Shown piece after piece: positions 1 to 64,000 of a DNA stretch of 64,000 nt. A program made the position numbers and the translations under genes. The notes beneath the pieces are model-generated. The model was not told where the DNA came from and searched no databases. It saw only the letters and a list, made by a program, of their open reading frames with translations. The first letter of the stretch is position 1. Each line of letters starts with the position of its first letter. The DNA comes from an uncultured Octadecabacter sp. (GTDB lineage Bacteria > Pseudomonadota > Alphaproteobacteria > Rhodobacterales > Rhodobacteraceae): the NCBI GenBank assembly GCA_937891785.1, contig CALAGN010000030.1, positions 4,526 to 68,525 on the forward strand. The letters run 5' to 3'.

Positions 1-1
1 G

Positions 2-622
2 ACCTCCGGTCCGACCCATGAACCGATTGATCCGGTGCGCTATATCGCTAATCGTTCGTCGGGCGCGCAGGGCGCAGCAATTGCGAAGGCGTTATTGGCC
101 TTGGGCGCGCAAGTGACGTTCGTGACGGGGCCAGCTGATGTGCCGCCGCCGCATGGGGCAAAGGTTGTTGCCGTGCAGACAGCGGCACAAATGCAGGCTG
201 CTGTGCGTGAAAACCTGCCCGCAGACGCGGCGATCTTTGCGGCAGCGGTTGCAGACTGGCGCGTGACCAGCGCGAGCGACAGCAAGATCAAGAAAGACGG
301 CAACAGTCTACCCAAGTTAGAGTTCGCCGAAAACCCCGATATTCTAGCCGAGGTAAGCGCGCTGCGCGAAGGCCGCCCATCGTTGGTCGTCGGCTTTGCC
401 GCCGAGACCGATGACGTGATCGCCAACGCGACCGCGAAACGCAAGCGCAAGGGCTGTGACTGGATCGTCGCTAACGACGTGTCCCCCGCAACAGGAATCA
501 TGGGCGGGTCTGAAAATGACGTGACCCTGATCAGCGCTGAGGGTGGCGAGGATTGGCCGCGCATGAGCAAGGATGCCGTGGCGGCGCGACTGGCACAAAA
601 GGTGGCCGATGCGCTGGGTTGA
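2..622 (+). CDS. coaBC: Phosphopantothenoylcysteine decarboxylase/synthetase CoaBC, C-terminal part (5' end lies outside the window)
   Basis: Frame is open from base 2: TSGPTHEPIDPVRYIANRSSG, then FAAAVADW, NPDIL, VVGFAAET, CDWIVANDV; directly upstream of dut. Confidence 0.95.
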   Translation, partial: TSGPTHEPIDPVRYIANRSSGAQGAAIAKALLALGAQVTFVTGPADVPPPHGAKVVAVQTAAQMQAAVRENLPADAAIFAAAVADWRVTSASDSKIKKDGNSLPKLEFAENPDILAEVSALREGRPSLVVGFAAETDDVIANATAKRKRKGCDWIVANDVSPATGIMGGSENDVTLISAEGGEDWPRMSKDAVAARLAQKVADALG

Positions 623-673
623 TCGCGCGGAGCCTCTGGTGAAAGTTATTGTGGAAGAAAAAGTGGGGGCGGA

Positions 674-1132
674 ATGGCAGTGATTGCCCTTAGTTGGGTT
701 GAGGGGGCCGATCAGAGCCTGCCTTTGCCGTGCTATCAGACTGCAGGTGCGGCGGGGGCTGATGTCTGCGCCAATCTGCCCGACCGCGGTCAGGTGATCC
801 TTGCGGCAGGTGCGCGTGCACTGGTGCCGACCGGGTTGCGGGTGCAAATTCCCGAAGGGTTCGAGATGCAGATGCGCCCGCGGTCTGGTTTGGCGCTGAA
901 ACACGGGATTACCCTGCCCAATAGCCCCGGCACGATTGATAGTGATTATCGCGGGCCGTTGGGGGTGATAGTGATGAATGCCAGCGATGCGGACTTCGTG
1001 ATCAAGCATGGTGACAGGATTGCACAACTGGTCGTTGCGCCGGTTGTACAGGCCCGGTTCGAGCTGGCCGAGGGGCTGGATGAAACCGCCCGCGGCATGG
1101 GTGGATTTGGGTCGACTGGGCAAAACGGATGA
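674..1132 (+). CDS. dut: dUTP diphosphatase
   Basis: dUTPase motifs [38 protein letters not shown]. Confidence 0.97.
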
Positions 1133-2160
1133 TCATGGTTCTGGCCATGGCAGCCGCACTTTGGGTTATCGGCGCTGTGATGGGTGCGCCACTGCGCGCG
1201 CGCTGGATCATGATCGTGGTGTTGTTTGCTGGCGTGATTGCCGCGCAGCTGGCGTTGCCCGACGGGCATCCGCTGCGCGTGGCCACGGGCGGGGATGTGC
1301 GGTTGTGGTTGCTGATCGCCGGATTGATTGGCATGGCGCTGATTTATCGCACAGGGCTCGCCCGCGTGAAGGCGCATATTGCGGCACGCGAACAGCCCGT
1401 GATCGTGGGGACATTTGGCGCCGGTGAGCTTGAGCGTTATGCCCGCCACATTGTGCTGCGCGAAATCGGCGGGCCGGGGCAAAAGGCGTTAAAAAACGCG
1501 CGTGTTTTGGTTGTTGGTGCCGGCGGGTTGGGGTCGCCCGTGTTGCTTTATCTAGCGGCAGCAGGTGTGGGCACGATTGGCGTGATTGATGATGATCTGG
1601 TCGATAATTCCAATCTCCAACGTCAAGTGATCCATCGTGACGTCGATATCGGTCTGCCCAAGGTTCAGTCAGCCGCCAACGCAATGCGCGCGCAAAATCC
1701 GCGTGTTGAGGTGAAAACCTATCAGCGACGGTTGACGGCAGATATCGCGGGCGCGTTGATCGGCGAATATGATCTTGTGCTGGACGGCACCGATAATTTT
1801 ACCACGCGCTATTTGGTCAATGCCGTGTGCGCCAATGCAGGTGTGCCGCTGGTCGCGGCGGCCCTAACCCAGTGGGAAGGTCAGATCAGCGTTTATGATC
1901 CTGCCAATGGCACCCCGTGTTATCAGTGCATATTTCCGCAAGCGCCCGATGCGGCCCTTGCACCGTCGTGTAGCGAGGCGGGTGTGATTGGTCCCTTGCC
2001 GGGTATCATGGGCGCGATGATGGCCGTCGAGGCGATCAAGGTGATTACCGGCGCGGGCGAAGGGCTGCATGGACGTTTGATGATCTATGACGCGCTTTAC
2101 GGCGAAACCCGCACGATCACGATGTCCCCGCGCGACGATTGTCCGGTGTGTGGTCACTGA
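1129..2160 (+). CDS. moeB: HesA/MoeB/ThiF-family adenylyltransferase with an N-terminal hydrophobic membrane region
   Basis: [26 protein letters not shown] and Zn-binding CYQC/CPVC; about 80 hydrophobic N-terminal residues; ATGA overlap with dut. Confidence 0.85.
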
Positions 2161-2220
2161 CCCTTGCATGCAGCGCGCGTTGCGCCATACTTGGTAAGGT
2201 TCAACACTTGGGAGACTTCC

Positions 2221-3006
2221 ATGAAACTGCTTGCCCCTCTTGCCGCTGCTGCGGCTCTTTTTGCGACAACCGCGCTGGCCGACGGCCATATGCCTGACCT
2301 TGATGGCCGCGAGATTGTTATCGTCACTGAGAATGCCTATCCGCCGCTGCAATTCATTGCCGACGGCAAAGCGATTGGCTGGGAATATGACGCGATGGCC
2401 GAAGTAGCTGAACGTCTGAATGTCACGATCGTTTATGAAAACATCAGCTGGGATGCGATGATTGCTGCCGTCTCAGAGGGTCAGTATGACATGGGCATGA
2501 CCGGAATCACGATCCGCGAAGACCGTGCCGAGGTCGTTGATTTTTCCGACAGCTATATGACGAGCCAGATGGTCATGCTGGTGCGCGGTGATGAGGAACG
2601 GTTTACCGATGCCGCGTCCTTTGCTGCAGACGCTGATTTGATGTCTGCCGCGCAGCCCGGCACCACGCCGTTTTATGTCACGGTTTACGATGTGCTGGAC
2701 GGTGACGAAGCCAACCCGCGTATCCAACTCATGGAAACCTTTGGCGCGACAGTGCAGGCGCTGCGCACAGGCGACGTTGATATGGTTCTGACGGACGGCA
2801 CTGCTGGTGCTGGCTATGTCGAAGCGTCCGATGGCGGGCTGAAAATCATCGGCGAGCCGCTGGGCACCGAAGATTTTGGGTTCATTTTTCCTAAAGGGTC
2901 AGACCTTGTCGCGCCGATCAACGCAGCGATTGCTGATATGGCTGCCGATGGCACGCTAGAGGCGCTTAATACCAAGTGGTTCCTTGAGTATAAGTTGGGC
3001 CAGTAG
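2221..3006 (+). CDS. Polar amino acid ABC transporter substrate-binding protein
   Basis: Signal peptide [20 protein letters not shown]; [30 protein letters not shown] (SBP family 3). Start placed at ATG 2221 after GGGAGA. Confidence 0.9.
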
Positions 3007-3016
3007 ACTCATGAAA

Positions 3017-3041
3017 CGGGGCTGGCTATTGGCTGGCCCCG
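3017..3041 (+). terminator. GC-rich hairpin between the substrate-binding protein and permease genes (attenuator or mRNA-stabilising stem)
   Basis: CGGGGCTGGC-TATTG-GCTGGCCCCG pairs with two G-U wobbles; no U-tract. Confidence 0.5.
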
Positions 3042-3054
3042 ATCGACTTACCAG

Positions 3055-3849
3055 ATGATCCCCCAATCCCCCCAAGATCGTGATTTCCCGTGGTGGCTGC
3101 TGGTTGCGGCCAGTATCGCGGCGTATCTAATGTATCGTGTGGTTTCGGATGATCTGTACCACGCGGTCCTGACGACGCTTTCCAAGGGCATTTGGGTCAC
3201 GATATTTGTGACGACTGTCGGCTTTAGTTTTGCATCATTGATAGGGCTGCTGCTGGCGACTGGATCGCTTTCACGCTTTCTGGTGATCCGGCAACTGTGC
3301 CGATTCTACATTGAAATCGTGCGCGGCGTGCCGATCCTTGTGCTGCTTTTATATGTGGCCTTTGTCATCGCACCGGGCATGGTTGCATTGGTCAATTGGG
3401 CGCTGGAAGGGATCGGCGCCGACCCTATCCGCACCCGTGACTTCAGCCTCATGTGGCGCGCGATCATCGCGCTGACTATCGGTTATTCTGCGTTTATCGC
3501 CGAAGTGTTCCGCGCCGGTTTGCAAAGCATCGAACGTGGCCAGATCGAAGCTGCCGAGGCGCTGGGGCTTGGGTCGTGGGACCGATTTCGTCATATTGTG
3601 TTTCCGCAGGCATTTCGCCGTATTATGCCGCCGCTTGGCAATGACTTCATCGCGATGATCAAGGATTCCTCGCTGGTGTCTGTGCTTGGCGTGTTGGACG
3701 TCACACAATTGGGTAAGGTCACGGCGGCGGGCAATTTCCGCTATTTCGAGACATATAACGTGGTGGCACTGATCTATCTGATCATGACGGTGTCGTTGTC
3801 GCTTGTGTTGCGCCGGATCGAACGTCGCCTGCGCCAAAAAGGAATTTGA
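3055..3849 (+). CDS. Amino acid ABC transporter permease (HisM/GlnP type)
   Basis: YIEIVRGVPILV, AEVFRAG, EAA loop GQIEAAEALGL, IKDSSLVS; multiple TM segments. Confidence 0.93.
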   Translation: MIPQSPQDRDFPWWLLVAASIAAYLMYRVVSDDLYHAVLTTLSKGIWVTIFVTTVGFSFASLIGLLLATGSLSRFLVIRQLCRFYIEIVRGVPILVLLLYVAFVIAPGMVALVNWALEGIGADPIRTRDFSLMWRAIIALTIGYSAFIAEVFRAGLQSIERGQIEAAEALGLGSWDRFRHIVFPQAFRRIMPPLGNDFIAMIKDSSLVSVLGVLDVTQLGKVTAAGNFRYFETYNVVALIYLIMTVSLSLVLRRIERRLRQKGI

Positions 3850-3918
3850 CCGAGGACTTCGCGCTGGCTGTGGTGAATCGCGCCAAAGGCTCCTATCGTG
3901 ACCGCAAAGGAGACTTTA

Positions 3919-5940
3919 ATGACCAACCCGCTTTTGCAGACTTGGGATACGCCCTTTGGCCTGCCGCCGTTCGACAAGATTTCCGATGACGATTTCGCCC
4001 CCGCCGTGGATACCGCACTGGCCGAGGCACGCACGAATATCGCAACAATTACCGCAAATGAGGACGCGCCGACATTTGCCAACACAATTGAAGCGCTGGA
4101 TTTATCAGATCGACTGCTGGATCAGGCGCTGGGTGCGTTTTATGCGCTGGCTGGGGCAGATAGCACCCCGGCGCGCGAGGCACTGATGCGTGATTTCGCG
4201 CCGCTCTTGTCGGCGTTCAGTTCTGAAGTGTCATCGAATACAGCTTTGTTCGCGCGGATCGAAACGCTTTGGCAGGATCGTGAAAGCCTTGATCTGAGCG
4301 ATGAACAGCAGCGGGTCTTGATGTTGTCGCGCCGCAATTTTGTGCGCTCTGGTGCGCAGCTTGAAGGCTATGCCGCGGATCGGTTGACCGAAGTCAAAGG
4401 GCGGCTTTCGGTGCTTGGCACGCAGTTCACCCAGAACCTGCTGGCGGATGAACGGGCTTGGTATATGCCGCTGTCAGATGCTGATCTCGCAGACCTGCCC
4501 GATTTTGTGATCGCCGCCGCACGTGCCGCTGGCAAAGATCATGATGTGGATGGTCCGGTTGTGACATTGTCGCGGTCCCTGATCGTGCCGTTCCTGCAGT
4601 TTTGTCCGAACCGTGCATTGCGACAAAAAGCTTACGAAGCTTGGGGTGCGCGTGGTGCCAATGGTGGCGAAACCGACAACCGTGATATTGCTGCTGAAAC
4701 CCTTGATCTGCGGGCGCAGCGGGCGGATCTGTTGGGCTATGACAGCTTTGCCGATTACAAGCTCGAGACCGAAATGGCCGGTACGCCTGATGCGGTGCGC
4801 GATCTGCTGATGAAGGTCTGGGAGCCTGCCAAGGCCGCCGCCGACGCAGACGGGATGCGGTTGCAAGCGATGATGCATAATGACGGTGAAACCGGTCCGC
4901 TCGAACCTTGGGACTGGCGGTATTATTCGGAAAAGCGGCGCAAAGACGATCACGATCTGGATGAATCCACGTTGAAACCCTACCTGCAACTTGATCGCAT
5001 GGTCGAGGCGGCCTTTTCTTGTGCGCACCGTTTGTTCGGGCTGGAATTCGCACCGATCGACGTGCCGCTGTATCACGCCGATTGCAAAGCATGGGACGTG
5101 ACCCGTGATGGCAAACATATCGCTGTGTTTATTGCCGACTACTTCGCACGGACCTCGAAACGTTCCGGTGCATGGTGCAGTGCGATGCGTGCCCAGCAAA
5201 AGCTTGCCGGTGACATTCGCCCGCATGTTGTGAACGTCTGCAATTTCGCGAAACCAGCTAAAGGTGATCGTGCGCTGCTGTCCTATGACGATGCGCGCAC
5301 GCTGTTTCACGAATTTGGTCATGCGCTGCACCAAATGCTGTCGGATGTGACCTATCAGATGATCAGCGGCACATCCGTGGCGCGTGATTTTGTGGAATTG
5401 CCCAGCCAGTTATTCGAACATTGGCTGTCGGTGCCCGAAGTGTTGCAGGAATTTGCGACCCACGCCGAAACAGGCGAGCCGATGCCACGCGATTTGCTGG
5501 ACCGGATGTTGGGGGCCGCGACCTATGATATGGGGTTCCAGACGGTTGAATATCTGTCGTCAGCTTTGGTTGATCTGGCGTTTCACGAAGGTGATGCTCC
5601 CGCCGACCCGCTGCAGAAACAGGCTGAGGTTTTGGAAGATATCGGCATGCCTCACGCGATTGGGATGCGCCACGCGACCCCACATTTCGCGCACGTCTTT
5701 GCCGGTGAAGAATATTCTTGCGGCTATTACAGCTATATGTGGTCCGAAGTCATGGATGCCGATGCGTTCGAGGCATTCGAGGCTGCGGGTGGACCGTTTG
5801 ACGCGGACATGGCCGCAAAGTTGGAGAAACATATCCTGTCGGCAGGAGGGTCACAGGACGCGGCGGCGGCTTACCTCGCGTTTCGGGGCCAGATGCCCGA
5901 TGTCGGTCCGCTGCTCAAGGGGCGCGGTTTGGCGCCCTAG
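3919..5940 (+). CDS. dcp: M3-family metallopeptidase (peptidyl-dipeptidase Dcp-like)
   Basis: HEFGHALH zinc motif, DFVELPSQ, GYYSYMWSEV, FRG near C-terminus; AAGGAG RBS before ATG 3919. Confidence 0.92.
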   Translation: MTNPLLQTWDTPFGLPPFDKISDDDFAPAVDTALAEARTNIATITANEDAPTFANTIEALDLSDRLLDQALGAFYALAGADSTPAREALMRDFAPLLSAFSSEVSSNTALFARIETLWQDRESLDLSDEQQRVLMLSRRNFVRSGAQLEGYAADRLTEVKGRLSVLGTQFTQNLLADERAWYMPLSDADLADLPDFVIAAARAAGKDHDVDGPVVTLSRSLIVPFLQFCPNRALRQKAYEAWGARGANGGETDNRDIAAETLDLRAQRADLLGYDSFADYKLETEMAGTPDAVRDLLMKVWEPAKAAADADGMRLQAMMHNDGETGPLEPWDWRYYSEKRRKDDHDLDESTLKPYLQLDRMVEAAFSCAHRLFGLEFAPIDVPLYHADCKAWDVTRDGKHIAVFIADYFARTSKRSGAWCSAMRAQQKLAGDIRPHVVNVCNFAKPAKGDRALLSYDDARTLFHEFGHALHQMLSDVTYQMISGTSVARDFVELPSQLFEHWLSVPEVLQEFATHAETGEPMPRDLLDRMLGAATYDMGFQTVEYLSSALVDLAFHEGDAPADPLQKQAEVLEDIGMPHAIGMRHATPHFAHVFAGEEYSCGYYSYMWSEVMDADAFEAFEAAGGPFDADMAAKLEKHILSAGGSQDAAAAYLAFRGQMPDVGPLLKGRGLAP

Positions 5941-6845
5941 CGGCTGGGGTCGTCAGGGTGTGGTTCAACGCCCAACGGGTCTTTGTGGATCAACACGTCG
6001 GCGCGCGGATAAGCGTGCAGGATTGCGCGGCGCAGGGCGGCACCGATGGCATGGGCTTCGTCCAGTGTCTGGCTGCCGTCCAGTTCGATGTGTAGGTTCA
6101 CGAAGACGCGGCTCCCAGCGACCCGCGTCTTGAGGTCATGAAATCCGTGTACACTCTCGAATTTTTCCGCAATCGCGGCGATGTCGTCGATCATTTGCGG
6201 GTCTGCCTGTCGGTCCATCAACGCGTCCCAAGCGCCTTTGCCGATTCGTAACGCACCGACCGCAAGCAGGGCCGCGGCACCCAAAGCCACGACCGAATCT
6301 ACCTGCCCAAGCCCCAGCGCCGCCGAGGCCCAAAGTGCGAGCAACGCACCGATATTCGGGATCAGGTCGCCCAGATAATGCAGGCTATCGGCCATGACCA
6401 CGCGGTTCCCTGTGGCGCGGGCCACGCGGCGTTGCCACATCACAAGACCCAGTGTGAGGACAATAGAAAATACCATAATCGCCATGCCGCGTTGTTCTTG
6501 CTGCGGCAGGGCGACATTGTCGTCCAGCAGGCGGAACACAGCGGCCACGGCGATAACGCCAGCGGAAACCAGAATGAAAAGCGACTGGCCAAGGGCCGCA
6601 AGATCTTCGGCCGAGGTATGGCCGAAATTATGATCGTCGTCGGCAGGTTTGGCGGCATACGCGATGGCCACCAGCCCGCCCAGCGACATCATCAGGTCCA
6701 TCGCGCTGTCGGCCAATGTAGCGGCGACAGCAAGCGATCCGGTCTGACCCAGTGCCCAGAGCTTCGCCAGCACAAGAATAAGTGCGACCAGAACGGACAT
6801 CATCCCAGCCGAAAGATTCAATTTTGTATCAGTGGTGCGCGCCAT
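5937..6845 (-). CDS. fieF: Cation diffusion facilitator (FieF/YiiP-like)
   Basis: ATLADSAMD, ADDDHNFGH, ADSLHYLGD, C-terminal HIELDG/HKDP. Confidence 0.88.
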   Translation of the reverse strand: MARTTDTKLNLSAGMMSVLVALILVLAKLWALGQTGSLAVAATLADSAMDLMMSLGGLVAIAYAAKPADDDHNFGHTSAEDLAALGQSLFILVSAGVIAVAAVFRLLDDNVALPQQEQRGMAIMVFSIVLTLGLVMWQRRVARATGNRVVMADSLHYLGDLIPNIGALLALWASAALGLGQVDSVVALGAAALLAVGALRIGKGAWDALMDRQADPQMIDDIAAIAEKFESVHGFHDLKTRVAGSRVFVNLHIELDGSQTLDEAHAIGAALRRAILHAYPRADVLIHKDPLGVEPHPDDPSR

Positions 6846-6884
6846 ATCCTTGCCTAGCGCGCCGCGCGGGCAAGGAAAAGGCCG

Positions 6885-7394
6885 CTAGTCGCGCAATTCA
6901 TCCGCGCCAACACCCCAGAGCCCGGTTTTGGGTGCCCAACCGCGATAGCCTCCGGCGCTTAGCCAGCACCAGTCATCATTACATTCGCCAAGGCGCGCGA
7001 TCACACCGACCTCAAGCATCGCTGATTGCGGTGAGGTCGTGTCAGCCCGCGTATGAAGCGCCAACATGTCTTGGTCGATAATTACTGTGCGCGTGCCCGA
7101 CAGCAGCGAATAGTGTACCCAGCCGCCGACCCCATCGCGGTCAATCACACGTCGCCAGTGGCCGTATTCATCGACGATCTGCAGTGGCATGTCGCGGCGA
7201 TTGAAAACCCAGTCGATTCGGTGGGTGAGGGACGGGCCACGGCGCACGTTTCCTTCGTTCGCCTTCATCGAGACGAATCGGGGGATCGGCAAATTCGTTT
7301 CGGGACCACGGTTTTCCACCGTGTCTTGGGCCGATGCCATTGCGGATATCGTCACGAAGACGAGCAACAATAAACTGCGTGCCAAACCGATCAT
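6885..7394 (-). CDS. Exported SH3-domain (SH3_4-type) protein
   Basis: Signal peptide from ATG 7394; RFVSMKANEGNVRRGPS, YGHWRRV..GGWVH and a second SH3-like repeat ending GYRGWAPK. Confidence 0.8.
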   Translation of the reverse strand: MIGLARSLLLLVFVTISAMASAQDTVENRGPETNLPIPRFVSMKANEGNVRRGPSLTHRIDWVFNRRDMPLQIVDEYGHWRRVIDRDGVGGWVHYSLLSGTRTVIIDQDMLALHTRADTTSPQSAMLEVGVIARLGECNDDWCWLSAGGYRGWAPKTGLWGVGADELRD

Positions 7395-7510
7395 CGGATC
7401 ACCTGTAACCTTAAATCTCTGCTCTGCGGCATCGGGGTTCTTGTGCCTCGTGCGCCTGACTGTCAACCTGCCAGAAGACGCGCCAATTTGAAAGCGAGAG
7501 GAAGCGGATC

Positions 7511-8497
7511 ATGCCAAGCAAACGCCTAAGTGTTGTTGTCACGCGACGGTTGCCAGAGGTCGTTGAGACCCGCCTGAAAGAGTTATTCAACGTCGAACTG
7601 CGCGAAGACGATGCGCAGATGAGCCGCGACGAGCTTGCAGCGGCCATGCAGCGCGCCGATGTGCTGGTCCCTGCGGTAACTGATACGCTTGATGCGCGGC
7701 TTTTGGCGCAAGCGGGAGATCGCCTGAAGCTGATCGCAAATTACGGGGCTGGGGTTGATCATATCGACGTCCACACCGCCCGTCAGCGCGGCATTCTGGT
7801 GTCCAACACGCCCGGAGTTGTCACCGAAGATACCGCCGATATGACGCTGGCGCTGATTTTGGCTGTTACGCGGCGTATTCCTGAAGGGTTGGCGCTGATG
7901 CAGGCGGGTAACTGGGGCGGTTGGGCGCCGACCGCGATGCTGGGTGGCCGGATCGGTGGCCGTCGATTGGGAATCTTGGGCATGGGGCGCATTGGTCAGG
8001 CCGTTGCACGCCGCGCCGCCGCTTTCGGGATGCAGGTGCATTACCACAACCGTAAACGCCTACGCCCTGAAGTCGAAGACGAGCTTGAGGCGACCTATTG
8101 GGAGAGCCTTGACCAGATGGTCGCACGGATGGACGTGATTTCGATTAATTGCCCGCATACGCCCAGCACGTTCCACTTGATGAATGCACGGCGGTTAAAG
8201 TTGATGAAACCGAATGCGGTGATCGTGAATACCTCGCGCGGCGAGGTGATTGACGAAAACGCCCTGACGCGGATGTTGCGGGCGGGCGAACTGGGCGGGG
8301 CGGGCCTTGATGTGTTCGAGCATGGCTCTGAAATCAACCCGCGCCTTCGCGAACTGCCAAACGTAGTCCTGTTGCCCCATATGGGATCAGCCACCATCGA
8401 GGGCCGCACCGAGATGGGCGAGAAGGTCATTATCAACATCAAGACGTTTAACGACGGGCATCGCCCGCCAGATCTGGTCGTGCCGGGAGTCATGTGA
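7511..8497 (+). CDS. D-isomer-specific 2-hydroxyacid dehydrogenase (glyoxylate/hydroxypyruvate reductase-like)
   Basis: NYGAGVDHID, NTPGV, GMGRIG, VNTSRGEV, GLDVFE, LLPHMGSAT. Confidence 0.92.
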   Translation: MPSKRLSVVVTRRLPEVVETRLKELFNVELREDDAQMSRDELAAAMQRADVLVPAVTDTLDARLLAQAGDRLKLIANYGAGVDHIDVHTARQRGILVSNTPGVVTEDTADMTLALILAVTRRIPEGLALMQAGNWGGWAPTAMLGGRIGGRRLGILGMGRIGQAVARRAAAFGMQVHYHNRKRLRPEVEDELEATYWESLDQMVARMDVISINCPHTPSTFHLMNARRLKLMKPNAVIVNTSRGEVIDENALTRMLRAGELGGAGLDVFEHGSEINPRLRELPNVVLLPHMGSATIEGRTEMGEKVIINIKTFNDGHRPPDLVVPGVM

Positions 8498-8716
8498 GGT
8501 CAGCTTAGACACAGCTTTGCGCCACTTTGGGTGAAAGCGGGTCATACTACTATCCGCAGCGGAGCTACTTTTGGCGCCGCCCTCGTTTGTTTAACTACCC
8601 GTTATATAGCACGAATCTGTCCGTTTGCGGGCTGGGCCTGCGCGAGAATGTCTCGCCTGCGGCAAAAATGCCGCGCGCGTCAACTTGGGGTTGCCCCAAT
8701 ATTTAAGGGGCTTCGC

Positions 8717-9529
8717 TTAGCGATAAACCTCATCCTCGCTTGGGAAAGACCGGCTTTTGACGTCTTCGGCGTAACGTTTCACGGAGTCCTCGATCATCGG
8801 GCCAAGTGAGCCGTAAACCTTGACGAACTTCGGGGTCCACGGGTTCATGCCAAGCATGTCTTCCAGCACCAGAATCTGGCCGTCGCATTCTGCCGATGCA
8901 CCAATTCCGATCGTCGGAATGTCGATCTGTTTGGTGATTTTCGCGGCCAGCGGTTCAACCATGCCTTCCAATACCACGGCAAAGGCACCGGCCTCGGCCA
9001 CGGCGCGCGCGTCTTCTTCGTGCGCCGCCCATGTATCCTCATCGCGCCCTTGGGTCTTGAAACCGCCCATGACGTGAGATGATTGTGGCGTCAGGCCAGT
9101 GTGCGCCATGACGGGAATCCCGCGTTGCACAAGGAAATGGATCGTTTCAGCCATGCGCGCCCCGCCTTCAATCTTCACCGCACCACAGCCGGTTTCTTTC
9201 ATGATCTTGGCCGCATTTCTAAAGGCGATCTTGGGTGATTCCTCATAGGTACCGAACGGCATATCAACCACGATCAGCGCTTTTTTGGTGCCGCGCACGA
9301 CCGCCTTGCCGTGCATAATCATCAGATCAAGCGTCACGCCCACGGTGCTTTCCATCCCGTGCATGACCATCCCAAGGCTGTCACCAACCAGAATGAAATC
9401 CGCGTATTTGTCTACAATTGCAGCCGTGTGTGCGTGATACGATGTCAGTGACACAATGGGGTCGCCGTTCTTACGGCTGGCGATCTGGGGCACTGTATTG
9501 CGACGGATGGTTTCCACTTGGGTGCTCAT
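8717..9529 (-). CDS. panB: 3-methyl-2-oxobutanoate hydroxymethyltransferase
   Basis: [42 protein letters not shown]. Confidence 0.97.
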
Positions 9530-10383
9530 GGGGTGATCTCTCTTTGGTCAATCAGCATAACTGGGTTGTCGTTCGGGCCGAATTCAACGGATAGCATAAT
9601 TGCAATGGGTCCTTTCATCAGCCCAACAGCGGGGGCAAAGGTTGCAGGGTCAACAATATCTACGGCGCGCAGACGGGCGCGCGGTTCGGCGTTGATGGTT
9701 GTGCGTAGCGCCTGATCAATCCGGTCGATAGGGACACGGCGGCCTGCTTCGTTTTCGGCTTTATCCAAAGCGCGCGACAGGACAACGGCGGCCCTGCGAT
9801 CGTTTTCAGTCAGGCGCGCGTTGCGTGATGACATGGCGAGGCCGTCGCTCTCGCGGACAGTCGGGACGCCATGCACCGCGACCGGCATTTGCAAGTCCCG
9901 CGCCATGCGTTTGATGACCTGCAGTTGCTGGTAGTCTTTTTCACCAAAATAGGCGGCGTCGGGTTGTGTGATATTGAACAGCTTGCTGACCACGGTTGTT
10001 ACACCGCGATAATGACCCGGGCGCACGAGGCCGTGCAGCACATTGGCGAGCCGTGTGGTCTCGACGATGGTTTCATTGTCCCTGGGATAGATTTCGGCTG
10101 CGTCGGGGATCAGCACAGCATCTACGCCTGCATCACGCAGCATCTCCAGATCTGCGTCTTCGGTGCGCGGGTAGTTTGCAAGGTCTTCCGCGTTGCCAAA
10201 CTGGGTCGGGTTTACAAAGATCGTGGCGACAACGCGGGTCTGTGCTGCCTTGGCCGCAGCGACCAGCGCCATATGCCCTGAATGCAGCGCGCCCATTGTC
10301 GTTACCAGCCCCACGGTTTCGCCCGCCGCGCGAAAAGCCGCGACAGCTGCGCGGATGTTGGAAATGGTTCTGCAAACCTGCAT
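9526..10383 (-). CDS. panC: Pantoate--beta-alanine ligase
   Basis: [40 protein letters not shown]. Start placed at ATG 10383; the longer track ORF is an upstream extension. Confidence 0.95.
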
Positions 10384-10549
10384 ACGGGACCCTAAAGCAA
10401 CATTCTTGCGTAAGTGATACTGTCCCGCTTGGCGCTTCACAACTGTCTGCTGTCGCATTCGCACCAAAGGTGGTCGGGACACTCTCGCCCGGCGCGCGTA
10501 AATCGGCCAAATTGCGCACAACTGAATGCGCTAGCGAAAGAGTCGCCCC

Positions 10550-13045
10550 ATGAAAACGAATGTCAAAGCCCTTGTTGTCGGTGGTGGTGCCGTTGGCACC
10601 TCGATTGCCTATCATCTTGCCAAAGCGGGCTGGGACGATGTGATGTTGCTTGAACGCGACGAGCTGACTTCGGGGTCCACGTGGCACGCCGCTGGACTGT
10701 TGCCGTTGTTCAACATGTCATTCGCGACGACCCATATTCACAAGTATTCCGTCGATTTCTACAAGGCGCTTGAGGCTGAAACCGGCCTGAACGCGGGCTT
10801 TGCGGTAGTGGGTAATCTGCGCATGGCGCAAACGCAGGAACGCATGGATGAATTCATGCTTTATGCGTCCACGGCAGAAACCTGCGATGTGCCGTATCAA
10901 TGGCTGACGCCGGACGAGATTAAGGAACGCTGGCCGCTAATCCGCACCGACGATTTGAAAGGCGCGCTTTATCACCACACGGATGGTTATATTAACCCTG
11001 CCGACATGACGCAGGCCATGGCCAAGGGTGCGCGCCAGCATGGGGCAGTGATTGAACGCAAATGGCAGGCGGATGCGTTTCATTGGAACGGCACGCATTG
11101 GGAAGTGACCTGCACCAAGATGGTGGAAAAGGGTGGCAACCTTGTACCGTCGGACGAGCAGATCGTTATTACGGCAGAGCACGTGGTTACTGCGTCGGGC
11201 AATCACGCGCAGACCACTGCGAAAAAGCTAGGGATCAAAATTCCGGCCATTCCGGTCGAGCACCAGTTTATCGTCATGGACCAAGACCCCGCGCTGGTTG
11301 AATACCGCGCTGCGGGCAACGCTGAGCATCCCGTCGTGCGTGACGCTGATGCGCAGTCTTATGTACGCGAAGAACGTGGCGGCTGGATTCTCGGAGTCTA
11401 CGAAAAGAACGCGCCGGCGGTATTTGAACATGGGGTGCCTGATAGTTTCCGCGCCGACCTATTCCCACTCGATCTGGAACGGATCGAAGAGCAGTATATG
11501 GCGATGATCCACCGCGTGCCGTCCTGCGAAGACTCCGGCCTCAAGGATGATTTTAACGGCCCAATTTGTTACACACCTGACGGGAACCCGCTGGTTGGTC
11601 CGGCACCCGGCTTGCGCAACATGTGGTTGGCCGAAGGGTTCTCGTTCGGGATAACGGCTGCGGGTGGCACGGGATATTACCTTGCTCAGTTGATGGTCAA
11701 TGGCGAGGCCGAGATCGACATGGCAAGCCTTGATCCAAAACGCTACGGCGACTGGATGACGACCGAATTCGCGGCGCGCAAAAACGAAGAATGCTACGAC
11801 CACGTTTACGTCCTGCACCACCCCGACGAAGAACGCCCCGCCTGTCGCCCCCTGCGTACATCGCCCGCCTATGACCGTCAGGCTGCGCGCGGTGCGCAAT
11901 TTGGCTGGGTCAATGGCTGGGAGCGCCCGAATTACTATGCGCCGATGGGGTTCAACGACCACGATGCGCGCTCGTTCCGCCGTGGCGGATGGTGGCAATA
12001 TGCCGTTGACGAAGCAAAAGCGATCCGCGAGGGCGTTGGCTTGGTCGATGCGACTGCGTTTACGAAACACATCGTAAAGGGGCCCGGCGCGACTGCGTTT
12101 CTTGACTGGTTCACCACTAACAAATTGCCACGCGTTGGCCGGATAAATCTGACCTATGCGCTGACGGCGCACGGCACAACCCGCACCGAATACACCATCG
12201 TGCGTCTGTCCGACGAAGAATATTACCTTGTGTCTGCAGGGGGTTGGACGGACTATGACGCTGATTACTTGCGCAAGGCGATAGAAGATAAAGAGGCTGA
12301 ATTTGGCCGGATTGAATGCCAAAACGTCACAACACAGTGGGGCGTGTTCGCCATCGCAGGGCCGAAATCGCGCGATGTTCTGAACGCGGTGATCAAGGAC
12401 GCTGAGCCGGAAACGGCGCTGTCCAACAAGCGCTTTCCATGGCTATCGGCCAAGAAGATCGAACTGGGCATGTGCCCCGTCAATGCGATCCGCGTGGCCT
12501 ATACCGGCGAGCTGGGTTGGGAATTGCACCATCCCATCGAAATGCAAAACTACTTGTTCGATTTGCTGGAAAAAGCTGGCGAACCGCATGGCATGAAACT
12601 GGTGGGGGCGCGGGCGCAGAACTGGCTGCGGATGGAAAAATCCTACCGCGCGTTCGGCACGGAACTGGGCCGCGATGCGACCCCACTTGAGGCTGATTTG
12701 CCGCGCTTTGTGGACCTGACCAAGGACTTCCACGGCAAGGCGGCGATGGAAGAGCACGGTATCCGTGCCAAATGCGTGACACTGCTTATAAATGGTCCAG
12801 CCGATGCCGACCCTTGGGGTCGCGAGGCGCTTTACGCGGCTGACGGCACGCGCACAGGCCGCCTGACGTCGGGCGGATATTCGGTGGCCTTCGAGAAGTC
12901 CATCGGCATGGGTTATGTGAAACCAGAGCATGCCGAAGTGGGCACTAAGTTGCAGGTAAAGATGCAAGACAAACTGTGGGACTGCGAAATCGTCGAGGAC
13001 AGCCCCTATGATCCAGCCAACGCGACAATCCGCAAAGATGCCTAG
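10550..13045 (+). CDS. GcvT-family FAD-dependent oxidoreductase (dimethylglycine dehydrogenase-like: DAO domain plus aminomethyltransferase domain)
   Basis: GGGAVG, TSGSTWHAAG, YTPDGNPLVG, GWERPNY, RVAYTGELGWELH, RMEKSYR, TSGGYS; 831 aa. Confidence 0.9.
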   Translation: MKTNVKALVVGGGAVGTSIAYHLAKAGWDDVMLLERDELTSGSTWHAAGLLPLFNMSFATTHIHKYSVDFYKALEAETGLNAGFAVVGNLRMAQTQERMDEFMLYASTAETCDVPYQWLTPDEIKERWPLIRTDDLKGALYHHTDGYINPADMTQAMAKGARQHGAVIERKWQADAFHWNGTHWEVTCTKMVEKGGNLVPSDEQIVITAEHVVTASGNHAQTTAKKLGIKIPAIPVEHQFIVMDQDPALVEYRAAGNAEHPVVRDADAQSYVREERGGWILGVYEKNAPAVFEHGVPDSFRADLFPLDLERIEEQYMAMIHRVPSCEDSGLKDDFNGPICYTPDGNPLVGPAPGLRNMWLAEGFSFGITAAGGTGYYLAQLMVNGEAEIDMASLDPKRYGDWMTTEFAARKNEECYDHVYVLHHPDEERPACRPLRTSPAYDRQAARGAQFGWVNGWERPNYYAPMGFNDHDARSFRRGGWWQYAVDEAKAIREGVGLVDATAFTKHIVKGPGATAFLDWFTTNKLPRVGRINLTYALTAHGTTRTEYTIVRLSDEEYYLVSAGGWTDYDADYLRKAIEDKEAEFGRIECQNVTTQWGVFAIAGPKSRDVLNAVIKDAEPETALSNKRFPWLSAKKIELGMCPVNAIRVAYTGELGWELHHPIEMQNYLFDLLEKAGEPHGMKLVGARAQNWLRMEKSYRAFGTELGRDATPLEADLPRFVDLTKDFHGKAAMEEHGIRAKCVTLLINGPADADPWGREALYAADGTRTGRLTSGGYSVAFEKSIGMGYVKPEHAEVGTKLQVKMQDKLWDCEIVEDSPYDPANATIRKDA

Positions 13046-13051
13046 GTAAAC

Positions 13052-13073
13052 GGGCGGGCCAAATGGTCCGCCC
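13052..13073. terminator. Probable bidirectional intrinsic terminator hairpin
   Basis: GGGCGGGCCA-AA-TGGTCCGCCC between convergent genes. Confidence 0.6.
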
Positions 13074-13081
13074 TTCGCTGC

Positions 13082-13305
13082 TTAATTTTTGCGACAACCG
13101 AAATCATCATTTGTGATCACGCCATCACTGTTTTGGTCCATCATCTCTGACCAGCCCTCCCCGCCAGCGGTGAATTCAGCGCACGTGGCAAGGCCATCGC
13201 CGTCTGCATCAAGATCCCCGTTCTCAATGAAGTGTGTGCCGGGGGTGCCTTGGGCCATGGCGGCAGGGGTTGCTAGGGCGAGGGCAGGGTGAGGGCGCAA
13301 AACAT
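13082..13305 (-). pseudogene. Degraded exported EF-hand calcium-binding protein
   Basis: AAGGAG RBS plus ATG 13305 gives MFCALTLPSP*; restoring one base gives signal peptide MFCALTLALALATPAAMAQG, then HFIENGDLDADGDG..AEF..MDQNSDGVITNDDF. Confidence 0.7.
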
Positions 13306-13416
13306 GTGATACTCCTTATGTTTTAGATCGTATAACGGCCCAGTTAGGAGTTTCCGTCGCAGCGAAGCGACGTAGCCAAAGAATTTCGGAAGTAAGGTGC
13401 TTCTGGTGGCTGTCGC

Positions 13417-14496
13417 CTAAGCGCTGAACCGCGATGGGCTGACGGCTGAAACAATATCGGCCGCGACGTCGGGCGACTTCCCCGCGACAAGATCCGCCAA
13501 TAGCTGACTTGCTGCTGGTGCGGTTTGAAAGCCGTATCCGCCTTGACCAGCGCACCAGATGAAATTGCTGTCAATCTTGTCGCGCCCAAGCACGAGCTGG
13601 CGATCCGGCGCGAAGGTCCGCAACCCTGCCCAGTTCGACAACAAGCGCGTGACGGGTTCAGTGACGTGTTCCTCGTAGCGGGCCAGCCCTTCGGCGAGCA
13701 CCATGTCATTGGCCCATGCATCATGAGGCTCGCAGAGGTCTTCTTCGGCAGGGGACACGATCAATGCACCTGCGTCCGGCTTGCAGTACCAATCCTCGCC
13801 CGCGCCAAACACCATCGGCCATTTGGAGGTGTCGTGGTCGCCGGGTGCGGGAATCCGCGCCATGGAACGGCGTAGTGGCGTAAATCCAAGCGGGGTGATT
13901 CCAGCCAGTTGCGCAATTTGGTCGACCCACGCGCCAGTGGCGTTCACCAGCGAGGTGGATTCGTAGACCTGTTCTCCAGACGTCACCTGCCAACCTTTTG
14001 CAGTCCGCGTGATTGCATCGACGGGCGCATTTGTAATAACTTGCCCGCCATTGCTGCGGATTTCGCGGGCAAAATTCTGGATCAGCAGGTCAGTATCGAT
14101 ATCCCAAGCAGATGTATCAATCGCGACCCGATCTACAACGTCCGTGTTGATGATCGGCATCAGAGCTTGTGCCTCTTGTGGGGTGATTTCGTCCAGGCTC
14201 ATATCGGTGATATCTTTGCGATAGGCAGTGCCGGTTGCAGCGGTTCCCACAAGCATCAGCCCGCGCGGAGATAGAACACCGCCGTTGGCTGTCGCGTGAT
14301 AGTCATTTGACGCGCGGTTCAGGGCGATGACCGATGGCTTGCCATAGCTTTCTTCGAACAGCGCCGCCGAGCGACCCGAGGCGTGATATGCTAGCGCGGC
14401 TTCACGCTCCAGGACTGTCACGCGGCCCAGATGCGAAAGCCGTGCGCCTGCGGAGATGCCAGCGATGCCGCCGCCGATAATCATAAAGTCCTGCAT
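13417..14496 (-). CDS. FAD-dependent oxidoreductase, D-amino acid oxidase/glycine oxidase family
   Basis: IIGGGIAG, HASGRSAA, VNATGAWVD, WAGLRTFAPD, GQGGYGFQTAPA. Confidence 0.9.
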   Translation of the reverse strand: MQDFMIIGGGIAGISAGARLSHLGRVTVLEREAALAYHASGRSAALFEESYGKPSVIALNRASNDYHATANGGVLSPRGLMLVGTAATGTAYRKDITDMSLDEITPQEAQALMPIINTDVVDRVAIDTSAWDIDTDLLIQNFAREIRSNGGQVITNAPVDAITRTAKGWQVTSGEQVYESTSLVNATGAWVDQIAQLAGITPLGFTPLRRSMARIPAPGDHDTSKWPMVFGAGEDWYCKPDAGALIVSPAEEDLCEPHDAWANDMVLAEGLARYEEHVTEPVTRLLSNWAGLRTFAPDRQLVLGRDKIDSNFIWCAGQGGYGFQTAPAASQLLADLVAGKSPDVAADIVSAVSPSRFSA

Positions 14497-14544
14497 GGCG
14501 ATGTCCCGTCAAAGTCTTGTGCGTGAACGTAAATCAAGCTGACG

Positions 14545-14567
14545 GCAGACTTTCAAGGAAAGTCTGC
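14545..14567. promoter_or_regulatory. Perfect inverted repeat upstream of the DAO-family oxidoreductase (candidate operator)
   Basis: GCAGACTTTC-AAG-GAAAGTCTGC. Confidence 0.4.
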
Positions 14568-14574
14568 ATCTAAA

Positions 14575-14612
14575 TGATGAATGGCCCGCCGTTTCGGGCG
14601 GGCCATTCATCA
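14575..14612 (-). terminator. Intrinsic terminator of the xdh/purine ABC operon
   Basis: 16-bp perfect stem TGATGAATGGCCCGCC / GGCGGGCCATTCATCA with a 6-nt loop, just downstream of the BMP gene stop. Confidence 0.7.
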
Positions 14613-14628
14613 GTTTCTAAAGGTCGGC

Positions 14629-15711
14629 TTAGGACGGGATGTCGCCGTCCACACCTTCGACGTAAAAGTTCAGACCAGCCAGTGCGCCATCGTCGGCCAC
14701 TTCGCCTTCAGCCAGCCAGACGGAACCGTCCTGCTTGTTGATCGGGCCTGTGAACGGGTGATAGCTGCCGTCAGCGATCGCATCGCGCATGGCTTCGGCT
14801 TCGGCTTTGATGTCAGCAGGAACCGCATCGGAAATCTCGCCGATGCCAACCATGCCAGTACCGATACCGTCCCAACGGTTCGAGGTTGTCCATGTGCCAT
14901 CCATGACGGCCTGCACACGTTCAATATAGTAGGGCGCCCAGTTGTCGATGATCGAGCTGATCCGCGGCATCGGGCCGTATTCTGCCATGTCGGCAGCTTG
15001 ACCGAATGTGTAAACGTTGCCGGCCTCTCTTGCTGCTGCATGGGGCGCAGTTGAATCGGTGTGCTGAAGGATCACGTCACAACCCTGTTCGATCAGCGCC
15101 TTGGCTGCGTCTGCTTCTTTGGCGGGGTTCAGCCACTCAAAGATCCAGATGATCTTGAATTCCACATCAGGGTTTACCTTGGAGGCGTGCAGGTAGGCCG
15201 AGTTGATGCCGCGCACAACTTCGGGGATCGGCACGGATGCGATGTAGCCCACTTTGTTGGTCTTGGTCATCTTGCCGGTCAGGTGGCCCTGAATGGCGCG
15301 TCCTTCGTAGAAGCGCGCGGAATAGGTCGACACGTTTTCAGCAGATTTGTAGCCGGTGGCGTGCTCGAATTTCACGTTAGGGAATTTGGCTGCAACGTTA
15401 ATGGTCGGGTCCATAAAGCCGAACGACGTGGTAAAGATGATATCAGCGCCGCCAAGAGCCATTTGGGTCATCGCGCGTTCGGCGTCAGGGCCTTCGGGCA
15501 CGGATTCCTGATAAACCAGCTCAACGGAATCACCAAAGTGCGTGACCATTTCGCCAGCCGAATGGTGGTGATACTGCGTCCAGCCGCCATCGTTGATCGG
15601 GCCGACATAGATAAAGCCGACTTTGGTTTTTTCCTGTGCGCGCAGCGGTGCGCCGAAGGCTGTTGAAAGTGCAGCAGCGGCACCCGATGCAAGTAGTGTT
15701 CTACGTTTCAT
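14629..15711 (-). CDS. BMP-family ABC transporter substrate-binding protein (purine/nucleoside type), Tat-type signal
   Basis: MKRRTLL twin-arginine; KVGFIYVGP..DGGW, TTSFGF, EHATGYK, IPEVVRGINS, QHTDS. Confidence 0.92.
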   Translation of the reverse strand: MKRRTLLASGAAAALSTAFGAPLRAQEKTKVGFIYVGPINDGGWTQYHHHSAGEMVTHFGDSVELVYQESVPEGPDAERAMTQMALGGADIIFTTSFGFMDPTINVAAKFPNVKFEHATGYKSAENVSTYSARFYEGRAIQGHLTGKMTKTNKVGYIASVPIPEVVRGINSAYLHASKVNPDVEFKIIWIFEWLNPAKEADAAKALIEQGCDVILQHTDSTAPHAAAREAGNVYTFGQAADMAEYGPMPRISSIIDNWAPYYIERVQAVMDGTWTTSNRWDGIGTGMVGIGEISDAVPADIKAEAEAMRDAIADGSYHPFTGPINKQDGSVWLAEGEVADDGALAGLNFYVEGVDGDIPS

Positions 15712-15768
15712 ATTGTATTCTCCCTAGTGTTGACCGGCAGCAGACCCGGCGTAAATATGCCCCGTGCG

Positions 15769-16677
15769 TTAGCGCGAAGCGTGGAAAGTTTTACCCAATG
15801 ATCCCGGGCCACGGCTGCCCGATAGGACGACAAGGACTACGATTGTGGCAATATATGGAGACATGGAAAGGTATTCCACAGGGATAGCAAGCCCTGTTGC
15901 CTGCAAGTTTAACTGCAATGCTGTGACTCCGCCAAAAAGATAGGCACCTGCCACTAATCTGCCCGGTTTCCAGCTCGCAAAGACAACAATCGCGAGTGCA
16001 ATCCAGCCCGCGCCAGCGGTGATTCCGTCAGTCCACTGCGGCACCCGCACAAGGCTGATATAAGCCCCGCCGATACCCGCACAGGCCCCGCCAAACAGGA
16101 TCGCGCCAAAGCGGATCAGGCGGACGTTATAGCCCAAGGCATGGGCTGCTTCGTGGTTTTCGCCGACCGCCCGAAGGACCAGGCCGCCACGTGTATGCCG
16201 TAAGAAATATCCAACGGCAGCGACCAGCGCGATAGAGATATAGACCAGCAGATCATGCTTAAAGAAGATATGGCCGATCGCGGGGATATCGGACAACAGC
16301 GGGATAGCTAATTTTGGCACAAGCACTTGAGTATCCGTCGAATAGCCTTGACCAACCATCGCCGCCAGCCCGACCCCAAACAGGGTAAGTGCCAAACCCG
16401 TCGCGACCTGATTGGTCAGTAGAAACAAGGTCAACACGCCGAAAATCGCGGCGACACATGCGCCGCCTACGGCAGCTCCCGCAAATCCGGCAACCGCCGA
16501 TGATGTCTCGTGGCCAGCGATATAACCACAGACAGCGCCCGTGATCATCATACCTTCAACGCCAAGGTTAAGGACGCCTGCGCGCTCTACTACAAGTTCG
16601 CCAATCGCGGCGAGCAGGATCGGGGTTGAGGCGACGATAACCGCGGCCAAGAGGAAAATGATGTTGATATCACCCAT
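15769..16677 (-). CDS. Nucleoside/purine ABC transporter permease
   Basis: GELVVERAGVLNLGVEG, LRAVGEN, GAGWIALAIVVFASW, PYIATIVVL. Confidence 0.92.
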   Translation of the reverse strand: MGDINIIFLLAAVIVASTPILLAAIGELVVERAGVLNLGVEGMMITGAVCGYIAGHETSSAVAGFAGAAVGGACVAAIFGVLTLFLLTNQVATGLALTLFGVGLAAMVGQGYSTDTQVLVPKLAIPLLSDIPAIGHIFFKHDLLVYISIALVAAVGYFLRHTRGGLVLRAVGENHEAAHALGYNVRLIRFGAILFGGACAGIGGAYISLVRVPQWTDGITAGAGWIALAIVVFASWKPGRLVAGAYLFGGVTALQLNLQATGLAIPVEYLSMSPYIATIVVLVVLSGSRGPGSLGKTFHASR

Positions 16678-16765
16678 GACGCACCTCCATGCAGCAGGTG
16701 GCAGTTCCCGCAGATATCAGCGCGGCGCCCATGATCAACGGCATCTTTGCGTGGTTCATCTTCAT
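16670..16765 (-). CDS. 31-aa mini-ORF bridging the two permease genes (MKMNHAKMPLIMGAALISAGTATCCMEVRHG)
   Basis: ATG overlaps the upstream TGA (ATGA); stop overlaps the downstream start by 8 nt; spans the whole 84-nt gap; below the ORF-track cutoff. Confidence 0.4.
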   Translation of the reverse strand: MKMNHAKMPLIMGAALISAGTATCCMEVRHG

Positions 16766-17862
16766 GCGATGGCCCCTTTGCTGAAACGTATGCGGTAGTT
16801 AGTAAGCACATCGACGGCCAACAGCGAAAATAACAGCATTCCCTGAAAGACCTGGATCGAGGCGGAGGGCAGCTGCAGTGGCTGCAATGCAGCATCGCCA
16901 CCAATATAGGTCAGCGCCATAAGCAGCCCCGCCAGCATAATCCCGATGGGATGCAACCGACCAAGGAAGGCAACGATAATCGCCGTGAAGCCATAATAGG
17001 CGGGAAACGAGCCAAGAATTTGCCCTGATGGGCCTGCGACTTCGAACATGCCCGCCAGGCCAGCCATGCCACCCGACAGCACCATGCACAGGATGATCAA
17101 TCTGTTCGGATTCACACCAGAAAATGCTGCGGCGCGCGGGCTTTGGCCTGCAAGACGCACGTTAAACCCAAACCGGTGCCGCGTGAGGAAAACATAGGCG
17201 ACGACGACGGCAAACAATGCCGTAATGACGCCCCAGTGAATGCCCGATCCGAATGACCCAAGGTTGGGAAACAGATCACCGTTGGCGGCAGCAGGGTATT
17301 CCTTGAGGCTGCGGCTTCCGGGGAATCCCATGCCATCGGGGTTGCGCATCAAACCGACTGAAAAGGCGTTGATCAACACTTCGGCCACATAGACCAGCAT
17401 CAGTGACACAAGGATCTCGTTTGTCTTGAAATACACCCTGAGAAGCGCAGGGATCATCGCCCATGCCGCCCCGCCCGCGATGCCTGCAACGATCATCAAC
17501 GGAAAGATCATCCAGCGCGCCTCGAGCGGATAAAACGCCAGCGCGACACCTGCCGCGCAGATTGCGCCAATGATGTATTGCCCTTCGGCACCGATATTCC
17601 AGATACCCGCCTGAAAGCCGAACGAAAGACCGATCGCAATCAAGATAAGTGGTGCGGCCTTGATCAGAAGTTCGGGAAGATAGAAGGCTGCGAAGTCACC
17701 AAAGAGCGGATCCCAGAAGATCATACGCGTGGCAGCGATCGGGTCTTTACCCAAAAGCCAGAACAACACGCCACCCAATAGAATTGTGATGACAACAGCC
17801 AAAAGCGGTGCTGCGTATGTCCATGCCTTTGAAGGCTGGGGCCGTTTTTCAAGCCTCAACAT
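16762..17862 (-). CDS. Nucleoside/purine ABC transporter permease
   Basis: WNIGAEGQY, TNEILVSLML, GFTAIIVAFLGRLHP; multiple TM segments. Confidence 0.92.
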   Translation of the reverse strand: MLRLEKRPQPSKAWTYAAPLLAVVITILLGGVLFWLLGKDPIAATRMIFWDPLFGDFAAFYLPELLIKAAPLILIAIGLSFGFQAGIWNIGAEGQYIIGAICAAGVALAFYPLEARWMIFPLMIVAGIAGGAAWAMIPALLRVYFKTNEILVSLMLVYVAEVLINAFSVGLMRNPDGMGFPGSRSLKEYPAAANGDLFPNLGSFGSGIHWGVITALFAVVVAYVFLTRHRFGFNVRLAGQSPRAAAFSGVNPNRLIILCMVLSGGMAGLAGMFEVAGPSGQILGSFPAYYGFTAIIVAFLGRLHPIGIMLAGLLMALTYIGGDAALQPLQLPSASIQVFQGMLLFSLLAVDVLTNYRIRFSKGAIA

Positions 17863-19372
17863 GGGCTACCTCCATGTCATGTGCGCCGCCAAGCATCAGG
17901 CCGATTTCATCGACCGTAAGACCCTGTGCGGGGCGTGGTTCGGACAGGGCACCACCATTCAGCGCTGCAAAGCGGTCCGAGATTTCCATCAATTCGTCCA
18001 GATCCTGCGAGATGCAGATGACTGCTGAGCCATTTGCCGCCAAATCAAGCAATGCCTGCCGGATTGACGCCGCTGCGGCTGCATCGACGCCCCATGTGGG
18101 CTGGTTGACGATCAGCACCTCGGGATCTTGCAAAATCTCGCGACCGATCACGAATTTTTGCAAGTTGCCGCCTGACAGTGATCGCGCGGCGTTGTCGGGG
18201 CTGGGCGTGCGTACGTCAAATGTCTGAATGACTTTCTCGGCGTAGGCGCGTGCTTTGCCCCACTGCAAGAAGCCATTCTTCGAAAGCCCCATTCGGGTTT
18301 CCGCCGTCAAGAAACCGTTCTCAATTAAGGTCATGTCAGGCGCTGCCGCATGTCCCATGCGTTCTTCAGGGGCCGACAGCAAGCCAAGCGCGCGCCGTCC
18401 GTTGGGGCGCATTTGGCTAATGTCTTTGTCTTGGAAACTGACCATTCCAGCAGGCGTCGGCATTTCGCCCGATAGGGCCAGCAGCAATTCGTCTTGCCCG
18501 TTCCCTGCAACGCCGCCGATGCCTAAAATCTCGCCGCGCCGCACCTCAACGTTGATATTGCGCAACGGGGTGCCAAATTCGGTCGGCGCGGGTGCGCTTA
18601 GTCCCTTGAGGGACAAAATAACATCCCCCGCCTCGGTTGGTGCGCGCTCGGGCACATGTAGGGTGCCGCCGACCATCAGTTCTGCCATATCACGGGCAAG
18701 AGTTTCGGCAGGCACACAGGTGCCGACGACTTCACCCAGCCGCAGAATCGTCGCGTGATCGCAAAGCGTGCGAATTTCCTTGAGCTTGTGGGAAATATAA
18801 AGGATCGCGGTGCCTTCGTTGCGCAGCTTATTAAGTGTTTCAAACAGAATATCGACTTCTTGCGGGGTCAGGACGCTGGTGGGTTCGTCCATGATCAACA
18901 GCTTGGGGTCTTGCAAAAGGCAGCGAATTATCTCGACCCGCTGGCGTTCGCCTGCGCTTAGGTCGCCGACGATACGGGAAGGATCAAGGGGCAGGCCATA
19001 GAGCTCGGACACCTCGGTAATTTTGGCGGCCAGATCGCGCTGCGAGGGCGGATTTTCCATCCCCAAGGCGATATTTTCGGCCACATTCAACGCGTCAAAC
19101 AGCGAGAAATGCTGGAACACCATCGCCACGCCGGAATTGCGCGCAGCGCGCGGGTCCGCAGGGCGGTAAGGGGCGTCTTCAAGGGTCATCGACCCGGAGT
19201 CAGGATGAACAAGTCCGTAGATCGTTTTCACCAACGTTGATTTGCCCGCACCGTTTTCACCCAGCAGGGCGTGGACCTCGCCCTTGCGAATATCAAATGT
19301 GACATCCTTATTGGCGACAACGCCCGGATAGCCCTTTGTCAGCCCCTTAAGTTGCAATAATAGATTGCTCAT
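17849..19372 (-). CDS. Nucleoside/purine ABC transporter ATP-binding protein (two NBDs)
   Basis: GENGAGKST, LSAGERQRVEI, MDEPT, LSGGNLQK; start ATG 19372 overlaps the xdhC stop. Confidence 0.93.
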   Translation of the reverse strand: MSNLLLQLKGLTKGYPGVVANKDVTFDIRKGEVHALLGENGAGKSTLVKTIYGLVHPDSGSMTLEDAPYRPADPRAARNSGVAMVFQHFSLFDALNVAENIALGMENPPSQRDLAAKITEVSELYGLPLDPSRIVGDLSAGERQRVEIIRCLLQDPKLLIMDEPTSVLTPQEVDILFETLNKLRNEGTAILYISHKLKEIRTLCDHATILRLGEVVGTCVPAETLARDMAELMVGGTLHVPERAPTEAGDVILSLKGLSAPAPTEFGTPLRNINVEVRRGEILGIGGVAGNGQDELLLALSGEMPTPAGMVSFQDKDISQMRPNGRRALGLLSAPEERMGHAAAPDMTLIENGFLTAETRMGLSKNGFLQWGKARAYAEKVIQTFDVRTPSPDNAARSLSGGNLQKFVIGREILQDPEVLIVNQPTWGVDAAAAASIRQALLDLAANGSAVICISQDLDELMEISDRFAALNGGALSEPRPAQGLTVDEIGLMLGGAHDMEVAHVEA

Positions 19373-20124
19373 CCCGCCGTTTCCCCCTGTCGGATTGCTA
19401 CATCCGCTTGTCCCAAAAGCGCAGCCGCGACACCCACCGCGATTGCATGTGGATGTTTGCCCAATTCGGGCTGCCCGATCGGGCAGGCAATGCGCGAAAT
19501 CTGTTCGTGTGTATGGCCCAGCTTGCTCAAACGTCCACGAAACCGCGCCCATTTTGTCGCCGACCCGATTAGCCCGGCACTTGCAAAACCACGGCGCAGC
19601 AACGCGTCACACAACGCAAGATCGATCTCGTGGCTATAGGTCAAAATCAAGTGGTTGGCCGCGTCTGGCGCATGCTGCGCAAGACGCGCCATTTCGCTGG
19701 CGGGCACTGATGTGACACCCTCGGGGATCACCTCTGGAAAGCGGGCCTGCGTCGTGTCGACCCATGTGATTTCATAGTCGGGCAACGGGGCCATGACCGC
19801 CACGATTGCGCGGCCAACGTGGCCCGCACCCCACACCCACAGTGGTGCAGCGACTGGCGTGACTTCGGCTGCGTTCAACGCCCAATCAAGTGTGACAGAC
19901 CCACCGCAGCACTGCCCCAATCCCGGCCCCAGCAGCATCGTGCGCGACAGGGTATATTGCTCTGATTTCAACATGCGCCGCGCTGTATGTGTGGCTTCCC
20001 ATTCCAATGCGCCACCACCGATCGTGCCCGTTTGCCCGTCTTCCCAGACAGTCATCGTGGCACCCGCGTCGCGTGGGGCGGACCCCGCGGTGCTGGTGAT
20101 CGTAATCTGGATGAAATCGCTCAT
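19369..20124 (-). CDS. xdhC: Xanthine dehydrogenase accessory protein XdhC
   Basis: GSAPRDAGA, GTIGGGALE, LGQCCGG, GAGHVG, GLIGSATKW, CPIG. Confidence 0.95.
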   Translation of the reverse strand: MSDFIQITITSTAGSAPRDAGATMTVWEDGQTGTIGGGALEWEATHTARRMLKSEQYTLSRTMLLGPGLGQCCGGSVTLDWALNAAEVTPVAAPLWVWGAGHVGRAIVAVMAPLPDYEITWVDTTQARFPEVIPEGVTSVPASEMARLAQHAPDAANHLILTYSHEIDLALCDALLRRGFASAGLIGSATKWARFRGRLSKLGHTHEQISRIACPIGQPELGKHPHAIAVGVAAALLGQADVAIRQGETAG

Positions 20125-22496
20125 CCTCGGGTGCGCCCGATTGCAGCAAGAACTTCTTGTGCAGTCGCAGGGGCGTGTAGGTCACCATAAGCAGGGCCAC
20201 AGGCTGCAACCGCATCCGATAGCGCAAGGAATGCCGAAATCCCCAACATAAACGGCGGCTCGCCCACAGCTTTGGATCGATAGATCGTCTTGGCTGGGTT
20301 CGCGCCGTCCCAAAGGGCGACATTGAACACATCAGGGCGATCAGAACAGGCGGGGATTTTGTAGGTCGAAGGCGCATGGGTGCGCAGGCGGCCACTGTCG
20401 TCCCAAACCAGCTCTTCCGTTGTGAGCCAGCCGGCACCTTGGACATAACCGCCCTCAATCTGGCCGATGTCCAGAGCGGGGTTCAGGGATGTACCTGCGT
20501 CATGCAAGATATCCGTACGTAGAATGCGATTTTCGCCCGTCAGGGTATCAATCACGACCTCGCTAAGAGAGGCACCATAAGCAAAGTAAAAGAACGGGCG
20601 ACCCTTGCCGGCGATCCGGTCCCAAGCCAAATCGGGCGTCTTGTAGAACCCGGTCGCACTTAGGCTGACGCGGTTCACATAAGCCAGTTGCGCAGCCTCG
20701 GCAAAGGTCATGGAAACCTCGCCTGCCTGCACCTGCCCGTCGGCAAACACAACGTCGTCGACCGCAACGCCATGCGCTTCTGCCAAGAAGCCCGCAATCC
20801 GATCGCAGATCGTGTCGCAAGCGGCTTGCACGGCCATTCCGTTCAAATCCGTCCCCGAACTGGCAGCCGTGGCCGAGGTATTGGGCACCTTGGCGGTATC
20901 AGTCGCCGTGATCTTAATTGCGCTCATATCAACGCCAAACCGGCTTGCAGCAACTTGCGCGACTTTCTGGAACAATCCCTGTCCCATCTCGGTGCCACCG
21001 TGGTTCAGGTGGATCGATCCGTCTTGATAGACATGCACCAATGCACCGGCCTGATTAAGGTGGGTCAGAGTAAAGGAAATACCAAACTTAACGGGGCTAA
21101 AAGCCAACCCCTTTTTCAACACAGTATTGGCGCCATTCCAGTCAGTGACAGCCTTGCGCCGCGCGTCGTAGTCAGCACTTTCCAGCAAGGTGTCCGTCAT
21201 CTCGTGCAGGATGAAGTCGGTCACTTCCATGTGGTAAGGCGTGGTGTTTTCGTGCTTGCCTGCCTTTGGCGAAAAGCTTGCGCCAAAGGGTTTTCCGGTG
21301 CCAGCATTTTCTTTTCTGGAATGACTTGCGCCCGAGGCATCCGCACTCACAACCATTGGATCGTAATAATTGATACGACGCACCGCGACGGGGTCTTTGC
21401 CCAGCACCTGCGCTACGTGATCCATCACGCGTTCGATCCCCAGCATCCCTTGTGGGCCGCCAAATCCGCGATAGGCGGTGGCGCTTTGGGTGTTGGTTTT
21501 CAGCCGGTGCGAAGTGATCCGCGCGGCGGGCAAAAGATAAGCGTTATCTGCGTGCAACATTGCACGGTCGGCCACGGGCAAAGACAGGTCCATTGCCCAG
21601 CCACAGCGCGTGTAGTGGGTAAAGTCCACACCCGTCAGTCGCCCGCCGTCGTCATAGCCCACGTCATAGTCGATGCGAAAATCGTGGCGTTTTCCGGTGA
21701 TCATCATATCGTCGTCGCGGTCATAGCGCATTTTGCAGGGCTTGCCCGTCAGGCGCGCGGCCACAGCGCAGCCCACGGCCAGCGCATTTCCCTGGCTTTC
21801 TTTACCGCCAAAGCCGCCGCCCATCCGGCGGATTTCAACCCGCACGCCGTGCATTGGCACGCCGATTGCCTCAGCCACTTTGTGCTGAATTTCGGTCGGA
21901 TGCTGGGTGCTCGAATGCACCAACATATCACCGCCTTCTTGTGGCAGGGCCAATGCGGCCTGTCCCTCAAGATAGAAATGCTCTTGTCCGCCCATTTCAA
22001 AGCGCCCTTGCAGGCGGTTGGGGGCAGATGCCAATGCGGCGTCGATATCGCCTTTTCGATAGACACGTGGCCCGTCTTCAAACCGTGTATTGGCCGCAAG
22101 TGCTGCCTCGATTGTCAGGATCGGGGTGACTGCGTCAATCGTCACATTGGCACGTTTTGCAGCATGGCGTGCGGCCAGATGTGATGTTGCGATCACCAGA
22201 AACAGCGGTTGGCCAATGTAATGCACGGTTCCGTCGCTTAGCAGCGGTTCGTCATGGGCGCTGGGCGACACATCGTTGTCAAAGGGCAGATCATCTGCCG
22301 TCAGCACTGCAACGACACCATCGGCGGCGCGCACAGCCGCAAGGTCCATTGCCGTGATTGTGCCACAGGCCACTTCCGACGTGCCAAATGCCAGATGCAG
22401 GGTGCCGCTGGGCGTTGGGATATCATCCACGTAACGCGCTTGTCCGGTCACATGCAGATGCGCAGTGTCATGCGGGAGGGATTTTGCAACGCTCAT
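20121..22496 (-). CDS. xdhB: Xanthine dehydrogenase molybdopterin-binding subunit
   Basis: QEHFYLE, RMGGGFGGKESQ, YRGFGGPQG, GTEMGQGL, GQIEGG, KAVGEPP. Confidence 0.97.
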   Translation of the reverse strand: MSVAKSLPHDTAHLHVTGQARYVDDIPTPSGTLHLAFGTSEVACGTITAMDLAAVRAADGVVAVLTADDLPFDNDVSPSAHDEPLLSDGTVHYIGQPLFLVIATSHLAARHAAKRANVTIDAVTPILTIEAALAANTRFEDGPRVYRKGDIDAALASAPNRLQGRFEMGGQEHFYLEGQAALALPQEGGDMLVHSSTQHPTEIQHKVAEAIGVPMHGVRVEIRRMGGGFGGKESQGNALAVGCAVAARLTGKPCKMRYDRDDDMMITGKRHDFRIDYDVGYDDGGRLTGVDFTHYTRCGWAMDLSLPVADRAMLHADNAYLLPAARITSHRLKTNTQSATAYRGFGGPQGMLGIERVMDHVAQVLGKDPVAVRRINYYDPMVVSADASGASHSRKENAGTGKPFGASFSPKAGKHENTTPYHMEVTDFILHEMTDTLLESADYDARRKAVTDWNGANTVLKKGLAFSPVKFGISFTLTHLNQAGALVHVYQDGSIHLNHGGTEMGQGLFQKVAQVAASRFGVDMSAIKITATDTAKVPNTSATAASSGTDLNGMAVQAACDTICDRIAGFLAEAHGVAVDDVVFADGQVQAGEVSMTFAEAAQLAYVNRVSLSATGFYKTPDLAWDRIAGKGRPFFYFAYGASLSEVVIDTLTGENRILRTDILHDAGTSLNPALDIGQIEGGYVQGAGWLTTEELVWDDSGRLRTHAPSTYKIPACSDRPDVFNVALWDGANPAKTIYRSKAVGEPPFMLGISAFLALSDAVAACGPAYGDLHAPATAQEVLAAIGRTRG

Positions 22497-23848
22497 GCCG
22501 ACACCTCTAATACGCTTGTGTCTTGTCCGCTAAGGTCGTGGAAATAACGCTGCAATAGGTTCGCTGCCGTGGTCAGACGATAGTCAGCACTCGCGCGCAT
22601 ATCGCTAAGCGGTGTGAAGTCTTCACCCATCTTTGCCATGGCCGCTTGCGCGTTTTCGATCGTCCATGCATTTCCGACCAAGGCAGCCTCGACCGCAGCG
22701 GCCCGTTTCGGGGTGCCAGCCATGCCACCAAAGGCGATGCAGGCGTCCGTCACGATGCCTTTTGTCACTGTCAAATTGAAGCAGCCGCAGATCGCGGAAA
22801 TATCCTGATCGAAGCGTTTCGAGATTTTGTAGCAGCGCAGGGTAGGGGCACTTGCGGGCAGGGTCACGGCCTCGACGAATTCGCCGCGCTGCCGGTCCTG
22901 TTTACCGTAGTCGATAAAGAAGTCTTCAATTGCCATCTCGCGCCGTTGATCGCCGCAGCGTAGGTGTAGGGTCGCGCCCAATGCGATCAGCGCAGGCGGG
23001 TTGTCACCAATCGGCGAGCCGTTGGCGATATTGCCGCCGATGGTCGCCGCATTGCGGACCTGCTGGCTGCCATAGCGGCGGATCATTTCGGCATAACTCG
23101 GATGGGCATCCCGCATCGCGGCCAAAACATCGGTCATCGTCGTCATGGCGCCAATGCGGATTGTGTCGCCGCTTTGCGTGATCCCGCGCAGGTCGGTGCA
23201 GCGATTAAGAAACGCGACATCGCCCAACTCGCGGAATTGTTTCGTCACCCAAAGTCCAACGTCGGTCGCGCCTGCAACAAGCGTTCCATCGGGGTGTGCC
23301 AAATACCATGCGGCAAGGTCATCGGATGTTTCGGGCGCGAAAGGTGCTGCTTCAACGGTGGGCGCTTTGTCCTTTACCCAAACCGGAACGGCTGCATTTT
23401 CGGCGGCCTTGGCGGCGCGGATAATCGGCGCATATCCTGTGCAACGGCACAGGTTGCCTGCCAGCATGTTGTCGTGATCAGTTTGCCCGTTCGCGTGGCC
23501 CACGGCCATCGACACGACAAAACCGGGGGTGCAGAACCCGCATTGGCTGCCATGGTTTTCAACCATCGCGGTTTGAACAGGATGCAGCGTGCCATCGGGG
23601 CCTGATACCCCTTCGACGGTGCGCACAGCCTTGCCGTGAAGCTGGGGCATAAACAGGATGCAGGCGTTCAGCGCCTTTGCTCCATCGCCATCCGTGACCA
23701 TCACGGTGCAAGCGCCGCAATCGCCTTCGTTACAGCCTTCTTTGGTTCCGGTAAGGCCGCGCTCGTCGCGTAGCCAGTCTAACAAAGTCCGCGTTGGATC
23801 GGTGTCAACGCGCACAGTCTCTCCGTTGAGAAGAAACGTGGTCTTCAT
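22493..23848 (-). CDS. xdhA: Xanthine dehydrogenase small subunit (2Fe-2S/FAD)
   Basis: GTKEGCNEGDCGACT, QCGFCTPG, GNLCRCTGY, YKISKRFDQDIS. Confidence 0.97.
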   Translation of the reverse strand: MKTTFLLNGETVRVDTDPTRTLLDWLRDERGLTGTKEGCNEGDCGACTVMVTDGDGAKALNACILFMPQLHGKAVRTVEGVSGPDGTLHPVQTAMVENHGSQCGFCTPGFVVSMAVGHANGQTDHDNMLAGNLCRCTGYAPIIRAAKAAENAAVPVWVKDKAPTVEAAPFAPETSDDLAAWYLAHPDGTLVAGATDVGLWVTKQFRELGDVAFLNRCTDLRGITQSGDTIRIGAMTTMTDVLAAMRDAHPSYAEMIRRYGSQQVRNAATIGGNIANGSPIGDNPPALIALGATLHLRCGDQRREMAIEDFFIDYGKQDRQRGEFVEAVTLPASAPTLRCYKISKRFDQDISAICGCFNLTVTKGIVTDACIAFGGMAGTPKRAAAVEAALVGNAWTIENAQAAMAKMGEDFTPLSDMRASADYRLTTAANLLQRYFHDLSGQDTSVLEVSA

Positions 23849-23939
23849 GTGATTTCCAGCCGCGGTACCGAATTTGTTTTTATTGGGACTATTGCGTCAT
23901 CGATGCGGCGTAGACTACGCGCCCCCTGTTGTCGGCTAA

Positions 23940-24461
23940 TCAGAACGACTGAAACGCAATCTGGCAAGCTTTTTTATTCTTGCCCCAAATTTTCCGCGAT
24001 GGCTGGGCCAGTTGTCCGGTAGTCGTGCCCCAGCCATCGCGGAACCCCATTTTTTTATGTGCTGCAACGGTTTGCGCGGTCCCGTGCAGGGCGTGTGTAG
24101 TGTGGAAACAGCCGCCATCGCGGGCTTCATGACGCAATTCGACGGTCAAGTAAAAATCGTCCGGATTGGTGTGCGGCGGGTTGGGAACAAAGGTCGGCCC
24201 CAGCGCCGCGGCCCATACAAACCGCTTGTCCGATTCGGCCAGAAGAACACACCCGGACGGTCCGCGCATTTCGCCGTGTTCCGGCACTTTCATGACGATA
24301 TTAAAGATCCCGCTGGGGGCAAGATCAACCTCGGTTTCGGTAATTTCGACAGGCTTAGGCGCGAACCATTGGGTGAGTGGTTCCGGCTCGGTGATGCCGC
24401 GCTGGACGGTTACAGGGCTTGCGTTGATTTGGCGCGTGACGCTGAGAGCGAGGTCGCTCAC
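23940..24461 (-). CDS. SRPBCC/AHSA1-family protein, possibly decaying
   Basis: TRQINASP..V..GITEPE..QWFAPKP, GCVLLAE, MGFRDGWG; start GTG 24461 is uncertain; atypical C-terminal tail. Confidence 0.65.
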   Translation of the reverse strand: MSDLALSVTRQINASPVTVQRGITEPEPLTQWFAPKPVEITETEVDLAPSGIFNIVMKVPEHGEMRGPSGCVLLAESDKRFVWAAALGPTFVPNPPHTNPDDFYLTVELRHEARDGGCFHTTHALHGTAQTVAAHKKMGFRDGWGTTTGQLAQPSRKIWGKNKKACQIAFQSF

Positions 24462-24538
24462 GAAGTTTTCTGCTACCGGCATTTGGTGGATGAAGTCATC
24501 ATTTCGCGCACGCCGCAGCAAGGTCAAGAAATCCGTGC

Positions 24539-24567
24539 TTCACCCCACCCATGTCCCTGCCTATGGT
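24539..24567 (+). promoter_or_regulatory. Candidate sigma70 promoter giving a leaderless dnaE transcript
   Basis: TTCACC-N17-TATGGT-N6-ATG; no Shine-Dalgarno. Confidence 0.4.
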
Positions 24568-24573
24568 GGCGCT

Positions 24574-27500
24574 ATGTCAAATGCCCCCCGATTCATTCAC
24601 CTGCGTACGCATACGGAATACTCCCTTCTGGAGGGGGCTGTTCCAGTCAAGAAAATCGCCGGACTGGCGCGTGCCGCCGGTATGCCCGCCGCGGCTGTTA
24701 CCGATACGAACAACATGTTTTGTGCACTGGAATTTTCGGAAACTGCGGCACGGGAAGGTGTGCAGCCAATCGTTGGTTGTCAGATTGATCTGACCTATAC
24801 CAAAACCGAGGCTGGCAAGCGTCCCGAGGCGCCCGCCCCCGTGGTCCTGCTGGCCAAAAACGAAGCGGGCTACTTGAATCTTATGAAGCTGAACTCGGCG
24901 GCCTACATCGACAAGGGCGGGGAATTGCCACAGATCACGCTGGATGATCTGGCGCTGCGTCACGACGGGCTGATCTGTTTAACCGGCGGGCCAGATGGCC
25001 CCATCGGGCGGCTTTTGCGTAACGGGCAGCGCCCTGCCGCTGAGGCGTTGATGACGCGCCTGAAACAGATTTTTGGTGACCGACTTTATGTCGAATTACA
25101 ACGTCATCCCGAAGATGGCGGGCTGCCTGAAGCTGAGAGATTGTCAGAGCAGGGTCACGTCGAAATGGCCTATGGCATGGAAATCCCGCTGGTTGCGACG
25201 AACGATGTCTATTTCCCCAAGTCGAAAATCTACGAGGCCCATGATGCGCTATTGTGTATCGCCGACGGTGCCTATGTGGATCAGCAAGAACCGCGCCGCC
25301 GTTTGACGCCGCAGCACTATTTCAAAAACCAGCAGGAAATGGCGACCCTATTTGCTGACTTGCCCGAAGCGTTGGAAAACACAGTGGAAATCGCGCGCCG
25401 TTGTGCCTTTCGCACCAAAACGCGCGATCCGATCCTGCCGAAATTTGCCGATGACGAAGTCGAAGAACTGAGCCGCCAGGCCAACGCCGGCTTGCAACGC
25501 CGCTTGGCTGTGATCCCCCACGCCGTCAGTGTCGAAGACTACCAAAAGCGTCTTGATTTCGAGCTTGAGATTATCAAGGGCATGGGTTTTCCCGGCTATT
25601 TTCTGATCGTTGCGGATTTTATCAAGTGGTCCAAGGACAATCACATTCCCGTCGGGCCGGGCCGTGGGTCGGGTGCGGGGTCACTGGTCGCTTATGCGCT
25701 GACCATTACCGACCTTGATCCGCTGCGTTACAGCCTGCTGTTTGAACGGTTCTTGAACCCTGAACGTGTGTCGATGCCCGACTTTGACATCGATTTTTGC
25801 ATGGATCGCCGTGAAGAGGTGATCCGCTATGTGCAGGGCAAATACGGGCGCGATAAAGTCGGGCAGATCATCACATTTGGCGCGTTGCTGTCCAAGGCCG
25901 CTGTGCGCGATGTGGGCCGCGTTTTACAGATGCCGTACGGGCAGGTTGACCGGCTGAGCAAAATGATCCCCGTCGAGGGCGTTAAACCTGTCAGCATCGA
26001 AAAGGCGCTGGCCGATGAACCGCGCCTGCGCGAAGAAGCCAAGAACGAAGAAGTCGTCGCGCGCCTGTTAGACTACGGTCAGCAGCTTGAGGGGCTGTTG
26101 CGCAATGCATCAACCCACGCAGCGGGTGTGGTGATTGGTGATCGTCCATTGGATGAACTGGTCCCGCTTTATCAAGACCCGCGATCGGATATGCCCGCGA
26201 CCCAGTTCAACATGAAATGGGTGGAACAGGCGGGGTTGGTCAAGTTTGATTTTCTGGGTCTGAAAACTCTGACCGTCATTCAAAACGCCGTTGATCTGAT
26301 CTTGAAATCGGGCCGCCCCCTGCATGTGGCTGCTGACGGCACGCGGCTTTATGAACCCGCCGCAGGAACCGAGAACGATATCAACGCGATCCCGCTTGAT
26401 GACGAGGCGTCGTACAAGCTTTACGCCAGCGCCAAAACCGTTGCCGTGTTCCAAGTGGAATCCAGCGGCATGATGGATGCGCTGCGCCGGATGAAGCCGG
26501 ACTGCATCGAGGATATCATCGCGCTTGTTGCCCTTTATCGCCCCGGCCCGATAGAGAACATTCCGAAGTTCTGCGAGGTCAAGAACGGACTGTCGGAACG
26601 CGATATGCTGCACCCGACGATTGATCACATTCTGGATGAAACCCAAGGTATCATCGTTTACCAAGAACAGGTGATGCAGATCGCGCAAGAGATGGCGGGT
26701 TATAGCCTTGGCGGTGCTGATCTGCTGCGCCGGGCAATGGGTAAGAAGATTCAGGCAGCGATGGACGCTGAGCGTCCGAAATTCCTTGAAGGGTCCGCCA
26801 AGAACGGTGTCGACAAGCCCAAGGCGACCGAGGTTTGGAACCTTCTGGATAAGTTTGCCAACTATGGTTTCAACAAATCGCACGCGGCGGCCTATGCGGT
26901 GGTTTCCTACCAAACTGCGTGGCTCAAGGCGAACCATCCTGTCGAGTTTATGGCCGGTGTGATGAATTGCGATATTCACCTTACGGACAAACTGGCGGTT
27001 TATTTTCAAGAGGTTCGCAAGGGGCTGATGCTGCCGTGGGTGCCGCCCTGCGTGAACCGCAGCCAAGCCACGTTTGATGTGATCGATGGCAAGTTGGTCT
27101 ATGGTCTTGGCGGGTTAAAGAACGTCGGTGTCGATGCGATGCGCCTGATCGTAGAAGGCCGTGACGGGCGCGATTTTGCAACGCTGTTTGATCTGGCCCG
27201 ACGTGTTGAATTAAAACGCGTTGGTAAACGCCCGATGGAAATGCTGGCGCGGGCAGGGGCGTTTGATATTTTGGACCCCAACCGTCGCCGTGTCTTTGAT
27301 AGTCTGGATGCGCTGGTCGGTTATTCGGCTGCGATCCATGATCAGAAGAACTCGAGCCAGGTCAGCCTGTTTGGCGAAGCAGGCGATGACTTGCCAGAAC
27401 CACGCCTGTCTGGCGCCGAAGACTGGCTACCCAATGATCGCCTGTCCGAAGAATACAAAGCCATTGGGTTTTATTTGTCGGGCCACCCGCTGGATGACTA

Positions 27501-28077
27501 CCGTGCCGTATTGAAGCGCGCCAAGGCTGTCACATTCGAGGAATTGGCTGCTGAAGTCGAAGCCAAGGGCGCGGTAATCAGAAAAGTTGGTGCCAAAGTC
27601 GAGGGCCGATCAGAGCGCAAGAATGCCAAGGGCACGCGCTATGCATTTGTGCAATTTTCCGATCCAAGCGGCCCGTTTGAGGCTGTCATGTTTTCTGACA
27701 CGCTTGATGCGAGCCGTGACCATCTTGAGGGCGGCGCGCTTGTAACCGTCCAGATTGAGGCCACAATGGAGGAAGGCCAGCTAAAGCTGCTGTGCCGCGG
27801 TGTCGCCCCGATTGATGTGAGCGTGGCAGCTGCTGGGGCAACTGGGTTGCGGGTGTTCCTAGATGATGTCAGCGCGATCACATCGGTTGCTGATGTGTTG
27901 CAAAATGCTGTGCGTGACGGTGTGCGTGGTGGGCGCGGTCCGATCACATTCTGCGTGCTTGACCCCAGTGAATTGGGCGAAGTTGACGTCACGCTTGAGG
28001 ACGAGTTTCCCGTAAACCCACAGATCAAGGGCGCTTTGCGCTCGCTTGGTGGGGTGCTGGACGTCCAAGAGCTTTGA
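24574..28077 (+). CDS. dnaE: DNA polymerase III alpha subunit
   Basis: PHP motif FIHLRTHTEYSLL, GPGRGSGAGS, MPDFDIDF, KFDFLGL, YGFNKSH; start ATG 24574. Confidence 0.98.
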   Translation: MSNAPRFIHLRTHTEYSLLEGAVPVKKIAGLARAAGMPAAAVTDTNNMFCALEFSETAAREGVQPIVGCQIDLTYTKTEAGKRPEAPAPVVLLAKNEAGYLNLMKLNSAAYIDKGGELPQITLDDLALRHDGLICLTGGPDGPIGRLLRNGQRPAAEALMTRLKQIFGDRLYVELQRHPEDGGLPEAERLSEQGHVEMAYGMEIPLVATNDVYFPKSKIYEAHDALLCIADGAYVDQQEPRRRLTPQHYFKNQQEMATLFADLPEALENTVEIARRCAFRTKTRDPILPKFADDEVEELSRQANAGLQRRLAVIPHAVSVEDYQKRLDFELEIIKGMGFPGYFLIVADFIKWSKDNHIPVGPGRGSGAGSLVAYALTITDLDPLRYSLLFERFLNPERVSMPDFDIDFCMDRREEVIRYVQGKYGRDKVGQIITFGALLSKAAVRDVGRVLQMPYGQVDRLSKMIPVEGVKPVSIEKALADEPRLREEAKNEEVVARLLDYGQQLEGLLRNASTHAAGVVIGDRPLDELVPLYQDPRSDMPATQFNMKWVEQAGLVKFDFLGLKTLTVIQNAVDLILKSGRPLHVAADGTRLYEPAAGTENDINAIPLDDEASYKLYASAKTVAVFQVESSGMMDALRRMKPDCIEDIIALVALYRPGPIENIPKFCEVKNGLSERDMLHPTIDHILDETQGIIVYQEQVMQIAQEMAGYSLGGADLLRRAMGKKIQAAMDAERPKFLEGSAKNGVDKPKATEVWNLLDKFANYGFNKSHAAAYAVVSYQTAWLKANHPVEFMAGVMNCDIHLTDKLAVYFQEVRKGLMLPWVPPCVNRSQATFDVIDGKLVYGLGGLKNVGVDAMRLIVEGRDGRDFATLFDLARRVELKRVGKRPMEMLARAGAFDILDPNRRRVFDSLDALVGYSAAIHDQKNSSQVSLFGEAGDDLPEPRLSGAEDWLPNDRLSEEYKAIGFYLSGHPLDDYRAVLKRAKAVTFEELAAEVEAKGAVIRKVGAKVEGRSERKNAKGTRYAFVQFSDPSGPFEAVMFSDTLDASRDHLEGGALVTVQIEATMEEGQLKLLCRGVAPIDVSVAAAGATGLRVFLDDVSAITSVADVLQNAVRDGVRGGRGPITFCVLDPSELGEVDVTLEDEFPVNPQIKGALRSLGGVLDVQEL

Positions 28078-28184
28078 CGCGCCCGTCATCGCTATCGACG
28101 CGCAGACGTGCGTGCGGCCTTTGATAGGCGTGGGCTGGATAAAGGGCTAAATACGCGCATGCAGGGATCGGACGGAAAGTCGCT

Positions 28185-28500
28185 ATGAGAAATAATGGGC
28201 TACTTTTGGTTGCATGTGTCGCTTTAACGGCCTGCGGCGACCCTTTGCATAATGTTGAACGTCTCAGCGATGTCGAAGCCGCCGATGCATACGCTGCTGC
28301 TGCAATGGAATCCCCTAACGCCGTAACCGAGGTTGCGCGGGCACCTGGATTGTTCGCGGCTTGAACAGTTGGGGCGTGATGCGCTGTTCGTTACTGTGTA
28401 CGGGCGCTTTGGAAATAGCCCGAACTGGGCCGATATTCTGATTTATGACGGCGAAGTTATCGCTGTGGATCGCACTTCAATGGAACAGATCGAGGATTGA
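28185..28500 (+). pseudogene. Lipoprotein remnant, frameshifted (59-aa N-terminal part plus 47-aa C-terminal part in +1 frame)
   Basis: MRNNGLLLVACVALTACGDPLHNVERLSDVE (lipobox LTAC) stops at 28364; an overlapping frame from 28357 reads RLEQLGRDALFVTVYGRFGNSPNWADILIYDGEVIAVD to TGA 28500. Confidence 0.65.
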
Positions 28501-28503
28501 TCC

Positions 28504-28707
28504 CTACCAGTGTGGTGGGCGATCATCGGCCAGTGGAATAGTGCCGCCGGATTCCACTTCGCGCGAGGCTTCGCGCTCCATCACCATATGCATCCGGCGG
28601 TTCAAAACGGCCAGTTGGTTTTCCTGACGCGCGACGATTTCCGACAGGTCATCGACGGTGCGGGTCAGGTGGGCGATTTGTTCTTCAAGGTGTGTCGTAT
28701 CTGTCAT
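28504..28707 (-). CDS. slyX: SlyX family protein
   Basis: LEEQIAHL...VDDLSEIVARQ and C-terminal PPHW. Confidence 0.9.
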   Translation of the reverse strand: MTDTTHLEEQIAHLTRTVDDLSEIVARQENQLAVLNRRMHMVMEREASREVESGGTIPLADDRPPHW

Positions 28708-28713
28708 GAGACG

Positions 28714-28743
28714 CGCCTAGCACGGCCTAGGGGCCTGCCGCAA
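28714..28743 (-). promoter_or_regulatory. Candidate leaderless promoter of slyX
   Basis: TTGCGG-N18-TAGGCG-N6-ATG; no Shine-Dalgarno. Confidence 0.3.
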
Positions 28744-28756
28744 TTCATCACATGCG

Positions 28757-29647
28757 TTACGTCGGCCAATGGCGTGCAATAACTTGCCCCAGCATCGCGC
28801 GGCTTCCGACGCCCCATTCGTGCGGTGTCCCATATATATAGCCCAGGAAATGTAGCCCGTTGCGTCCGCGCAACGCTTCTGCTGCCATTTCATCAGGAAG
28901 CAGGGACGGGCGGCCATAGATTTCGCGCACTGGCCACTGCAATTCTGGCATCGCCACATAAAGCAGTTCGGCGCAGTAAATGCTGTCGGCATCGCTTACG
29001 TCAAAATGGTAGTCAAAGGGCGTGCCCACTGTATCAAAAAGGGTCGCGACTATCTCGTGTTGACGCGTGGCGGTCATGTGCGGCGGACGGAATAGTGCAA
29101 TTGCGTCAATCTCGAATAGGGTGGACTGATCGACAAGCCGGACATCTACCCCGTTCGCTTCGATAACTGTCTGTCCAGCGCGGATTTGGTCATGATAGGG
29201 TCGCACGCTCGGATCATCCCACATATCGATTGCGCGCAGTTGTGTTTCGGTGCCCAAATAGATCGCGGTGTGGTTTAGATAGTAGCCCGCGATTTGACCG
29301 GATAAGAGGGATTTGATGCTGATAAAGATTAGATCAAGCGGTTCAAGCGTCTCGTAGATCCGATCCTGAGCGGCGATGTTGTTTTGCAAATAACCCTGAC
29401 GGAGCTTTATGGCGCGGGTTGTATGCACAACAGTAGACGCGCTGCCTTCAAAGAACGCAGAGATTTCGCGTGGCAATGGCTCGGCGCCCTCGCAGCACCC
29501 TGCAAGCGCAAGGTCATAGTCAATTGTTTCATGCGGATCCGTCGTTGAATCAACACGCTTTGCACAGCTTGCTGCGAACAGGCCGATGAACAGTGCCAAA
29601 GTGATTTTGCGCAGTCGCGTTCTGCGGTTTGTGGCATCATGTTTCAT
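28757..29647 (-). CDS. YiiX/YebB-like permuted papain-fold (NlpC/P60) cysteine hydrolase, predicted lipoprotein
   Basis: Lipobox FAASC; His in NHTAIYLG precedes Cys in YDYHF-like PFDYHF...YCAEL (permuted order); start ATG 29647. Confidence 0.75.
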   Translation of the reverse strand: MKHDATNRRTRLRKITLALFIGLFAASCAKRVDSTTDPHETIDYDLALAGCCEGAEPLPREISAFFEGSASTVVHTTRAIKLRQGYLQNNIAAQDRIYETLEPLDLIFISIKSLLSGQIAGYYLNHTAIYLGTETQLRAIDMWDDPSVRPYHDQIRAGQTVIEANGVDVRLVDQSTLFEIDAIALFRPPHMTATRQHEIVATLFDTVGTPFDYHFDVSDADSIYCAELLYVAMPELQWPVREIYGRPSLLPDEMAAEALRGRNGLHFLGYIYGTPHEWGVGSRAMLGQVIARHWPT

Positions 29648-29826
29648 ACGGTTCCCCCCAGCAATTTCCCCAATCACAATAATAAACCCAAAGCGACTGG
29701 CCACAAGCGAACCTGACAAAATGCTGTGCGGCATAGTGTCGTTGGTCGCATGCGCACACGACCGCGTTGCCCTTGCCCGCGTGGCGCGCTAAAGCCAGCG
29801 CTAACATCTGCAAACCCGAGGACAGT

Positions 29827-31446
29827 ATGGCCAAGGATAAGAAACAGCCCCGCCCCAAGGCGATCACGCCCAAAGGCTTTCGTGACTATTTCGGGAGCGA
29901 AGTCGCGGCGCGCAACGCGATGCTGGAAAAGATCGCGGCTGTCTATCACCGCTACGGGTTTGATGCTTTAGAGACATCCGCCGTTGAGACGGTCGAGGCT
30001 TTGGGCAAATTTCTTCCTGATGTGGATCGCCCCAACGAAGGCGTGTTTGCATGGGAAGAAGACAGTGATTGGCTCGCTCTGCGCTATGATCTGACCGCCC
30101 CCTTGGCGCGCGTTTTTGCCCAGCACCGCAACGATCTACCGACCCCTTATCGCCGATATGCGATGGGTCCGGTTTGGCGCAATGAAAAGCCCGGACCAGG
30201 GCGGTTTCGCCAGTTCTATCAGTGCGATGCCGATACGGTAGGGTCCGGCAATGTGGCCGCCGACGCCGAGATTTGCGCGATGCTGGCCGATACGTTGGAA
30301 GCGGTTGGGATTGAACGCGGCGATTACGTGGTGCGGGTGAATAACCGTAAGGTGCTGAACGGCGTGCTTGAGGTCGCGGGTCTGTCCGGTGACGACAAAG
30401 AAACCGAACGCGGCATCGTGCTGCGTGCGATCGATAAGCTGGATCGGTTGGGCGTTGAAGGTGTGCGAGCACTGCTGGGCGAAGGACGCAAAGATGAGAG
30501 TGGCGACGTGACTAAAGGTGCTGGGCTGAGTGATGCTTCAATTCAGAGAATCATGCAGTTCGTTTCTGCTAACGAGATAATTCGACAACAGCTGGCCACG
30601 GAAGTCGCTGACAATTTGAAGAGCGATCCAACTCGTGCACTCACTGCCCAAATGATACGCAAATCGCGTGACACTGAGCTGGATGAATGGGGCTTCACAG
30701 AAAACGATCGTAAAGGTCTAAACCGAGTCACATTGGAGTATCTTCAAACAGTAGTAGAAGAGTCTGAGATCGGTCTGCAGGGCGTCCAGGAACTAGAAAC
30801 TATTGCTAAGTTACTTTATGCTCAGGGTTATGGTGCCGACCGTATCGTCATCGACCCTTCGGTCGTGCGTGGTCTCGGCTACTACACTGGTCCCGTTTAC
30901 GAGGCGGAACTTACCTTTGAAATCAAAGACGAAAAGGGCCGTCCGCGCCAGTTTGGGTCTGTTGCAGGTGGTGGCCGTTATGATGATCTGGTGAAACGCT
31001 TCACCGGCCAAGAAGTGCCTGCAACGGGTGTCAGCATCGGTGTGGATCGCTTGCTTGCCGCGCTAACCGCCAAAGGGCGCGTTGATGCGGCGCAGGCTGG
31101 TCCTGTTGTTGTTACGGTTATGGATAAGGACCGCATGGCCGACTATCAGGCGATGGTCGCCGAACTGCGCAATGCGGGCATTCGCGCCGAGGTCTATCTG
31201 GGCAACCCCAAGAATTTCGGCAACCAGATGAAATATGCCGACAAGCGCAACAGCCCGATTGCCGTGATCGAAGGTGGCGATGAAAAAGAGCGTGGCGTGG
31301 TGCAGCTGAAGGACCTGATCCTTGGCGCACAGATCGCGGAAAACGCGACCCTTGAGGAATGGCAAGAACGCACGAACCAATACGAGATCTTGCGCGATGA
31401 TTTGGTCGAAAAGGTCCGCGAAATCCTCGAAAGCCAAGCCAAGTGA
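29827..31446 (+). CDS. hisS: Histidine--tRNA ligase with an enlarged insertion domain
   Basis: [47 protein letters not shown]; 539 aa; start ATG 29827. Confidence 0.96.
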
Positions 31447-32537
31447 GGGGCGCTGTCGCCAAATCCGCAGCACGGGCCGAAGCCGCGCGCCTGATGGCGC
31501 ATTTCGCGGATGCGGGCGCGGTGCCTGTGGAAACGGCGTTGCTTCAACCTGCCGAAACCTTGCTGGATTTGTATGGCGAAGACATCCGCGCGCGGGCTTA
31601 TGTGACGGCTGACCCATTGCGCGGTGAACAGATGTTGCGGCCCGATTTCACGGTGCCTGTCGTGCAAATGCACATGCAATCCATGGCCGAGCCTGCGCGC
31701 TATTCCTATGCAGGCGAGGTGTTTCGCAAGCAGGAAATGGACGAAACACGGCCCACTGAATACCTACAAGCGGGCTTTGAGGTATTCGCAGCCGATGATC
31801 CAGCCGATCGCGACGCCGAGGTGTTTTCAGTCATTACAAACGCCCTCGCGCCGCTGAAATTGCGTGCCGTAACGGGGGATATCGGCGTGCTTTTGGCCGC
31901 GGTGCAGGGTCTTGCCACAACGCAGGCACGCCGCGCAGCGCTCACGCGCCATTTGTGGCGGCCAGCACGGTTTCGCGCTTTGCTGGATCGTTTTGGGGGC
32001 CGCACCGAAGCGCCCGCCAGCCGCGCCGCCCTTCTTGCCGCAAGCGATCCCTTTGCCAAAGCGGGCGTTGAGGTCGGCTTGCGTAGCCATGCCGAGGTTG
32101 CCGCACGGATTCATACCCTGCGCACCGATGCAGCGACTCCGCCGATTTCGGATGAACAGCGTGCCCTTATTGATGCCATCTTATCGCTGCGTGAAACTGC
32201 GCCCAATGTCCTGATCGCCCTGCGCGATATTTCGGTCGATCTGCCCCATGTCGGGCCTGCGGTTGATCGGCTGTCTGCACGGCTTGATGCGCTGGACGCG
32301 CGCGGTGTCGATGTGGAAACCTTGGCATTCGAGGGCAGCTATGGCCGCACTTCGATGGAATACTATGATGGGTTCGTTTTTGGACTTTATGCTGATGATC
32401 GACCTGAACTGCCGCCCGTTGCCACGGGTGGGCGCTATGACGCGCTGACCCGCGTGTTGGGGCAAGGGCGCGGCGTGCCGGCGGTGGGCGGTGTGATCCG
32501 CCCCGAACTGGTCGTGCAATTGCGAGGTGGATCATGA
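31443..32537 (+). CDS. hisZ: ATP phosphoribosyltransferase regulatory subunit
   Basis: [38 protein letters not shown]; lies between hisS and a short hisG. Confidence 0.93.
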
Positions 32538-33226
32538 CAATAAAACTTGGCGTGCCCTCCAAGGGGCGATTGATGGACAAGACGTTCGCCTGGTTTGGCG
32601 CGCGCGGTGTGATCTTGCGCAAATCCGGAACCGAGCGTGAATATGCGGGCGTTGTCGATGGGGTCGACTGTGTTGAACTGGTGTTGTTGTCAGCGGGTGA
32701 AATCCCGCGCGAATTGGCGGCGGGGCGGATTCATCTGGGCGTTACAGGGTCCGATCTTGTGCGCGAAAAGCTTGCCAATTGGGACCAGCGGGTGCGTGAA
32801 CTCGCGCTGATGGGTTTTGGCGGGGCCGATCTGATTATCGCCGTGCCGCAGGCTTGGGTCGATGTGGATACGCTGGATGATCTGGATGCGGCCGCGGCGG
32901 CATTCCGGCGCACGCATGGCTTTCGGATGCGGATCGCCACGAAGTACCACCGGCTTGTGCAGGAATTTTTGCGCGAAAATGGCGTTGCTGATTATCAGCT
33001 AGTCGACAGCCAGGGCGCGACCGAGGGCACAGTGAAAAACGAAACCGCCGAGGCTGTGGCCGATATCACCTCGACGGGCGAAACCCTGCGCGCGAATTTC
33101 CTTAAGGTGCTGTCGGACGGGATGATTCATGCCAGTCAGGCGACCCTTTTCAAGTCGTTGACGGCAGAGTGGAGCGATGAGGATCGCACGACTTTGGCGC
33201 GCCTCAAGGTGATGCTCGACCTCTAG
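32534..33226 (+). CDS. hisG: ATP phosphoribosyltransferase, short form
   Basis: GVPSKGRL, LGVTGSDL, RIATKY, GATE, DITSTGETLRAN. Confidence 0.95.
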   Translation: MTIKLGVPSKGRLMDKTFAWFGARGVILRKSGTEREYAGVVDGVDCVELVLLSAGEIPRELAAGRIHLGVTGSDLVREKLANWDQRVRELALMGFGGADLIIAVPQAWVDVDTLDDLDAAAAAFRRTHGFRMRIATKYHRLVQEFLRENGVADYQLVDSQGATEGTVKNETAEAVADITSTGETLRANFLKVLSDGMIHASQATLFKSLTAEWSDEDRTTLARLKVMLDL

Positions 33227-33654
33227 AAAACCCCGATTTCAGCCAAAGCTGCGGACAGTTCGGACGGAAGCGTTTCCTCGCCCTTGCGCGCCTTCGTAAG
33301 GTCGCTGGGCGCATCCGTGTCTTTCAAATATCGCCACCCTTGAAAAGGGCGTTTGATCGTCGGCGTAACGGGCACCAATTCAGGGTTCAGCACGATTGCA
33401 CAGCGCCGAATCCCATCGCCGCCGATCACTTCGTCAAAGCGCAGGATATGCTGGCGGCAAAGAATCTCGCCCTTGACCACCCAGTAGATACTGCCGCCGC
33501 CAATAATTTCGTCAGCGCGTTTGGGCCACATGCGGGTGATGTGGCGGGGAAGACCATCTGCGGTTTGCGCGCGCGGGGTCGCTTGCCATGCGGCAAGATC
33601 GGCGATCCCTTCGGTGCCGACGGATAATTTTTGCATATGTAGTGTGTTTTTCAA
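33223..33654 (-). CDS. DUF1489-family protein
   Basis: KLSVG, TRMWPKR, GGSIYWV, RPFQGWRYL, LPSEL..AL..IG. Confidence 0.8.
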   Translation of the reverse strand: MKNTLHMQKLSVGTEGIADLAAWQATPRAQTADGLPRHITRMWPKRADEIIGGGSIYWVVKGEILCRQHILRFDEVIGGDGIRRCAIVLNPELVPVTPTIKRPFQGWRYLKDTDAPSDLTKARKGEETLPSELSAALAEIGVF

Positions 33655-33738
33655 ATGCTCCCCCTAGATGTGGTATGCTAATCGTTCGATAATGATTCTT
33701 CTATGCCGTGTTTCAGTTCGCTTGCGCCCCGTTTCAAA

Positions 33739-33767
33739 TTGACCGGACCTGTGGCGCACCCTAGAAC
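33739..33767 (+). promoter_or_regulatory. sigma70-type promoter of nrdJ
   Basis: TTGACC-N17-TAGAAC upstream of AAGGAT and ATG 33802. Confidence 0.55.
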
Positions 33768-33801
33768 GCTATGTCTGCACCTGCCGCCAAAGGATACCGC
33801 C

Positions 33802-36072
33802 ATGACCCGTTTCACCGCGCCCATCGCTGAACAAATCTGGGATATGAAGTATCGCTTTAAGGCGGCTGATGGCACCCCGATTGATGCAACGGTCGAGGAT
33901 TCGTGGCGCCGGATTGCGCGCGCACTGGCATCCGTTGAAAAAAGCCCAGCCAAGTGGGAAGACAAGTTCTACGCCGCGTTGGAAGATTTTAAATACCTAC
34001 CTGCAGGTCGCATTACTGCGGGCGCTGGCACGCAGCGCTCTGTAACCCTGTTCAACTGCTTTGTCATGGGCACGATCCCCGACAGCATGGGCGGCATTTT
34101 CGATATGCTGCGCGAGGCGGCTTTGACGATGCAGCAAGGTGGCGGTATCGGTTATGACTTCAGCACGATCCGCCCCAAAGGTGCGGCGGTGCATGGCGTC
34201 GCCGCTGATGCGTCTGGACCGTTGTCGTTCATGGATGTTTGGGACGCGATGTGTCGCACGATCATGTCTGCGGGATCGCGCCGTGGTGCGATGATGGCAA
34301 CAATGCGCTGCGACCATCCTGACATCGAGGATTTCATCACCGCCAAGGCCGACCCTGCGCGCCTGCGCATGTTCAATATGTCCGTTCTGATTACCGATCC
34401 GTTCATGGACGCCGTCAAATCTGATGGGCCGTGGGAATTGGTGCACGATGGTCGCGTGATGAAGACGTTGAACGCGCGTGATCTGTGGAACCAGATCATG
34501 AAGTCGACCTATGATTTTGCCGAGCCCGGGGTGATTTTCATCGACCGGATCAATGCGATGAATAACCTGAATTACTGCGAAACGATTGCGGCGACGAACC
34601 CCTGCGGTGAGCAGCCTTTGCCGCCTTATGGTGCGTGTTTGCTGGGGTCGATTAACATGGCGCGGCTGGTCACGGGTGCGTTCGAGGACGGCGCAGTGCT
34701 GGATGTTGCTGCGCTGTCGGACCTTGTCGCGACTGCCGTGCGGATGATGGATAACGTCGTTGATGCATCGGGTTTCCCGCTCGAGGCGCAGGCGCAAGAG
34801 GCCGCAGCGAAACGCCGGATTGGTTTGGGTGTTACGGGGCTGGCTGATGCATTGTTGATGGTCGGCCTGCGCTATGGATCGGAAGATGCGGCGCGTCAGA
34901 CCGAAGATTGGATGCACGCGATCGCGCGCGCCGCATATCTAGCGTCGGTGGATTTGGCCAAAGAGAAGGGCGCGTTCCCGCTGTTTGATGCCGACAAGTA
35001 TCTAGCGACCGGCCATATGCAGCAGATGGACGATGATGTGCGTGATGCCATCCGTGAACATGGCATCCGAAACGCCCTGCTGACCAGTATCGCACCCACG
35101 GGCACGATCAGCCTTTATGCGGGGAATGTTTCCAGCGGGATCGAACCAGTTTTTGCCTATGCTTATAGCCGCAAAGTGCTGCAAAAGGACGGGTCGCGCA
35201 CCGAGGAAGAAGTGGTGGATTATGCCGTGCAGATGTGGCGTGACCTAAAGGGTGATGCCGACCTGCCCGACTATTTCGTCAACGCCCAGACCTTAGCGCC
35301 ACTGGATCACGTCCGTATGCAGGCGGCTGCTCAGAAATGGATTGATTCCAGTATTTCCAAGACGATTAACTGCCCCGAAGACATTGATTTCGAGGATTTC
35401 AAAGAGGTCTATATGGCCGCATGGGATCAGGGCTGTAAGGGCTGCACGACCTACCGGCCCAACGATGTCACAGGGTCGGTGTTGAGTGTGAGTGAGGGCA
35501 AGGCCGAGCCCGAAGTCATCACCGACACCAACGCCGGTGACGTCATTTACATGTCTGAACCGCTGGACCGCCCGACCGAATTGGAAGGCGCGACTTATAA
35601 ACTCAGGTGGCCTGACAGCGAACATGCGATCTATATCACGATCAACGATCTTGTTGTCGCGGGCCATCGCCGCCCGTTCGAAGTTTTCATCAACTCCAAG
35701 AATATGGAGCATTTCGCCTGGACCGTGGCGCTGACGCGGATGATTTCGGCGGTATTCCGGCGCGGTGGTGACGTGTCGTTCGTGGTCGAAGAACTGAAGG
35801 CTGTGTTCGATCCGCGCGGCGGTGCTTGGATGAAAGGGAAATACGTGCCCAGCATCCTCGCGGCCATCGGTGGTGTGATCGAAAAGCACATGGTTGCGAC
35901 GGGTTTCCTTGCAGGCGAAGGCATGGGCCTTAAGGCTGATCCGCACGCCGATGTGGTTTCGTTGGGTGCGCGGCCCAAGGGCAAAACGTGCAGCAGTTGT
36001 GGATCATATGAACTGCGCATGGTCGAGGGCTGCATGACCTGCGGTGATTGCGGCTATTCCAAATGCGGCTAG
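33802..36072 (+). CDS. nrdJ: Adenosylcobalamin-dependent (class II) ribonucleotide reductase
   Basis: LFNCFV, RRGAMM, TNPCGEQPL, SIAPTGTIS, KGCTTYR, C-terminal domain with CSSC..CMTCGDC; start ATG 33802. Confidence 0.95.
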   Translation: MTRFTAPIAEQIWDMKYRFKAADGTPIDATVEDSWRRIARALASVEKSPAKWEDKFYAALEDFKYLPAGRITAGAGTQRSVTLFNCFVMGTIPDSMGGIFDMLREAALTMQQGGGIGYDFSTIRPKGAAVHGVAADASGPLSFMDVWDAMCRTIMSAGSRRGAMMATMRCDHPDIEDFITAKADPARLRMFNMSVLITDPFMDAVKSDGPWELVHDGRVMKTLNARDLWNQIMKSTYDFAEPGVIFIDRINAMNNLNYCETIAATNPCGEQPLPPYGACLLGSINMARLVTGAFEDGAVLDVAALSDLVATAVRMMDNVVDASGFPLEAQAQEAAAKRRIGLGVTGLADALLMVGLRYGSEDAARQTEDWMHAIARAAYLASVDLAKEKGAFPLFDADKYLATGHMQQMDDDVRDAIREHGIRNALLTSIAPTGTISLYAGNVSSGIEPVFAYAYSRKVLQKDGSRTEEEVVDYAVQMWRDLKGDADLPDYFVNAQTLAPLDHVRMQAAAQKWIDSSISKTINCPEDIDFEDFKEVYMAAWDQGCKGCTTYRPNDVTGSVLSVSEGKAEPEVITDTNAGDVIYMSEPLDRPTELEGATYKLRWPDSEHAIYITINDLVVAGHRRPFEVFINSKNMEHFAWTVALTRMISAVFRRGGDVSFVVEELKAVFDPRGGAWMKGKYVPSILAAIGGVIEKHMVATGFLAGEGMGLKADPHADVVSLGARPKGKTCSSCGSYELRMVEGCMTCGDCGYSKCG

Positions 36073-36494
36073 GCGCGCCGCCGCTGTGCCAACCACATAC
36101 CGGCAATTATCATTGCGACACCCGCGCCGCGCATCCAAGTAGTGCCGGCAATGCCGTTTGCGGCGTCAAGGACAACGCCTGACACCATCTGCCCGGCGAT
36201 GATCATAAGCGCGGTGTTCACAGCGCCGATCCGCGTGATCAACCAACTGCTTGCCGCGATAAAAATCACACCGATTGTGCCGCTGATATAGGCGAGCAAT
36301 GGCGGGTCGGGCGGGCCGTCGGCTGGCCACAGCCCGCCAAAGATCAGCGCTATGACGGTGAGAATACCAAAGCCGACGATGTGATTCCAAAACGACGAGG
36401 CCATAGGCGACGTGGCGAGCGACAAACGCCCGTTGATTTGGCGGCTTAGGCTGACAAGCACGCCAGCAAGCAGGGCGAGGGCGATCATGCTCAT
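36069..36494 (-). CDS. DMT-superfamily small transporter (YdcZ/DUF606 type)
   Basis: INGRLS, ASSFWNHIVG, YISGTIGV, IAGQMVSGVVLD. Confidence 0.8.
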   Translation of the reverse strand: MSMIALALLAGVLVSLSRQINGRLSLATSPMASSFWNHIVGFGILTVIALIFGGLWPADGPPDPPLLAYISGTIGVIFIAASSWLITRIGAVNTALMIIAGQMVSGVVLDAANGIAGTTWMRGAGVAMIIAGMWLAQRRRA

Positions 36495-36958
36495 GCGACT
36501 GACCCCGAATAGATGACCAGCAGGCTGCCGCTGCAGATCAGGCCAAGGGCTGCAATGTCATGCAGCGTCGGTCGGCGGCGCTGCAAGCCGAACAGGCCGA
36601 ACCGGTCAGCCACAAGTCCGAACCCGATTTGCCCGAGCAACCCAAGCGCCAAGGTGCCTGAAAGTGCCAAAGCCGTGTTCACGGTCACTGATGTCAGGAT
36701 CACCGTCAGCGCCCCCGATGCGCCGCCTAGAAAAGACCATGCAGGCGCCGCTCCGATGAGTGGCGTGCGTTTGCGCCGCCCGAGGATCAGCAGGAACACC
36801 AACGCCGCAATCGTGCCGGTGCCATGCGCCGCCCATGATGCGAACATCGCCGTGCCATGCGCTGCCAACTGACCGTTGAACAAGACCATCAAGGTCAGCA
36901 GGCCACCCGTGCCAAAGGCGATTAGAAAAGTGAAAATGGAAGGCTGTGTGGGTGTCAT
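36491..36958 (-). CDS. DMT-superfamily small transporter (YdcZ/DUF606 type), partner of the adjacent gene
   Basis: FNGQLA, ASWAAHGTG, WSFLGG, LGQIGFGLVADRFGLFG. Confidence 0.8.
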   Translation of the reverse strand: MTPTQPSIFTFLIAFGTGGLLTLMVLFNGQLAAHGTAMFASWAAHGTGTIAALVFLLILGRRKRTPLIGAAPAWSFLGGASGALTVILTSVTVNTALALSGTLALGLLGQIGFGLVADRFGLFGLQRRRPTLHDIAALGLICSGSLLVIYSGSVA

Positions 36959-37108
36959 TGTGCTTCAATGGCGTAAAAACGGCGGCGGGAAAACGTTGAT
37001 CTGTGTCTTTGGCGCAATAGCTTGGCCGAATTTGCCAAAAGTCTTAGCCACATCAGCCACTTTGATCCTATAAGCGTCGTGCTGGGGGGCACAAATTCGG
37101 GAATAACC

Positions 37109-38008
37109 ATGCGCAACCTTTCAGTTTCTCTTTTGATGTTTGCCGTCACGGCGACTGTTCCTGCTTACGGCGAAGGGCGCGAAGTCCTGGGCTATGGCCG
37201 TCTTTTCAACAACGACCACTTTGGTGACAACGAAGATCGCTGGCGGACCGGTGGCTATGTGATTAGCCAAGTGCGCGGTGCTGGCTGGGATGGTTCGCGC
37301 CCTGCAAGCGCAGGTGCATTGATGGAATATCGCCTCCGCACGGAAATCATCGCGCCATCACCGGGCATGGCAGACCGGCCCTATTCCGGCGTTTTGTCGT
37401 TTGGGGCGCATTCGCACTATACCGCCAGCAGTGTTGATGTATCGGTCGGTGCCGATATCGTTGCGATTGGGCCGGGCACGGGTGTGTCTGATTTTCAGGA
37501 ATGGTTCCACGGTGCCGCTAGTCTCCCGAGCCCCACAGGCATCGACACGCAGCTTGGCGATTCGGTTCATTTTGGCGCCACCGTCGAGATGTCGCGCAGT
37601 TACCAGATGTCTGAGGCCGTGATATTCCGGCCCTTCATAGAGGCCCAGGCGGGTGTCGAAGGGATTATCCGCGTTGGTGCCGATGTGATGATCGGGCGCG
37701 CGGGGCAACGCGATATGTTGCTGCGCGATGTGGTCACTGGTCAGCTTTATCGTGGTATTGAAGGCGACGATTCAGGCCTGAACTTTTTGATTGGTGCGGA
37801 CTATGCACTGGTTGGTGATAGCGCCTATCTGCCCGCCGATATGGGATATGCGGCCACGGATGATCGCACCCGTCTACGTGCCGGTGTTCATTGGCAGATG
37901 TTTGAGGGTACATCGTTCTTTTATGGCATGACCTATCTGAGCGAAGAATTCGTCGGACAAACCGAGGGCCAGTTGCTTGGCTCACTGAAGCTAAATTTCA
38001 ACTTTTGA
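37109..38008 (+). CDS. LpxR/DUF2219-family outer-membrane beta-barrel protein (lipid A deacylase-like)
   Basis: Signal peptide; FNNDHFGDNEDRWRTGG, DRPYSGVLSFG, SEEF, terminal LNFNF; start ATG 37109. Confidence 0.72.
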   Translation: MRNLSVSLLMFAVTATVPAYGEGREVLGYGRLFNNDHFGDNEDRWRTGGYVISQVRGAGWDGSRPASAGALMEYRLRTEIIAPSPGMADRPYSGVLSFGAHSHYTASSVDVSVGADIVAIGPGTGVSDFQEWFHGAASLPSPTGIDTQLGDSVHFGATVEMSRSYQMSEAVIFRPFIEAQAGVEGIIRVGADVMIGRAGQRDMLLRDVVTGQLYRGIEGDDSGLNFLIGADYALVGDSAYLPADMGYAATDDRTRLRAGVHWQMFEGTSFFYGMTYLSEEFVGQTEGQLLGSLKLNFNF

Positions 38009-38122
38009 TTAAATAGTTAGCGGACGTTCCTAAAGTGACTTGATCCGTTCGAATCACCCCTGTTATGAGTGCCTCATAAGTCGCGCAAAGACGCGGCATG
38101 ACGATATGAGGCAAGGGCAGGC

Positions 38123-39187
38123 ATGAAAACGGGCTTTCGAGGCACGTTCGTCATCTCCTGGTCGCAAACGGAACTGGACGGGCTTTGGTCCGCCCCACTG
38201 GATGCGTTTTGCGTGGGCACCGCATGGTCTTGGACCGGCGAGGCGGTGCGCGTGGACGGACCAAGTGAGATTCTTCCGCTCGGCGATGCAGTTGGAGAGG
38301 CGAACCTACGTAAACGCGCGGCGCATTCGGTACGCCGACTGCTACGGGCGGTCGAAGCGGATACAACGCGACTGGATCAAATAGCGGTTCCTGAAGGGAT
38401 GCACGAGACAGGTTTTACCGTCACGGACGGGCGCGATACTTGGACCGTGACGATCATTGAGGGGCGAAGCGGTTCAGCACGGTTGCTTATGTTCGTTGGG
38501 GAAATCCCGCCGCGCCACACAGATCTTTGGGTTGTCAGTCACAATGTTGATCTGGACATGCGTGATCAGACCGCAGACCGGTCCGGTGGCGTCATCTGTT
38601 TTACACCGGGCACAATGATCCGCACTGCGGATGGGGCAACGCGCGTCGAGGAAATCGGTGAGGGCGACCTTGTTCAGACCAAGGATAACGGCTGCCAAGA
38701 AGTGCTTTGGATCGGAAGCCGACGCGTGACTGGCGCGCGCCTTCATGCAATGCCGCATTTGACGCCAGTGCGTCTGCGCGCAGGATCGCTTGACCAAGAC
38801 GTTCCCGACGAGGGCCTTCTGGTATCGCCCGATCACCGGATTATATTGCGCGGCGCGCGCGCGCGCGACCTGTTCAACGCCGACGAAGTTCTGGTGACTG
38901 CGCGTGACCTGATCAACGATCATAATATCCTTGTTGATCACGCGGTACGCGAAGTCACCTATATCCATATGCTATTGCCGAGCCATCAGGTGGTTTTCGC
39001 TAATAGTGTCGAAACCGAGAGCTTTCACCCTGCAAGTGCTAGTCTGGAAACGATGGACCCTGATCAGCGCGCACGGTTGTTCGCGCAAGTTTCTACGATC
39101 GAAGCCGACCCGCATGCCTACGGCGCCTACGCCCGTCGTGTTTTGTCGGGCAGCGAAGCGGCGATCCTGCGCCACGGAACGGCCTGA
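38123..39187 (+). CDS. Hint-domain (Hint_2, intein-like) protein
   Basis: VICFTPGT with Cys at residue 159, GDLVQTKDNG, LLVSPDHR, YIHMLL..HQVVFANSVETESF. Confidence 0.88.
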   Translation: MKTGFRGTFVISWSQTELDGLWSAPLDAFCVGTAWSWTGEAVRVDGPSEILPLGDAVGEANLRKRAAHSVRRLLRAVEADTTRLDQIAVPEGMHETGFTVTDGRDTWTVTIIEGRSGSARLLMFVGEIPPRHTDLWVVSHNVDLDMRDQTADRSGGVICFTPGTMIRTADGATRVEEIGEGDLVQTKDNGCQEVLWIGSRRVTGARLHAMPHLTPVRLRAGSLDQDVPDEGLLVSPDHRIILRGARARDLFNADEVLVTARDLINDHNILVDHAVREVTYIHMLLPSHQVVFANSVETESFHPASASLETMDPDQRARLFAQVSTIEADPHAYGAYARRVLSGSEAAILRHGTA

Positions 39188-39189
39188 GC

Positions 39190-39903
39190 TTGGTGCAGCT
39201 TGGTGGCTTTCTAAAGGGCCATTGGCAACTGATTGTGTTGACTGGGTTGATTTACGCTTTGTGGAATACAGACGTTATCTGGCCATTGCGCGTGCTTGTC
39301 GTTCTGTTTCACGAGCTTTCCCATGCGGGAATGGCGCTTTTGACAGGTGGCGAGGTGGTCGAGATTACCTTTCACAAGAATGAAGGTGGCACGGCTTGGA
39401 CCCGCGGGGGCAACGGGTTCTGGATTTCAACCGCCGGTTATCTGGGGTCGCTAGTCATCGGCGCAGCGCTGTTGCTTGCAGCGGTATTGACGACAGCAGA
39501 TCGGGTTGTTGCCGCGTTGATTGGCATAGTGATGATCCTTGCTGGTGTGTTCTATATCCGCGACATGTTTGCGCTGGTTTTCACGGCAATCGTGGGTGGC
39601 GGGCTTGTCGCGGTTGCCTGGTGGTTACAGGCTCAGGCATCTGATTTGATCCTGCGGGTGATCGGGCTTGCCAGCATGCTGTATGTGCCGTGGGATATTG
39701 TCGTTGATACCATCATACCGCGCCAACGCATGGGGAGTTTCAGCAGCGATGCCGCCGCGATTGCAGGGCGGATTGGGGCCACCGAAGGTATCGTTGGGAC
39801 GGTCTGGTTCGTTATCAGTTTGATAGTGGTATTTGCGACCTTACGGGTTGCGCTACGACGCCCTAGCAACATCAGTTTTCGGACCCCAACAGATAGCCGT
39901 TGA
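39190..39903 (+). CDS. M50B-like intramembrane metallopeptidase
   Basis: HELSH, TGGEV, AGYLGS, SDA motif; multiple TM segments; start codon uncertain (TTG/GTG). Confidence 0.82.
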   Translation: MVQLGGFLKGHWQLIVLTGLIYALWNTDVIWPLRVLVVLFHELSHAGMALLTGGEVVEITFHKNEGGTAWTRGGNGFWISTAGYLGSLVIGAALLLAAVLTTADRVVAALIGIVMILAGVFYIRDMFALVFTAIVGGGLVAVAWWLQAQASDLILRVIGLASMLYVPWDIVVDTIIPRQRMGSFSSDAAAIAGRIGATEGIVGTVWFVISLIVVFATLRVALRRPSNISFRTPTDSR

Positions 39904-40037
39904 CTCCGAAGCCGACGCTAATATAAGCGCGACTTCTATTGGTGTTGGTGGCCCCTGCAAGGGGATGCCTGTCGAAGCTTCTGCTTAGAGGACAACGCCC
40001 TTCACGCCCGCAAGGGCCCAAACGAAGGAGATCAGCC
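39900..40037 (+). promoter_or_regulatory. rpsD promoter and structured 5' leader
   Basis: TTGACT-N16-TATAAG; GGTGTTG/CAACGCC helix and two GCAA-containing hairpins; GAAGGAG RBS. Confidence 0.55.
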
Positions 40038-40658
40038 GTGACCAAACGCACGTCTGCCAAATACAAAATTGACCGCCGGATGGGTGAAAACATCTGGGGC
40101 CGTCCGAAATCCCCTGTAAATCGTCGTGAATATGGCCCCGGCCAGCACGGTCAGCGCCGCAAGGGCAAACTGTCTGACTTCGGTATTCAGTTGCGCGCCA
40201 AGCAGAAGCTCAAGGGCTACTATGGCGATCTGACCGAAAAGCAGTTCCGTCGCATTTACGGTGAAGCCGAGCGTGTTAAAGGCGATACAGGTGAAAACCT
40301 TGTTGGTCTGCTGGAACGCCGTCTGGACGCCGTTGTTTACCGCGCCAAGTTTGTTGCGACTGTTTTTGCTGCGCGTCAGTTTGTGAACCATGGCCACGTC
40401 ACCGTGAACGGCCAGCGTGTGAACATCCCGTCGTACCGCGTCAAAGAAGGCGATGTGATCGAAGTGCGTCAGAAGTCCAAGCAGATTGCTGTTGTTCTGG
40501 AAGCCACCCAGCTGCCCGAGCGTGATGTGCCTGACTATATCGATGCTGATCACTCGAAGATGACCGCAACGTTCGTGCGCACACCTGGTTTGGGCGATGT
40601 GCCTTATCCGGTTATGATGGAACCGAACCTCGTCGTGGAATTCTACGCCAAGAACTAA
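40038..40658 (+). CDS. rpsD: 30S ribosomal protein S4
   Basis: GTG start: [50 protein letters not shown]. Confidence 0.98.
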
Positions 40659-40681
40659 TCGGTTCTGGCATCACGAATATC

Positions 40682-40710
40682 AGGGTCGCGGCGCAAGCTG
40701 CGGCCCTTTT
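40682..40710 (+). terminator. rpsD intrinsic terminator
   Basis: AGGGTCGCGGC-GCAA-GCTGCGGCCCT followed by a T run. Confidence 0.75.
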
Positions 40711-40788
40711 ACGTTTCTGTACCTTCCGGCTGGATTTGCCACCATCGTGCCGCTAGAAGTTGCGGTGAATTTAAGAAAGGCCTTTGCC

Positions 40789-41877
40789 ATGGGCGCGACG
40801 ATCAAACCTCAACCGGGAATTCTGGATATCGCCTTGTACGAGGGTGGTGAATCCACTGTCGACGGCCAAAGCAATATCGTCAAGCTGTCGTCCAACGAGA
40901 ACCCGCTTGGCCCCAGCCCTGCGGCCAAAGAAGCATTCTCGCGCGCCGTGCATGACTTGCACCGGTATCCATCAACCGATCACGGGTTGTTGCGGCTTGC
41001 GATTGCCGAGGTGTTTTCCGTCGCCGCCGAGCGGGTCATTTGTGGCGTGGGCAGCGGTGATATCCTGCATCTACTGAGCGAAGCCTATGCCAGCCCTGAG
41101 GACGAGGTCATATTTACCGAACATGGGTTCTCTATGTATCCGATCTATACCTTGGCGGTGGGTGCGAAACCTGTGAATGTGGCCGAGCGTGATCGCGTTG
41201 TCGATGTTGATGCAATCCTAGCAGCCTGCACCAAGCGCACAAAACTGGTGTACATTGCAAATCCGGCGAACCCGACCGGCACGATGTTGGGCATGGCCGA
41301 GGTGGAGCGGTTGGCGGATGGCCTGCCGCCGCAAGCGCTATTGGTGCTTGACGGTGCCTATGCCGATTTTGTCGATGGCTATGATGGCGGTTTGTCACTT
41401 GTGGAGTCGCGCGAGAATGTATTTGTGACCCGCACATTCTCTAAGATCTATGGTCTTGGCGGTTTGCGTATCGGTTGGGGCTATGGGCCACGCGCGGTCA
41501 TTGATGTATTGAACCGCATTCGTGGTCCGTTCAATTTGTCGGCTGCGGCCCTTGCTACGGCCGAGGCCGCGGTGCGCGACACGGCCTACCTAGAGAAATG
41601 CCGAACCGAAAACGCGCGCTGGCGGGACTGGTTGGCAAATGGGCTTGCCGCAGTTGGTGTGCCCTCTGACACGTCCATGGCGAATTTCGTGCTGGCCCGT
41701 TTCAAGGACGAGGCCGAGGCGGTGGCCTGCGATCAACACCTGCGCGCCGAGGGCATTCTGGTGCGTCGCGTGGCAGGTTATGGTTTGCCCAATTGCCTGC
41801 GTATCACTGTGGGCGACGAGGCATCCTGCCGTCGTGTTGTCCATGCTATCGGGCAATTCAAAGAGGTGGGAAAATGA
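40789..41877 (+). CDS. hisC: Histidinol-phosphate aminotransferase
   Basis: [39 protein letters not shown]; start ATG 40789. Confidence 0.93.
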
Positions 41878-42791
41878 GCGTCGTTTATGATCGCGTCGCC
41901 CTGATAGGCCTTGGTCTGATTGCATCATCCATGGTTCATGCCATGCGCCGTGCTGGTCTGGCAGGCGAGATTATCGGCACGGCACGTTCCGCCGAAACTC
42001 GCGATATTGCACGCGAAATTGGCTTGTGTGATCGGGTGGTCGATACGGCAGCCGAGGCTGTTGAAGGCGCAGATCTGGTCGTGCTTTGCGTACCCGTGGG
42101 GGCAATGGGCGGGGTTGCTGCAGAGATTGGACCGGCCTTGAAGGCTGGCGCGACGGTCAGCGATGTCGGCTCAGTTAAGCAGGCGGTGATAGATAACGTT
42201 GCGCCGCATTTGCCGTCGGGCGTGCATTTCATTCCGGCCCACCCGCTGGCTGGCACCGAGCAATCAGGGCCGCGATCTGGCTTTGCCGAACTGTTCGACA
42301 ATCGCTGGTGTATCATTGTGCCTACCGGCGATGCGGATGCTGACGCGGTTGCACGTCTGCGCGCCCTTTGGGAAGGCATGGGCAGCTTTGTCGACACGAT
42401 GGAGCCAGAGCATCATGACCTTGTTCTTGCGGTCACCAGCCACACGCCGCACCTCATTGCCTATACGATGGTTGGTGTCGCCGATGACCTAAGCCGCGTA
42501 ACCGATAGTGAAGTTATAAAGTATTCTGCCGCTGGTTTCCGTGATTTCACGCGGATCGCCGCGAGTGATCCAACGATGTGGCGCGATGTGTTCCTGAACA
42601 ACAAAGAGGCGACGCTGGAAATCCTTGGACGGTTCACCGAGGAATTGTTCGCGCTTCAGCGTGCGATACGCCAAGGTGACGGCGAAATGCTGCACGACTA
42701 TTTCACGCACACCCGTGCGATCCGCCGCGGCATTATCGAAGCCGGTCAGGATACCGATGCGCCGAACTTTGGCCGCTCGCCGACAAAATAA
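41874..42791 (+). CDS. tyrA: Prephenate/arogenate (cyclohexadienyl) dehydrogenase
   Basis: [49 protein letters not shown]; ATGA overlap with hisC. Confidence 0.93.
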
Positions 42792-43121
42792 TGATCCGAT
42801 CGGCGCTGATCATCGCGTGAGCGATCTGCGCCACATTTGCGATTGCCGACGCGCCTGCTGGAAATTGTTGCAATGGCGCGCGCCTGTCGGAATATACGTA
42901 TGGACGCGCAGTAGATATCGCAGGAATTCAATTGCGCGAAGGGTCGGAAATTAGCGTGCTGCGTCACTGGGGATCAGGGGGCAGGGCGCGCGTTCCGCGA
43001 GATGCATAGCGCGGCCTGTGGCACATTCGGAACAGTTCTTGGGCCCACTGCAAATGCCGCGCATCGTGACCATCGCCACTTTGACACGGCGCGCTATCGT
43101 TGGGGCAGCTACTGCCGCTAG
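42791..43121 (+). pseudogene. Extensin-like family protein remnant
   Basis: MIRSALIIA* (TGA 42818), AICATFAIADAP, GARLSEYTYGRAVDIAG..LREGSEISVLRHWG, a +1 frameshift, then EMHSAACGTFGTVLGP.AN..HRDHRHFDTARYRWGSYCR*. Confidence 0.8.
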
Positions 43122-44116
43122 CGCAGGCGCGGGGCCTCACCGATGGGGAAACCGCCGACGATCATTCGCCCGTTTTGCAAAGTGACTTCAAGCGTCAGCA
43201 GGTCTGAGTTGTCGGGCGTTGCGTCCATGTTTTCAGCCACGGCTGCAACGGTGAAAACCATGCCTTCGTCCACCACTCCAGCCCGCACGAGCATTGCAAG
43301 AATATCATCCCAATTGCGCAGGGAAAGCTGGACGTCACCGCTGGCAAAGCCGTTTGCATCCACGGCGATGTTGCCCGATGCGTTAAACTCCAAGTCGCCC
43401 CAGCCAAGGGCAAGTTCCCGCAGCGACACGCCAGTTAGTTCAACGACCTGATCTGCGGAGAAACGATCAATTGGAAGGGAAAGCGCGACATTCCCGTCGA
43501 TTTTGGCAAGCCGGATCAAGGGTGGCAATGTGTCATCGGGGTCAAGAAAACGGCGGGTCTGTGCGGGCAGAACAAGGGCCTCGGCCTGCGCGAAAAAATC
43601 GTAGGTATTGGTATGTGCGCGGGTGTCGCGGGCTGCCAACAGGATGCGACCGGCGGTGATTTGCCATGCATCATCGGGACCAGTCAGGCGCGGCGCCTCG
43701 ATGTCGATTGTCGCGCGATCAAACGGCAAGCTTGGCGTGGCCCGCACGGCGGCGCTGGCCCGCATGTCGTTTGTCTCAAGGCGAAAGCTCTCGCCGCCCA
43801 CTGTGATCGACTGTTGAGGGGGAAGCAGCGCGATAACTTCGGTCGGGCGATAGGACAGTGCGAACACCTGCAACCATGGCCCCGCCCAGCCTATGGCATT
43901 GATCGGGTCTGACAGCGCGAAATTGCTAAGTGTCGTATCAAAGCGTGATGGAAACCCAGAGGTCGAAAGCTCGTCATAACTGACCACCCAGCCGTCGTCG
44001 GCCAATTGGGTCAAGACCTGCGTCGCGCCTCCTTGCACGCCGCTGCGCCCAACAAACCAGTATCCGCCATAGAGGACTGACAAAATTCCGGCGATCCAGA
44101 TCAAGCGCGTCATCAT
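43118..44116 (-). CDS. DUF2125-domain protein
   Basis: N-terminal TM with YGGYWF, SGFPSRFD, QVFALSYRPTEVI, C-terminal GFPIGEAP. Confidence 0.8.
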   Translation of the reverse strand: MMTRLIWIAGILSVLYGGYWFVGRSGVQGGATQVLTQLADDGWVVSYDELSTSGFPSRFDTTLSNFALSDPINAIGWAGPWLQVFALSYRPTEVIALLPPQQSITVGGESFRLETNDMRASAAVRATPSLPFDRATIDIEAPRLTGPDDAWQITAGRILLAARDTRAHTNTYDFFAQAEALVLPAQTRRFLDPDDTLPPLIRLAKIDGNVALSLPIDRFSADQVVELTGVSLRELALGWGDLEFNASGNIAVDANGFASGDVQLSLRNWDDILAMLVRAGVVDEGMVFTVAAVAENMDATPDNSDLLTLEVTLQNGRMIVGGFPIGEAPRLR

Positions 44117-44178
44117 GTGGCCCTTTCGCCCAAGTCCAAGCTGGTGTTTACAGGGGCAACTTTGCAAGGACCAGCACA

Positions 44179-44709
44179 ATGCCGCTTTGGATTTTCGGAT
44201 ACGGGTCACTTTTGTGGAACCCCGGCTTTACGCCTGCGCAAACCGTCACGGCGCGGCTGGATGGCTATCACCGCAGCTTTTGTATGTTATCGATCCATCA
44301 TCGCGGGACGGATGATGACCCCGGTTTGGTGCTGGCGTTGGACGAGGCCGAACAGGGCCGTTGCACCGGCGTCGCCTTTCGCGTGGCGGATGGCGATGAA
44401 AATGCGGTGCATACCTACCTGCGGGAACGCGAATTGATCTCGTCTGCCTATCTTGAGGCGAATGTGCCGCTGACCCTTGAAAGTGGTGAGGTTATCAAAG
44501 CACTTGCCTATGTCATTAACCGCGATCACGTGCAGTATTGCCAGTTTCCGTTGGAAAAACAGGCGCAGATGATTGCCCGCGCGGTGGGCGGGCGCGGCCC
44601 CAATACGGAGTACCTTTTCAATACTGCGGACCACCTTGTGAAAATGGGAATCAAGGATGATGAAATGGCATGGCTTGTTGAACGGGTGCGTGATTTGACA
44701 ACTCGCTAA
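44179..44709 (+). CDS. chaC: Gamma-glutamylcyclotransferase, ChaC family
   Basis: WIFGYGSLLWNPGF, HRGT..PGLVL, YLRERELI, GPNTEYL. Confidence 0.9.
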   Translation: MPLWIFGYGSLLWNPGFTPAQTVTARLDGYHRSFCMLSIHHRGTDDDPGLVLALDEAEQGRCTGVAFRVADGDENAVHTYLRERELISSAYLEANVPLTLESGEVIKALAYVINRDHVQYCQFPLEKQAQMIARAVGGRGPNTEYLFNTADHLVKMGIKDDEMAWLVERVRDLTTR

Positions 44710-44788
44710 TTACTTATATTTCATTTGGGTTTTTGCTCGTCTGCCCCTATGTTTACCCAGTAATCAGATGAGAGGACCTATTGCCCAA

Positions 44789-45970
44789 ATGGACATAAGG
44801 GACCCAGAGGCCGAGCCGCAGTTTTCACAACCCGTCCGCCAGATCACGTCGATGCTGGTCGTGCTGGCGCTTGTTGCGGGGGGCGCATATCTGGCCGCGC
44901 CGCGTGTGGGGCCTGTATTCCTCGCTAATCCATATTTAAACGGATTTATTCTGGTGGTGTTTTTCATCGGTGTCATCGCCTGTTTCGGGCAGGTGGCACA
45001 GTTAATCCGCGCCGTGCGCTGGATCGAGGGGTTCGCCAGCAACCGGATCGGCCACGAAATTACAATCGCGCCGCAAATGCTGGCGTCCTTGGCGACCTTG
45101 CTTCGTTCGCGCGGTGTGCGGATGCAAATTTCGTCATCATCCAGCCGCTCGATCCTTGATAGTGTTGCACAACGGATTGATGAAGTTCGCGAAATTACGC
45201 GGTACATCGTTAACACACTGATTTTTCTTGGTCTTTTAGGCACATTTTACGGCCTTGCGACGACGGTACCGGCGCTTGTTGAAACGATCCAATCGCTTAC
45301 GCCGGACGAAGGTGAAACCGGCGTTGATATCTTCAACCGGCTTCAGGTGGGGCTGGAAAGCCAACTTGGCGGGATGGGGATCGCCTTTGCATCGTCCTTG
45401 TTAGGTCTTGCAGGGTCGCTGGTTGTCGGTCTTCTGGAACTATTTGCGGGGCATGGCCAGAATCGGTTTTATCGCGAACTTGAAGAATGGATGTCCACGA
45501 TCACCCGCGTCGGTTTCGCGAGCGGTGATGATGGCGGTAGCGGCGAAACAGCCGCGATGGCCAGCGTGATTGATTACATGGCCGAGCAGATGGAATCGCT
45601 GCAATTGATGTTCACCCAGTCGGATGTAAGCCGCAGTCAAGTTGATGATCGGATGAGCGACCTTGTTGGCGCAGTCGATCGATTGACGATCAAACTGGAT
45701 CAAAATGATACCAATTCGGTGTTACTACGCGTCGCCGAAGGGCAGGAGGCATTGATCGCAAAACTGCGTGATAGTGGCGTTGACGGGATTGATGCTGAAA
45801 GCCGAATGCGCCTGCGGTCGATTGATGTGCAACTGCTGCGCATTCTCGAAGAGATGGGCGCGGGACGCCAAGAGGTCGTGGCCGATCTACGAAGTGACAT
45901 CACATCGCTGACACGCGCGCTGCGCCAAACGTTAAACCACGCCCGCAAGGGCGACGGCAAAAAAGGCTAG
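44789..45970 (+). CDS. MotA/TolQ/ExbB-like membrane protein with a long C-terminal helical tail
   Basis: LIFLGLLGTFYGL and GMGIAFASSLLGL channel helices; about 170-aa tail after the last TM; start 44789 or 44768. Confidence 0.8.
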   Translation: MDIRDPEAEPQFSQPVRQITSMLVVLALVAGGAYLAAPRVGPVFLANPYLNGFILVVFFIGVIACFGQVAQLIRAVRWIEGFASNRIGHEITIAPQMLASLATLLRSRGVRMQISSSSSRSILDSVAQRIDEVREITRYIVNTLIFLGLLGTFYGLATTVPALVETIQSLTPDEGETGVDIFNRLQVGLESQLGGMGIAFASSLLGLAGSLVVGLLELFAGHGQNRFYRELEEWMSTITRVGFASGDDGGSGETAAMASVIDYMAEQMESLQLMFTQSDVSRSQVDDRMSDLVGAVDRLTIKLDQNDTNSVLLRVAEGQEALIAKLRDSGVDGIDAESRMRLRSIDVQLLRILEEMGAGRQEVVADLRSDITSLTRALRQTLNHARKGDGKKG

Positions 45971-45972
45971 TC

Positions 45973-47934
45973 ATGGCCCTGAGTCGGCGCACAGGTTCAC
46001 GGTTTCAAGCCTCGATATGGCCCGGATTTGTCGATGCGATGACAGGGCTTTTGCTGGTCCTGATGTTTGTTTTGACGATCTTTATGGTGATCCAGTTCGC
46101 TCTGCGCGAAACGATTACTGGACAGGAATCGCGTCTCTCGCAACTGACTGCCGAAGTCGCATCGCTGGCGCAGGCATTGGGTCTTGAACAGGACCGCTCA
46201 ACGCAACTGGCGGCCACCGTCGGTTCATTGACTACATCCTTAGCAGCGACGTCGGACGAAGCTGAACGTCAAGCCACGCTGGTTGCCAGTTTGACGCAAG
46301 AACGTGACGCGCAGACGCTGGTATTGGTCGAGGCGCAAAATCGGATCACGGGCTTTGAGGCGCAGGTTGCAGGGTTGCTGGCGCAGCGCAGTGATCTGCG
46401 CGCGACCGTGGCGGGGCTGGAAGGCACGCGCGACGAATTGCTGAGCGAACAAGAGGCGTTAAATCTTGCCCTTGCAACAGCGCGCGACGAGATTGATGCC
46501 GGTGCCCAAGCTGCGCGTCTTGCCGCGGCACGCCGCGAGGCACTTGAGGCGTTGATGGCTGATCTGCGTGCCGAAGCCACATCTGATATGACCCGCATTT
46601 CCGAACTTGAAGCCGCGCAATTGGTCGATGCTGCCGCCGCGCAGGCCTTGCGCGACCGACTTGCAAATGCAGATGCGGAATTGACGGTGATGACCCTCGC
46701 GCTTGAAGAGCAGCGCCGCGCCGCCGAGGAAACGCTTACGTTGCTGGCTGCCGCCCAAAGTGCCGGAGATAATCTTGATTTGCGCCTTGCTGCTGCCCTT
46801 TTGGCGCAGTCCGAGGCCCAGGCCGCACTTGTTGCGGAAACCGAAATCAAAGCTGATCTGAACGTGCGCCTGCTAGCAGCCCTTGCAGGGCAAGATAGCA
46901 GTCAATCGGCGTTGGCGGCGGCGCAGGCGGCCCTAGCGGCGGCCATCGCCGAGGGCGAAGTGGGGCAGGCTGACTTGCAGGATCGTCTGGCCGAAGCATT
47001 ATTGGCAGGCGATGACTTGCAGGCGCAGATTGCGGCGTTGCATGAAAGCGTAAGTGCTGATCGGGCTAGCCTTGAAGAACGCCTCGCCGAAGCGCTAGCC
47101 GCCGCGACTGCCGCTGAAGCCGCGACGGGCGCGCAAATGACCCAAGCCGAGCGGCAGGCAGCACTACTTGCGACTGCAAATCAAGCCTTGGCCGAGCAAG
47201 AGGCGTTATCCGCCCAAAGCCAGCGCGAGGCGGCCTTACTGAACGAACAGGTGCGCGCCCTGCGCGATCAGATTGGCACTTTGCAAACGCTGCTTAATCT
47301 TGCCGAGGACGAAGATGTCGCGACACAGGTGCAGATTGAAAGCCTCGGGGCGCAGTTGAATACTGCACTGGCGCGAGTTGCTGCCGAAGAACGCCGTGCA
47401 TTGGCCCTTGAGCGCGCGGAACGTGAACGCCTTGAGGCAGAAGCGGTGCGCCTGATCGCCGAGGCACAAGATCTTGAGCGCTATCGATCTGATTTCTTTG
47501 GGAAATTACGTGATGTGCTGGATGGTCAAGACGGTGTGCGTATCGAAGGAGACCGCTTTGTCTTTTCCTCCGAGGTGCTGTTTGAGCCGGGGCGCGCGAG
47601 CCTATCGGACGAAGGGCGCGCTGAAATTGCCAAGGTTGCGGGCATCCTCCGGGCGATTTCCGACGACATTCCGGCCGGCATTGATTGGGTGATCCGCGTC
47701 GATGGTCATACTGATAACGTGCCGCTTTCGGGCTTGGGTGAATTTGCTAACAACTGGGAACTGAGCCAAGCGCGCGCCTTGTCGGTTGTGCTTTATATGG
47801 CGGATTTCCTTGATATCCCGCCCGAGCGTCTAGCGGCCAATGGGTTTGGGCAATACCAACCGGTTGACCCTGCGGACACGGACGAAGCGCGCGCGCAGAA
47901 CCGCCGGATCGAGCTGAAGCTGACAGAACGCTAG
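45973..47934 (+). CDS. MotB/OmpA-like peptidoglycan-binding protein with a long coiled-coil stalk
   Basis: WPGFVDAMTGLLLVLMF TM with Asp; about 470-aa Ala/Leu/Glu-rich helix; VLFEPG, VDGHTD, NWELSQARA, NRRIELK. Confidence 0.85.
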   Translation: MALSRRTGSRFQASIWPGFVDAMTGLLLVLMFVLTIFMVIQFALRETITGQESRLSQLTAEVASLAQALGLEQDRSTQLAATVGSLTTSLAATSDEAERQATLVASLTQERDAQTLVLVEAQNRITGFEAQVAGLLAQRSDLRATVAGLEGTRDELLSEQEALNLALATARDEIDAGAQAARLAAARREALEALMADLRAEATSDMTRISELEAAQLVDAAAAQALRDRLANADAELTVMTLALEEQRRAAEETLTLLAAAQSAGDNLDLRLAAALLAQSEAQAALVAETEIKADLNVRLLAALAGQDSSQSALAAAQAALAAAIAEGEVGQADLQDRLAEALLAGDDLQAQIAALHESVSADRASLEERLAEALAAATAAEAATGAQMTQAERQAALLATANQALAEQEALSAQSQREAALLNEQVRALRDQIGTLQTLLNLAEDEDVATQVQIESLGAQLNTALARVAAEERRALALERAERERLEAEAVRLIAEAQDLERYRSDFFGKLRDVLDGQDGVRIEGDRFVFSSEVLFEPGRASLSDEGRAEIAKVAGILRAISDDIPAGIDWVIRVDGHTDNVPLSGLGEFANNWELSQARALSVVLYMADFLDIPPERLAANGFGQYQPVDPADTDEARAQNRRIELKLTER

Positions 47935-48893
47935 CGGAAAGTAATCATCGTCGTCATAACGTCAAATGACGCGCCATTCCGCTCTATCGTGACGGCACCT
48001 GTATAAGTGCCAACCGGCCAGCCTGTCGATGGTGCATGCCGCCCGCCCGTGCGAAAATACTGTGCTATTGGACGATCAAGCGGGTCAGCGCGGGTTTCGA
48101 TTTTGGTGCCGTCCGGGCGGGTGATTGTCGTGATCATCACATCGCCAGTCTGACCGCCAAATGCGTAGCCCCAAAGCACCAGATTGTTATTGGGCGCAAG
48201 GCTCTCAGCCGCTGCATTCCCTGCCTTGATCTCATCGTAATCGGGAACGTCTGGGGCAAATCCGGCGCTTATCAACCCGCCCGCTGGCGTCGCGACTGGG
48301 GTCGCCCAAAGGGTGTCGGCGATGACGCCACATGTAATCGCGCCGTCCGGATCAAAGGGATCCACGACCTCGCCACGGTGGCGTAGCGACAGGTGCAGGT
48401 GGGGAAATTCGGTTTGTCCGCTCATCCCAACTTGGCCGAGAATATCGCCCATGGCCACGCGGTCGCCCGATTGAACAGTGATCGTGCCGCGTTTTAGGTG
48501 GCAATATTGCGTTTCCCAACCGTTCCCGTGGCTGATCACCATGCCATTGCCACATTCACGTCGGTTTGTATCGGGCGCGCCTGTTTGTCCCTGCAGGATA
48601 TCGGGCATTTCATCGCGCACCCCGCCCACGGTGCCCGGCGCGGTGGCGATCACATCGACACCCGCGGCAAACATCGCGCGGCTAAGCAGGGCGAAATCGG
48701 TGCCCTTGTGGCCGTCATACGTCAGCGAGCCGCAGGCGAAATCGCTGGCGGCATCGCTCGGGTCATGATCGACAAATTGCTGGATGTAGCAGGTTTCGCC
48801 CAGATCGCAGGCGATAGGCAGGCCCAAAACAATGTCCCTCGCCACGGCCGGCGCGGCGAGGGACATCAGCATGATCGTGACGGCGAACCGCAT
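47931..48893 (-). CDS. M23-family metallopeptidase, exported
   Basis: Signal peptide; YDGHKGTDF (HxxxD), YCHL, FPHLHL (HxH). Confidence 0.88.
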   Translation of the reverse strand: MRFAVTIMLMSLAAPAVARDIVLGLPIACDLGETCYIQQFVDHDPSDAASDFACGSLTYDGHKGTDFALLSRAMFAAGVDVIATAPGTVGGVRDEMPDILQGQTGAPDTNRRECGNGMVISHGNGWETQYCHLKRGTITVQSGDRVAMGDILGQVGMSGQTEFPHLHLSLRHRGEVVDPFDPDGAITCGVIADTLWATPVATPAGGLISAGFAPDVPDYDEIKAGNAAAESLAPNNNLVLWGYAFGGQTGDVMITTITRPDGTKIETRADPLDRPIAQYFRTGGRHAPSTGWPVGTYTGAVTIERNGASFDVMTTMITFR

Positions 48894-48896
48894 GGA

Positions 48897-51227
48897 TTAT
48901 TTCGCGGTTAGCAGCGGCGGTTTTTTGTTGGAGCTGGCAATGCGCGCGGTTTCGGGCGGATCGATCTGCAAATCCAGTTTTCCGTCCTTGATACCGACCT
49001 TGACCAGCCCACCCTTGGCCAGCTTGCCGAACAATAGCTCCTCGGCCAACTGCTTCTTGATGTGTTCTTGGATCACCCGGCCCAGTGGACGCGCCCCCAT
49101 TTTGTCATCATAGCCCTTGTCGGCCAGCCATTCGGCGGCAGGTTTGGTCAGTTCAATTGAAACATTGCGATCCATAAGTTGTGCTTCGAGTTGCAACACG
49201 AATTTTTCGACCACTTGCAAGATGACCTCCTTGGGTAGCGCGCCAAAGGAAATTACCGCGTCCAGTCGGTTGCGGAATTCCGGCGTAAAGGCACGCTCAA
49301 TAGCTGCAGTATCTTCGCCTGTGCGCCGATCACGGCCAAAACCAATCGCCTCTTTGGCTTGTTCCATCGCGCCCGCGTTGGACGTCATGATCAGGATCAC
49401 GTTGCGGAAGTCGACGGTGCGACCATTGTGATCCGTCAGCTTGCCGTGGTCCATGACCTGCAACAGGATGTTGTAGACATCCGGATGCGCTTTTTCCATT
49501 TCGTCAAGCAGCAGCACACAATGCGGGTGCTGATCCACGCCGTCCGTCAGCATGCCGCCCTGATCAAACCCGACATAGCCGGGAGGTGCGCCAATTAGGC
49601 GCGAAACTGCGTGTTTTTCCATGTATTCGGACATATCAAAACGCAGCAGTTCGACGCCAAGTGTGTCGGCCAACTGCTTGGCGACTTCGGTTTTGCCTAC
49701 GCCAGTTGGGCCCGCGAACAGGTAGTTTCCGATTGGTTTTTCGGGTTCGCGTAGCCCCGCACGGGCCAGTTTGATCGCAGATGACAGTGCTTCGATAGCC
49801 TTGTCCTGGCCAAAGACCACTCGCTTAAGTGCGGTATCCAGATCGCGCAGCACTTCGGCATCGTTTTTTGAGACGTTTTTCGGTGGGATGCGGGCGATTT
49901 TGGCAACAACAGCCTCGATCTCCTTGGTGCCGATGGTTTTGCGACGTTTGGATTCGGCGACCAGATGCTGCGCGGCACCAGCTTCATCGATAACGTCGAT
50001 GGCTTTGTCAGGCAATTTGCGGTCGTTGATATAGCGCGATGATAGTTCGACTGCGGTTCTAATCGCATCGGCGGTGTATTTGATTCCGTGATGCTCCTCG
50101 AAATAGGGTTTTAGCCCCTTCAAGATTTTTACCGCATCCTCGACTGATGGTTCGGCCACGTCGATTTTCTGGAACCGACGCGCAAGCGCGCGGTCCTTTT
50201 CGAAATGCTGGCGGAATTCCTTGTAGGTGGTGGATCCCATGCAGCGCAGCTTGCCACCCTGCAACGCAGGTTTCAGTAGGTTGGACGCATCCATCGCGCC
50301 ACCAGACGTGGCGCCGGCACCAATTACTGTGTGGATTTCGTCGATGAATAGGATTGCATCGTCATGTTCTTCCATTTCGGTCATGACCGCCTTGAGGCGT
50401 TCTTCGAAATCACCACGATAGCGTGTACCAGCCAGCAGCGCGCCCATATCCAGACTGTAGATCGTTGCATTCGCCAAAATCTCGGGCGTGTCACCGGCAA
50501 CGATTTTACGCGCCAGACCTTCGGCGATGGCGGTCTTGCCGACACCAGGGTCGCCGACCAGCAGCGGGTTATTCTTGCGGCGGCGGCAAAGGACCTGAAT
50601 GCAGCGCTCAACTTCGTGATCGCGCCCGATCAGGGGATCGATCTCGTTCTTGCGGGCCTTGGCGTTCAGATCGACGCAGTATTTCGCCAGCGCAGATTCT
50701 TTTTTCTCACTCTCGACGGAGCCATCGGACAGGTCGTCAGCCATGTCAGACGCGCCGGAAATCGGGCGGCTCTCGCCAAATGCCGGATCTTTGGCGACAC
50801 CGTGGGCGATGAAATTGACCGCGTCATAGCGGGTCATGTCCTGATCTTGCAGAAAATAGGCCGCGTTGCTTTCACGTTCGGCAAAGATTGCGACCAGCAC
50901 GTTGGCGCCGGTTACTTCGCTGCGGCCAGATGACTGCACATGAATCGCTGCGCGTTGGATTACGCGCTGGAATGCAGCCGTTGGCACGGCTTCGGACCCT
51001 TCGATATCGGTGACCAAGGTCGAGAGGTCGTCTTCGATGAAATCGTCCAGCGTTTTGCGTAATGTGTCCAGATCTACCGAACATGCCTTCATGACCTGCG
51101 CGGCGTCAGGTTCATCAATCAGGGCCAGCAGAAGGTGTTCCAGCGTGGCGAGTTCGTGGCGACGCGCATTGGCAAGCGCCAGCGCGGCATGAATGGACTG
51201 CTCAAGTGTATTTGAGAAAGACGGCAC
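48897..51227 (-). CDS. clpA: ATP-dependent Clp protease ATP-binding subunit ClpA
   Basis: GTG start after AGGAG; [43 protein letters not shown]. Confidence 0.97.
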
Positions 51228-51402
51228 GTTTCGTGCTCCTCTGATCGGGGTCGGGATCGGATCTAGCCGCATCCTGACCGTGGCCTCTTATAGTCAAGGT
51301 TCGGTTTTATTCGCCAACCTTCAAGTTGTTTTTTGAACTTTTCCGTTCACATTGCCGAAAAGACTCACACGGACGCCTGTTTTATTGGGCGATTGCGCGG
51401 TC

Positions 51403-52182
51403 CTAAAAGTTATCTTTGCGGTTGCGTACTTCGGCAAATACCTCCGTCGGGCTGTCATTTAGCATGCCAAGTGCGGACATCAACACGGGGTCGTCCGCGC
51501 GCAAATAGGGGTTGGTGCGTTTTTCATCCGCCAAACGAGAGGGTACCGTTGCCTCGCCCTTGGCCCGCGCCGCAATGGTTGCGCGTACACGAGAGATAAT
51601 GTCGGGATTGTCGGGTTCAATGCTTAGCGCAAATTTAGCATTATTTTCGGTGTATTCGTGGCCGGAGTAAACCATCGTGTCGTCAGGCAGTTCGCGCAGT
51701 TTTTGCAAGCTGCGCCACATTTGCGCGGGCGTTCCCTCAAACAGCCGTCCGCAGCCAAGCGCCATAAGGCTATCGGCAGTAAAGACGGCTTTTGCGGCAG
51801 GGACAAAGACGGCGATGTGGTTGATTGTGTGGCCGGAAACATCGAACACTTGGGCTTTTTCACCACATAGATCGAACCTGTCGCCGTCATTCACGGCCAG
51901 ATCAAGTGCGGGAAGGCGGTGGGCGTCTGCTGCTGCGCCAATCACGCGCACGCCGTCATTGCGCAGTGGTTCCAAGCCGTCAATGTGATCCCAGTGGTGG
52001 TGGGTCAAGATAATATCGGACAGCGTCCAGCCACGCGCGTCCAGTTCTGCTTGAACGGGTCCGGCCTCGGGGGCGTCAACAAGTGCAGTTTGCCCCGTGG
52101 CGCTATTGTGCAGCACAAATGCGTAATTATCTGCGAGGCAGCGCACGGTAACGATTTCCAGATTTATGGAATCGGGGGGCAT
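51403..52182 (-). CDS. gloB: Hydroxyacylglutathione hydrolase (glyoxalase II)
   Basis: DNYAF, THHHWDH, GHT..H, FTADSL..GCGR, GHEYT, EK.TNPYLR. Confidence 0.93.
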
Positions 52183-52243
52183 GGCATTGTCACCTTCTGT
52201 TGGTATGCTGCCTATAGGTTCGCGCAAAGGAGTGTCGGCTGCA

Positions 52244-53014
52244 ATGCATCTTGATGTGCTTGATCTGCGCAATTTCTATTATCGCAGCCCGCTGGGGCGT
52301 GCGGCGCAAAAGGTGATCCGTGATCAACTGGTGTGCATGTGGCCTGACACCAAAGGACATACCATCGCCGGATTCGGGTTTGCTGTGCCACTGTTGCGCC
52401 CGTTTCTCAAGGATGCGCGCCGGGTGATGGGCCTGATGCCGGGGCCACAAGGTGTCATGCCGTGGCCTGCCGGTCAGCCCAATGTGTCGGTGTTGTGCGA
52501 AGATGCGATGTGGCCGGTCCAGACAGGGCAGGTAGACCGGCTAGTAGTGTTGCACGGGCTGGAAACATCTGACGATCCAAATGCGCTACTGGAAGAATGC
52601 TGGCGTGTGCTGGGGCCCGGCGGACGGGTGGTGTTTGTTGTTCCCAATCGGGCTGGGCTTTGGTCGCGACGCGACAAGACGCCGTTCGGATATGGCCGTC
52701 CCTATAGTATTAGCCAGCTTGAGGCGCAGCTGCGCGCGCATCGCTTTGTCGTCGAATCTTCGCTGTCGGCGCTGTATCAACCGCCGTCGCATCGCAAGAT
52801 TTGGCGGCGGATGGCGGGCTTTATGGAATCGACGGGGCGGCATATTCCAGTTTTTGCCACCGGAGGCGTGTTGATGGTCGAGGCCAGCAAACAGGTTGGC
52901 GGTCCGTCAAGGCCGGGGTTGCCCGAGGCAGTGCGCCGTCCGTTGCGCGTTCTTGAGGGAATCGGCAGGCAGCCTGAACCTGCCCTGCGTCACCCTGACA
53001 CCCCTAGACGTTAG
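52244..53014 (+). CDS. Class I SAM-dependent methyltransferase (YafS-like), divergent from gloB
   Basis: [42 protein letters not shown]. Confidence 0.8.
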
Positions 53015-53154
53015 GGGCGCGACGCGGCGTCAACCTGTGCTTGGGCTGCCAAGTTATTCAGCCATATGAATAAAGGCGCTCATGCTAGCATGATGATTGG
53101 GTAATTCGCCAGTATACAAATGTATGCAGTCGTGAAAATCCAGCGTTAAGGCGG

Positions 53155-53183
53155 TTGCGACAGGCGAAAGGCTCTGCTACATC
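53155..53183 (+). promoter_or_regulatory. Candidate sigma70 promoter of atpHAGDC
   Basis: TTGCGA-N17-TACATC about 115 nt upstream of atpH. Confidence 0.45.
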
Positions 53184-53297
53184 GACCCAGATTTTGCCGC
53201 CCAACCGTTTGGATGGGCAATGAACCGCTGCCCCCTCGTTGCTATGACCCATCCTTGGGTTTGGTTCGGGTCGGGCCTAAGCATCGGAAGGGTGGAC

Positions 53298-53857
53298 GTG
53301 TCCGAACCAGCTTCGATCTCAACCGGTATTGCGGGGCGTTATGCCTCGGCCGTGTTTGACCTCGCCAAGGATGACAATGGGCTCAAGGCTCTTGAAACAG
53401 ATATCAATGCCCTGAGTGGCGCGCTGGATGACAGCGCCGACTTGAACGCGTTGATCGCTTCGCCGATCTATGGTCGTGACGAGCAGGCAGGCGCGATCTC
53501 CGCGCTGGCCAAGAAAATGAAACTGTCACCGACAGTGGGCAACACGCTTACGCTTATGGCGCAAAAGCGTCGCCTATTTGTGCTGCCTCAACTGCTGGTC
53601 GCCCTGCGCGAAAAGCTGGCCGAGGAAAATGGCGAAGTGACCGCCGATGTGACCAGTGCCAAGGCCCTGACCAAGGTACAGTCCGACAAACTTGCCAAAA
53701 CGCTTAAGGCGCAGGTTGGCAAGACAGTTATGATAAATGCGACCGTTGATGAATCCCTCATCGGCGGTCTTGTCGTTAAAGTAGGCTCGAAGATGATCGA
53801 CACGTCGATCCGCTCCAAGCTCAGCGCACTCCAGAACACTATGAAAGAGGTCGGATA

Positions 53858-53858
<1 letters not shown>
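53298..53858 (+). CDS. atpH: F1F0 ATP synthase delta subunit
   Basis: GTG start [33 protein letters not shown]. Confidence 0.95.
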
Positions 53859-55393
<1,535 letters not shown>

Positions 55394-55407
55394 AGGGAGG
55401 CTGAACG

Positions 55408-56283
55408 ATGGCTAACCTTAAGGTTCTCAAAAACCGGATCGCGAGTGTGAAATCCACGCGTAAGATCACGAAGGCCATGCAGATGGTCGCGGCTGCGAAA
55501 CTGCGTCGCGCCCAAGAAGCCGCCGAGGCGTCCCGCCCTTACACGGAGCGTTTTAACGCCGTGATGGGTGGCTTGGCGGCCAGTGTGGGTGACAGCGCAA
55601 GCGCACCCAAGCTGCTGTCTGGCACGGGCCGCGATCAGACTCACCTGTTGGTGGTGCTGACGGCTGAACGCGGTCTTTGTGGTGGTTTCAACGGCAACAT
55701 CGCCAAGCTGGCGAAAGCGCATGCGCAAAGGCTGCTTGCAGCTGGCAAGACGGTTAAGATCCTGACTGTCGGCAAGAAGGGCCGTGATGCCCTGAAGCGC
55801 GAGTTGAGCAGCCACTTTGTGGCACACGTTGACATGACCGAGGTCAAGCGCGTGGGCTATGAAAACGCCCAAGACATCGCGCGCGATGTCTTGGCACGTT
55901 TTGACGGTGGCGAATTTGATGTGGCGACGATCTTTTTCTCGCGCTTTGAAAACGTCGTAACGCAGCACCCGACCGCTCAGCAAATCATCCCGGCCAGCTT
56001 TGAAACTGACGGCGATGCAGGCGCGGCCACGCTTTATGACTACGAGCCAAGCGAAGAGGCCATTCTGGCCGACTTGCTACCACGTGGTGTGGCCACTGCA
56101 TTGTTCAGCGCGCTGCTGGAAAATGCGGCGTCCGAACAAGGCGCACGGATGTCTGCAATGGACAACGCGACACGCAACGCGGGCGACATGATCGACAAAC
56201 TGACGATCCAATATAACCGCTCGCGTCAGGCCGTCATCACGAACGAGCTTATCGAAATCATTTCGGGCGCTGAAGCGCTCTAA
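55408..56283 (+). CDS. atpG: F1F0 ATP synthase gamma subunit
   Basis: [42 protein letters not shown]. Confidence 0.99.
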
Positions 56284-57735
<1,452 letters not shown>

Positions 57736-57756
57736 GTCGCGTTAAGAGGAGCCGAT

Positions 57757-58182
57757 ATGGCACACCTACAATTCGATCTGGTCTCGCCCGAGCGCCTTTT
57801 GGCATCGGTCGAGGCGTCCGAAGTGCAGATCCCTGGCGCGGATGGCGATTTGACGGCAATGCCCGATCACGCGCCAACCATCACTACCCTGCGCCCGGGT
57901 ATCCTGCGCGTTGTGCATGGTGGCACGACGGACGAATACATTGTGTCCGGAGGTTTCGCTGAAATCACCGCTGGCGGCGTGTCAGTTCTGGCTGAAAAGG
58001 CACTGCCACGGGCCGAGGTCACGCAAGAGGTCTTTGACCGTTTGTTGGACGAGGCCAATGTGGCTCACGAGACGCTAAAAGAGACCTTCAAGAACGAGCC
58101 TGGCCCCGTCGATGACGCCGCCAAGCTTTTGGCCGATATGGTTGCCATAGGCGATCACATAGGCCTCAGCAGCCGCTCGTAA
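57757..58182 (+). CDS. atpC: F1F0 ATP synthase epsilon subunit
   Basis: [30 protein letters not shown]. Confidence 0.95.
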
Positions 58183-58206
58183 GCGACAGCTCATGAACTA
58201 AGGATT

Positions 58207-58232
58207 AGCCCTGCCACTGTGCGGGGCTTTTT
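58207..58232 (+). terminator. atp operon intrinsic terminator
   Basis: AGCCCTGC-CACTGT-GCGGGGCT followed by TTTT. Confidence 0.75.
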
Positions 58233-58318
58233 CATATAAGGGACCTACTATTGCCTCATTCGCGGTTTACCTAAAGGCAAGCAAGCTGTCACGACTAGGA
58301 AAAAAAGCGCTTAAGGAA

Positions 58319-58669
58319 ATGAAAAGGCTAAGAAATCATTTGGTTGGAGTCGATCAGGGTGATGTGATCCTGTTCTCGGACTTCGAACACGATGGCGATA
58401 TGTGGACGGGCGACGGCCCCCGCATGACGCGGTGCCATGTGAAATTTAGCGAGGTTTATGGGGAAATCCCAGCAGTGTGCGTTACCCTATCCATGTGGGA
58501 TATGTCCAACGCAGCCAATGCCCGCGCAGACGTTCAAGCCGACGACATTACCTGTGGCGGCTTTGTAATTGTGTTTCGCACGTGGGGCGACACCAAAGTC
58601 GCCCGCGTGCGCGTCAGCTGGCAGTCCATCGGCGAGGTTCCCCACGGCGACGAATGGGAACTCTACTAG
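58319..58669 (+). CDS. H-type lectin domain protein
   Basis: LFSDF...[38 protein letters not shown]. Confidence 0.8.
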
Positions 58670-59685
58670 GTTCCTGAATACATACCTTCGTAGATCGGCC
58701 CCAACGTGTTGTGGTCAAACAGCGACGACACGGATGTGCCGTTCCAGGTGTTCAGGATCGCTTGGGCGAACATTGGCGCGGTTGGCACAATGCGGATATT
58801 GGGGCAGGCTTTGACGGCTACGGTTGCTTCAATCGTGTCGGTGATCACAAGGTTCTTCATCACCGATTTGCTGACCCGTTCAATTGCAGGGCCGGACAGC
58901 ACGCCATGCGTGATATACGAATGCACTTCCTTGGCACCGTGCTCCATCAGGACTTCGGCGGCCTTGCAAAGCGTGCCAGCAGTGTCGACCATGTCATCCA
59001 CGATCAGGCAGGTGCGGTCTTTCACGTCACCGATCACTGTCATTTCAGCCACTTCACCCGGTTTGCCACGGCGTTTGTCAACAATGGACAGGGGGGCGCC
59101 GATGCGTTGAGCCATATCGCGCGCGCGCGCAACACCGCCCACGTCCGGCGAGACGACCATGATGTCGTCCATCTTGCCTTTGAAGTTATGCATCACATCA
59201 AGTGCAAAAAGCGGGCTCGCATAAAGGTTGTCGACGGGTATATCAAAGAAGCCCTGGATCTGCGTGGCGTGAAGATCAAGAGTCAACACCCGCTCGATAC
59301 CGGCTTCAACGATCATATTCGCCACGAGTTTTGCAGTGATAGGTGTGCGTGCCTTAGTGCGACGATCCTGACGTGCATAGCCGAAATAGGGGATCACTGC
59401 GGTGATACGTGCCGCAGAGGAGCGACGCAGCGCATCAGCGATGATCAGCAATTCCATTAGGTTGTCGTTGGCGGGGTTGGATGTGGGCTGGATAATGAAC
59501 ATATCCTCGCCGCGCACGTTCTCGTAGACCTCGACAAAAATTTCGCCGTCGTTGAAACGCTCAACCCGCGCGTCGACCAGTCCCAGATTGATTCCGCGGT
59601 GCATCGACATGCGCCTTGCGATCCCTTTCGCCAGCGGCATGTTCGCATTGCCGGAAATCAGTTTCGGTTCGTGAGTGTTTGCCAT
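58666..59685 (-). CDS. prs: Ribose-phosphate pyrophosphokinase
   Basis: [41 protein letters not shown]; start ATG 59685. Confidence 0.97.
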
Positions 59686-59800
59686 GGTGTTCCCCTGGGG
59701 CTGACCAATCACCCAACCAAAGGTGACAGAATCGTGTCGTTGACACCGCTTAGCATGGGTCTAGCATCAGGCAAAGAAACGAGGCGCATAGGAGGCCCAT

Positions 59801-60400
59801 ATGCCGCATATTGATTACTATTTTTCCGTCTTATCACCATTTACGTACCTTGCAGGGACCAGACTTGAACACGCAGTCGTAAAACATGACGCGACCATCA
59901 CTTATAGGCCGCTCGATATTGGTGCGCTTTTTGCGCGGACAGGTGGCACCTCGCCCGCCGAGCGGCACGAAAGCCGCAAGGCGTTGCGTTTGCAGGAAAT
60001 GCGGCGGCAAGCTCAAAAGCTAGGGATGAAGCTTAAGTTGCAGCCACCACATTGGCCGACAAACCCTGCGCCCGCCTCTTATGCGATCATTGCCGCGCAG
60101 GCCAAGGGTGACGGCAATATAGGTGCATTTGTTCATGCGATCACGCGCTCGTGCTGGGCCGACAAACGTGACATCGCCGATGACGAGGTGATCAAGGATT
60201 GTCTGGTTGAATGCGGCTTTGATCCGAAACTGGCAGATAGCGGCCTGCTGGAGGGCGCCGAAACCTATGGCAAGAATCTTGAAGATGCGGTTGCGGCAGG
60301 GGTTTTTGGCGCGCCTTTCTATATCACCGACACGGATGAGCGGTTCTGGGGCCAAGACCGGATCGAGGATCTGGACGCCTATCTTGCAGGCGCGCTTTAG
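59801..60400 (+). CDS. 2-hydroxychromene-2-carboxylate isomerase-like (DsbA/kappa-GST family)
   Basis: IDYYFSVLSPFTYL, GVFGAPFY, FWGQDRI. Confidence 0.85.
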   Translation: MPHIDYYFSVLSPFTYLAGTRLEHAVVKHDATITYRPLDIGALFARTGGTSPAERHESRKALRLQEMRRQAQKLGMKLKLQPPHWPTNPAPASYAIIAAQAKGDGNIGAFVHAITRSCWADKRDIADDEVIKDCLVECGFDPKLADSGLLEGAETYGKNLEDAVAAGVFGAPFYITDTDERFWGQDRIEDLDAYLAGAL

Positions 60401-61446
60401 CCGAGCAGAACGTCCAGAAAACGGTCAACTGCTTCACTACCGATTGACCAGTCACAGACCAGCCGTGCCTGAAGGGGTTCGGCTGGATCATCGCCCTTCA
60501 GCTCTCCTGCCCAAATGTAGTAAACTGCGCCCGCGTCGTGCAACCGCTGGTGCCCTTCGCGCGGCCACTCAGCAAAAATCATGTTGGCCTGCGGTTCATA
60601 CATCATCTGCGCGTAGTTGCTGTCGGTCAGACCCTTGGCCAGCCGTGCGCAATTGGCGTTGGCCATACCAGCCGTTTCCAGCCAAAGTCCGTCCGTCAGA
60701 TAGGCCTCCATTTGGGCTGATAGGAATCGATGCTTGGAGAAGAGATGTGCCCCGCGTTTGCGGCGCAGCTCGAATTCCCAGGCATGTTTTGGGTCAAAAA
60801 AGATCACTGCCTCTGCGCCCATCAACCCGTTCTTGGTGCCGCCAAAACTGACGACATCAATACCGGCCTTCCACGTCATTTCTGCAGGTGTGCAGCCAAG
60901 CGTGACGATGGCATTCGCAAAGCGTGCGCCGTCCAGATGGGTCGCAAGGCCGAACTCTTTGGCAACGTCTGTCATGGCCTTGAGTTCATCCAGCGAATAG
61001 ATCGTGCCGCGTTCAGTCACTTGGGTGATCGATACAGGCCCGCGTTGCGGCCCATGAACCCCGCGTCCTTCTTCAAAGGCAATCGACTTGCGCAGCGTTT
61101 CTGGCGTCATCTTCGCGTCCACGGCCGGCACTAGCGTCAGCTTGGCGCCGCCCATATAGAACTCGGGCGCGTTGCATTCGTCTTCGTGGATATGCGCCTC
61201 GGGGGAGCAAAACACGGTCTCCCACGGCTGGGCGAGGGTGCCAAGCGCGATGGAATTTGCAGCCGTACCTGTGGCAACCAGATACACCGCCGCATCGGGC
61301 GATTCGAACTGCGCGCGGATCATCGCGCGCACGTCATCCATGATCGGGTCAACGCCGTAGGGCATTGCGTGGCCAATGTTGGCGCGCGCCAGTGCTTCCA
61401 TGACTTTGGGATGGGCTGGGCCCGCGTTGTCAGAGGCGAAAAACAT
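60397..61446 (-). CDS. ltaE: Low-specificity L-threonine aldolase
   Basis: FASDN, GTAAN, HLDGARFAN, SFGGTKNG, SKHRF. Confidence 0.9.
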   Translation of the reverse strand: MFFASDNAGPAHPKVMEALARANIGHAMPYGVDPIMDDVRAMIRAQFESPDAAVYLVATGTAANSIALGTLAQPWETVFCSPEAHIHEDECNAPEFYMGGAKLTLVPAVDAKMTPETLRKSIAFEEGRGVHGPQRGPVSITQVTERGTIYSLDELKAMTDVAKEFGLATHLDGARFANAIVTLGCTPAEMTWKAGIDVVSFGGTKNGLMGAEAVIFFDPKHAWEFELRRKRGAHLFSKHRFLSAQMEAYLTDGLWLETAGMANANCARLAKGLTDSNYAQMMYEPQANMIFAEWPREGHQRLHDAGAVYYIWAGELKGDDPAEPLQARLVCDWSIGSEAVDRFLDVLLG

Positions 61447-61913
61447 CAGATTGGCTCCTCGATGATGTGGTCTTCCCAGTCTTCTTCGTCGATCTCAAAT
61501 TCCGGCACAGTCAGCCCGCGCACGGACACGCCGGCGGCATGCACGCTTTCGGGATCGCCCGAGATGAGCGGATGCCAGTGGAACAGCGGTTTGCCCTCGT
61601 AAACAAGGCGATAGCCGCAGGTTTGGGGCAGCCAGTATAGGTTTTCTTTGATCGTTTTGGGGTTCAGTACGATACATTCAGGCACGAAATTATGCCGGAT
61701 CGGATATTGCGCGCACAGGCAGGATTGGTCATCCAGCAGGCGGCAGGCCACGCGGGTCATTGCGACTTCGCCGGTGTCCTCGTCCTCAAGCTTGTTGAGG
61801 CAACATTTGCCACACCCGTCGCAGATCGCTTCCCATTCGGCCTTATTCATTTTTGCCATCGGGACGTGAGTCCAGAATTGGTCGCGCAGGCCCGTGCGGT
61901 CAATATCAGACAT
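61446..61913 (-). CDS. YcgN/UPF0260 cysteine-cluster protein
   Basis: WEAICDGCGKCCLNKL, VACRLLD, C.QY..R, WLPQTCGY, WHPLISG; start ATG 61913. Confidence 0.88.
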   Translation of the reverse strand: MSDIDRTGLRDQFWTHVPMAKMNKAEWEAICDGCGKCCLNKLEDEDTGEVAMTRVACRLLDDQSCLCAQYPIRHNFVPECIVLNPKTIKENLYWLPQTCGYRLVYEGKPLFHWHPLISGDPESVHAAGVSVRGLTVPEFEIDEEDWEDHIIEEPI

Positions 61914-62844
61914 TGGCGAGTATTCCTCGTGCACGGATGCAATCGGCGTCCATTTGGGTGATCAGGTCAGTTAGGGAGTCAAACTTTTCTTCGCCACGCA
62001 GGTATTCCACAAGGGCAACCGACAAGTGAGCGCCGTAAAGATCGCCCTTAAAATCAAAAATAAATGTTTCGCAGTTCGGGTGGTTAACGCCAAACGTCGG
62101 GCGAATACCGATGCTTGCTGCGCCGTCATAGCTGCCCTTGTGTGGGCCGCTCAGCACGTCAACCTTGACGGCATAGACGCCATGTTTCGGGGGGTGAAGC
62201 CCATCAATTGACATATTGGCGGTGGGATATCCAAGGTCGCGGCCACGTTGATCGCCTTGGATCACCATCCCGTCAATCCGATGCCAATGGCCCAGCATCG
62301 CGGCGGCGTCATGGGTGCGCCCGTTACTCAAAGCTTGGCGAATCGCTGTGGACGACACGTCCCCGGCTGCAAGCTTCAGGATCGGCGCGATAGTGACGCC
62401 AAAGCCCATTTCACCGCCAAGGCGTTCAAGATCAGCGGCAGTGCCGGCACGATCCGCACCAAAGCAGAAATCAGCGCCGACGACCACATGGGCCAGACCA
62501 AGGGCATCGGCGATGATATTCTGGGCAAAATCCTGTGGCGGCAGGGCGGCAAGCGCATGGGTAAAGGGAACTTCGTAAAGCCGTTCAACGCCAAGTTTCG
62601 CCAAACGGTTGGCGCGCCCTTCGGCATTCATCAGGCGGAACGGCGGGTCATTGGGGGCGAATACCTGACGCGGATGCGGTTCAAATGTCATGATCCCAAG
62701 TGGCGCGCCGATGTCATCGCCAATTGCGCGGGTCGCGTCAATAACCGATCGGTGCCCCAGATGCACGCCGTCAAAATTGCCTATGGCCGCAGCAGCGCCA
62801 CGGTCAGCAGGGTCAACGAATTGGGTATCTCGGACAATGCGCAT
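61906..62844 (-). CDS. ribF: Bifunctional riboflavin kinase/FAD synthetase
   Basis: GNFDGVHLGH, TFEPHP, VSSTAIR, GRDLGYPTAN, GIRPTF, ETFIFDF. Confidence 0.97.
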   Translation of the reverse strand: MRIVRDTQFVDPADRGAAAAIGNFDGVHLGHRSVIDATRAIGDDIGAPLGIMTFEPHPRQVFAPNDPPFRLMNAEGRANRLAKLGVERLYEVPFTHALAALPPQDFAQNIIADALGLAHVVVGADFCFGADRAGTAADLERLGGEMGFGVTIAPILKLAAGDVSSTAIRQALSNGRTHDAAAMLGHWHRIDGMVIQGDQRGRDLGYPTANMSIDGLHPPKHGVYAVKVDVLSGPHKGSYDGAASIGIRPTFGVNHPNCETFIFDFKGDLYGAHLSVALVEYLRGEEKFDSLTDLITQMDADCIRARGILANV

Positions 62845-62849
62845 GAGGA

Positions 62850-62878
62850 TGCCTAACCGCCCCTGCGCGGGCGTGCAA
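62850..62878 (-). promoter_or_regulatory. Candidate leaderless promoter of ribF
   Basis: TTGCAC-N17-TAGGCA-N5-ATG; no Shine-Dalgarno. Confidence 0.45.
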
Positions 62879-62880
62879 GA

Positions 62881-63336
62881 TCAGTCGAACTTGCGCGACG
62901 GTGCAAGCACAGTGGCTAGGCCAACCAGCACCTTCTTACCATTCACGATGCAACGCGTATCCATAGTCACACGGCGCTTGGCGTTGTCGATCTCGATGAC
63001 CTCGACTTCGGCTGTCACCACATCACCGGGACGCACGGGGCCAAGGAATTTCAGGCTTTGGCCAAGGTAAACCGTGCCATGTCCAGGCAACTGTTCTCCG
63101 ATCACGGCGGACACCAACCCTGCGGTCAGCATCCCATGCGCAATGCGCCCTTCGAATATCGTGTCTCTGGCGTAGACGTCATCCAGATGCACGGGGTTCC
63201 GGTCAGTCGAAATTTCTGCAAATAATTCGATATCGCGGTCGGTGACCTGCTTTTGCAAAGACCGTATCATGCCTATCTCGATGTCCTCGATACAGATCGT
63301 GCCGCGGGGGATATTGTGGCTCATGTTGTCCAGCAT
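62881..63336 (-). CDS. MaoC-family (R)-enoyl-CoA hydratase (PhaJ-like)
   Basis: FAEISTDRNPVHLD, RIAHGML, LPGHGTVYLGQSLKF..PV.PGD; start ATG 63336 preferred. Confidence 0.88.
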   Translation of the reverse strand: MLDNMSHNIPRGTICIEDIEIGMIRSLQKQVTDRDIELFAEISTDRNPVHLDDVYARDTIFEGRIAHGMLTAGLVSAVIGEQLPGHGTVYLGQSLKFLGPVRPGDVVTAEVEVIEIDNAKRRVTMDTRCIVNGKKVLVGLATVLAPSRKFD

Positions 63337-63466
63337 GTCGCGTTCCATTCAGTAACAAATTGTCCCTACTGGGGTAATATTTGTAACTTTATTACTTTGC
63401 AGATGTAGAAAAATCAACCTTAAACAATGGTGTTTTCCGCGCCTTCGGTGCGAATGCCTCACCAGC

Positions 63467-63747
63467 TTAGCGTATTGCGCAATCGAACATCGCGCGCAGT
63501 GACAGGCAATCGCGCGTGGTTACAGGCCTGCATCCATAACTATGATTCCACGCTTTGGGATGACGGATCGAAGGCCGGTTACTTCGGCCCCTTTGACGGC
63601 CTCGCGCAGGGGGGAAATGGGCATGCGAGGGCTTTGGACCAATACAGGAATCGGCAGGAACGCCCACTTGCCAAAGCGCCACTGCTCGAAAAGCGCGGCA
63701 AGCGCGCGCTCGGTCAGCAAGTCTTGAGTTTGATTTGCGATTATCAT
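63467..63747 (-). pseudogene. GntR-family transcriptional regulator remnant
   Basis: GAGG plus ATG 63747; LTERALAALF..PISPLREAVKGAEVTGL.SVIPKRGIIVM resembles the GntR wHTH; frameshift near 63527, then PVTTRDCLSLRAMFD and a stop at 63467. Confidence 0.6.
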
Positions 63748-63771
63748 CCGCCTCGTCGCGGCGCATCCGGC

Positions 63772-63785
63772 GCTGATTAATCAGC
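63772..63785. promoter_or_regulatory. 14-bp perfect palindrome, candidate operator
   Basis: GCTGATTAATCAGC about 25 nt upstream of the GntR-like ATG; related ATCAGCA half-site at 63823. Confidence 0.45.
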
Positions 63786-64000
63786 AATCAAATAAAGACC
63801 TATTTGAATTTCCGAGCAATACATCAGCATAAATTTCTTGCAGCATGTTAATAGCAATTTTTGCTAGCATCAGTCTATGAACCACACAAAATAGTGACGA
63901 TTTGCCGTAGGGCAGCCAAGTCGCAGGGTGGTCGATGGGGACAGTAGAGGGAAAGATAATGGAAAATGTAGGGGCGCATGGCGCGCAAGGGGATCATGAT

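What the first reader, a model, noticed from the sequence alone, without database searches (positions are those of the whole stretch)
30510..30840. Low-GC, enlarged in-frame segment inside the histidyl-tRNA synthetase insertion domain
Seen: hand count gives 140/300 G+C (about 47%) over 30541-30840 versus 75/120 (about 62%) over 30361-30480, with many A/T-ending codons (AGA, ATA, CTA, GTA, TTA, CGA). The segment ([21 protein letters not shown]...[13 protein letters not shown]) sits between conserved anchors [12 protein letters not shown] and [12 protein letters not shown], and the protein is 539 aa. From memory, typical roseobacter HisRS is about 45 aa shorter here, and other alphaproteobacterial HisRS also vary at this spot. 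Inference: a recombination-exchanged hypervariable module in an essential enzyme, possibly under diversifying selection from a toxin, phage protein or inhibitor, or acting as a swappable interaction surface. I know of no description of such a system.
Basis: partly seen in the sequence, partly recalled or inferred. Interest (0 to 1): 0.7.

Follow-up and report, generated by a model that had tools for sequence, protein, structure and literature searches.

The report
Swappable hypervariable arm in histidyl-tRNA synthetase
The AT-rich patch in this marine bacterium's essential histidyl-tRNA synthetase gene is one version of an in-frame cassette, encoding a helical arm on the enzyme surface, that near-identical strains replace with unrelated versions by recombination; this was not found described for a core translation enzyme.

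Summary
Window 30541-30840 has 140/300 G+C, among the lowest 0.14% of 300-bp windows. Codon usage is foreign: GC3 is 0.42 against 0.64 expected from its amino acids.

The segment lies in the insertion domain of hisS (29827-31446, 539 aa), a single-copy HisRS of the alphaproteobacterial type that works without the tRNA G-1 base. The genus is probably Octadecabacter.

Metagenome contigs that are 97-100% identical over about 7 kb of flanking genes carry something else at about 30447-30840:
- an unrelated long cassette (39% nucleotide identity);
- the genus-native short form, 46 codons shorter;
- a third type that diverges from about 30373.

All share one right-hand breakpoint at the codons for DRIVIDP.

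About 14% of 295 Rhodobacteraceae genera carry a long cassette of 9-73 extra residues at this site, and none of 38 other alphaproteobacteria do. Long forms are scattered on the core tree (AU p about 1e-90). Insert similarity is uncorrelated with core identity. GC3 is below the core in all 44 long forms (mean -0.29).

AlphaFold models of two unrelated alleles show the same two-helix arm with a variable tip.

Recombinational cassette swapping is shown. What drives it (conflict, balancing selection or tolerated neutrality) is not.

The parts
29827..31446 (+). hisS, histidyl-tRNA synthetase, 539 aa. It is the alphaproteobacterial type that works without the tRNA G-1 base, and it is single-copy in the genome.
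   Evidence: ORF and translation. Pfam tRNA-synt_His, tRNA-synt_2b and HGTP_anticodon. One match in the own genome. The closest solved structures are the Nostoc, Elizabethkingia and human HisRS. tRNA-His has G1:U72 and A73.
30334..30366 (+). Left conserved anchor: the codons for [11 protein letters not shown] (aa 170-180), at the end of the catalytic core before the insertion domain. The leftmost breakpoint seen, that of allele L101, lies just after it at about 30373.
   Evidence: Invariant or near-invariant in 86 homologues. Nucleotide alignment of the alleles.
30376..30840 (+). Insertion domain of HisRS (aa 184-338). This is the full extent of the region that varies between alleles.
   Evidence: Between Pfam core segments. 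Type A and type B first halves and the cassette second half. L101 diverges from about 30373 to about 30845.
30447..30840 (+). The tract replaced relative to allele L100. The background is 0.3-1.1% divergent in flanking genes, and this tract shows 42.6% mismatch.
30511..30840 (+). Low-GC cassette with foreign codon usage (aa 229-338).
   Evidence: GC 0.470 against 0.545 expected, GC3 0.418 against 0.637, and 18 rare codons. Only 45-55% amino-acid identity to the congener G002, whose core is 95-98% identical.
30568..30726 (+). The extra arm that short forms lack (about aa 248-300). It consists of an outgoing helix at 248-266, a helix at 268-280, a low-confidence tip loop at 281-291, and the start of the return helix at 292-310.
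   Evidence: Alignments. AlphaFold2 model mc24fe5850573. The same framework appears in the unrelated allele P0004.
30838..30894 (+). Right conserved anchor: the codons for [19 protein letters not shown] (aa 338-356). It is the right-hand breakpoint shared by all alleles.
   Evidence: One search shows identical nucleotides GACCGTATCGTCATCGACCC in all alleles, with divergence ending here. Near-invariant residues.

Best explanation
The low-GC segment is one allele of an in-frame, hypervariable cassette in the insertion domain of an essential, single-copy histidyl-tRNA synthetase.

Shown:
- The cassette encodes an antiparallel helical arm with a variable tip. The arm extends a helical hairpin that short-form enzymes close with a tight turn.
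- Within one Octadecabacter-level genomic background at least four alleles coexist: this long one, an unrelated long one, the genus-native short one, and a type B one with an extra upstream insert.
- All alleles are bounded on the right by the invariant [16 protein letters not shown] codons. On the left the breakpoints vary, lying in or just after conserved core codons.
- About one Rhodobacteraceae genus in seven carries some long cassette at exactly this site. Cassette relatedness does not follow enzyme-core relatedness.

Inferred:
- Alleles are exchanged by double-crossover homologous recombination (gene conversion) that uses the strongly conserved catalytic-core codons as arms. This happens both within populations and occasionally between lineages. 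Gene transfer agents (GTAs), which are common in this family, are a plausible vehicle.
- Because short and long alleles coexist in one species, the arm is dispensable for catalysis.
- Several observations argue that this is a maintained, structurally constrained polymorphic surface rather than junk: long forms prefer about 47 extra residues, the helix-end motifs are conserved, the replacement is concentrated at this one spot, and nucleotide diversity is raised in the adjacent hisS core. I put about 40% on diversifying or negative frequency-dependent selection by something that docks on the arm, and about 35% on near-neutral tolerance.
- The systematic AT shift is best read as weaker GC-favouring forces (biased gene conversion or codon selection) in a segment whose alleles are too divergent to pair, combined with incomplete adjustment to host composition after transfer.
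For: - Sharp mosaicism in near-identical backgrounds. L100 differs from the window by 0.3-1.1% in the dnaE-to-hisG flanks, 2-5% in the hisS core and 42.6% in 30447-30840. L101 and L097 show the same pattern with other cassettes. Window versus L100 cassette: 38.6% nucleotide and 29.7% amino-acid identity over 101 codons, with cores 96-97% identical.
- Each allele was seen in independent samples: 3 samples for P0006, 2 for P0004 and 27 contigs for the window's.
- The short allele is the vertically inherited one. L097 versus congener G002 is 80-83% nucleotide identity in the insertion domain and 85-88% in the core.
- Family pattern. About 40 of 295 genera are long-form, and 0 of 38 other alphaproteobacteria with this HisRS type are. 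Inserts of 9-73 aa sit at one site with a hypervariable centre and conserved ends. The core tree needs 22 state changes, at least 8 of them forced, and places window, G002 and G001 in a 99% clade. The AU test rejects one clade of long forms (lnL difference 550, p 9e-91). Insert similarity versus core identity gives r = -0.06, and pairs with 91% identical cores have unrelated inserts.
- Composition. The cassette's GC is 5 sd below the amino-acid-conditioned expectation. In 44 of 44 long forms insert GC3 is below the core (mean -0.29), and the homologous flanks are -0.24 in long forms against -0.04 in short forms. Cassette GC3 tracks host GC3 (r = 0.61, slope 0.62).
- Synonymous codon identity at conserved residues is 63% in the core and 39% in the cassette flanks against G002 (p = 0.008).
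- Structure. Two unrelated alleles are modelled with the same H248-266 and H292-310 arm and a low-confidence tip. Cassette-region lengths cluster at 119-128 aa, with a mode of 123.
Against: - No donor was found for any cassette. The window's and P0004's cassettes are private to their own populations among 5.8 billion proteins. The best outside relatives are 38-48% identical HisRS cassettes. Recent import from another extant lineage is therefore not shown, and long-lived within-population alleles fit equally well.
- No selective agent is known, and no dN/dS or allele-frequency test was possible.
- The arm is absent from 86% of genera and from some conspecifics, so it may be functionally neutral.
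- The AlphaFold models have low confidence in part of the catalytic core (mean pLDDT 68 and 74), and the arm's position relative to tRNA was not computed.
- The other alleles come from metagenome assemblies, though they recur in independent samples.
Confidence: 0.82

Rival explanations
1. Neutral passenger. The arm is a functionless, tolerated insertion in a permissive surface turn. It drifts freely and is carried between lineages only because the flanking core codons are unusually good recombination substrates. No selection maintains the diversity.
For: Short and long alleles coexist in one background, and 86% of genera lack the arm. The centre of the insert is unalignable even between close cores. 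The tip is low-confidence. AT drift and rare codons fit weak constraint.
Against: - Long forms cluster tightly around 47 extra residues, with conserved helix-end motifs and a shared two-helix framework.
- In three of three near-identical backgrounds the only replaced tract in about 7 kb is this one.
- Diversity is raised in the adjacent hisS core (2-5% against 0.3-1.1%).
- The homologous flanks also change codon usage in long forms.
Confidence: 0.33
2. Vertical inheritance with very fast in-place divergence of a weakly constrained loop. No exchange is involved.
For: Between genera, and even between congeners, synonymous sites are heavily diverged (third-position identity about 65%). An unconstrained peptide would therefore be unrecognisable at that distance.
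Against: Contigs that differ by 0.3-3% in flanking genes and 2-5% in the hisS core have cassettes with 35-43% mismatches plus 44-46-codon length differences. The breakpoints are sharp. The AU test rejects a single origin of long forms.
Confidence: 0.03
3. The cassette is a small mobile or self-removing element inserted in frame: a palindromic element of the Rickettsia (RPE) kind, a mini-intein or an intron. Alternatively it is the variable region of a diversity-generating retroelement.
For: It is in frame, low in GC and present in only some relatives.
Against: - It is single-copy in its own genome, so there is no template or sister copy.
- There are no terminal inverted repeats or target-site duplication.
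- There is no Rfam match.
- No intein or endonuclease domain was found, and 46 aa is too small.
- It is not an internal duplication of HisRS.
- The homologous flanks are replaced as well.
- Alleles differ in length and are unalignable, unlike retroelement-driven point mutagenesis.
Confidence: 0.02
4. The cassette is a recent one-off import from a lower-GC foreign donor such as a phage, a plasmid or a distant bacterium. It is not part of any standing polymorphism.
For: Foreign codon usage and the lack of the insert in congeners.
Against: - No phage or plasmid source was found.
- No donor exists in 5.8 billion proteins or 1.84 billion representatives.
- At least four alleles occur in the same background, and at least six in the genus.
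- About 40 genera have their own cassettes, whose GC3 tracks the host.
Confidence: 0.07

Closest known systems
Mosaic chromosomal genes built by homologous recombination between related lineages (for example penA of Neisseria and pbp2x of pneumococci; from my own knowledge)
   Same: Blocks of highly divergent sequence lie inside an otherwise near-identical essential gene. The breakpoints are sharp, and the exchange is anchored in conserved coding sequence.
   Different: In those cases the imported blocks are orthologous and alignable, the donors are known commensals and the selective agent (a beta-lactam) is known. Here the alleles are unalignable, differ by about 46 codons, have no identified donor or agent, and sit in a cytoplasmic translation enzyme.
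Central hypervariable domains flanked by conserved termini in surface proteins (flagellin FliC, type IV pilin; from my own knowledge)
   Same: A conserved scaffold carries an exposed, length-variable, recombining middle module. Many unrelated alleles occur within and between species.
   Different: Those proteins are extracellular targets of phages and immunity. HisRS is cytoplasmic and essential, so any antagonist would have to act inside the cell.
Aminoacyl-tRNA synthetase homeoalleles (Andam, Gogarten and colleagues; PMC3191353, found)
   Same: Divergent synthetase forms coexist in a lineage and replace one another by recombination, which gives patchy distributions that mimic or blur ancestry.
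   Different: Homeoalleles are whole-gene types, usually two. Here the core is vertically inherited and only a cassette of 330-470 bp within the gene is swapped, with dozens of types.
Insertions specific to the HisRS type that works without tRNA G-1, found in Caulobacterales, Rhizobiales and Rhodobacterales (PMC3064791, which cites Ardell and Andersson 2006 and Wang et al. 2007)
   Same: It is the same enzyme type. The tRNA-His here has G1:U72 and A73, and the enzyme has an enlarged insertion domain relative to the E. coli type.
   Different: Those insertions are fixed features that define a clade and co-evolved with tRNA identity. This cassette is an extra, polymorphic addition found only in about 14% of Rhodobacteraceae genera and in none of 38 other alphaproteobacteria with this HisRS type.
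Rickettsia palindromic elements, selfish in-frame insertions in protein-coding genes (from my own knowledge)
   Same: Both are short in-frame additions to housekeeping proteins at surface-exposed positions.
   Different: The Rickettsia elements are multi-copy and palindromic and have recognisable consensus families. This cassette is single-copy, non-palindromic and confined to one site of one gene.

Membership tests
Class IIa histidyl-tRNA synthetase, the alphaproteobacterial type that works without tRNA G-1 | HisRS catalytic core plus a C-terminal HGTP anticodon-binding domain | tested here: met
   Pfam PF13393 (8e-38), PF00587 and PF03129. Structural and sequence matches to solved HisRS structures.
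Class IIa histidyl-tRNA synthetase, the alphaproteobacterial type that works without tRNA G-1 | The cognate tRNA-His has no G-1 requirement and carries G1:U72 and discriminator A73 | tested here: met
   The ARAGORN tRNA-His(GTG) at C40:80174-80250 starts GCCGCC and ends GGCGGTACCA. The criteria come from PMC3064791. Whether the base upstream is G was not examined.
Class IIa histidyl-tRNA synthetase, the alphaproteobacterial type that works without tRNA G-1 | It is the sole HisRS of the genome, and therefore essential | tested here: met
   One match in the 99.99%-complete own genome. The downstream paralogue is hisZ, which overlaps the hisS stop codon.
Mosaic gene produced by homologous recombination | An abrupt switch between near-identical and highly divergent sequence in otherwise syntenic, near-identical backgrounds | tested here: met
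Mosaic gene produced by homologous recombination | An identifiable donor lineage carrying the imported block | tested here: not met
   The cassettes are private to their populations. The nearest relatives are 38-48% identical.
Synthetase homeoalleles | Whole-gene divergent types replacing each other | tested here: not met
   Core regions are 95-100% identical and vertically congruent (a 99% clade). Only aa 184-338 or 229-338 differ.
In-frame selfish repeat (Rickettsia palindromic element type) | Multiple dispersed copies and a palindromic structure | tested here: not met
   Single copy. No significant inverted or direct terminal repeats.
Intein or intron | Splicing motifs or a ribozyme structure, and adequate size | tested here: not met
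   No Rfam hit, no intein or homing-endonuclease domain, and only about 46 extra residues.
Variable region of a diversity-generating retroelement | A template repeat elsewhere in the genome, with adenine-directed point differences | tested here: not met
   No second copy in the genome. Alleles differ in length and are unalignable. A reverse-transcriptase gene was not searched for.
Locus under balancing or negative frequency-dependent selection | An excess of old alleles, a diversity peak centred on the site, and a phenotype that depends on allele frequency | tested here: inconclusive
   Multiple unrelated alleles occur in one background, and diversity is raised in the flanking hisS core (2-5% against 0.3-1.1%). 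No population sample, frequency spectrum or phenotype is available.

The most novel reading that the evidence does not exclude
The HisRS arm is the contact surface, or a decoy or shield, in an intracellular genetic conflict. A phage-encoded, toxin or competitor factor would dock on the insertion domain of HisRS, and lineages would escape by swapping in-frame cassettes through the invariant catalytic-core codons. Alleles would be kept diverse by negative frequency-dependent selection. Unverified notes from this scan report similar low-GC swappable cassettes in alaS, serS, thrS, trpS and another hisS in unrelated phyla. If those hold, this would be one instance of a general, undescribed class: hypervariable recognition cassettes in aminoacyl-tRNA synthetases.
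Probability: 0.3. Interest if true: 0.92.

Novelty: new variant of a known kind. Interest (0 to 1): 0.78.

Why it matters
Aminoacyl-tRNA synthetases are usually treated as slowly evolving, vertically informative housekeeping genes. Here an essential, single-copy synthetase carries a cassette-like polymorphism of the kind known from flagellins, pilins and phage receptors. Unrelated alleles coexist in strains that are otherwise about 99% identical.

If the diversity is maintained by selection, something inside or entering the cell recognises HisRS through this arm. That would make an unknown layer of phage-host or bacterial competition directly testable by swapping alleles.

If the diversity is neutral, this is a clean natural system for two questions: how conserved codons serve as recombination arms for moving in-frame modules, and why such modules drift AT-rich.

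There are also practical consequences:
- hisS should be used with care as a phylogenetic marker in Rhodobacteraceae.
- The arm is a natural permissive site for engineering insertions into HisRS.

No description of this was found in the searched literature.

Tried and rejected
- Repeat or mobile element: the insert DNA is single-copy in the genome, has no terminal repeats and has no Rfam family.
- Internal duplication of HisRS: no similarity of the insert to a short-form HisRS.
- Overlapping gene or internal promoter as the cause of AT-richness: no ORF of note and no promoter-like site.
- Amino-acid composition as the cause of low GC: it explains only about a third of the drop.
- Phage or plasmid donor: only distant phage HisRS genes and chromid-borne short-form hisS genes were found.
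- Donor search by cassette alone: the window's cassette, P0004's cassette and an exhaustive HMMER search of 1.84 billion representatives returned only the cassettes themselves or 38-41% identical HisRS fragments.
- Exact-match scan of JGI metagenome contigs for conspecific alleles: it found only one record of the same species.
- A single common low-GC donor pool: made unlikely because cassette GC3 tracks host GC3.
- Monophyly of long forms: rejected.
- Literature: four searches found no description of this phenomenon.
Full report
**The gene and the observation.** The finding lies in hisS (29827-31446, + strand, 539 aa from the ATG at 29827). Its stop codon overlaps the start of hisZ (31443-32537). 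Pfam finds the HisRS core and the HGTP anticodon-binding domain. The gene is the only HisRS in a 99.99%-complete genome.

Only 0.14% of 300-bp windows in the 64-kb window are as GC-poor.

I conditioned on the amino acids of aa 229-338 and on this genome's codon usage. Expected GC is 0.545 (sd 0.015), against 0.470 observed. Expected GC3 is 0.637, against 0.418 observed. There are 18 rare codons in 110, against 12 in the 429 core codons. Amino-acid composition therefore explains about a third of the drop, and the rest is foreign codon usage. Genome-wide, hisS has the ninth deepest internal GC3 dip among 1389 long ORFs.

**Enzyme type.** The closest solved structures are HisRS from Nostoc (3NET), Elizabethkingia (6NHI) and human cytoplasm. 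The E. coli and Thermus enzymes are more distant.

The genome's tRNA-His(GTG) has G1:U72 and discriminator A73. These are the marks of the alphaproteobacterial tRNA-His that lacks G-1. Its divergent HisRS "containing several unique insertions" was characterised for Caulobacter (PMC3064791).

A contig-length match identifies congener G001 as Octadecabacter sp. R77987, so the window is from an Octadecabacter.

**Congeners.** In a scan of 40 relatives, the two complete congeners (G002 at 493 aa, G001 at 490 aa) match only aa 1-250 and about 300-539.

G002 is 97.8% identical in aa 1-228 and 94.5% in aa 339-539. It is only 45-55% identical in the alignable parts of aa 229-338.

Synonymous divergence between these species is already high (third-position identity about 65%), so this alone could not exclude fast divergence in place. 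One hint against that came from codons at conserved residues. Codon identity is 63% in the core and 39% in the cassette flanks (p = 0.008).

**The decisive comparison.** A full-length search of 5.8 billion proteins returned relatives whose cores are 99-100% identical to the window's but whose insertion domains differ completely:
- P0004 (537 aa) has another long cassette.
- P0006 (493 aa) has a short cassette.
- P0013 (514 aa) has a type B first half with an extra 21-aa insert and a short second half.

I fetched their contigs. All are syntenic with the window: SlyX, a C92 peptidase, hisS and hisZ on every contig, plus dnaE upstream on L100 and hisG downstream on L097-L100.

| Contig (allele) | Flanking genes | hisS core | 30447-30840 |
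|---|---|---|---|
| L100 (P0004) | 0.3-1.1% divergent | 2-5% | 42.6% mismatch |
| L101 (P0013) | 0.9% | 1.6-2.6% | 43% |
| L097-L099 (P0006) | 2-3% | about 2-3% | 35% mismatch plus a 138-bp gap |

L101 is also 22% divergent in 30251-30446. L097-L099 also carry an 11% divergent tract at 30251-30446.

The nucleotide alignment shows a common right-hand breakpoint at about 30836-30845, where the DRIVIDP codons are identical in all alleles. The left-hand breakpoints differ: about 30447 for L100, about 30537 for L097 and about 30373 for L101.

Window versus L100 in the cassette is 38.6% nucleotide and 29.7% amino-acid identity over 101 codons, while the cores are 96-97% identical.

The short allele is the native one. 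L097 versus G002 is 80-83% identical in the insertion domain and 85-88% in the core. Its codon usage is normal, whereas the L100 and L101 cassettes are also AT-shifted.

Each allele recurs in independent samples: three for P0006, two for P0004 and 27 contigs for the window's own. Assembly chimeras are therefore unlikely. Divergence in place of a vertically inherited loop is excluded.

**Family-wide pattern.** In one genome per genus of the family, about 40 of 295 genera with hisS give a single full-length match, meaning they carry an insert here. None of 38 other alphaproteobacteria with this HisRS type does.

I fetched and aligned 90 genes. Short forms, including outgroups, have exactly 77 residues across the aligned region, so the short form is ancestral. 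Long forms add 9-73 residues at one site. The centre is unalignable and the ends are weakly conserved: A-x-x-x-(I/V)-x-x-x-L on the way out and (R/W)-N-x-x-(T/V)-(L/I)-x-(Y/H)-L on the way back. Among the 120 best homologues, cassette-region lengths cluster at 119-128, with a mode of 123.

On a tree of the core only (aa 10-180 plus 346-535), long forms are scattered. The tree needs 22 changes, at least 8 of them forced by well-supported branches. The window, G002 and G001 form a 99% clade containing one long and two short forms. The AU test rejects a single clade of long forms (lnL difference 550, p 9e-91).

Insert similarity is uncorrelated with core identity (r = -0.06). Pairs with 91% identical cores have unrelated inserts. 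Recognisably homologous inserts occur between cores only 78-85% identical:
- L045 and L055;
- L050 and L065;
- L003 and L058;
- the window and L037.

L037 is from Actibacterium sp. 188UL27-1 and shares 53 of 122 cassette residues with the window.

A second variable unit exists upstream. Type A and type B versions of aa 190-240 also conflict with the core tree (6 changes; G001 is type B).

**Composition is systematic.** In 44 of 44 long forms the insert's GC3 is below that of the gene's core (mean -0.29), and its GC is lower in 43 of 44 (mean -0.126). The homologous flanks of the insert are -0.24 in long forms but only -0.04 in short forms. Cassette GC3 correlates with host core GC3 (r = 0.61, slope 0.62), and all 43 distinct long forms fall below their cores.

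This argues against one common low-GC donor pool. It favours an intrinsic AT shift plus partial tracking of the host. My inference is that GC-favouring forces act weakly on alleles too divergent to pair. These forces would be biased gene conversion in heteroduplex DNA, or codon selection. This is not tested.

**Structure.** AlphaFold2 on 86-sequence alignments gave mean pLDDT 68 for the window allele and 74 for P0004. Part of the catalytic core was poor, because the alignment is shallow in diversity, but the insertion domain scored 80-95.

Both alleles show the same framework despite unrelated sequences: H236-246, an outgoing helix H248-266, a variable low-confidence connector, and a return helix from about 292 to 310 followed by H314-332. 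The connector is a helix (268-280) plus a loop (281-291) in the window allele, and a loop (267-291) in P0004.

The cassette therefore encodes an antiparallel helical arm with a variable tip. It extends a hairpin that short forms close with a tight turn. I could not compute where the arm points relative to tRNA. From memory, the HisRS insertion domain lies over the active site near the acceptor stem, and I treat that as a lead only.

**What it is not.**
- The insert DNA is single-copy in its genome.
- It has no terminal repeats or target-site duplication and no Rfam match.
- It is not a duplication of HisRS sequence.
- It has no overlapping ORF or promoter-like site.
- Phage and plasmid collections hold no source.
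- The window's cassette and P0004's cassette are each private to their own population among 5.8 billion proteins.
- An exhaustive HMMER search of 1.84 billion representatives found only six weak hits, the best being 38-41% identical fragments of other long-form HisRS.

**Interpretation.** Shown: this is a hypervariable, in-frame cassette polymorphism with sharp breakpoints in an essential gene, present within one species-level background and patchily across a family.

Inferred: exchange is by double-crossover homologous recombination through the near-invariant core codons. Gene transfer agents, common in this family (my own knowledge), are a plausible vehicle.

Because no cassette was found in two different backgrounds at high identity, I cannot say whether alleles are imported from unsampled lineages. 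They could equally be old alleles kept within populations while recombination homogenises the flanks. The raised diversity in the hisS core next to the cassette fits the second reading, or repeated imports.

Several points argue for a constrained, maintained surface rather than junk:
- the preferred length;
- the conserved helix ends;
- the shared fold;
- the concentration of replacement at this one place in about 7 kb.

That the arm is dispensable (coexisting short alleles, and absence from 86% of genera) keeps a near-neutral reading alive. I put about 40% on diversifying or frequency-dependent selection by a factor that binds the arm, about 35% on neutrality, and the rest on other functional roles.

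**Context from this scan.** Earlier AI notes, unchecked here, describe similar low-GC swappable cassettes in alaS, serS, thrS, trpS and another hisS in unrelated phyla. I did not test them. They raise the possibility that this is one case of a general phenomenon but do not count as support. Nothing relevant was noted near this locus in the same genome.

**Literature.** Four full-text searches found no description of such a polymorphism. The nearest concepts are whole-gene synthetase homeoalleles (PMC3191353) and the fixed insertions of the HisRS type that works without tRNA G-1 (PMC3064791).

**Limits.** The alternative alleles come from metagenome assemblies. No population sample, expression data or biochemical data were available. 

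Noticed in passing
P0005 (686 aa; ENA metagenome contig of 53 kb): A Rhodobacteraceae HisRS with an apparent internal tandem duplication of about 190 residues. Roughly aa 60-250, including motif 2, is repeated inside the insertion domain. It could be a real duplication at the same hot spot or an assembly chimera.
   Followed up: no
G275 contigs C5:341688-343301 and C13:919712-921325 (L068, L069): One genome carries two identical long-form hisS copies on different contigs. This is unusual for a gene that is otherwise single-copy.
   Followed up: no
window about 30376-30530 (aa 184-234), and the same region in L008, L004, L019, L020, L056, L058 and L060-L062: The first half of the insertion domain occurs in two distinct types: A ([13 protein letters not shown]...[15 protein letters not shown]) and B (VLRTIDKFDKVG...GRLDASGAYIDGVGL). 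The types are incongruent with the core tree (6 changes), and congener G001 is type B. The types combine freely with short and long second halves.
   Followed up: partly
window about 28353, compared with L097 and L098: Near-conspecific contigs carry about 645 bases more or fewer than the window, upstream of the C92 peptidase gene. This is a second, ordinary-looking indel polymorphism in the neighbourhood.
   Followed up: no
window 63131-63510: This is the only other 300-bp stretch of the window as GC-poor as the hisS cassette. It covers the 5' end of a MaoC-like dehydratase gene (62881-63348, minus strand) and the adjacent intergenic spacer, so it looks ordinary.
   Followed up: partly
own genome contigs C95 (680-aa ORF, dip at codon 140), C73 (485-aa ORF, dip at codon 325) and C141 (503-aa ORF, dip at codon 200): These genes have internal 100-codon GC3 dips as deep as or deeper than that of hisS in the genome-wide scan. 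They were not annotated or compared with relatives.
   Followed up: no
own genome C40:80174-80250: tRNA-His(GTG) has G1:U72 and discriminator A73, as expected for the alphaproteobacterial tRNA-His that lacks G-1. ARAGORN also called a dubious tRNA-His(ATG) at C15:4770-4844, which looks like a false positive.
   Followed up: partly
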